A stretch of 35,254 nt of DNA, taken from positions 1 through 35,254 of IMG/VR virus record IMGVR_UViG_3300012031_000039. The stretch is one strand, 5' to 3'. The translations under genes were made by a program, and so were the position numbers. Each line of letters begins with the position of its first letter. Within the stretch, counting starts at the first letter, position 1. Source of the DNA: a virus. Taxonomy: Duplodnaviria > Caudoviricetes. Shown here one piece after another: positions 1 to 35,254 of the stretch. The notes under the pieces are model-generated. The model did no database searches and was not told the DNA's origin. It worked only from the letters and a program-made list of their open reading frames with translations.

Positions 1-1828
1 AAATAATATTTGACATAGAGTCTCCTTTTATGTTTTCAAATTCATCAGAATGCCCAGCTTTAGCTGAAATTATAGGTAGTCTAATTCTATTTCTTATACC
101 AGTAGCATATAGAATATCAGTGTTTGATACGTTGTAGTAATCAATTTGAACTGTGTTTTTGTGTTTTTCTCTAATGTATATCTTCTCAGAAATGTATTTA
201 ACAGTTTCAAAAGATGGATGAGTCATTTCTATTTGAACATTTATAGTCTCATTTACATATTGAGACATGTCTAAAAAGAATTCAAATACTTCGTACTTCT
301 GTCTGTTGAACACAGTATTCACAACTACGTTTGTTTCACTTCCTATATGAGCTTGATCTATAACTAAGACATCAGCATTCTTAGACTCATCGAAGATTAT
401 TGATTTTATTTGATAAAATGCGTTGTTTATACTAATCCAAACACCAACTCTTGCAAATTCAGGTAGAAAACCATTTAAAGTATAGTCTTCACCTGTATCT
501 AACCCTGTATCAAAGTCATAAATGTTACCACCAATAAAATAAACACCAGACATGTTATCACCAATGTTGTATTTTATAGCATCCCTTGAGTCTTTTCTAC
601 CTATGAAACTTGTTCTTTTTACTACTTGTAAGTTATCGTACGATCCATTTTTCTTTACTGCTTTGGCTTCAATCTCTTTGAAATTAGATTTTAACTGCGT
701 CGTTATTACATCTTGCGTTTCAAAAAGCTGTTTTTCACAGTACGCTAAATTTGGATCAATCGCATAAAACTCATCACTCAGTGAATTTTCATCATTCTTA
801 AAATCACCCTCATCGCTTCTAAGAGCATATCTTATAGAGTTAGACTTACTCACATGGTGATATGGTGTTACTACACCAGTAGCATTCTCTACAGTTATCT
901 GCTTAGTGACTATGCAACCTAGATTTCTAACTCTTATTGTATATGAGCCGTCTTGTATTCCTGTAAAAACATTAGTGAGTCTCCAATTCATGCCATCTAT
1001 TGAATATTGAACATCTAGAGATCTGTTAGGTGTGTAGTCAACTGTTATAGTAGATCCATTTGGTGAGCTAACTATGCGCACTTCAAAATCATCTGTCATA
1101 AAAGTAGGGACCATGTTTCTAAGAGTTGATCTTGTAGCTATTTGCCCCGTATTGTCAAAGCAGTTTACTGTGAAAGACTGGCCTCTAGGTATTTCAAAAT
1201 AAATAGGGTTCTCAGTATTATTGTTCTTAACTATCGTAGGTCCTACACTCTGGACACTGTAAGAAGATGCTAACTGAGATGTTTCTACTTCTACTCTGTA
1301 ATGTGAACAGTTAGAATTGTCAACACTTTCTACTATTGAAAGTCTATCTATAGTAAAAACTAAACCTTGAAAATTAGTTATTAAAAAAGTAACATCTGTG
1401 TTGTCTTCACCACCTGTTGAAATACTGTCTATAGGTTCACCATTACTATCTGTTATTACTTCGCCAGGACTATCATTTGGGTTTAAATTTATTGTAACAG
1501 TAGCATCTCTGCTGAAAGTGTTTGAAAAGTCAATGTTTGGTGAAGTACAGAAAATAGTTACTGTTCTACCAGACCTAGAAATAGAATATGGACCAGTATT
1601 TGCAAAATCTAATTGAAAAGCAGCTACAAAGTTTATAGCAGTTCTTTCGCCTGCAACAGAAGTACTTTGACCTCTTTGAACTTGGTTAGGTCTAGATCTT
1701 ATTGAAACAACTTCATAATTCATAAGGTTTATGAAAAATGGTTCAGTAGAAGAAGCTCTAAAGCCAAAAATCTGACCTAAGTCTAAGTCTCTAGTAAAAC
1801 TAACTACTATTTTAGAAAAATTACTCAT
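1..1828 (-). CDS. Virion tail/structural protein, 3'-truncated at the window edge
   Basis: Missing from the ORF track, probably because it runs off the window. ATG at 1828, 4 nt after the previous stop, reads MSNFSKIVVSFTRDLDLGQIFGFRASS...; the frame is open where I translated it (start, ~890-1020, last codons ...NIKGDSMSNII). Lies two genes after the tape measure. Confidence 0.75.
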   Translation of the reverse strand, partial: MSNFSKIVVSFTRDLDLGQIFGFRASSTEPFFINLMNYEVVSIRSRPNQVQRGQSTSVAGERTAINFVAAFQLDFANTGPYSISRSGRTVTIFCTSPNIDFSNTFSRDATVTINLNPNDSPGEVITDSNGEPIDSISTGGEDNTDVTFLITNFQGLVFTIDRLSIVESVDNSNCSHYRVEVETSQLASSYSVQSVGPTIVKNNNTENPIYFEIPRGQSFTVNCFDNTGQIATRSTLRNMVPTFMTDDFEVRIVSSPNGSTITVDYTPNRSLDVQYSIDGMNWRLTNVFTGIQDGSYTIRVRNLGCIVTKQITVENATGVVTPYHHVSKSNSIRYALRSDEGDFKNDENSLSDEFYAIDPNLAYCEKQLFETQDVITTQLKSNFKEIEAKAVKKNGSYDNLQVVKRTSFIGRKDSRDAIKYNIGDNMSGVYFIGGNIYDFDTGLDTGEDYTLNGFLPEFARVGVWISINNAFYQIKSIIFDESKNADVLVIDQAHIGSETNVVVNTVFNRQKYEVFEFFLDMSQYVNETINVQIEMTHPSFETVKYISEKIYIREKHKNTVQIDYYNVSNTDILYATGIRNRIRLPIISAKAGHSDEFENIKGDSMSNII

Positions 1829-1832
1829 ATTT

Positions 1833-4103
1833 TTATCTGTTAGCTTTTAATAGTTTCCATTTCCCAGACTTGTTTGGTTTCAAATTTAATAAATAACCTC
1901 TTTCTATCTGTCCTTTTTCATTCATAAATTCAATAAGTCCATAAAGTCTAGGGATTTTTATACCTAAAATAGTCACATGGCTTTCTATTAATTGTATTAA
2001 TTCATCATCTACTTCGTACTCAAATTCTATTTCTTCTGGTTTGAACCTAGCTTGTTGCAAATCAGAGTTTCTAATATTTCCATTCTCAGCATATTCTTTG
2101 CCTCCAATCTGCTTCATTGACACTGAGCTGTTTCCAGTAGAACTGCCATACTTTATGAATTTACTTGGGTATTCTCTAAGCCCAGCATTTAGCACCCAGC
2201 TATGTCTAAGAAGCATATTAAGAGGTGAATAAAGAAAATTGTAAGATGAGTCAGGATCAAACATTCCAGTAGGTCTAGACTCTAAAACGTCTTGCCATTT
2301 CTTGAGATTTAGTATGCTCTGAGAACCTAAATTAGGTTTTTTACAGTCGTGCATCCACACATCTAGATCTGCTGGGTGGTCTGTGTTTGGGTGCGTGTCA
2401 ACACCTCTTCTTCTTATTATCTCTTCACCATATGGATCAAATCTGTATTTGGCTTTCTTATCATATGTGTTTGCCGTAGCATATATGCAAGTTGAAAAAT
2501 TACTTTTTGTGTTTGTTTCTTCTAAACCCATTACTTCTTCATAGTCTCCACCTTTTTCAGAACCTATTTCAACTTCAGAGTAATACAGCTGCGAAGCTGT
2601 GCTTCTTTTTACTTTTGATACTTGACTATATACAAATTCTCCGTCTATTTCTTTGCCTAGTCTTATTGTCACATTTGGGTTCCAAAAGTATTTCTTATCT
2701 TCAATTCTTATATTCTCACCAAACCCTATGCTTTCAACACCTAAACCTAAATTGTAAGCTGCATCATACGATTCATATGCATCTCTAAATGAAGTTGTAA
2801 ATCTTTTATATAAATCATCTTGGTTTGAGAACCTTCTAATCCAATGACCGTGGCTATTAAGAACAAATGCACCAACACCGTCATTCTCATAGCCAATATC
2901 TGTTCTTCCCAGAAATGAGCTTTTAAAAATGTTTTTTCTAGATGTTATTATACTTATAATTCTATCAAAAAGCTCATATGAAAATACGCCTTTTGTTAAA
3001 GTAGGTCTAAAATAGCTATTTTCTTTTATGCTAAGATTAGCCTCTATGTTTCTAGCAAAACATCTAACACCTGCATTGTTATCTGAGTACATGTCTGATT
3101 TCAAGTAACATTCTAAAGCTAGGCTTTCATTTTCTAATAAGCTTATTTGCCCAGACCAAGAACCTGACATTTGCTTTGTGAACTGTGGAAATGGAAAATC
3201 TACATCTCTAGGTAGCCTTTTAAGGTTTGAGTTATTAAAGCCAGAGTCTAGTTGATCTATTATTGTTCTTGTTTTTACGTTGTAGTTTACACCATCTTGG
3301 TAAGTAACGAGACTAACTTTATAAAAACACCACTGTACATTTTCATACTGTTGGAAAAAAGCATCTAAAGAAAAACTCAAATCAATGTCTAAAATTCTAT
3401 CTCTGTCATTGTTTGCAAAGAACATGATACCTGTAGTTCCTTGGCTTTCCGAAGCATTTGATTGTGGAATAGTACTGTGAGCGTTATCGTGAGACTTTGA
3501 AAATAGATTTAAAGGAATGTTAACTGTACTATTTCTAGTGTTACCAGCGTTGCTTTCTACTCTTGTGTCAGCTTGATTTGCTGAGCTAAGTATATTAAAC
3601 CTAGTATCTAAAAAAACTCGTCTTCCTGATAACTCTAATTCTCTTATGTTTAGCTGCTCTAAAGCATTACCTTCTAGATCTTCGAGCGTTTCTATTTCTA
3701 TCTTCTCACCTCTTCTTGACTTTAGAGTTTTCTCAAGATCACTAGAGTTGAATTTTATAGTCACCCCTCCATCTTCTTCACCCCACTCTGACATGTCTAA
3801 TTCACCTGAGTATCTATTCACCCATTTTTCTTCTTGGTCCTTAGTTTGCTTAGTTAGCTTTATTCTAGCATTTATGCCGTGTAGACTTCGTATTAAATTT
3901 ATGAATTCCCTAGCCTCATCATAGAACTTTATATTGTTTGAGAATTTAGCAAATATGCCATCATAGTCTTTATTTCTAGCATACTCTTTGTCATCATCGT
4001 CCCAACCTTCTAGCATTGACTCATCTACTATCTTAGGTGGAAAACCCCTATAGTACATAGTATATCTGACTCTATCGTTATATGCTGGATTTACATTTCC
4101 CAT
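1833..4103 (-). CDS. Tail protein (distal tail/baseplate hub-like), 756 aa
   Basis: Long ORF directly after the tape measure gene. Function assigned from synteny only. Confidence 0.65.
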   Translation of the reverse strand: MGNVNPAYNDRVRYTMYYRGFPPKIVDESMLEGWDDDDKEYARNKDYDGIFAKFSNNIKFYDEAREFINLIRSLHGINARIKLTKQTKDQEEKWVNRYSGELDMSEWGEEDGGVTIKFNSSDLEKTLKSRRGEKIEIETLEDLEGNALEQLNIRELELSGRRVFLDTRFNILSSANQADTRVESNAGNTRNSTVNIPLNLFSKSHDNAHSTIPQSNASESQGTTGIMFFANNDRDRILDIDLSFSLDAFFQQYENVQWCFYKVSLVTYQDGVNYNVKTRTIIDQLDSGFNNSNLKRLPRDVDFPFPQFTKQMSGSWSGQISLLENESLALECYLKSDMYSDNNAGVRCFARNIEANLSIKENSYFRPTLTKGVFSYELFDRIISIITSRKNIFKSSFLGRTDIGYENDGVGAFVLNSHGHWIRRFSNQDDLYKRFTTSFRDAYESYDAAYNLGLGVESIGFGENIRIEDKKYFWNPNVTIRLGKEIDGEFVYSQVSKVKRSTASQLYYSEVEIGSEKGGDYEEVMGLEETNTKSNFSTCIYATANTYDKKAKYRFDPYGEEIIRRRGVDTHPNTDHPADLDVWMHDCKKPNLGSQSILNLKKWQDVLESRPTGMFDPDSSYNFLYSPLNMLLRHSWVLNAGLREYPSKFIKYGSSTGNSSVSMKQIGGKEYAENGNIRNSDLQQARFKPEEIEFEYEVDDELIQLIESHVTILGIKIPRLYGLIEFMNEKGQIERGYLLNLKPNKSGKWKLLKANR

Positions 4104-7100
4104 TTATACGTCCCAATCTGTATTTTTAGCTCTAAAAAGCTGGTGGTTAAAATCATTGTTTTTAGACTTTTCCTGTCTACTGTTTTGCCTTCTTATTTCT
4201 TTTCTGTTTAGTCTAAGCTCTTCAACTACATCAGAATTGTCTGTACTCACAAATAGGTTTTGTTCAAACTCACCTATTCTACTCATTTGATTTATAAATG
4301 ATGAGTCTATGAGATCCATCTTCATTTTATCGAAATTGTTTTTCCCATAGCCTTCTTGAGAATAAACTTGAGTGCCTTTTGCTAGATCTAAAACAGCTCT
4401 TTCTCTTTGAATAAACGGTTTTTTACCTGGTTCTTTTATTATCTCTGGAAGCACTTCAGCTACTTCTGCAGCGCCACCTCTGTGGTTACCTGTACCATAT
4501 CTATATTTTGGTATTGGTCTCGCTAGAACAGCTGCAATCTGTGCTAAACCTAGCGAACCAGCTAAAATAGAAAGAGGTAATCCTAATATGGGACCTGCAC
4601 CAATTGGAGGTGGTGCTAATGCACCAATTACAGCTTGCGCTGTTGTTATACCTATGCTAAAAATCGCTGTAGCTTTAGCTACTTTCGCTGCTTTTTCTTG
4701 TTCTTTTCTTTTTCTCTGTTCTAATACTTGCCTTTTGAGTTCAGCTTCTTCTCTAAGTAAGTCTTGTTGTTCTTGATCACCTTCTGCAAGCTGTATTTGG
4801 TCTTCATAGTATTCTTGCTGAGCGTCTATTTGTTCATCGATTCTACTGACATTTTCTTGAAAAACACTTTGGAAAATATCACCAACTACTGCAGCGGCTG
4901 AACCTATTTGGTTGAGTGTTCTATTTACTTTTAAGAACTTATCTACTACAGCATCTCCTGTTTCTTCTGCTTTATTTAGAAAAGAGTCTAATAGTGAAGC
5001 TATATTTCCAGCATCTACATTTAGAGAAGCTGCTATGTTTTGAGAAGCATTTAGAATTATACTGTTTTTTATTTCTTGCAGCCTCTGCTCAGCTTCTGCT
5101 TGTCTTTCAGCATTATCTATAGCATTTGCAGTTACTTCATCACTTAGAGCCATCTTAGTAGCTGCTAACATTTCTTCTAAAGAAGCTCTTTGTTCAGGAT
5201 TGAGCAAAGGGTTTTTAAGTTCCGCCTCAATGGCATTCACTGCGTCACTCAACCTTTGCTCTGCTCCTTCTGTTCTTATTCTTGTGATAGCTTCTTCAAA
5301 TTGACGAATTCTTATAAGTCTCTGCGTATTGTTTAAATTACCACTTTCTAGTTCTTTTGTGAGAGCTTCTTGTTCTTTTGTAATCCTATCATCAATAGCT
5401 TTTTGCTCTATAGCATTTCTTTTGTCTAGTCTTTCTTTAGTATTATTGAAACTGTCTTTGAGTATTTTTTCAGTCTCACTTTCTCTAGTTCTTATTATAC
5501 TGTTAAAGTTACCACTAAATTCTAATTCTATTCTTTCAATTTCATCTGCTCTACCTTTAGCATTTGATATTGCAAAGTCTCTTTCGAACTCAAGTAGTTT
5601 TATAGATGTTGAAACAAAGTCAAAGAGTGACTGTAGTCTTTTTCCAACGCTCTCTTTGTCATTATCAACTATTAGTTTGTCATCTTCTATCTCAGCTTTT
5701 AACTGAGCTTTTTTCAAATTAAACTTATCAGAAAGAAGTTGCTCTCTAAAAGCTTCTGCTTCTTTGAGTCTTCTTTCTCTATTTTTCTTATTCTCAACGT
5801 CTACTTTCTTTTCTTCTTCAGCTTCTTTGATCCTGTTTTGCTTATCAAGTTCTTGAATACTTTCGTTGAGTTCTTTATTTTCATTTATGATCTGCTCATT
5901 AGCTAACCTTAAATTGTTTACTTGGTTCTTGTATTGCACTTTGAGGTTAGAAGAAGTTTCTTCAGCTCTTTCAGCTGCTACATCATTACCGTAGAAACTA
6001 GATCTGTCAGCTATTTCTCTTAATTTTAAAGCTTCTTTCTCAGCAATTTCAACCTTGTCTTTAGAGTCTTTTTCAAGTTGTTCTATTAGGTTCCTATTTG
6101 CTGTGAGCTGCATAGTATTTATTTCAGCAATACTGTTCAGTTTTTTAGTTTTAGCTTGTATCTCTTCCTTATCTAGTTTTTCTGAGTCTCCTTCTTGGGC
6201 TTTCCTAAGAGCAAATTCATCTTCTACTTCTTTTAACTGAGCAGCTGCAAACTTTCTACTGCTTTCAGCTGTTTCTTCTAGTGATTTTTTTCTAGCTTCA
6301 ATGTTATCGTTTATTTTCTTCTGAATTCTTTCATTTTCTGAAAGTTCATCATTAAAGACTTTATAAGCTACTACTACAGCTGCTAGTAGACCTAATATTA
6401 ATCCCCAAGGTGTAGCTGACATAACTACGTTGAGTGATCCTTGTGCTAGCGCTGCAGTTCTAACTGCAGCTGCTTGGGCTAAAACTGCTTTTCTACCTAC
6501 ACCTGTAGCTAAAGCGAATTTAAGCTCAGCTGCGATAGCTGCACCTTTTAATGCACTAAATGCAGCTGTTGTTAAATTCACAGCTTTCATAACTCCAATG
6601 TAAGCTAGTAGAACTGCTGTGTATTTTACAAATGTATTTACTATAGTATCTAAATTGTCTCTAACGAACTTAAGAGCATTTGCTATTTTAGCTGTTATAC
6701 TGTTAGCATCATCAGTCTTAAGAACATATGCAGCCCATCTATCATTGATGTCACCAATTATAGAAGAGACACTCTCTGTAGCGGCTTCTACTTCTTGAGT
6801 AAGAGCTAAATTGTTTTCATATTCTGCTGTGGCTAGTTCAACTGAGTTTGCTAAAAGATCATAGTTAGAAGCTAAAGATCCTATAACTGTTACAGCCCTT
6901 GTTTCTACAATACCTACTTCTTGAAGCACAGCATTTAAGCTTTTACCTTCGTCTTTTGCATTCGCTAAACCTTTTACGAATTTAGTGAATACTTTAGTTG
7001 AGTCTTCACTAAATTGTTTACTTAATTCAGCTTGAGTTAAATTAGTCAAAGCTAAAATCTGCTCTAAGTTTTTACCTGTAGATACAGCAGACTCTATGAC

Positions 7101-8675
7101 TCTAAATGTTTTCTGTATTGCAGTTCTAGAGGTGTCAGCTTCATTTCCTAAAGCTGAAGTAGCAGCACCTAAACCTAAAACACCTTCAGCAGATGCTTCA
7201 TATATAGATAAGCCTTTTTGTATTTCAGTTGCATTGCTTAATACTTTAGACTCAGTGGTTGCAAAATTGTTACCTAAAACTGTCATAACTGAGGCTAATC
7301 TATCAGCGTTCTCAAAGCTATCTGATGAAACTTCAATGAACTGTGCGAAGTTCTGAACCTGCTCATCTGATATTATGTCAGATGTTAATTTAAGTTTCTC
7401 TATAGACTCAGCAAATCTTAAAATGTTTCCAGTCCCCTTAACACCAAGTTGACCTGCTATCTCTGATGATTTAAGTAAACCATCTACAGAAACACCGTTT
7501 AGCCTGTCGCCTAGTTCTACAACTTCTCTACCAAAATTCTTAAGATCATCTCCTGCTATGTTTGTTGTTTTACCAACAGCAATCAACTGTCTATCAAAAT
7601 CAACGACTGTTTGAAATGAGTCTCTTATAACACCAAATACAACTCTTACACCTTCTACTATTCCTAATACTGGAAGAAGTTGTTTAATACCAGTAGCAAT
7701 TGCTTTAAACTGTCCAGGGTAATTTCCTACATTTTCTTGAAACTGATTTGTACTGTTTTTTACTTCTTTTACAGCTTTGTCATATTTCTCAAATGCTCTT
7801 ACAGACTCTAGGATTTCTTTTTGCTCTTTATTGCTTAGTTTTTCACCTAGAACTAACTTAGCTTGATATTCTTGTACTGACTTAAGAGCTTGGTTTCTCT
7901 TAAGTGTAAGTCTACCCATAGCAGTTAGACTAGCTTTTATTTCTCTTCTTTCATCTGAAAGAGCTTTCTGCTCCGCTATCTGCGCTCTAGAAGTGCTTTC
8001 AGTAACTAATAGTCTTTTCCTTTTTGTTGAAATTAAAGACTTTTCTAGTGCGTCCTGTTCTTTCCATACGTTTATTTGAGTCTTAACTTGCCGTGTTTGC
8101 GTTTCTGTAACTTTGTTTTCAGCTGCTAGAGTTTGAAGCTTTTGCCTCGTTAGTCTTTCTTCTGCATTGAGTTGATCAACCATTAGCTTTGAATTTCTAA
8201 GTGACTGTGATCTTACTCTTTCTTTTTCTAAATTTATTTTCTGAAGTCTAGTTTCTAAATCTGCTTGCTCTTTAGATGTTTTTATTTGCTGCTGTTTGAG
8301 CTGCTCTTTTTTCTTTTCTAGATCTGTAAGCTCTTTAGAAGATTTTATTTTCTTACTCTCTAAATCTAAAGCAAGTTTGTCTGTTTTTATAGATTGCTGC
8401 TTTATTTTCTCAGCAGCTATCGCAGCTTTTTCTCTAGCTTTTATAGCATTTGTAGCTTTATTTATAGCTAAAGCTTCTTGGTTTTTAGCATTTTTAAAGT
8501 CCTCAGTAGTTACAGCTTTTTTAAGTTTGTCATACACATCAAACATTTCTTTTGCTGACTCCTTAAGAGCTTTATTACTATCTATAGCTTCATTCACATT
8601 ATTAGCATACTCAGCACCGAACTGTAAAGCGTCGTCTGTGATTAAGTCTTGTCTTGTAATTATACCATCAGCCAT
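4104..8675 (-). CDS. Tail tape measure protein, 1523 aa
   Basis: Very long Ala/Glu/Lys-rich helical protein with a TP901-like core (DFDRQLIAVGKTTN...AGQLGVKG...GNNFATTE), hydrophobic Gly/Ala segments, and tail-module position. Confidence 0.92.
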   Translation of the reverse strand: MADGIITRQDLITDDALQFGAEYANNVNEAIDSNKALKESAKEMFDVYDKLKKAVTTEDFKNAKNQEALAINKATNAIKAREKAAIAAEKIKQQSIKTDKLALDLESKKIKSSKELTDLEKKKEQLKQQQIKTSKEQADLETRLQKINLEKERVRSQSLRNSKLMVDQLNAEERLTRQKLQTLAAENKVTETQTRQVKTQINVWKEQDALEKSLISTKRKRLLVTESTSRAQIAEQKALSDERREIKASLTAMGRLTLKRNQALKSVQEYQAKLVLGEKLSNKEQKEILESVRAFEKYDKAVKEVKNSTNQFQENVGNYPGQFKAIATGIKQLLPVLGIVEGVRVVFGVIRDSFQTVVDFDRQLIAVGKTTNIAGDDLKNFGREVVELGDRLNGVSVDGLLKSSEIAGQLGVKGTGNILRFAESIEKLKLTSDIISDEQVQNFAQFIEVSSDSFENADRLASVMTVLGNNFATTESKVLSNATEIQKGLSIYEASAEGVLGLGAATSALGNEADTSRTAIQKTFRVIESAVSTGKNLEQILALTNLTQAELSKQFSEDSTKVFTKFVKGLANAKDEGKSLNAVLQEVGIVETRAVTVIGSLASNYDLLANSVELATAEYENNLALTQEVEAATESVSSIIGDINDRWAAYVLKTDDANSITAKIANALKFVRDNLDTIVNTFVKYTAVLLAYIGVMKAVNLTTAAFSALKGAAIAAELKFALATGVGRKAVLAQAAAVRTAALAQGSLNVVMSATPWGLILGLLAAVVVAYKVFNDELSENERIQKKINDNIEARKKSLEETAESSRKFAAAQLKEVEDEFALRKAQEGDSEKLDKEEIQAKTKKLNSIAEINTMQLTANRNLIEQLEKDSKDKVEIAEKEALKLREIADRSSFYGNDVAAERAEETSSNLKVQYKNQVNNLRLANEQIINENKELNESIQELDKQNRIKEAEEEKKVDVENKKNRERRLKEAEAFREQLLSDKFNLKKAQLKAEIEDDKLIVDNDKESVGKRLQSLFDFVSTSIKLLEFERDFAISNAKGRADEIERIELEFSGNFNSIIRTRESETEKILKDSFNNTKERLDKRNAIEQKAIDDRITKEQEALTKELESGNLNNTQRLIRIRQFEEAITRIRTEGAEQRLSDAVNAIEAELKNPLLNPEQRASLEEMLAATKMALSDEVTANAIDNAERQAEAEQRLQEIKNSIILNASQNIAASLNVDAGNIASLLDSFLNKAEETGDAVVDKFLKVNRTLNQIGSAAAVVGDIFQSVFQENVSRIDEQIDAQQEYYEDQIQLAEGDQEQQDLLREEAELKRQVLEQRKRKEQEKAAKVAKATAIFSIGITTAQAVIGALAPPPIGAGPILGLPLSILAGSLGLAQIAAVLARPIPKYRYGTGNHRGGAAEVAEVLPEIIKEPGKKPFIQRERAVLDLAKGTQVYSQEGYGKNNFDKMKMDLIDSSFINQMSRIGEFEQNLFVSTDNSDVVEELRLNRKEIRRQNSRQEKSKNNDFNHQLFRAKNTDWDV

Positions 8676-9277
8676 TATGTGCGTCTTTTATTACCTTTTT
8701 TATTGTTTTCGTTCTGCTTTTTTATCTGCTGTATCTTCTGATCAAATAGCTTTTTAAGCGCGTAGAACTGTGTAACTGTTATTTTGTTAGTGTCAAAGTT
8801 TAAACCTACTACTGATGAATACCCTAAAATAACTTCATCTATGTTTTGTGCTTTGTCTTTTGAGTCTTTTTCTTTTTTAGGTAATTTAGCGGCTTGTTCG
8901 TTTATCAATAACTGTATTGCTTCAACTTCAACTTCTACCTTATCTAGATCTGTAGTGTAGGATTGCTCTTTTAATTTAAAACCCTGTGATCTAATTAGGT
9001 TTTCTAGATCTAAGTCTCTCTCAAACCTAAGAGCTTGTACTGTTATTTTTATAGCATTGTACTGTGCTGTATATTTTGTGAACTTTATTAATGTTCCTAA
9101 GAGTTTATCTATGTTATTTTCAGGATCCAACTCATTAAAATCCTTTTCTAAAGTCTTCCAGACTTTTTCTGTATCAAATGCTTCTTTGTTCTCTGTAGAA
9201 AGAAGAGTGTAATCTCCAGTCTTCAGTATTTTAAGAAATAATTTTAAAGGTAATTCATCTAAGGATTTATAAAACAT
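8675..9277 (-). CDS. Probable tail assembly chaperone
   Basis: Immediately upstream of the tape measure with a 1-nt stop/start overlap; helical. Synteny only. Confidence 0.5.
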   Translation of the reverse strand: MFYKSLDELPLKLFLKILKTGDYTLLSTENKEAFDTEKVWKTLEKDFNELDPENNIDKLLGTLIKFTKYTAQYNAIKITVQALRFERDLDLENLIRSQGFKLKEQSYTTDLDKVEVEVEAIQLLINEQAAKLPKKEKDSKDKAQNIDEVILGYSSVVGLNFDTNKITVTQFYALKKLFDQKIQQIKKQNENNKKGNKRRT

Positions 9278-9307
9278 TTTGCCATTGATTTAACACAGCC
9301 AACAGTT

Positions 9308-9784
9308 CTAAATACCTAAAGCTTCTCTAGCAACCGATAACATATGTGGTTTTATTTGTTCTTGTATCACTGAGAATTTATTTTCTTGTGTGAGACCAAA
9401 AAAGCTTTTACTTAATAACCTAACATTTGATAAAATATCATCTAACTTAGGATCTGATGAGCCAAAATTGATAAAATCTCTTGATACTTTTGCGAAAATA
9501 CTTGGAAGAAATATATTTTTATCTTTAAAGTCGTAAGGTTCACCTTCTCCTTTTATTCTACTTGATCCACCCAACAGTGCATCATTTGTAGTAATAAATT
9601 CGGTGGCTCTAGAGTAGTACCCTAGAGGATCACCGAATATATCTACACTTTTTTCAAATATTTGATCTCTGTTTAGCTCAGCCAAAAGAGGTTCTATTGA
9701 CTCAACAAAACCAAATAAGAGTTTACTTAGATTTGCTGGAGTCACTGTTTGCGCTTTTCTCAGCTGCTGGTTTAGTGTCCCCAT
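9308..9784 (-). CDS. Putative neck/tail-completion protein
   Basis: 158 aa ORF within the tail module; call by position. Confidence 0.45.
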   Translation of the reverse strand: MGTLNQQLRKAQTVTPANLSKLLFGFVESIEPLLAELNRDQIFEKSVDIFGDPLGYYSRATEFITTNDALLGGSSRIKGEGEPYDFKDKNIFLPSIFAKVSRDFINFGSSDPKLDDILSNVRLLSKSFFGLTQENKFSVIQEQIKPHMLSVAREALGI

Positions 9785-9977
9785 CTTTGTAATTTTTTAT
9801 CTCTTCTTTTTGTTTAGCATTTACATTTTCACCTGTTACAGCTTTGAATGCATCTGCTAAATCTTTTCTACCAAATACTTTAAAGTGACTACTCAAGAAC
9901 TCTTGAAAAGTAGGATTGTAGTCACTTCTAAAAGTAGTATTTTTGAAGCTCTTAGCTTCTTGTTTTTGCTTTGACAT
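9723..9977 (-). CDS. Hypothetical protein (tail module)
   Basis: 84 aa, starts just after the major tail stop and overlaps the next gene by 62 nt. Confidence 0.55.
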   Translation of the reverse strand: MSKQKQEAKSFKNTTFRSDYNPTFQEFLSSHFKVFGRKDLADAFKAVTGENVNAKQKEEIKNYKDGDTKPAAEKSANSDSSKSK

Positions 9978-9983
9978 ATCTAA

Positions 9984-10871
9984 TTAGATTGTGAAGCTTG
10001 CACCTTGATTGTCTTCAAACATTGCTAAAGACTCTACAACAACTTCTGTTAATAGCTTACCTGAAACTAGACCTGAAGTTACAAACGTATATAAGTTTGC
10101 ATCATCTCCATTTCCAACAGTTACACTACTCAAAGCAGAAGTTTGATCGTCTCCGTTCTCTCTTTCTGCTTTAAAGTTTGCCAATGCTAAACCTGTCTTT
10201 TTAACTCCGTCGCAACCAGATGTTACTCTAGCTACAATTGACGTAGCCGTAGGTGTGCCAACGATTTGAACTTGTAAAGGGTATACACCTTTATAGCCTT
10301 CTACATCAAAATCAGGTGTTACAATTGCACCAGAAAGAGTCAACTCTTTAGGGTTTTTGTAAACAATATCAACTACAGTTGATTGAGGATCACCTTCAAT
10401 AACTGGTTCGATAATGTCACCGACTAAGAAACTAGAAAGAGATTGCCCTTGAACACTTCCATCAGCATTTTGAACACCTTTGATGTCTCCATCTGCAGTG
10501 AATTCATAAATACGAGTGTAAGAACTACCTTCATAGGATTGTAATGCTCCATGAGAACACAATCCTAAGTGATGCGTAAATGTTACGCCTTTTCTTGCTT
10601 CTTTTGTTTTTACTTTCAAAGTTCTACTTTCAAAGTAAGTAGGTTCAACGTTAGCTAGCGCTGAGCTCTCTACAGAGAACATAACGACAACATCTTTAGC
10701 TTGTTTAGCTGAGTCCCATGCTAATTTGCTTCTAAAAGCTGCTAAGCTTGCAAATTTCTGGTCTTCAGTTGCTAAAGCGTAACCTACTGTAGGGCCGTAC
10801 AAACACTGTTTGCCAACTCCTGTATTTAGTGGAGTGTTACTATCTCCACATCTATCTATTACTACATTCAT
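9984..10871 (-). CDS. Major tail (tube) protein
   Basis: 295 aa, Gly/Val/Thr/Ser-rich, between head-tail genes and tape measure; possible C-terminal Ig-like domain. Confidence 0.7.
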   Translation of the reverse strand: MNVVIDRCGDSNTPLNTGVGKQCLYGPTVGYALATEDQKFASLAAFRSKLAWDSAKQAKDVVVMFSVESSALANVEPTYFESRTLKVKTKEARKGVTFTHHLGLCSHGALQSYEGSSYTRIYEFTADGDIKGVQNADGSVQGQSLSSFLVGDIIEPVIEGDPQSTVVDIVYKNPKELTLSGAIVTPDFDVEGYKGVYPLQVQIVGTPTATSIVARVTSGCDGVKKTGLALANFKAERENGDDQTSALSSVTVGNGDDANLYTFVTSGLVSGKLLTEVVVESLAMFEDNQGASFTI

Positions 10872-10884
10872 AGTTTTAGGTTTT

Positions 10885-11412
10885 TTAACACTTATTAATA
10901 ATATAATTTATGGTACCTACTGCTGCAAAAATGTGATATGGTTGAATGTCTGCATTATTTATAGACTCTACATTAAATCCTTTTAAAACTGTTTCTAAAC
11001 CTGTTTCCATTCCTGTTATATTGAATTGACTACGTGGTTCTAAAAGTTCAAAAACTTGTTTCTGTGCAAAAGCATCTTTTCTCTCACTAGAGCTTGGAAA
11101 TACTTTTTCTAGATCTAACATAAATACTATTTTTACTTTGGCTTGCATTGTTAGTGCATTCACCAAAGTGTGTTTATCTTCGACTATAAAGAACATGTTT
11201 GACTTGTTCTTTTTATCTACTATGTAAACATCTTCTACATAATCTCTACCACCATCGTTGTATTGAGGTAGGTAACCGCTTTCTGTTTTGTTTTTATGAA
11301 TACGGCCATAAGCTTGCATTGGTTTCCAATCTAAAGACTCATACATAAATGTCTGCAATCTTTTTATTGGAATGTCTAATCCTACGGGTGTATTTACAAC
11401 GTTGTTACTCAT
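10885..11412 (-). CDS. Head-tail joining/tail terminator-like protein
   Basis: 175 aa just upstream of the major tail gene; synteny. Confidence 0.5.
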   Translation of the reverse strand: MSNNVVNTPVGLDIPIKRLQTFMYESLDWKPMQAYGRIHKNKTESGYLPQYNDGGRDYVEDVYIVDKKNKSNMFFIVEDKHTLVNALTMQAKVKIVFMLDLEKVFPSSSERKDAFAQKQVFELLEPRSQFNITGMETGLETVLKGFNVESINNADIQPYHIFAAVGTINYIINKC

Positions 11413-11418
11413 TTTATC

Positions 11419-12006
11419 TTACCAACTTGGACCACTTTGAACTGTTGCATTAAATGGAAATATGATTTTCTGCGCATCTGATACGCTAAAATCAAATTTA
11501 CTCTGAACACCATAAGAAACTGTCTTACCGTTGTCATTCTTTGCTCCATTCAGTTCCATTTTTAAGAACGTGAATGCTTCTCTTACATTTCTCTGTGATA
11601 GATTAGTTCTTTTACTAGAGATCATCATATCTAAAGCATCAGCACATACAGCTAAAGCATATGGTTTTATAAGTAAATTCAATCTCTCATCTATTACAGA
11701 TGAGTAGTCTTCATTTACCTGGTAATCTACACTCGCATCAAGAACACTCATAAGTGTCTTAATCGCTGCATCTCTTCTAAGTTTAGTGAAGATAGCTCTA
11801 ACGCTACTCTGTGCATTATTACATTCTAACAAATTAGCTTCAATAGCATCTAATATTGCATCAGGTGTTACTAATTTACTAAAACTGTCAAAAATTAAAT
11901 TAGATGAGCCATTTGTATTAGGCTCATCTAATTGAATTGCACTATCACTCAGTTGGCCAAAACCAACTGAGTTAATAAGTAACGATATTGCTTCTTGAGT
12001 GTACAT
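11419..12006 (-). CDS. Head-tail adaptor-like protein
   Basis: 195 aa helical protein directly after the capsid gene; synteny. Confidence 0.5.
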   Translation of the reverse strand: MYTQEAISLLINSVGFGQLSDSAIQLDEPNTNGSSNLIFDSFSKLVTPDAILDAIEANLLECNNAQSSVRAIFTKLRRDAAIKTLMSVLDASVDYQVNEDYSSVIDERLNLLIKPYALAVCADALDMMISSKRTNLSQRNVREAFTFLKMELNGAKNDNGKTVSYGVQSKFDFSVSDAQKIIFPFNATVQSGPSW

Positions 12007-12013
12007 CTACTTC

Positions 12014-13309
12014 TTAAGCTGAGATTAATTCATCTAAGAATATAGCTACACCTTCATCAGAAAGTGAGTCAATTTTCTTAGCTAAAGTTACATCTTGCTG
12101 AGCGATAGTAGCCACTGCGATAGTACTGTCAACTTCTCTAGCTGCATTAATACCATCAACTACTGATTGCTTAGTGTAGTTAGTTCCTTCATATGAGAAT
12201 GTTGCATTACCTTCTGTTTGAGTATCTTCAGAAGCTGTCGCCTCTTCAGTGTCAATAGAATAGATAGATGATACATTATCAATTACAGGAACAACTAGCG
12301 CTTGAGATGAAGTGAATTCAGCAAATGGCTCATCACTGCTCCATTTCTTCAATAGAATAAACGATCCAGACTTCTCATATAGAGCGTTGTTACTTTGACG
12401 AGTTTCTTCTGCTAAGATACCGTACATCAATTTACCGACATTCAATGTATCTGTCATGATCACAACATTTTCAGCCCAAGGTGTAATTGTATATCTCTTA
12501 CCGTTTTTCTCAACGATAATTCTTCTATCAATTATGATGATCTGCAGTCTGTACTTTCTTAGCATCATGGCGTTAACCTGTTCTAAATCTGGTACTGGAA
12601 TTTGATCACCTACAAAGTTCTGCATAAATGCATATTGCTCTCTAGTTTGTTGATTTGCTGCTAATGCATCAAACGTAGACTCGTCCATCATTAAATATCT
12701 AGGAGCATCTCCAGCAGCTTTCGCTTCTTTGATCACTCTCTTAATATCGTCGATAGGTTTTGCGTTTTCAACATCTGACCATTTAGTTTTAGCACCAAAC
12801 TTATTGGCTGCTTTATACCCATAGTCAACTCTAACACCGGTTCCTACGTTGTTTTCATCATCAATGACTGTTACACCAGACGACAAACCTTGTAAAAACA
12901 TATACTCTAGCTTCTCATGAACACCCATAATGCATTTGACTTCATCATTAAAGATCTTGTCAATAAGCACCTCAGTACCTACGTTCTTAGCTCTAATAAC
13001 GTCAACATCACTTAGGTTCTTTTCAGTCATCTGCATTTTCATACCAACTTTAGGTATATCTCCAGATGCTTGACCAAAAGTGTCTCTCTTTTTAAGCGGT
13101 AGACTTGAGTCTAAAGAGACGATGTCAGCAGCAACAATGTTACTGTTAACTGTCAATGAATTCCACTTAAGATCTGCGCTTAACTCTTCAGTCAACATGT
13201 CTCTATACATGTAAGTGCGCTCTGTCTTCTTACCATTTACTCTCTCTTCGATGGTATTTGCGATTGATTTAAACCAATCTTTGAATTGTACAAAAATAGA
13301 TTGATTCAT
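12014..13309 (-). CDS. Major capsid protein (lambda gpE-like HK97 fold)
   Basis: AADIVSLDSSLPLKKR, GDIPKVGMKMQMTE, VDYGY...KWSD...KPIDDI motifs resemble capsid-E family proteins; follows scaffold and decoration genes. Confidence 0.85.
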   Translation of the reverse strand: MNQSIFVQFKDWFKSIANTIEERVNGKKTERTYMYRDMLTEELSADLKWNSLTVNSNIVAADIVSLDSSLPLKKRDTFGQASGDIPKVGMKMQMTEKNLSDVDVIRAKNVGTEVLIDKIFNDEVKCIMGVHEKLEYMFLQGLSSGVTVIDDENNVGTGVRVDYGYKAANKFGAKTKWSDVENAKPIDDIKRVIKEAKAAGDAPRYLMMDESTFDALAANQQTREQYAFMQNFVGDQIPVPDLEQVNAMMLRKYRLQIIIIDRRIIVEKNGKRYTITPWAENVVIMTDTLNVGKLMYGILAEETRQSNNALYEKSGSFILLKKWSSDEPFAEFTSSQALVVPVIDNVSSIYSIDTEEATASEDTQTEGNATFSYEGTNYTKQSVVDGINAAREVDSTIAVATIAQQDVTLAKKIDSLSDEGVAIFLDELISA

Positions 13310-13312
13310 AGC

Positions 13313-13711
13313 TTATTCTTTTGTGAAATTAATTAACGGTAATGCTGTTCTTAACGCAGCTAAAATACTTGTAGCTGTATAAGGTCCAGCCTCATAATTT
13401 ACAGAACCACGTATCATACATGATACAAATGGTTTGTTTGTTGCAACTGTACTTACTACAACACCTTTATAAGAGTGGTTTGCTGGTTTAGCAGCATACG
13501 CTTTTCCTGTAATAGGCATTGGTTTTAGTACACCAGTTGCGTCTTCTTCAATAATAACGTGACCTGCTCTGATTATAGGAGGTGTAAAACCGGTAGTGTC
13601 AAGTGTTTTACCACCTGGAATAACTTCTAAGTTTTTGATGATAGTGATACCATCATTCCCATTGTCAAAATTTTGGCCTTCGTTATTCAAATTCGCGGTA
13701 GTTCCCGACAT
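13313..13711 (-). CDS. Head decoration protein
   Basis: 132 aa beta-rich ORF between scaffold and capsid (IPGGKTLD...IRAGHVII), the lambda gpD-like position. Confidence 0.65.
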   Translation of the reverse strand: MSGTTANLNNEGQNFDNGNDGITIIKNLEVIPGGKTLDTTGFTPPIIRAGHVIIEEDATGVLKPMPITGKAYAAKPANHSYKGVVVSTVATNKPFVSCMIRGSVNYEAGPYTATSILAALRTALPLINFTKE

Positions 13712-13735
13712 AATAAAAATAATTTTAGGTTAAAC

Positions 13736-14413
13736 TTAAACTCTCATTTTATCAACAACTTTGTCAACTTGCTTTTGCTCAGGCGAACCATCTGCATGGC
13801 CTTGACCTGCTCCACCAGCATAACTGTTAGAGTCAGCATTTGACTGTACTAAAGTTGAGTATTCTTCTTCTAAACCTTTTACCTGATCTTCAAATGATGT
13901 TTCAGACTCTAGATTTACTCTGTCTAACCATTTGCTTTGGACTTTCTCATCCATTTTAGAAAGAAGTTCAGACTTAGAAAATACACTCTTTGCTTGAGCA
14001 CGTTTTGTGTCAGTAACATTACCATTTTTGATTGTTTCCAATTCAGTGCGAAGAGTCTTATTGTCTTTCAACATTTTTTTAGCCCAAGCTGGTGCTTCTG
14101 CTAACTCTTCATCATCTTCGTCTTCATCAGTTTCGTCTGCTGTTGGTCTACCGCTTAACTTTTCCAACTCCTTTTGAACTCTCAGCCTATCGGCTTCTGC
14201 TCTTCTTAATTTGTCATCGTCTTTAGCAATCTGCGTAAAGTCAACTAGGTCGTTGTAATCATTAATGATAACATCAATTGCTGAGTCATCTGCATCATCT
14301 TCTGGTCTTGTAGAAAGTTTGTCCATGAACAAGTCCAACCGTTCTTTTGATAGTGTGCTTTTAGGAAAAATAACCTTAAAGCGCTCTATCATTTTTACTT
14401 TTTTTACTGCCAT
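13736..14413 (-). CDS. Capsid scaffolding protein (likely start ATG 14413)
   Basis: Acidic coiled-coil protein with a PAWAK motif upstream of decoration/capsid. The track start at 14443 falls inside the promoter box, so ATG 14413 (MAVKKVK) is preferred. Confidence 0.7.
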   Translation of the reverse strand: MAVKKVKMIERFKVIFPKSTLSKERLDLFMDKLSTRPEDDADDSAIDVIINDYNDLVDFTQIAKDDDKLRRAEADRLRVQKELEKLSGRPTADETDEDEDDEELAEAPAWAKKMLKDNKTLRTELETIKNGNVTDTKRAQAKSVFSKSELLSKMDEKVQSKWLDRVNLESETSFEDQVKGLEEEYSTLVQSNADSNSYAGGAGQGHADGSPEQKQVDKVVDKMRV

Positions 14414-14442
14414 TGTGTTATTGTTTTTTAAAACGTTATTCA

Positions 14443-14450
14443 CAAATTTA
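14443..14450 (-). promoter_or_regulatory. Bacteroidota-type -7 promoter box TAAATTTG for the head/tail operon
   Basis: Matches the TAnnTTTG consensus, ~30 nt upstream of the scaffold ATG and downstream of a terminator. Confidence 0.6.
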
Positions 14451-14507
14451 AAAATATATTTGAGTTTTGTTGCATTTTAAGCAACTATTTTTTAAAATAT
14501 TGGTATG

Positions 14508-14536
14508 AAAAAAGCCATTCTAATTAAAGAATGGCT
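14508..14536 (-). terminator. Rho-independent terminator
   Basis: Minus strand AGCCATTCT-ttaatt-AGAATGGCT followed by a T run: 9-bp stem plus U-tract. Confidence 0.8.
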
Positions 14537-14598
14537 CTAAATCAAATAAAATAACTAACCAATAAATCCATAACAACCATGAAAAAACTGTTACAAGT
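14508..14598 (-). ncRNA. Candidate ~90-nt small RNA
   Basis: TATATTTA(CG) promoter-like box at 14601-14610 and terminator at 14508-14536 bracket a U/G-rich segment with no substantial ORF. Confidence 0.4.
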
Positions 14599-14640
14599 TA
14601 CGTAAATATAATTTATTTTTTGACAGTAAAAAATAATCTA

Positions 14641-14979
14641 CTAAAAAATATTGGTTTTTACTTTATGTATTTTGTCTATCAAATAGTCATCAACTGCATT
14701 AAAACTGAAAAGCTTGTCTTGTCTAAAATCCATATGACCATCTAAATATATGATACACGTAGGAAGTGTTTTAATTCTAAGAGCTTCAAAAAGATCTTCA
14801 TTGACATTCTTACTTATCTTTATGACTTTTATGTTAGAGCCATATCTAAGAGCTAACTCTTTGACTTTTGAATTAAACAGTGGATTTTCATTTTCAAAAA
14901 TACTAAACGTACTGTGAAAAAACAATACTACTGGTTTGCCAGGGTGGTCTATGATCTTACCAAATTTACTGTTTGTCAT
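14641..14979 (-). CDS. Thioredoxin-fold protein lacking CxxC
   Basis: KPVVLFFHSTF...KELALRYGSNIKVIKIS...EDLFEALRIKTLPTCIIYLDG follows the thioredoxin pattern including the cis-Pro 'LPT' strand; WCGPC is replaced. Confidence 0.7.
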   Translation of the reverse strand: MTNSKFGKIIDHPGKPVVLFFHSTFSIFENENPLFNSKVKELALRYGSNIKVIKISKNVNEDLFEALRIKTLPTCIIYLDGHMDFRQDKLFSFNAVDDYLIDKIHKVKTNIF

Positions 14980-14990
14980 TACTCTTAGAT

Positions 14991-15176
14991 TTATATTTTT
15001 GAATTTATGACTATTACTGAAGTATTGCCTAGATGAAAATCTACTTCCATATCTTGGTCTTCAATATTAAATAAGGTTTCTCTTCCTTTTGAACAGTTCA
15101 TTCTCTCTTTATTAACCATTAGGTCGAAGTCAAAATCGAATAATGTTCTTCTTAATTCTTTAATTGTAGCTTTCAT
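14991..15176 (-). CDS. Small hypothetical protein
   Basis: 61 aa ORF directly behind a repeated promoter/leader cassette. Confidence 0.7.
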   Translation of the reverse strand: MKATIKELRRTLFDFDFDLMVNKERMNCSKGRETLFNIEDQDMEVDFHLGNTSVIVINSKI

Positions 15177-15264
15177 GATATATGTTTTAGTTTGTTTTAT
15201 ACTGCTAATTTACAGGATATTATTTAAACTAAAAAATATTTTATGATTTATTTTAAAAAAAGTT
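15177..15264 (-). promoter_or_regulatory. Repeated promoter/leader cassette, copy 1 (-7 box TAAATTAG at 15205-15212)
   Basis: Shares AAACTTTTTTT, CATAAAATATTTTTTAGTT and AAACAAACTAAAACATATAT blocks with 21805-21891 and 23609-23695. Confidence 0.75.
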
Positions 15265-16716
15265 TTAATCCTCTTCTAAAGTAGATTGATTTTGAGCTTG
15301 TCTTGCAGCTATTTCTTGATCTATGTTTATGATCTCTTCATCAATGTCTTCTACTAGATCTAGCATATTTATACCTGTTCTTCTACTTATTAAATTAGAG
15401 TCTATACCTTTAGATACATAGTTTATTTTCTCACTTATGTCAGACGGTAGAATAGAATTGAAGTGAATATCATAATATAGTGATTGGCTTTCATTTCTAA
15501 GTCCTGTGTTAGTGGCATTTGTTATTCCAGATGTTATTATATTTATACATCTCTCTATGAATACCTTCGTTGAATTTCTATGAAACTCTGATTTCAACTC
15601 TGTTGCTAAAAACATAAGCTTAACAGTTTTCTCTGCTACATTTCCAAGACTCTTAAGCTTCTCTAAAGATAGATTTGGAACTCCAGATCCATAAGCAATT
15701 GCTTCTTCGAGTTTATCTAATTCTAATTTGTTTGACTCAGGTGCTGTTTCTGCTTCTAAAAATCTAACATTACCTTTGACTTCATTTCCAGCTTTGTCAA
15801 ACTTTATTGGAATATTAAAGTGTTTGCCACTCTCTTCTTTAAGTGGCATGTTTGTCACAATACCTTCTGTGACTAAAATAGGATGGCCAGAGTAGTCATT
15901 CGCATCGCCTAATTTAGATAGAGCAACTTCATGTCTGTCTATTGGTGATGCTACTGTGTACCACTGAGGTTCTTTCTGTGAGTCATAGACTATTGGAATT
16001 CTATCAAAACCATGAGCCATTACACCATTTTGATCAGACAGTCTAAGTTCACCACTTTCATCATTTAGGTAGTATTTGTTTTTAATGTCCCATATCTCAA
16101 CGTTGTTTATGTTTTTATCATCTGCATTTACTGAAACATATGACCACATAAAAAGAAGCATGTTATCTTCACCATCGAAGTATGGTGTCATTACGCCTTT
16201 TTCATTGTTAAGTACTTTTGCTTTTATTTCTTTTTTCTGTGCTGATAACCCAAGTTTTATAAGTATTCTATTTAACATAGAAGATTGATCGAGATCTTTT
16301 ATGTAGAAATTCATAGCTACTTGTGTTTGACTCATCTTGATCACTGTAGACTGTAACAGTTTTGCATCAATTCTATTTACTCTCCATATCTGTTTGACTA
16401 ATTTAGATAGGTTGTTGTCTTCAGATGCTATCACTGATACGGGTTTACCTACTACAAATGTAGCGAGTGTTTCAACTATGTTCTGCGCATGGTTTAAATA
16501 TATCTTAACCATCTTAGAGACTTTATTGTCTGCTAGTGATTTGTCAAGTTGAATTCTATCTACTTGACCATCTCTTTGATTTCTACCAAAGTCTCTGTAT
16601 TCTTTTATGTAGTTGTCTATTTTAGATACGTCTTTGCTTTTGAGTTTTATTTTCTCAATAGCAGATTTAGGATCTGTAGATAGTTGATCTGTTATGGCTT
16701 TTACAATATCATCCAT
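15265..16716 (-). CDS. Portal protein (SPP1-like)
   Basis: 483 aa after TerL; IVETLATFVVGKPV, HGFDRIPIVY, IDRHEVALSKLGDANDYSGHPILV match the SPP1 gp6-type pattern. Confidence 0.9.
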   Translation of the reverse strand: MDDIVKAITDQLSTDPKSAIEKIKLKSKDVSKIDNYIKEYRDFGRNQRDGQVDRIQLDKSLADNKVSKMVKIYLNHAQNIVETLATFVVGKPVSVIASEDNNLSKLVKQIWRVNRIDAKLLQSTVIKMSQTQVAMNFYIKDLDQSSMLNRILIKLGLSAQKKEIKAKVLNNEKGVMTPYFDGEDNMLLFMWSYVSVNADDKNINNVEIWDIKNKYYLNDESGELRLSDQNGVMAHGFDRIPIVYDSQKEPQWYTVASPIDRHEVALSKLGDANDYSGHPILVTEGIVTNMPLKEESGKHFNIPIKFDKAGNEVKGNVRFLEAETAPESNKLELDKLEEAIAYGSGVPNLSLEKLKSLGNVAEKTVKLMFLATELKSEFHRNSTKVFIERCINIITSGITNATNTGLRNESQSLYYDIHFNSILPSDISEKINYVSKGIDSNLISRRTGINMLDLVEDIDEEIINIDQEIAARQAQNQSTLEED

Positions 16717-16735
16717 GATGCTTAATTTTGTTTGT

Positions 16736-16745
16736 CGTAAATATA
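16736..16745 (-). promoter_or_regulatory. Promoter-like box TATATTTACG upstream of portal
   Basis: Identical 10-mer at 14601-14610; related TAGATTTAC at 19390-19398. Confidence 0.4.
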
Positions 16746-16754
16746 TGAATAATT

Positions 16755-18314
16755 TTAATAGTCTAATGCTCTTGATTGATCTTCTGTCATTCCATATGTT
16801 TCTAACTCATATTCAACTTCAAACCATTCATTCATAAAGAATGTATCTAGAATATCTGGTGACTCATTTTGTAGAATGACTTTCATTTGCTCTTTTGGTA
16901 TCACTTTTAATTTCCCATCCATATCAACTTTGTCTTTCTTAAAAGCTTTGCGTTCATGGATCATACGTTGTTTTACAGTCATCTTATCATCGTATCTCAT
17001 GTTCTGTACTCTCTCACTCACATATGCTTTGTCTTTATTTACTGCAGCACCTGATCTGTATATCAATTGAGTCTTTAAATTTTGATAGTTTTCATCTACG
17101 TTCATTTCTAAGACTTCATCATAGACTTCTAATGTTTTTCCACCACCGTGAAAAGGAATTGCACCTGGTAGAAAACCATCTAAATAACCACCTACACCAT
17201 CAGCATCAAATAGCACCATTCTATTTGGTACTTTGTGCCTCTTCTGCATAGTTTTAATAGCTTCTAAGACTTCTTTGCCATCAGACTTGTCCATTATGAT
17301 CATGTCTTCTAAGTTACGCCCTTCAAAATAGGATATGATAAACTTATTAGAACCTTGCAATGCAATGTCAGCAACTATGCGTTTCTTGTCTCTAGGTAGT
17401 TCAAATATGAGTTCAAACATATCATTGAATGCATCAAATTCGTAAATATCTAAATCACTCTTAGAGTATTTCCAGTTACTTTCTAATAAAGATCTTCTAG
17501 TTGCTTCGTCTTGTGAAAGAAGGTTAGCTAGATACGCTGGATTGATCTTGAGTAGCTCTTGATTTTGGTATATGGAACCAGATATGAATGTTATTGACTT
17601 TACAAAATCTTGAGCTCTTATAGTATTTTCTTTATTTTGACGCTCTGCTTCTTCTTTTGCAGCTTCTAGCATTTTATCTATGATATGAGAGGCCTTATCA
17701 ACTACTTCGTCTTCAGTATCGCCCCAAATATAGCTATCGCCAAAGCGTATGAAGTGGCGTATTTTACCATCTCTTTCAGGTATTGGAAAACCTGTTTCTT
17801 GATCAATCCACCATGAAATAAGTTTAGCCACCCAACTCTCAGGGTCTGGGTTACATGTAGCCCTTACATATGGTTTAACACCACACGTTGATCTGTTTCT
17901 AGAAAGCAGATAGAAGAACATAGTTTCTGTGAAATGAGTGAGCTCATCAAAACCTATGAACGGCACTTGTGCACCTTGCCAATCGAGTTTATTCTTTTCA
18001 TATTCTAAATGTGAGAACTTAAGCTTTGAACCTTTTGGAAAGTGCCATTCTAATGAGCTCTCTCTTGGTCTTGCACCTAGATTTGGATAGATCTGCATAG
18101 ACGTGTCCCATAAACCGCCTTCTAATTTGATCTGTGGCGATGTTCTTCTAAATATGACACCACCAAAACCTTTTACACCAGAGTGTCTTAGATACTCTAA
18201 AAGTAGCGCAAATGTTTTACCAACACCAGCAGCTGAACCACCTATGACAATATCTGCTGATGAACCTAAGAAGTTTTCTTGAAAACCAGGTTGAGGTTTT
18301 ATTGTTTTACCCAT
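16755..18314 (-). CDS. terL: Terminase large subunit
   Basis: Walker A GGSAAGVGKT, Walker B FIGFDELTHF, ATCNP coupling motif, and RNase H-like nuclease acidic residues (ADIA, DADGVG, SPDILD). Confidence 0.95.
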   Translation of the reverse strand: MGKTIKPQPGFQENFLGSSADIVIGGSAAGVGKTFALLLEYLRHSGVKGFGGVIFRRTSPQIKLEGGLWDTSMQIYPNLGARPRESSLEWHFPKGSKLKFSHLEYEKNKLDWQGAQVPFIGFDELTHFTETMFFYLLSRNRSTCGVKPYVRATCNPDPESWVAKLISWWIDQETGFPIPERDGKIRHFIRFGDSYIWGDTEDEVVDKASHIIDKMLEAAKEEAERQNKENTIRAQDFVKSITFISGSIYQNQELLKINPAYLANLLSQDEATRRSLLESNWKYSKSDLDIYEFDAFNDMFELIFELPRDKKRIVADIALQGSNKFIISYFEGRNLEDMIIMDKSDGKEVLEAIKTMQKRHKVPNRMVLFDADGVGGYLDGFLPGAIPFHGGGKTLEVYDEVLEMNVDENYQNLKTQLIYRSGAAVNKDKAYVSERVQNMRYDDKMTVKQRMIHERKAFKKDKVDMDGKLKVIPKEQMKVILQNESPDILDTFFMNEWFEVEYELETYGMTEDQSRALDY

Positions 18315-18520
18315 TATCTATGGAATTTACTACATATGTAGTCATGCATACTATTTATAGTTTTAGTAGCTTCTAACAGTTCTTCGTATGATTTGCGTGT
18401 TTCATGCTGTGTTTTATCTAGAGTAACGATGTGAGCTACTTGAGCATCACTGGACAGCTTATTAGCTATATACTGAGCTAACGCACTTGATTGCTGTCCA
18501 ATTATCAATACTTTTTTCAT
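18314..18520 (-). CDS. Hypothetical protein between terS and terL
   Basis: 68 aa, with a 1-nt stop/start overlap with terL. Confidence 0.6.
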   Translation of the reverse strand: MKKVLIIGQQSSALAQYIANKLSSDAQVAHIVTLDKTQHETRKSYEELLEATKTINSMHDYICSKFHR

Positions 18521-18523
18521 GAA

Positions 18524-19084
18524 TTAGTCTCTATTGTTGCTAGGTAATTGATACATTGTAACTTCAGCAGCTTTCTGTTTGTTGTCTTTCTCATAACCAC
18601 CTAAGTGCTTCATAAGTTTTTCAATTGCATCTAGCTTATTCATTAGGTTGACTTTCTTTATTTCACCATACGGTATCTTTTCATTGCCAATATTAGCGTT
18701 GAGAGTTCTAACATCTATAGAGCTGATCATTTGTCTAACTGATTTTGGCATATCGTGTATACTCTTAAGAGATCCATCTTCTTTGTACATTTCAGCTGGA
18801 TCGAAGCGTACCATGTTTGCAAGATCTACAACTAACTCATCGATAGTTATTCTATTTCTTTCGATGCTTTCTTGTTTTAATCTCTCTATCTCATCTTTGA
18901 TTATTTGCCTATTTGATAACAAATAAGACTTTCTGTACATCACATGTCTTTGCATACCACTTGCGTCATACACCCTTTTGTAAGCTTCTGAATAGCTGTG
19001 GTATTGCATGTATGCGTGACAAAAAGCTCTTTCTCTACTAGTCAATATTTCATCACCATTCTTGTCTATTTTTCTCTTTCCCAT
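18524..19084 (-). CDS. terS: Terminase small subunit
   Basis: LTSRERAFCHAY...SEAYKRVY HTH and KLDAIEKLMKHLG, typical of TerS; upstream of terL. Confidence 0.88.
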   Translation of the reverse strand: MGKRKIDKNGDEILTSRERAFCHAYMQYHSYSEAYKRVYDASGMQRHVMYRKSYLLSNRQIIKDEIERLKQESIERNRITIDELVVDLANMVRFDPAEMYKEDGSLKSIHDMPKSVRQMISSIDVRTLNANIGNEKIPYGEIKKVNLMNKLDAIEKLMKHLGGYEKDNKQKAAEVTMYQLPSNNRD

Positions 19085-19086
19085 AT

Positions 19087-19371
19087 CTATTTTAGTTTTA
19101 TGTGTCCTCGTCCTATGAGGTGCAAAATCCTTGCTTTTACTATCCTTCTTTCATTAGCCGAAAGCATAGATTTTTTCTCTTCTATTAGCTTAAATTCATC
19201 AATTAATTCTCTATACTCGTTCTCTACTTGATCGATTTTATTTTTTATCTTCTCATTTTTCTTTCTGTAGTTCACATAAATTTTGAAAATAAAAGGTAGT
19301 TTATCAAGTATGAAATTCTTAATCTTTCTCATCAAAAATATAACAAATATTTTGATCTCTAGTTTCTTCAT
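19087..19371 (-). CDS. Hypothetical protein
   Basis: 94 aa basic coiled-coil ORF heading the packaging operon. Confidence 0.65.
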   Translation of the reverse strand: MKKLEIKIFVIFLMRKIKNFILDKLPFIFKIYVNYRKKNEKIKNKIDQVENEYRELIDEFKLIEEKKSMLSANERRIVKARILHLIGRGHIKLK

Positions 19372-19410
19372 AAATAAAATTTATTTTTTGTAAATCTACT
19401 AATTTTTTCT

Positions 19411-19781
19411 GGAAACAATAAGAGAAACAAAGGAAACAATGATTGTTTCTCGGTAACTGTTTGGCTATCAATTCTATAGGGTCGCCCGAGAAACAATAAA
19501 AAAAGCGCATTGTTTCTCATTTAACTGCTTGATTTTCAATAAACTAAAATGTTAATTTATGTTAAAAAGCATCCAGGGAAACAATAAAAAGGCAGCCTAA
19601 CCCCCAGCGGCTCCTGGGCAATATACGCGTTTTAGGTAGTATATGGTAATTATCTATATTTTATAATATCAAAGGTTTTATACTTTTATTGTTTCCTTTG
19701 TTTCCAGAGCACCTAGGATCACTACCACCGTGACTTCGTTGGAGAAACAATCATTGTTTCTCTTTGTTTCCTTTGTTTCTC
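19411..19781. repeat. GAAACAA repeat array with flanking imperfect inverted repeats (candidate origin or genome-end element)
   Basis: 13 copies counted by hand: GAAACAA at 19412, 19424, 19433, 19490, 19578, 19744; TTGTTTC at 19443, 19510, 19689, 19698, 19754, 19764, 19773. Confidence 0.8.
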
Positions 19782-19793
19782 TGCTAAAAATGA

Positions 19794-19838
19794 GAAACCT
19801 CTGCATTACGTTGGTTATCAGTCAACTGCAGAGGTTTC
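19794..19838. repeat. Long hairpin/inverted repeat
   Basis: Perfect 12-bp arms GAAACCTCTGCA (19794-19805) and TGCAGAGGTTTC (19827-19838) with an inner GTTG/CAAC stem. Confidence 0.75.
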
Positions 19839-19879
19839 GCAAGTAGCATCATGCAAACTAAAACAAGCTACCTGCCTAA

Positions 19880-19949
19880 TTGCGAAAGTGTCGCAACATT
19901 AGATTTGCGAACTCTCTCATTTCAAAAAAGTAGTTGCGAGACTTTCGCA
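19880..19949. promoter_or_regulatory. Operator-like palindromes TGCGA-N5-TCGCA
   Basis: Full sites at 19880-19896 and 19935-19949; half sites nearby. Confidence 0.5.
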
Positions 19950-20120
19950 TATGTACTTTTTGCCTGAAAAAATGTCGCATTTATTCTCATTTTTACTTAT
20001 TTCTCTTAAAATTGTCTTTTTTAGAGTTAAAAACTCTTGTGCTTTTTGGTCTTATTTTTACACAAAATAAGCATATTTTTTACACCTATTTTAGATCTCA
20101 TTTATAGAGTTAAAAAATAG

Positions 20121-20330
20121 CTATGAAACATCTTTTTCAAAGAATTCTATTTCGTAATTGTGTTTAACTTTTGAGCCTTCTATAATGAACTCTAAAGTGC
20201 TTCCAATTATATTTTTGATTTGCAGAAGATCAAACAGTTTTTCCTTATCTATGCGGGTTTGATCTAGCCTAGCTGCGTGTAGTCCGCCTATGTGATTTGC
20301 CACTATGTGCAATGTTGGTTTTTTATTCAT
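20121..20330 (-). CDS. Hypothetical protein
   Basis: 69 aa ORF in the tightly packed minus-strand run. Confidence 0.6.
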   Translation of the reverse strand: MNKKPTLHIVANHIGGLHAARLDQTRIDKEKLFDLLQIKNIIGSTLEFIIEGSKVKHNYEIEFFEKDVS

Positions 20331-20337
20331 TTGTGTA

Positions 20338-20418
20338 TTATATTAGCGTGAAAATAGTTATAGAAAGCATAACCCAAAACACGAATTTTATGATAGTCCA
20401 TAGATCTTTAAGCTTCAT
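20338..20418 (-). CDS. Small hydrophobic peptide (26 aa)
   Basis: Manual translation MKLKDLWTIIKFVFWVMLSITIFTLI; fills the gap between neighbouring genes. Confidence 0.5.
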   Translation of the reverse strand: MKLKDLWTIIKFVFWVMLSITIFTLI

Positions 20419-20707
20419 CGTGTTGTCTTAAGAGTTTAAGAGTTTCGAACGCTTGATATTTAGGTGGAATATAAACATAGCAATTACTATAGAAAAAAGC
20501 TGAAACATTAGCTTCTAGCAGCATGTTTTTCTCTTGATGATTAAGAAATAGTTGGAAACTTATACCATTCTTAGACTGCCTTCTTACTACTCTAGAACCA
20601 CTTCTTAAGAATGCTTCTTCTTTAGAGTCTGCGTATGTGCTGTATTTACAGTATGACCAATCAAATAGACCATTCACTGTTTTTGCTATTTCACTTCTTG
20701 CTGCCAT
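20408..20707 (-). CDS. Hypothetical protein (likely start ATG 20707)
   Basis: TAATG overlap with the upstream stop favours MAARSEIAK over the track start at 20758. Confidence 0.6.
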   Translation of the reverse strand: MAARSEIAKTVNGLFDWSYCKYSTYADSKEEAFLRSGSRVVRRQSKNGISFQLFLNHQEKNMLLEANVSAFFYSNCYVYIPPKYQAFETLKLLRQHDEA

Positions 20708-21027
20708 TAGTATTTTACTTTTTTTATCTGTTCTATTATTTCTTTGATAACCTCCCAATCTAAGTTGTACTGCTTAGAGAGTCTAGTAACTGAGATCCCT
20801 CTAGTATTTGCTATATAAATGTCGTATTTCTCTTTGCTAGTTATACCACTTCTTTTGATGTCTTCTAAGACTTTTATAGAAGTGCTTATGTCACTTATTA
20901 CAAGGTCTACTTTAAGAATTTCGTCTTTGTTGATCAGTGGAAATGACTGAGCTAAGAGATATTCTTTTGTCTTAGTGGCATCTCTAAGTGCATCTTGTAA
21001 GACTTTTACTGGGTAGAACTTGATCAT
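20707..21027 (-). CDS. Putative HTH DNA-binding protein
   Basis: C-terminal GISVTRLSKQYNLDWEVIKEII resembles a helix-turn-helix. Confidence 0.5.
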   Translation of the reverse strand: MIKFYPVKVLQDALRDATKTKEYLLAQSFPLINKDEILKVDLVISDISTSIKVLEDIKRSGITSKEKYDIYIANTRGISVTRLSKQYNLDWEVIKEIIEQIKKVKY

Positions 21028-21569
21028 ACAACAATTCTAAGATCATGTTTTCTTATAAAAGCGTTAGCTTTTCTTTTGAATGTATGAGGTGCTTTACATG
21101 AGAAGATCACTTCGCCATTGATCTCAATAGTGTATTTTTCTTTGATCAAGTAAAATGCTGCGATATCATTGTCATTTTCTAAGTTTATGGATTCACCCAG
21201 CTGAAGTAAGTCTACTACTGTACTGTCTATCTCAGTAGATCTAAGTTGCATTGAATTAATAAAACTAAAGCTGTATATAGACATAGCTTTTTTAAACTCT
21301 TTCACTGCGTGTATTTCTTGATCAAACACAGCTTGAAGTTGCGTAACTGCTTGCAGTGTTTTTGATGTAGCTCTGACAATCTTCTTTAGATCACCAGATC
21401 TGCATATCTCAGCTATTTTAATATCGTCTAGCATTTTCTTTTGTGAACGTGTAGCAAACTCATTGAAAGCAGCTTGAGTAAGCTCTATTTCTATTAGAGC
21501 ATCATCTACTGATTTACCACTCTTCACAAGTTGAGTAAGCTCATCTAATCGTATGTCTTGAGGTTTCAT
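21024..21569 (-). CDS. Hypothetical protein
   Basis: 181 aa, ATGA overlap with the next gene. Confidence 0.7.
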   Translation of the reverse strand: MKPQDIRLDELTQLVKSGKSVDDALIEIELTQAAFNEFATRSQKKMLDDIKIAEICRSGDLKKIVRATSKTLQAVTQLQAVFDQEIHAVKEFKKAMSIYSFSFINSMQLRSTEIDSTVVDLLQLGESINLENDNDIAAFYLIKEKYTIEINGEVIFSCKAPHTFKRKANAFIRKHDLRIVV

Positions 21570-21573
21570 AGTA

Positions 21574-21804
21574 TTATTTATTTAAAAATGCTTTGATTAT
21601 AGATCTACATTCTAAAACTTCAGACTCATTATTAAAAGTAGTCCAGTTTAAATAAGCTATAAGATCAACAGTAGGAATAGCTTCAATGTTATTCTTGATC
21701 ATGTTTGGTTTTGGTTGAAAATGCTTTACTCCATCTTGAATGTAGTTAAACTTAAAAGAACCAGAGTTAGAATTGTTTTTTACTACTTGAATTTGAGTTT
21801 TCAT
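21574..21804 (-). CDS. Hypothetical protein (likely start ATG 21804)
   Basis: ATG directly follows the conserved leader of the repeated cassette; the track start at 21834 lies in the promoter box. Confidence 0.65.
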   Translation of the reverse strand: MKTQIQVVKNNSNSGSFKFNYIQDGVKHFQPKPNMIKNNIEAIPTVDLIAYLNWTTFNNESEVLECRSIIKAFLNK

Positions 21805-21891
21805 AATATATGTTTTAGTTTGTTTGATACTCAAATATACACTTTATAAATGAAACTAAAAAATATTTTATGAAAATAATTAAAAAAAGTT
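21805..21891 (-). promoter_or_regulatory. Repeated promoter/leader cassette, copy 2 (-7 box TATATTTG at 21832-21839)
   Basis: Consensus TAnnTTTG; leader GTGTATATTTGAGTATCAAACAAACTAAAACATATATTATG is identical to copy 3. Confidence 0.8.
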
Positions 21892-22158
21892 TTAATCTTC
21901 TTGGGGTTTCAGTTTTATAGATCTACAAGGAAAGCCTCTTGTCCATCTACTTGCTCGCATATTTTTATTCTTAACTAGTAGTTCAAAAGTTAGGTGTATT
22001 GCTTCCATTGTTTTCATGTTCATAATTTGTGCACTACTAAATCGCCAGTCAATGACATCATACTCTTCAAATGGTGGTTCTTTCATACTGCTAAATAAGC
22101 CACCACCTAGTTGTTGTTTTGTACCTATTAAATGTCCTACTTCTATTGGAATTTCCAT
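21892..22158 (-). CDS. Hypothetical protein
   Basis: 88 aa with an A-rich leader. Confidence 0.65.
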   Translation of the reverse strand: MEIPIEVGHLIGTKQQLGGGLFSSMKEPPFEEYDVIDWRFSSAQIMNMKTMEAIHLTFELLVKNKNMRASRWTRGFPCRSIKLKPQED

Positions 22159-22188
22159 ATTTCTATTTATTATTTTATTTTTTAAAAA

Positions 22189-22330
22189 AAAAACACTGAT
22201 CTGTTGTCTTCACCGTGCAACGTCTGTCGCTAGCCAGCTATCTGAACGCTCTTCCTCATAGATTTAGAGTCTATCGACTACGAACCTAGTCTCGGGAGCT
22301 TTTAAGGTGTCTGTTTTCCACAGTGTTTTT
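22189..22330 (-). ncRNA. Candidate structured RNA 1 (~142 nt)
   Basis: Closing stem AAAAACACTG/CAGTGTTTTT with internal hairpins; GC-richer than its flanks. Strand assumed from the surrounding genes. Confidence 0.5.
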
Positions 22331-22337
22331 ATTATGA

Positions 22338-22472
22338 AAGAACACAAACAGGGTGACTGTACTAAACTAACTACAATTTGTACGACTGTCATTTTGCATG
22401 AATTTACCACAAAGTGGCTGCTGTAGTCATATAGCCTACATACTCAACAGTTAATCGCTTATCTGTGTTCTT
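22338..22472 (-). ncRNA. Candidate structured RNA 2 (~135 nt)
   Basis: Closing stem AAGAACACA/TGTGTTCTT, extended by G-U pairs only on the minus strand; three internal hairpins. Confidence 0.5.
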
Positions 22473-22499
22473 ATTTTTTTCTTTAAAAAATAGTTTGCC

Positions 22500-22590
22500 T
22501 TACTATTAATACCTCTAAGAGTCATGCTATTAATGAACAAATCCCCTCGTTCATTGGATCTTATGTTTAAGAACGTTACTGAAGTAGTAA
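22500..22590 (-). ncRNA. Candidate structured RNA 3 (~91 nt)
   Basis: TTACTA/TAGTAA closing stem; internal AATGAAC/GTTCATT and TCTTA/TAAGA hairpins. Confidence 0.3.
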
Positions 22591-22616
22591 AAAATCATAC
22601 AAAATCTACACCAATA

Positions 22617-22862
22617 TTATATTCTTAAGTCTGCTATTGAGTTCTGAAGTTCTCTTAGTTCTTTAAGTAGCTCTGTTCTTTTCTCTTTGGATTTTTCTAA
22701 CATTCTTATGCAAACTCTATTCATTATCTGTGTGCGCTCTTCGTACGTAAATACACACGTAACATTGTCGTTGAGTGTGCTCATTATTGAGTCTACTGCT
22801 GCAGATTTATATTTTTCTTTCTTCTCTAATGAGATTATTCTGTTAAGGTTAAATAGACTCAT
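22617..22862 (-). CDS. Hypothetical protein (likely start ATG 22862)
   Basis: MSLFNLNRII... begins 2 nt after the stop of the 53-aa ORF. Confidence 0.65.
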   Translation of the reverse strand: MSLFNLNRIISLEKKEKYKSAAVDSIMSTLNDNVTCVFTYEERTQIMNRVCIRMLEKSKEKRTELLKELRELQNSIADLRI

Positions 22863-22864
22863 GA

Positions 22865-23026
22865 TCAATGTGTTTTTACTTCTTCGTCCCAATTTGGAAA
22901 TCTTCTTATAAATAGTCTTACATCTGCCCTATATAGATCTAATGAAAGTCTTACTATAGATTTTGAGTGTAGCAGTGGTTTCCATTTTCTATTTAAAATA
23001 TCGTGCTGCTCTTGTGCTTCTCTCAC
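22865..23026 (-). CDS. Small hypothetical protein (53 aa, GTG start)
   Basis: Manual translation MREAQEQHDILNRKWKPLLHSKSIVRLSLDLYRADVRLFIRRFPNWDEEVKTH; GTGA overlap with the denV stop. Confidence 0.55.
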   Translation of the reverse strand: MREAQEQHDILNRKWKPLLHSKSIVRLSLDLYRADVRLFIRRFPNWDEEVKTH

Positions 23027-23436
23027 AGTTTCATAGTTTTTAGTTCAACTTTTTCACCTCTGTATCTTATCACTTTCATAGTAGAAAGCCTCTCGTTTAT
23101 CCTTTCAACTAACATAGATCTTACTGTGTTATCAGGTTTCCAATCATTTAGAAGATCATCAGGAAGATCATGGAAAGCATCGCTGTAGTCTTGAATAGAG
23201 AAACCTCTATCTTTACACTCAATGCGAATAGCAGTGTATCTTGTGTACAAATAATAAAGCTTATCATAGAAGAACTTTACATGACCTGCACCTAATCTAA
23301 AATCATTAGGAATGTCTTCAACTTTTGCTTTTCCAGATATTATACAGTTTGGAATTCTTACTATTTCTCTGTGTTCAGCTAAAAGCATTTGATCACACAG
23401 TTCTGATGGTTGTATTGATGCACTTATTCTAGTCAT
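23023..23436 (-). CDS. denV: Pyrimidine-dimer DNA glycosylase (T4 endonuclease V family)
   Basis: N-terminal MTRI (catalytic Thr2), DQMLLAEHREIVRI (catalytic Glu), FRLGAGHVKFFYDKL, RGF. Confidence 0.93.
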   Translation of the reverse strand: MTRISASIQPSELCDQMLLAEHREIVRIPNCIISGKAKVEDIPNDFRLGAGHVKFFYDKLYYLYTRYTAIRIECKDRGFSIQDYSDAFHDLPDDLLNDWKPDNTVRSMLVERINERLSTMKVIRYRGEKVELKTMKL

Positions 23437-23608
23437 TGCTCTTAGATTTTATAGCATAATTATGAGTTTAGAACTATTAGGTTATTTCTTGAAGCATCTC
23501 TCAACAACCTTTCTCTATGTGTGCAAAGTTGTTGTGTAGTATAGCAGTTTGTTAAACCTAACTCTAGTAGTTCTTTTATTGTTTGCTTGTGTTTAAATTA
23601 ATTGCCAT

Positions 23609-23695
23609 AATATATGTTTTAGTTTGTTTGATACTCAAATATACACAGTATAAACGTAACTAAAAAATATTTTATGATTTATTTTAAAAAAAGTT
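23609..23695 (-). promoter_or_regulatory. Repeated promoter/leader cassette, copy 3 (-7 box TATATTTG at 23636-23643)
   Basis: Shares the conserved blocks of copies 1 and 2. Confidence 0.8.
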
Positions 23696-24496
23696 TCATA
23701 TCTCTACTTCTTTACCTGTTACAATCCTGTAGATCTCTCTAGTAAGCTTCACGTCATAGACGCCATTGTGCAGCATTACATCTTCTACATACAATCCTAA
23801 TTCTTCAGCTACTGTCTTAAGTTTGAAGTTTGGCATCGACACTCTTCTTTCAATGAGATATTCACATGCTAAAACCATAACATCTAATGAGTCACCCCAA
23901 AACCAAGAACCAAAATATGTATCTCCGTTTTGTTCAAACCATCTTCTTAAGAAAACATCATCAAACTTTCTGTTGTTAAACCCTACTAGATACATTTTAT
24001 CTTTTCTATCGTATCTATCACAGTATCTCTCTAATATTGATACAAACTCAATATGAGCATCTTTCATATCTTGATATACAAGTATTTCATCTTCTAAAAC
24101 ATTACCTACTAGAAGAGCCTTAGGTTCAATTATTGCTTTTGGGTGTGGTCTTGTTTTAATGTCAAATTCTTCTACTATTTCACCATTGAATTCTACAACA
24201 CCAGCTATTTGGTGTATGCTGTTTTTACGTTCGTCAGTTCCAGTAGTTTCTAGATCATAAAATATTTTTATGATGTCGTCTCTTGTTTTGAATTTCATAG
24301 TTTGTATTTTTTCGTGTAGTTGTGGAAACATTTCCATGTATTTATTCATGTATCTTATTACATGGATTGTGAATTTATGTTGAGGTACATCAATGAACTT
24401 TTCTTTGAGTCTAACAACAGCTACTCTATAGCCATTTGAGTGATCATAGAGTGTGTTGTTTTCTCTCGTGTATTTTCCTGACTCAATTAGTTTCAT
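23696..24496 (-). CDS. DEDDh 3'-5' exonuclease (DnaQ-like) with N-terminal extension
   Basis: ExoI FYDLETTG, ExoII VGFNNRKFDDVFL, ExoIII LHNGVYDV. Confidence 0.9.
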   Translation of the reverse strand: MKLIESGKYTRENNTLYDHSNGYRVAVVRLKEKFIDVPQHKFTIHVIRYMNKYMEMFPQLHEKIQTMKFKTRDDIIKIFYDLETTGTDERKNSIHQIAGVVEFNGEIVEEFDIKTRPHPKAIIEPKALLVGNVLEDEILVYQDMKDAHIEFVSILERYCDRYDRKDKMYLVGFNNRKFDDVFLRRWFEQNGDTYFGSWFWGDSLDVMVLACEYLIERRVSMPNFKLKTVAEELGLYVEDVMLHNGVYDVKLTREIYRIVTGKEVEI

Positions 24497-25154
24497 TCCT
24501 GTTTAAAAAGTCATTATACAAGTGCAGATCTGCTGCATAGTGGAAGTATGTACCTGTTTTAAGTTTCATCTCTTTTGCTACTAATTTATGCATCTCTGAG
24601 AAACAGTATTGATCATTGCAAAAACCAAACCATAGATCATTGGATCTCATCAGAACTGTCATATCTAGTTTTTCACCACAGTCTGAGACTTCAAAACCTA
24701 TGTTAAGCGTACATGGTGTATCATGGCGATAGTCTTTCTTTTCTTTACCATCGAAAATGGAAAGCCATGCATGTCTAGTCGTAGAGTCGTGTTGTAGCTG
24801 AGAAATACATTTTTCAATTTGGTTGTTTCTATTCCACTGCCACCCATAGTTACTGTTGACTATGTTGTCACCGTTGTGCATTATGTCCCAAATAGGTGCA
24901 AACTTTTTTAATTCTTCTACACTTCTATTTTGTGATAAGTACCAATCAAATTCTCTCTTAGCATACTTGTCATTCCAGTTTCTAAAAGGTGTTTCTATGT
25001 GATTGTCTTCTGGTTTCAAAATATAGAAACCTATATTTCTAAGTCTCTTAGTGCCATTTGCTCTTTGAGTGCCTTCTGAGTTTATCTTATTGTAAAAATA
25101 ATCAAAGGCATCTTCTGCTGTGTGGAATGTGTTTATGTACGAATGTATGCTCAT
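24483..25154 (-). CDS. Thymidylate-synthase-family enzyme, dCMP hydroxymethylase-like (T4 gp42 type)
   Basis: NSNYGW, DTPCT (catalytic Cys), MRSNDLWFGFCND with Asp at the base-specificity position (Asn177 in E. coli ThyA), and DLHLY. Confidence 0.85.
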   Translation of the reverse strand: MSIHSYINTFHTAEDAFDYFYNKINSEGTQRANGTKRLRNIGFYILKPEDNHIETPFRNWNDKYAKREFDWYLSQNRSVEELKKFAPIWDIMHNGDNIVNSNYGWQWNRNNQIEKCISQLQHDSTTRHAWLSIFDGKEKKDYRHDTPCTLNIGFEVSDCGEKLDMTVLMRSNDLWFGFCNDQYCFSEMHKLVAKEMKLKTGTYFHYAADLHLYNDFLNRNETN

Positions 25155-25156
25155 AT

Positions 25157-25624
25157 CTAATAACTTCTTTTTTGTCTGTTTCTGTTCTCTACATTTTTAG
25201 CCATGTAGTAGTTGTAAATAGTTTTTGAGTCTAACCCTAAAGACACAGCATAGTTCATAAAGAAATGTAGTTTGTCTACGAATTCCATTACAAGTTCTTT
25301 CTTATCATTTTCAGTGAGATCAGAGAGCTTCATTTGTGAAGCTTTCGGGTGGTCTTTCTTCCATGGCTTCCAAACAGCATTTCCAATGCCATCATTTATG
25401 CCACCTAATGCATCAAACATTTCATGGTCTTCATCGCCTTCTGCGTGTTTGTTCATCAACCAAAAATTCTTTATGTCATTAAGTGACATAGTGTCAAAAT
25501 CGTAGTTGTAAATCTTAGTCTGAGTATCTCTTTGAAGTTCTAAGATGTCACCTAGTGTATCTTTAGAGTCTTTAAATAGGTCTAGTATTTCTAAACCTGA
25601 ACAAATGTTGTCTGTGTTTGCCAT
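25157..25624 (-). CDS. All-alpha NTP pyrophosphatase (dCTPase/dimeric dUTPase, T4 gp56-like)
   Basis: EDHEMFDA, WKPWKK, EFVDKLHFFMN, YMAKNVENRNRQKRSY. Confidence 0.85.
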   Translation of the reverse strand: MANTDNICSGLEILDLFKDSKDTLGDILELQRDTQTKIYNYDFDTMSLNDIKNFWLMNKHAEGDEDHEMFDALGGINDGIGNAVWKPWKKDHPKASQMKLSDLTENDKKELVMEFVDKLHFFMNYAVSLGLDSKTIYNYYMAKNVENRNRQKRSY

Positions 25625-25627
25625 CTT

Positions 25628-26191
25628 TTATTGTTTTACTATTAATTTTTCTATGTTTACTATGTTTTGTGCAGTAGAAGCTATCACATGTATTTGTGGC
25701 TGCTCACTGTACACTGGATCTATAAAAAACTCTTTTATGAGGTTTATGTCATATAACAATTCGTTTTTTATGTCAGACGCTCTAAAGAACAGTTTTACAG
25801 TGTCTTGAAAATAATGGATGATATTAAGACAACTCGTATTAACTGTATCATCCATGTAGTCTGAAAGTTTGTCAGCTATTACGACTACACATCTTCTGCT
25901 TTTGTCTTTGTTTCTTGAAACTGTTTCAATGATTGATCTAAAATCCATGTCGTTTTTCATCATAGCTGATACTGTATAAATAGTACCTATTAGATTTGAC
26001 TGCTCTTCTACATTTGTGAAAGATTTTCTATGTAAGAAACCCTCCATTGATTTTATAGAAATGTCCATGTTTGAAAAAGCTTTTCTTTTAGCAAACATGT
26101 AGCTGTCTTCTATTTGGTTTATCTGATCAGCTCTGTCTATTCTAAAATAGTAAGAGTCGTCATTGAAAAGAGGATATTTATATATATTCAT
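25628..26191 (-). CDS. Divergent thymidylate-synthase-fold protein
   Basis: KSRRCVV, TSCLNIIHY and FFRASDIKNELLYD align with the TS SRR, PC and RSxD...N/D motifs. Confidence 0.6.
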   Translation of the reverse strand: MNIYKYPLFNDDSYYFRIDRADQINQIEDSYMFAKRKAFSNMDISIKSMEGFLHRKSFTNVEEQSNLIGTIYTVSAMMKNDMDFRSIIETVSRNKDKSRRCVVVIADKLSDYMDDTVNTSCLNIIHYFQDTVKLFFRASDIKNELLYDINLIKEFFIDPVYSEQPQIHVIASTAQNIVNIEKLIVKQ

Positions 26192-26193
26192 AA

Positions 26194-26655
26194 CTACATT
26201 ATTTGAAACAACTGCATGAGTCTTGCCAAGTTGTTTGGATTTACTCTTATTTTATTCATAGAAACAGCATAAAATATAGCTTCGTACATCTTTCTAGCTG
26301 CTAATATTTGATCATATGAAAAAGCTTCATTTCTTTCACTGTCAAAAACGAAGTCTTCTTCTCTGTCAACGAGTATAAACAAACAGTTTTGACTTTCAAA
26401 TATCTTTTGAAGTTCTACTGGATTTTTTACTCTGTGCTTTTGGTCTCTAAATAGACTGTATACCATTTCTGATACAAAGTTTCTATCAGAAATGGTTTTT
26501 TTAGGTGTTATATAGTGACTGTGAAAATCAAATTTCTCATCTGGTTTATCAAAGTGAATTATAGGCCATCCTAAAGTTTGACTTAGTTTTTCACACAGCT
26601 GAGATTTACCTTGCTGATCTGCACCTTCTACTATTATCTTATCTATTTTTATCAT
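26194..26655 (-). CDS. P-loop dNMP kinase (thymidylate kinase-like)
   Basis: IIVEGADQQGKS Walker A and SDRNFVSEMVY (DR motif). Confidence 0.85.
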   Translation of the reverse strand: MIKIDKIIVEGADQQGKSQLCEKLSQTLGWPIIHFDKPDEKFDFHSHYITPKKTISDRNFVSEMVYSLFRDQKHRVKNPVELQKIFESQNCLFILVDREEDFVFDSERNEAFSYDQILAARKMYEAIFYAVSMNKIRVNPNNLARLMQLFQIM

Positions 26656-28360
26656 CTAATATCAATAAATAGGTTTTCTGTTCTACGTCTTTTAGCTTTT
26701 GCTTTCTAAAATCAATAACAGCGTCTACACTAGAGCAAACTATGGGGTTGCCGTGAGTATTAAATGAAGTGTTTATCACACATAGACTGTTCACATTTTC
26801 TAGAATGCTAGAAATATTACTCTGTGAACACCTAGAAATAACTTGAGGTCTACCACTAAAGTTAGTAGTTTTTGGGTATTTATGCATAACGCCTCTGTAC
26901 TCCATATGCTCAACAGCATCTTCATTAAAATCATCTGTTATTATCATGTATTCGTTTGATCTTATGACTCTAGATCTATCTAAATGACTTCTAAATAAAT
27001 CTATATAATTTTTCTCTAAAAGTACAGGCGCCATAGGCATTACTGTATTTCTACTATTGAGCATGTTTATATAATCTACATTCTCTTTAGTTGGTAAAGC
27101 TAATGTACTTGTGTTACATAAAGCTCTTGGGCCAAATTCTAAATCTCCTTGTATGATATTAACTACCTTATCTTCGTTGATTAATTGAGCTACTTTAGAG
27201 ATAAACTCATTAGGTTCAGTAAAATGCATAATTCTAGAGTCTTCTACTTTGTGGTCTAATGATCTCACACCGTAGCACAGATCAAAGAACTTAAAATCGC
27301 CTATGTATTTTTGGTACATTCCAATTGCTGCACCTTGATCACCAGAAAGAGGCATTACACATATGTCACCTTCTATGGTTTTCTTTATTGCATTATTGAG
27401 TTTCACATTGTAGAAACAACCGCCAGAGAGAACTATGTTTTTGACATTTAAACTTGATATGAGCTTAGTCATTATGTTTTCTACACAGTACTGAATGTAG
27501 TAACCTATTATGTGTCTTTTGAGATGATTTATTATCTCTTCTGAGCCACTCTGAAGTGTTTTCATAACGTTGTCAAACTGTATATTGAATATAGATTCAG
27601 CAGTCATTAGAGCTTCTACATCAATGTAGCCTTCGTGTGTTTTCTCCTTCTTCTGTTTAAATATACCTAGTATTTTCAAATAGTTTTCTATATAAGTGTC
27701 AGCTAACTCTTCTATTGTTCTAAGTTGCTGCCTAGAAATATAATCTAGAATGTGAGCTTCATAACCTAGAAACTTATATTCATCTTGATTTTCTTTCATA
27801 CCACAGTAAGAACATGCATACTGGTACATCAAACCCATAGAGTTCATGTAGTCATAGTATCTGCTTTGTAGTTCTAGTTTTCCAGTCTTTGTGTTGTATC
27901 TATAGAAAGACATCACCTCTTCGTTGTTACCAAAACCATCTGCTACTAAGAAATGAAAGTCACCTAGGTTTTTTCTCTCTACTTTTTCTAAGATAAAAGC
28001 TAAACTAGAGTAAGCGTGAGCGTCATGATGAGTGAAGTTCTCTGAGAGGTTTACGATTTTCATATCATACTTCTTACATAGATTGTTTATGTAAAAATGG
28101 TTGAAATACTTATCTGGAAATGAAGATTGATCAAAATTATCAAACCAGTGTGAAATAAATATTCTAGCTCCGTAAAGCTGAGAGTCGTCTATGTTTTCTA
28201 TGATCTTATTTATAGAAGACGAAGGAAATGAAGAGTCAGATTTTTTAAGCGTTAGTCTCTCTTCTTCATAACCTACTGGCTTGTCTATGCCGTTGAAAAA
28301 TACAGCACTCGAATTGTGCCCCAATGTAATCATTAAGGCACATTTGTTTTGTTCTTGCAT
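26639..28360 (-). CDS. O-carbamoyltransferase (NodU/CmcH/TobZ family)
   Basis: GHNSSA, EEERLT, HHDAHAYS, DGFG, EYKFLG, SGGCFYNVKLN, GDQGAAIG, EFGPRAL, NTSFNTHGNPIV. Confidence 0.95.
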   Translation of the reverse strand: MQEQNKCALMITLGHNSSAVFFNGIDKPVGYEEERLTLKKSDSSFPSSSINKIIENIDDSQLYGARIFISHWFDNFDQSSFPDKYFNHFYINNLCKKYDMKIVNLSENFTHHDAHAYSSLAFILEKVERKNLGDFHFLVADGFGNNEEVMSFYRYNTKTGKLELQSRYYDYMNSMGLMYQYACSYCGMKENQDEYKFLGYEAHILDYISRQQLRTIEELADTYIENYLKILGIFKQKKEKTHEGYIDVEALMTAESIFNIQFDNVMKTLQSGSEEIINHLKRHIIGYYIQYCVENIMTKLISSLNVKNIVLSGGCFYNVKLNNAIKKTIEGDICVMPLSGDQGAAIGMYQKYIGDFKFFDLCYGVRSLDHKVEDSRIMHFTEPNEFISKVAQLINEDKVVNIIQGDLEFGPRALCNTSTLALPTKENVDYINMLNSRNTVMPMAPVLLEKNYIDLFRSHLDRSRVIRSNEYMIITDDFNEDAVEHMEYRGVMHKYPKTTNFSGRPQVISRCSQSNISSILENVNSLCVINTSFNTHGNPIVCSSVDAVIDFRKQKLKDVEQKTYLLILDDKNR

Positions 28361-28364
28361 GTTT

Positions 28365-28940
28365 TTAAAGGTTTAAATTTACGTTTGTTATTGCACAGCA
28401 GTCTCTCTTAAGAGTCTTGTCATTAAGTATCACATAGTAAACTCTGTCTAAGTTTCTACTCATGGCTATACTTCTTATAGTCCCTATGTGTTTTCCTCTT
28501 TGAGATCTGTTTTCGTATTGTACTGTTCTACCTATGTTCTTATGAACAGCTTTATATTTCTTTGTTTGTTTAAATTCAGAAATAAGTCTTTCTCTTTCTA
28601 ACTGCTTTTCTGTCTTAGGAAGCGTATTGCGTTTTCTTACAGTTTTAACTTCTTTTTTAGTTTCAGGTTCTTCTAGTTCAATACCTCTTGACTCTAGTAA
28701 GAATTTAAGAAGTTTAAGTTGTACACCTTTAGAACCACTTATTTGTTTCTCAGCTTGCTTTGTAGCTAACTGCTTAATGCTCTTAGCATCAAAAACTTTT
28801 ACTTCTAAAGTCTCTAAAACTTCTTCAGAAATTCTTTTTATAAATGAGTCGTATGACTCTTTTTCTTTTGGTTTATGAGATGATCCGTCCTGCAATACGA
28901 GTTCGTGATCATTACCTAACGTGTAATACTTAGCTTTCAT
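28365..28940 (-). CDS. Hypothetical basic protein, first gene of the modification operon
   Basis: 191 aa Lys-rich ORF after a promoter box; 4 nt from the carbamoyltransferase start. Confidence 0.7.
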   Translation of the reverse strand: MKAKYYTLGNDHELVLQDGSSHKPKEKESYDSFIKRISEEVLETLEVKVFDAKSIKQLATKQAEKQISGSKGVQLKLLKFLLESRGIELEEPETKKEVKTVRKRNTLPKTEKQLERERLISEFKQTKKYKAVHKNIGRTVQYENRSQRGKHIGTIRSIAMSRNLDRVYYVILNDKTLKRDCCAITNVNLNL

Positions 28941-29027
28941 GGTATTTGTTTTTGCTTGTTATGCTGCTAATATAAGGAATTTATTTTAAACCCCAAAATA
29001 TTTCTTTAGTTTTTTTTAAAATAAATA
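28941..29027 (-). promoter_or_regulatory. Diverged promoter cassette (-7 box TATATTAG at 28967-28974)
   Basis: Same spacing to the ATG and same TTAGCAG and AAATATTTT elements as copy 1. Confidence 0.6.
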
Positions 29028-29426
29028 TTAAAAAGGTACTTCACAATCATCGTATCTCTTATTTGAGTTGTCTCTGTGCATCTTCATAGAATTATGAGAT
29101 AGACTTAAAATATGTATATTATAGTAGTAATAACCTACTTTTGGGTTGATCCTATCTATTGAAGCAGATCCAGCTTTTTCACCTTTAAGCTCTATATAGT
29201 TTGTAGTTCTGCAGAATATTCTAAACTGCCTAAGTGTCAATCCAAATTCTACACCTCTTTTATTTGAGTTAGACTTTAATACTTGCAATGTGTATTTTTC
29301 AATATCATTGCATTTATTGTATCTATGCCTATGTTTACCACAGAACCTGTCTTTTGAAGTATGGTTGTTTCTACAACCATGAGCTACACATACGGCTTCT
29401 TTTCTGTGGGTTACTATTCTAAACAT
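29028..29426 (-). CDS. HNH-like (His-Me finger) endonuclease with N-terminal Cys/His Zn-binding motif
   Basis: CVAHGC...FCGKH and SIDRINPKVGYYYYNIHILSLSHNSMK. Confidence 0.7.
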   Translation of the reverse strand: MFRIVTHRKEAVCVAHGCRNNHTSKDRFCGKHRHRYNKCNDIEKYTLQVLKSNSNKRGVEFGLTLRQFRIFCRTTNYIELKGEKAGSASIDRINPKVGYYYYNIHILSLSHNSMKMHRDNSNKRYDDCEVPF

Positions 29427-30814
29427 TAATCGAAATTTTTTGCATACCTATCTAACCTAGCTTTGACTGCTTTCATTATACCTTCTTGCTTAGCATCTTT
29501 TCTAGCGAGAGCTTTCATCACATCAATGTCCATAGTTTTATTGATAACTAAATGGTGTATGATCACAGGTTTATCTTGACCCTGTCTGTGCAATCTAGCG
29601 TTAAGTTGCATGTATAATTCTAATGACCAATTTAACCCAAACCAAACTATGTCACTTCCACCCTGTTGCAAGTTTAAACCATGACCACCTGAAGCTGGGT
29701 GCATTATGAGAACTTGAATTTCGCCTCTATTCCATTGATCAATGTGCTCTGGTTTTTCAAGTTTTACTATATTGTATTTCTTTAATCTTTTTTGAATTCT
29801 TTCTAAATCATGCCTGTATGTGTAAGCAATCAATACTGGTTTACCATTTGCTGTTTCTACTATCTCTTCTAAAGCATCAAGTTTTATATTATGTATTTCA
29901 TGATAGTCTCTATTTTCATCATACACAGCACCGTTTGCAAACTGTAGTAGTTTATTTGAAAGAGAAGCAGCATTGAGAGCGCTGACTTCTTTTTCGCTCT
30001 CTAGTATCTCAAGTATTTTTTCTTTTTCAAAATCATCATACTTTGCTCTTATAGCTTCTGGAAAATCAAGTCTTATATAGTTGTCTATTCTTTCAGGTAG
30101 ATCGAGATAGTCTTTAGCTTTCATGCTCATACAGATGTCTTTTATTTTAGAGTGTATCTGCTCATCACTTCCTTTGTTTAAGTTATAATTGAAAACTACT
30201 TGACCATTTGATTGCCCTGGAGAAAAGTAGTTTTTTCTATATTCTGTAATTGTTTTGCCCAGCCTTTCACCTCTGTCTAATAGAAACATCTGTGACCATA
30301 AATCAATTAAACCATTTGGTGCAACAGTTCCTGTTAGTATTACCACTCTTTTAAAAGAAGCTTGTACTTTCTTAAGAGCTTTAAACCTTAGGGATTTTGC
30401 AGACTTAAAACTACTGCTTTCATCTACTATCAACATATCAAAAGGCAGCATAGAACCGCCAAACTGCCCACACAGCCACACGATGTTATCTCTACCTATT
30501 ATGTATATGTCGGCTTTAGCTTTAAGCGCTTCTGTGCGTTTCTTTGGGTTTCCTATTATTTTGCTTATTCTTAAATGGTTTAAGTGCTCCCACTTATCTA
30601 TTTCAGCACTCCATACGCTTTCAGCTACTCTTTTAGGTGCAATCACTAAAACTGTATCTATTTCTAAATCTTCATACATCAAATAATTTGCTGCAGTAAG
30701 AGATGAAACTGTTTTCCCTAATCCCATATCTAAAAAAAGGCCACAATGAGAATTCTCAACTATGTGTTTTTTAGAGTGCCTCTGATAGTTATGCATGTTT
30801 TTTTCACTTAGCAT
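29426..30814 (-). CDS. SNF2-family helicase
   Basis: LDMGLGKT, IVDESS, LTGT, GGHGLNLQ, QLNARLHRQGQ. Confidence 0.95.
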   Translation of the reverse strand: MLSEKNMHNYQRHSKKHIVENSHCGLFLDMGLGKTVSSLTAANYLMYEDLEIDTVLVIAPKRVAESVWSAEIDKWEHLNHLRISKIIGNPKKRTEALKAKADIYIIGRDNIVWLCGQFGGSMLPFDMLIVDESSSFKSAKSLRFKALKKVQASFKRVVILTGTVAPNGLIDLWSQMFLLDRGERLGKTITEYRKNYFSPGQSNGQVVFNYNLNKGSDEQIHSKIKDICMSMKAKDYLDLPERIDNYIRLDFPEAIRAKYDDFEKEKILEILESEKEVSALNAASLSNKLLQFANGAVYDENRDYHEIHNIKLDALEEIVETANGKPVLIAYTYRHDLERIQKRLKKYNIVKLEKPEHIDQWNRGEIQVLIMHPASGGHGLNLQQGGSDIVWFGLNWSLELYMQLNARLHRQGQDKPVIIHHLVINKTMDIDVMKALARKDAKQEGIMKAVKARLDRYAKNFD

Positions 30815-30992
30815 TTTCTGTATAGTTTTTTAATTCTTGTTCTAGGTACTCTTTCTCATAATCATCATGAGAAGTACATAGGTATGAATAATGGTTTGGC
30901 CTTTCTATTACACCTAGTACTAAGAGCGGTTTACTCTCTGGATCTAAAATGTGAACTACTAGACTTAATATTTTAAATTTATTGTTTTTCAT
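30804..30992 (-). CDS. Small hypothetical protein
   Basis: 62 aa, overlapping both neighbours. Confidence 0.6.
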   Translation of the reverse strand: MKNNKFKILSLVVHILDPESKPLLVLGVIERPNHYSYLCTSHDDYEKEYLEQELKNYTENAK

Positions 30993-31266
30993 TTACAAGT
31001 ATGTTTTTTATCTGCAATGAAGTATCTACTATGTAGACTTTAAATCCAAGATCTATGAGTTTTTTATGTACATAGAGCTGTATCTTTCTAGGTTTTTGTT
31101 TTGTTGTTTTTAATTCAATAAAAAATAGACGACCCCCTGGCAACAAGCAAAGCCTATCTGGTAACCCTGTAAAGTACGTAGTCAGTAGTTTTAAACACAA
31201 CCCGCCTATTTTCTCTGTTTCTTCTCTAAGCTTTCGCTCTAATATCTTTTCTGACTCTATTTTCAA
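30979..31266 (-). CDS. VRR-NUC domain nuclease
   Basis: ESEKILE...GLPDRLCL...FIELK...PRKIQ PD-(D/E)xK pattern, in the usual position before SNF2. Confidence 0.9.
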   Translation of the reverse strand: MKIESEKILERKLREETEKIGGLCLKLLTTYFTGLPDRLCLLPGGRLFFIELKTTKQKPRKIQLYVHKKLIDLGFKVYIVDTSLQIKNILVNEKQ

Positions 31267-31600
31267 AATCTATGCTATTAAAAAATTCTAAGTAAGAACC
31301 ACTAAAACCATCCTGTCTAGCTTCTCTAAGTAGTTTCCAAATGTTACATATAATATGAGCTATGCTGTTGTGTACTTGTGAAACATTGTGCTTACTTGCT
31401 ACTAACTTTAAAGCTAAATCTACGACTTTTGCTTTTCCATACTCTTCATCTTCTATGTATTTCTTATAGCTTCTAACTAAATCTAGTTCATTAACTTTTT
31501 TTTCTTCTAACAACCTCTGTAAATTCATTACGCTCTGATGAGCTTTCTTGTAGTCAAATTCTACTGAGCCTCTGTATTTTCTATCTTCTAGCTCATTCAT
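31226..31600 (-). CDS. Hypothetical protein
   Basis: 124 aa between primase and VRR-NUC. Confidence 0.65.
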   Translation of the reverse strand: MNELEDRKYRGSVEFDYKKAHQSVMNLQRLLEEKKVNELDLVRSYKKYIEDEEYGKAKVVDLALKLVASKHNVSQVHNSIAHIICNIWKLLREARQDGFSGSYLEFFNSIDFENRVRKDIRAKA

Positions 31601-31602
31601 AC

Positions 31603-33990
31603 CTATGTGAGTTTTCTAGAGTAAAATTTCTGTTTTCCGTAATGTTTAAAAGTTCTAGTAGAAGTGTTGTATTCCCATTCATCTAAACTTTTCATAATTG
31701 CATTTATTTCTCTAGTAGCATACCTATTCATTTTGTCTTTTTCTTTCTCTAAACACTCACACCATATTTCTGCTATGCACACGTAGTCTCTTTCTTCTGT
31801 GCCTTGAGATAACATGTCCGCTGAAAACTCTTGACGCTCTAGTATATCTCTATCATCCCAGTCTTGCGGTAGTTTTCTTTCTAAGTAGTTTTCTATTATA
31901 CCTCTTCTCTCATCAATTTGGCTGTGTTTAACTTGCTCGTTCTCTGCTATTTTCTTAGCATCTTCACTTAGAATAGTCTCTTCTTTTTTAGCATACATAG
32001 TCATTACTTCTGCCCATATTTGATCTATTTCATCGTCTAAATGTTTCCATACATCTTTTGTTGCTCTATCAGCATTTACGTCTATTGGTATAAATCTCCT
32101 GTTACCACTTGGGTCGTTAAGAAAATCTTTTTCATTTGTAGTTCCAGCAAAAACGCATTGGCGTTTAAAAGTCTCAGAAGATCTTGCGTAAGCTGGTCTA
32201 AATTGATCCTCTTGTTTTGTTATAAAGTGTTTTACCGCTTCAACTTCTGCTTTTCTAAGACCTGCTAGTTCTGCCATTTCTATGATCCAAGCTCCCTGTA
32301 TTTGCTCTAGCGCTTCTTTACCTTGAACTGTCATAAATGTATCTGAAAACCATGGACCACCTAATTTAGAAAAGAAAGTACTTTTGTTTGTACCTTGATC
32401 ACCGACTAAAGTCAAAACTAAATCGAACTTACACCCAGGTCTGAAAATTCTATTTACTGCACCAAGTAACCACTTTCTTATTGCTTCTCTTGTGTAAATG
32501 TTATCATCAGCACCAAAATAGTCAATAAGTAATGTATCAACTCTTTTCTCATCATCCCACGTTACTTCATTCAAATAGTCTTTGATTGGATGAAATGACT
32601 GTTTCTGTAGCTCAAGTGAAAGAGAGTCGTCTATTTTGAGAGTCCCTGTCACACCATATATGCTTTCAATGTAGTTTCTAATTCCTGAATAGTCTACATT
32701 TTTTATTGGTTCTGGATTTTGTATTCTCCTCCACGGTAAACTTCTAAATACATAATGCTTATTGTCAAAATCATTCTGCTTAAATGCCTTTTTTAATCTT
32801 GCATCATTTGCTAAAATCATATTTATGTTGTTAGCTGTAGATAAGTAGTTGCCTTTACTGTCAACTTCTAACTCAGTCATCCAATCTATTTCGTCTTGAT
32901 CACCATCAACATTATTTGACTCTTCAAAATCATAGTCGCCAAAATCATATTTAGAAGAATTTATGTTTTCATTTGCTATTGTTTTCTTTATTTTTTTATC
33001 TGATCTAGCAAGATCTTCCATAGCTTTGTAGCTATTTGGTTTTGTAGAAGTAGGCGCGTCATTGTCTAAGTGAGAAAACAAATGCAACCTAACTAGATCA
33101 AATGAGTTTGAAAGTTTACCTGAACATGGATCTGTACCATGATGAGAGTAAGCAAACTTGTCATCATAAACCATTAGACCCCCAGAAGTACTACCTTTTT
33201 TATAAGTATATCTATCATCATAAGCAGTAGCGTCGTATTCTTCTTTTAGAAAAGTATCTATGCTTTCTGAAATTGAATATGTTCTACAGAATATGCCGAC
33301 TATGCCTTTTTTTAATTCAGGATCTTCTTGCTTATTTGCTGCACCACCTAACTCATCTAGTTTTTTAGAAGCTGTAGGCCACAGACTTGTATCTTTCCAA
33401 TCTATGTATGTGTCTAAGACTTCATCTGCGTCAACCCAAGGACCATCTTGATATTTAAAATAGTAGTCAATGTCTTTTGGATTTGACTGCCAAAACATCA
33501 ATCTGTTTGTTTCAAACGTAGTGTTATCAAAGAGATCAATTCCCATATCTCCAGCAATCTTTCTAGAAATAGCAACATATTCATCTGGTGTTACTTCTCT
33601 AGATATTGGAATTATGAGTCTGTATCTAGGATTTGCGTCACAATGTTTATGAGTTGAATGTATTATAGCAGCATTTCCAAACTGTAGAGTGAAGTCATCC
33701 CAAAAATCAAGGTGAGCAAAATCTATGTCAAGAGTCATCAGTTGTCTGTGGACTACATTCTTAGGGCTTCTTCTACCATTTCTTAGATATGCACCTACAT
33801 AGCCACCGACGTCTTTTATCTTTCCTTGCTCTGCTTTACTCGCTGATATGAATTCTTTGTATGTCTCATTTGTTTTATTTTCTTCTGAAAGTCTTTGCAC
33901 TAACTGTGAGAAAGTCATTTTTTTATTCTTCCAAACTTTCGAGTTAGCACTCATTCCAACAGCTATGTCAATCTTACCGTCGTATTTCAT
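31603..33990 (-). CDS. Primase-helicase (N-terminal primase-like domain plus VirE/VapE P-loop ATPase)
   Basis: TLDIDF and HSTHKH...PRYRLIIP; HPIKDYL, GDQGTNKST, WIIEMAEL, FRPAYAR, GTTNEKDFLNDPSGNRRF. Confidence 0.9.
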   Translation of the reverse strand: MKYDGKIDIAVGMSANSKVWKNKKMTFSQLVQRLSEENKTNETYKEFISASKAEQGKIKDVGGYVGAYLRNGRRSPKNVVHRQLMTLDIDFAHLDFWDDFTLQFGNAAIIHSTHKHCDANPRYRLIIPISREVTPDEYVAISRKIAGDMGIDLFDNTTFETNRLMFWQSNPKDIDYYFKYQDGPWVDADEVLDTYIDWKDTSLWPTASKKLDELGGAANKQEDPELKKGIVGIFCRTYSISESIDTFLKEEYDATAYDDRYTYKKGSTSGGLMVYDDKFAYSHHGTDPCSGKLSNSFDLVRLHLFSHLDNDAPTSTKPNSYKAMEDLARSDKKIKKTIANENINSSKYDFGDYDFEESNNVDGDQDEIDWMTELEVDSKGNYLSTANNINMILANDARLKKAFKQNDFDNKHYVFRSLPWRRIQNPEPIKNVDYSGIRNYIESIYGVTGTLKIDDSLSLELQKQSFHPIKDYLNEVTWDDEKRVDTLLIDYFGADDNIYTREAIRKWLLGAVNRIFRPGCKFDLVLTLVGDQGTNKSTFFSKLGGPWFSDTFMTVQGKEALEQIQGAWIIEMAELAGLRKAEVEAVKHFITKQEDQFRPAYARSSETFKRQCVFAGTTNEKDFLNDPSGNRRFIPIDVNADRATKDVWKHLDDEIDQIWAEVMTMYAKKEETILSEDAKKIAENEQVKHSQIDERRGIIENYLERKLPQDWDDRDILERQEFSADMLSQGTEERDYVCIAEIWCECLEKEKDKMNRYATREINAIMKSLDEWEYNTSTRTFKHYGKQKFYSRKLT

Positions 33991-33993
33991 GTA

Positions 33994-35254
33994 TTAGTCT
34001 TTTTTATAGTATCTTGTTATGTACCCATCGGCATTAAGAGGTAGACCTTCTGCCCAATCAATATCTAAACCCATTATCTCTTCTATGTCTTTCAGCTCTT
34101 GATCAGCTATTTCCAGTTTAACTTCGCACACTACTTCATCGTGTACGTGCATAGCTATTGGATAACCATATGCATCTAATTTTAACATTGATTGTGCCAA
34201 CAGATCTCTTGAAATAGCTTGAACAACATTCTCAACTATTTTACCTCCGTATGTATCAATGTGGATCCACTGTTTTGTCTTTTGATCAACTCCTTTATAT
34301 GCTACACTTCTTGTTTGGAATTTATTCATAACAAACTTAGGGTCCCAATAAAACAGCTTTCTACCAGAAGGAAGTTTTATTGTAAGAGCTTCGTCTTCGT
34401 ATGCGAATTCAACATTTTTAAACTTAGAAACAACTACACTTTGAGAAGATAGAGCTTTTTTCATACACCTATCAAAGTTGTCCCAAAGAGCAACAATTTT
34501 AGGGTTTGCTTTTCTCCATTTTGTTACTGTGGATTTCATATCATTGTCAGACATACCCATCTCTTCACCACCCATTCTCTTCATAGCACCAATTGCACCT
34601 TGGTAACCTAAAGCAAGTTCAGCATTTTTACCTCTAGCTCTATATTCTGAGTCTTTTGTAACTTCTTCTAGTGGGACATTAAACATTCTAGATGCAGATG
34701 CTTCATAGATTTTCCCATGTGTTCTAAATACTTCTTCTCTCCACTCTTCACCAGCAAGCCAAGATAGTACTCTAGCTTCAATTGCGCTAAAATCGGCTAC
34801 TGCAAATGTATAACCTTCTTTAGCTATAAATGTTGTTCTTATTAGCTGAGATAGTATCTTAGAAATGTCATCATACAGCATAGATGCAAGATCATAATCA
34901 CCAGAAGCAATTACTTCTCTAGCATTATCAAGATCTTTTATGTAGTTTCTAGGTAAATTTTGAAGCTGCACTAATCTTCCAGCCCATCTTCCTGTACGAT
35001 TTGCACCATAGAACTGAAATAAGCCATGTACTCGCTCATCATCACATACGCAGTTTATCATAGCTTCGTACTTTTTAGTAGATGACTTAGCTAGTTTCTT
35101 CCTCATCTTAAGTACATCACTAACAGGACCAGCACCTGCCTCAGTTATCAAGTCCGAAATGAGATCTTTTGCAAGTGATTTTATTTCTTTTTGCATTTTG
35201 TCACCGATCCAAGATTTAAGCTGTGCTGGACTGTTAGGATTGTCTAAACCTGTT
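33994..35254 (-). CDS. Family A DNA polymerase, 5'-truncated at the window edge
   Basis: TGRWAG, motif A DFSAIEARV, motif B RARGKNAELALGY, motif C HVHDEV. The frame stays open to the edge (TGLDNPNSPAQLKSWIGDK). Confidence 0.96.
   Translation of the reverse strand, partial: TGLDNPNSPAQLKSWIGDKMQKEIKSLAKDLISDLITEAGAGPVSDVLKMRKKLAKSSTKKYEAMINCVCDDERVHGLFQFYGANRTGRWAGRLVQLQNLPRNYIKDLDNAREVIASGDYDLASMLYDDISKILSQLIRTTFIAKEGYTFAVADFSAIEARVLSWLAGEEWREEVFRTHGKIYEASASRMFNVPLEEVTKDSEYRARGKNAELALGYQGAIGAMKRMGGEEMGMSDNDMKSTVTKWRKANPKIVALWDNFDRCMKKALSSQSVVVSKFKNVEFAYEDEALTIKLPSGRKLFYWDPKFVMNKFQTRSVAYKGVDQKTKQWIHIDTYGGKIVENVVQAISRDLLAQSMLKLDAYGYPIAMHVHDEVVCEVKLEIADQELKDIEEIMGLDIDWAEGLPLNADGYITRYYKKD

Follow-up and report, generated by a model that had tools for sequence, protein, structure and literature searches.

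A thymidylate synthase-fold protein with a remodelled folate pocket is linked to carbamoyltransferase genes in phage loci

A gene in the DNA-modification cluster of a tailed phage encodes a protein, X, that represents an undescribed subfamily of thymidylate synthase (TS) homologues. The folate pocket of this subfamily is remodelled, and its linkage to cytosine carbamoylation is strict among the loci studied. The carbamoylated base has been demonstrated in vitro (PMC8670742), and such clusters are taken to end in it. Because 30 of the 51 dereplicated carbamoyltransferase loci with good coverage contain a second TS paralogue whose folate site is remodelled, virion DNA may hold a base other than the one described. 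A flavin-switched TS homologue reported in 2026 shows that this fold can change its reaction; X is a candidate for a further change of this kind. In the best reading, to which a probability of roughly 40% is given, the cysteine of X would drive the loss of carbamate from carbamoyloxymethyl-dCMP, and an amine or some other nucleophile would then take up the resulting methylene, so that a new base is formed.

The window, by which is meant the whole stretch of 35,254 nucleotides that was analysed, is a tailed-phage record, 77% complete, with head, tail and terminase genes and genes for a family A polymerase, a primase-helicase and an SNF2 helicase. Its minus strand carries a cluster of five tightly packed genes:

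26639..28360, minus strand: carbamoyltransferase of the NodU/TobZ type, 573 aa (Pfam PF02543 and PF16861; phrog_1601, E 2e-60)
26194..26655, minus strand: P-loop nucleotide kinase, 153 aa (phrog_761 thymidylate kinase, E 1.8e-8; weak AAA_28 match)
25628..26191, minus strand: X, TS-fold paralogue, 187 aa (AlphaFold model, Foldseek, profile alignment, family conservation)
25157..25624, minus strand: all-alpha NTP pyrophosphatase, dUTPase_2/MazG-like, 155 aa (phrog_173, E 3.5e-13; PF08761, E 9e-4)
24483..25154, minus strand: canonical Asp-type TS homologue, ThyA-like, 223 aa (PF00303, E 3e-21)

The carbamoyltransferase is predicted to be a 5-hydroxymethylcytosine O-carbamoyltransferase, a class whose activity has been demonstrated (PMC8670742). 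The kinase is likely to be a dNMP kinase for the modified nucleotide, and the pyrophosphatase is likely a dCTPase or dUTPase. The 223-aa TS homologue, referred to below as the neighbour TS, retains E68, W89, D145, C148, D173, G177, D181, H211 and Y213. As both the folate half and the nucleotide half of its active site are kept throughout, or almost throughout, a set of 16 sequences, and as T4 gp42 is the best PDB match of the family profile (E 1e-62), the neighbour TS is predicted, and likely, to be a folate-dependent dCMP hydroxymethylase. Its closest cultured match is in Bacteroides phages (57%). The combination of a carbamoyltransferase and an Asp-type TS is also that of the 5cmdC pathway clusters (Yang et al. 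2021, PMC8670742), in which these two genes co-occur with a pyrophosphatase, and the phage cluster is likely to swap DNA cytosine for a carbamoylated form. The sections of that account drawn on here describe one TS homologue; X is extra. Having no Pfam match, X would be invisible to the Pfam-based screen of that study. Among the 24 window ORFs scanned, none was recognised as a dCMP deaminase. After the cluster, at 23023-23436 and 23696-24496 on the minus strand, come a pyrimidine-dimer glycosylase resembling T4 endonuclease V and a DEDD exonuclease.

The X reading frame runs from an ATG to a TAA; it starts 2 nt past the kinase stop codon, and the next ATG lies 3 nt beyond its end. The original prediction, of a second and degenerate Asp-type TS-fold protein, quoted a set of short motifs, and all are present: KSRRCVV at residues 97-103, TSCL at 119-122, FRASDIKNELLYD at 136-148 and, with no HxY, HVIASTAQ at 168-175. 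Asp148 follows Arg137 by 11 residues, the same spacing as that between R170 and D181 of the neighbour TS. This pattern of motifs and spacings, defined after the protein had been seen, arises in 18 of 100,000 shuffled sequences. Searched against Pfam, X has no match, and against PHROGs it gives noise only; PF00303 is matched by none of 50 X homologues, and direct BLASTP of X against the neighbour TS finds nothing (best E 1.8). A profile of X aligns with a profile of 16 neighbouring TS proteins over 118 columns (probability 84, E 7e-6). Against PDB sequences, the best TS-family matches of the X profile are 9iqu and 9iqc, which are weak (E 0.89).

An AlphaFold model of X, made from a 50-row alignment, has a pLDDT of 96.8 and a pTM of 0.92. 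Its best Foldseek match is the dCMP hydroxymethylase gp42 of phage T4 (PDB 1B5D, 6A9A; E 5e-7, TM by query 0.57), followed by ThyA and by MilA (TM by query up to 0.67); the highest TM values by query, 0.64-0.67, belong to the CMP hydroxymethylases MilA/BcmA (PDB 5B6D), and the flavin monooxygenase 9iqc stands at rank 38. An E-value of 1e-3 or lower is reached by 353 of 763 matches, and every row among the matches listed is of the TS family. Structure matches in the ESM Atlas are also of the TS fold (TM 0.64-0.70), and together with the profile alignment and the Foldseek matches they establish the homology that BLASTP misses. By its modelled fold, X belongs to the TS/dCMP hydroxymethylase superfamily, as the original prediction had held. 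X is also predicted to be a homodimer. The two-copy model scores 0.90 against 0.01 for the best control, a pass that may reflect likeness to solved TS dimers; 20 of 30 solved homodimers pass the mark applied, as does 1 of 23 monomers. Two-copy runs show at least 97% contact agreement with pLDDT of at least 93, and the modelled interface takes in residues 98-104 and 137-138, in a predicted sheet-to-sheet dimer like that of gp42.

Searches for homologues of X returned 52 proteins among 80 candidates (X itself included) and 98 cluster representatives, with one spurious repeat protein. Once fragments, the repeat protein and near-duplicates had been dropped, 98 sequences remained in the alignment (A2), 26 from the first set and 72 from the second, and identity within the family ranges from roughly 25 to 60%. 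No cultured phage carrying X was found, and for no X-carrying phage is the modified base known. Full-text literature, with subscription journals and patents outside its scope, yielded no paper on a second TS paralogue in carbamoyltransferase clusters.

As judged from its residues, X keeps the half of the active site that activates the cytosine nucleotide, while the half that holds folate has been rebuilt. Positions in X were related to those in gp42 by sequence profiles, through the neighbour TS, and not by superposition. Among the 98 sequences, Y72 is kept in 98, C121 and R137 in 96 each, D140 in 90, R99 in 88 and R100 in 85, with Lys in ten more. D148, which corresponds to the cytosine-specific type of Asp at ThyA position 177, is present in 96; the conservation of Cys, Arg and Asp on which the original prediction depended is thus found across the homologues, as is its cytosine-type Asp. 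The water-activating position 118 (L143 in ThyA, D145 in gp42) is Asp in 75 and Asn in 20. All seven nucleotide-activating positions (the Cys, the Tyr, three Arg/Lys, and the Asp143-type and Asp177-type residues) are found together in 88 of the 98. The family has equivalents of gp42 Y96, R123, R124, D145, C148, R168, D171 and D179, and the X of this window retains Y72, R99, R100, N118, C121, R137, D140 and D148.

The roles assigned in gp42 are folate activation for E60, binding of the folate ring for Y56, I81, W82 and F174, cytosine for D179 and the attacking water for D145 (PMC6400193). X differs from gp42 at many of the remaining sites: E60 becomes Lys (K35, 97/98), W82 Leu or Phe, F174 Asn, G175 Glu (E144, 94/98), S169 Ala (A138, 95/98), H216 Gln (Q175, 96/98) and Y218 mostly Ile or Val. 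Lys35 and an acid at position 144 occur together in 96/98, and Glu at 35, Gly at 144, Trp at 58 and His at 175 are each found in 0/98. The His-x-Tyr motif for the 3'-OH is lost, with Tyr at position 177 in only 4/98. In this window the rebuilt folate pocket of X includes K35, S57, F58, N143 and E144 and the changed sugar site A138, Q175 and I177; the protein has no counterpart of the folate-tail residues R59 and R177, lacks the N-terminal helix and C-terminal tail, and is about 60 residues shorter than gp42, with which it shares 13% identity. To describe X as degenerate says too little, for the replacements at these sites vary hardly at all, which indicates a protein that is remodelled rather than decayed. 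MilA resembles X in having Ala at the Ser167 position and the specificity Asp, but it keeps Glu68, His216 and Tyr218, all lost in X, and has Lys133 where X has Arg (PMC5175136). Of the two ribose determinants of MilA, the X family has the first, Ala, in 95/98, while at the second it has Arg in 88 and Lys in 2.

X follows the carbamoyltransferase, and X is optional. A survey outward from X took in 47 loci, not dereplicated, with duplicates and the genome of the window itself among them. Of the 30 loci with at least 1.5 kb upstream, 29 have a carbamoyltransferase; in the exception, L040, the contig ends inside a kinase-UDG gene. Across the whole L040 contig, genes are open only if TAG is read as sense. 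The X cassette spans unlike phages, since the replicative polymerases nearby are not of one kind (family A in this window, family B-like in L002, DnaE in L004 and L052). A prokaryote genome collection gave one X match, on a 15-kb contig with the same cassette (L132:3769-9087). This contig belongs to a MAG titled Patescibacteria and may be a mis-binned phage; between its carbamoyltransferase and kinase lies a 553-aa gene that, by eye, resembles a glycosyltransferase fused to a UDG-like domain.

The survey outward from the carbamoyltransferase covered 78 viral loci and 4 cultured phages, one locus being without a called carbamoyltransferase ORF. X was found in 22, a different second paralogue, TS2, in 21, neither in 39 and both in none. 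After dereplication at 95%, with 4 kb upstream and 3 kb downstream required, X accounts for 17, TS2 for 13 and neither for 21 of 51, the share of X being inflated because the query alignment came from X loci. The mutual exclusion of X and TS2 is not a statistical result, since TS2 is nearly one clade. All 22 X genes of this set start between -34 and +1695 nt from the carbamoyltransferase end. On a FastTree tree of 62 carbamoyltransferases the X label needs four changes, three of them forced by well-supported branches, and the window's sister locus, L051, is without X in the same slot (contig 52% complete). X is absent from the complete genomes of Xp15, Effie, BF503P2 and G006, a lone match in Effie (13.7 bits, inside a 1123-aa frame) being judged spurious. 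In the complete genome G001 and in G002 (70%), X lies with the carbamoyltransferase and kinase, and the only canonical TS match is about 77 kb and about 39 kb away, respectively. The neighbour TS is matched by 1307 phage records, whereas two queries with X gave no real match among 50,697 records, and X is therefore not tied to hydroxymethylases in general. Together, the locus counts, the complete genomes without X, and G001 and G002 establish that X is both optional and linked to the carbamoyltransferase. This linkage may partly reflect a cassette inherited whole.

In the preferred reading, that of carbamate displacement, the neighbour TS would make hydroxymethyl-dCMP with folate and the carbamoyltransferase would carbamoylate the hydroxymethyl product, by analogy with known enzymes. 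The substrate of X would be the carbamoylated monophosphate, which would either be made as such or arise from the triphosphate through the neighbouring pyrophosphatase. C6 of 5-carbamoyloxymethyl-dCMP would be attacked by Cys121 and the carbamate would depart, leaving an exocyclic methylene; Lys35, at the site of gp42 Glu60, which protonates folate, would suit an anionic leaving group. An incoming nucleophile would then capture the methylene to yield a further-modified cytosine nucleotide. As no co-substrate gene consistently accompanies X in the dereplicated X loci (ATP-grasp 4/19, epimerase 7/19, UDG-like 8/19), the simplest candidates would be ammonia from the expelled carbamate, giving 5-aminomethyl-dCMP, or a host amino acid held by Lys35 and Glu144. 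The kinase and the phage polymerase would then place the product in DNA, varying the anti-nuclease coat.

Action on the carbamoylated nucleotide is the simplest reading because X is an optional Cys enzyme, tied to the carbamoyltransferase, apparently cytosine-activating and with residues unfit for folate. The original interpretation is partly supported: of its options, the first, activation through the Cys with carbamate as the leaving group, would be the best, because X tracks the carbamoyltransferase and not the hydroxymethylase. Carbamate can act as a leaving group. The last steps of the hydroxymethylase reaction run via an exocyclic methylene (PMC6400193), and thymidine hypermodification provides a precedent for a Cys, a leaving group, a methylene and capture by an amino acid (PMC8989533). 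There, the amino acid:DNA transferases M6 gp51 and ViI gp247 resemble the proposed X in their C5-CH2-O-leaving group, Cys at C6, exocyclic methylene and nucleophile capture, and their genes, like that of X, are optional add-ons; unlike X, they belong to the unrelated aGPT-Pplase2 family and work on a uracil base, with a phosphate leaving group and DNA as the substrate (PMC8989533). If carbamate displacement is correct, X would provide a cytosine counterpart of thymidine hypermodification, operating before replication through a new TS-superfamily reaction, and a carbamate-displacing enzyme would be a tool for labelling hydroxymethylcytosine. The substrates of the carbamoyltransferase bear on this: ssDNA is the best, hydroxymethyl-dCTP reaches about 60% and RNA is also used, with the monophosphate going unmentioned in the sections of the source drawn on here (PMC8670742). 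Were DNA the only in vivo substrate of the carbamoyltransferase, the carbamate would be out of reach of an enzyme that acts on mononucleotides, which counts against this reading.

TS2 occupies the same slot, in the order carbamoyltransferase, kinase and paralogue, in gut Bacteroides-type phages. This sister type occurs in 21 loci in all and is present in cultured Bacteroides phages, including BF503P2; two examples are:

L046:9456-10262: TS2 of the cultured phage BF503P2 (BF503P2_00036)
L074:12348-13142: TS2

TS2 is without Glu60 and Gly175, retains the Cys, the water-activating Asp, the specificity Asp and the His, and has an invariant Lys and Glu of its own at other folate-pocket positions; it keeps Ser and His at the sites where X has Ala138 and Gln175. 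A viral scan for TS2 placed 20 of 20 loci on contigs already in the carbamoyltransferase set, a result that is partly circular. As the distance between TS2 and X is not clearly smaller than that of either to the canonical enzyme, two separate recruitments are suggested. A wider and more tentative proposal would be that phages twice recruited a folate-free TS paralogue (X and the Bacteroides-phage type) whose reaction at a cytosine nucleotide has an O-carbamate as the leaving group. Carbamoylation would in that case serve for activation, and the base in the DNA would be an undescribed one, for example 5-aminomethylcytosine or an amino-acid-linked cytosine.

A serious rival, overlooked in the original prediction, comes from flavin-dependent dCMP hydroxylases, in which folate-site loss is of the same kind. 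X could have switched cofactor and act on unmodified dCMP or CMP, in the manner of the FMN-dependent 5-hydroxy-dCMP synthases RB69 gp48 and DLP3 gp80 (PDB 9IQC), and so provide a second acceptor base and mixed modifications; this is considered unlikely. The proven hydroxylases are Asp177-type TS homologues that have moved off folate chemistry, with a changed folate site and flavin in place of folate (PMC13326640). Folate-site loss in X fits a cofactor switch equally well, because RB69 gp48 also appears to be without the Glu, Trp and Gly; in a low-identity alignment it has Phe, Val and Asn at the Glu60, Gly175 and Asp171 positions. The weak PDB profile matches of X point the same way, 9iqc being a riboflavin-dependent monooxygenase, and in 17 of 21 loci the TS2 that fills this slot carries D169N, the FMN-hydroxylase signature, making TS2 a candidate flavin hydroxylase or else a functional analogue of X. 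D169N in TS2 and the folate-site loss of RB69 gp48 are the main evidence against carbamate displacement, though X itself fails the published signature (Asp 90/98, Asn 1/98). Foldseek, moreover, puts gp42, ThyA and MilA ahead of 9iqc, X has a charged Lys/Glu pair where the hydroxylase is hydrophobic, and strict linkage to a carbamoyltransferase would be needless for a stand-alone hydroxylase. The FMN-dependent synthases have D169N and lie beside glycosyltransferases as the only base-building TS (PMC13326640), whereas X keeps the Asp and sits with a carbamoyltransferase plus a canonical hydroxymethylase.

It is rather improbable that X eliminates the carbamate and captures the methylene with water or hydride, as a salvage or tuning step giving hydroxymethyl-dCMP, or 5-methyl-dCMP for thymidine via a deaminase; in that event the base finally present in the DNA would be the one already known. 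Asp or Asn at position 118 would fit plain hydrolysis, as would the want of a consistent co-substrate gene, and Ala at the Ser167 position, which opens the MilA pocket to ribose (PMC5175136), would suit the removal of stray ribonucleotides. Nucleotides of 5-methylcytosine can also be converted to thymidine by an existing route (bioRxiv 2024.12.05.627091). However, reversal of an ATP-costing step looks futile, 21 of the 51 well-covered loci do without any second paralogue, and deaminase genes are common without X too (14/19 X loci, 16/32 loci with neither paralogue), with none seen near the present cluster.

Quite improbable is a non-catalytic or regulatory role, with X as the heterodimer subunit of the hydroxymethylase that had been proposed, as a channelling subunit of the carbamoyltransferase or kinase, or as a nucleotide-binding protein. 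The operon is tightly packed, the folate and 3'-OH residues are lost, and TS-fold sheets could in principle pair between paralogues. Against this, Cys (96/98), Tyr (98/98) and Asp (96/98) persist at such low identities within a full catalytic set, a homodimer is predicted, and in G001 and G002 the X gene stays when the hydroxymethylase moves away, all of which weakens the heterodimer. Fusion analysis found no fused X, the longest true match being 268 aa, with none among proteins of 470-2000 aa, which is weak evidence. A partnership with the kinase, also suggested at the outset, has adjacency in its favour, but the kinase is present in loci without X as well. Least probable of all is other covalent chemistry or another substrate (the modified base in ssDNA, a ribonucleotide, or folate-free addition of a free aldehyde), for although both 3'-OH-binding residues are replaced, Ala stands at the Ser167 position, the N-terminal helix and C-terminal tail are missing, ssDNA is favoured by the carbamoyltransferase (PMC8670742) and Cys-type C5 enzymes destabilise C5 substituents without a cofactor (PMC11347137), X retains the Arg clamp for the monophosphate and has Arg, not the Lys of MilA, at the second ribose determinant, and TS2 keeps Ser and His at those sites.

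Several further features of these loci were observed. A UDG-like domain, often fused to the kinase, is found in 8/19 dereplicated X loci, 0/16 TS2 loci and 3/32 others (examples are L068:11912-13225, L003:4894-5634, L004:4611-5342, L041:517-2433 and L040:2-1171). In one group of X phages an ATP-grasp gene (PF15632) adjoins the carbamoyltransferase (L008:4957-6231, L015:4694-5989, L021:2946-4235) and, at a guess, might supply carbamoyl phosphate. Beside Muddy TS, the 297-aa Muddy gp47 (L151:11047-11940) has no match to the X, canonical or TS2 profiles. A TS homologue near X is split by an intein with an HNH domain (L031:1570-3354), and at L002:715-2394 the carbamoyltransferase lies in two ORFs, through a frameshift or a sequencing error. 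A third altered TS, with Gln at Glu60 and Glu at Asp171, is the sole TS beside the carbamoyltransferase at L104:7788-8837, L123:9006-9992 and L090-L093 (near 9150-9995). In a group of loci that has no second paralogue (L110:9675-9998, L121:8640-8960), the TS and carbamoyltransferase are flanked by genes for a GNAT acetyltransferase and a protein resembling dATP/dGTP diphosphohydrolases.
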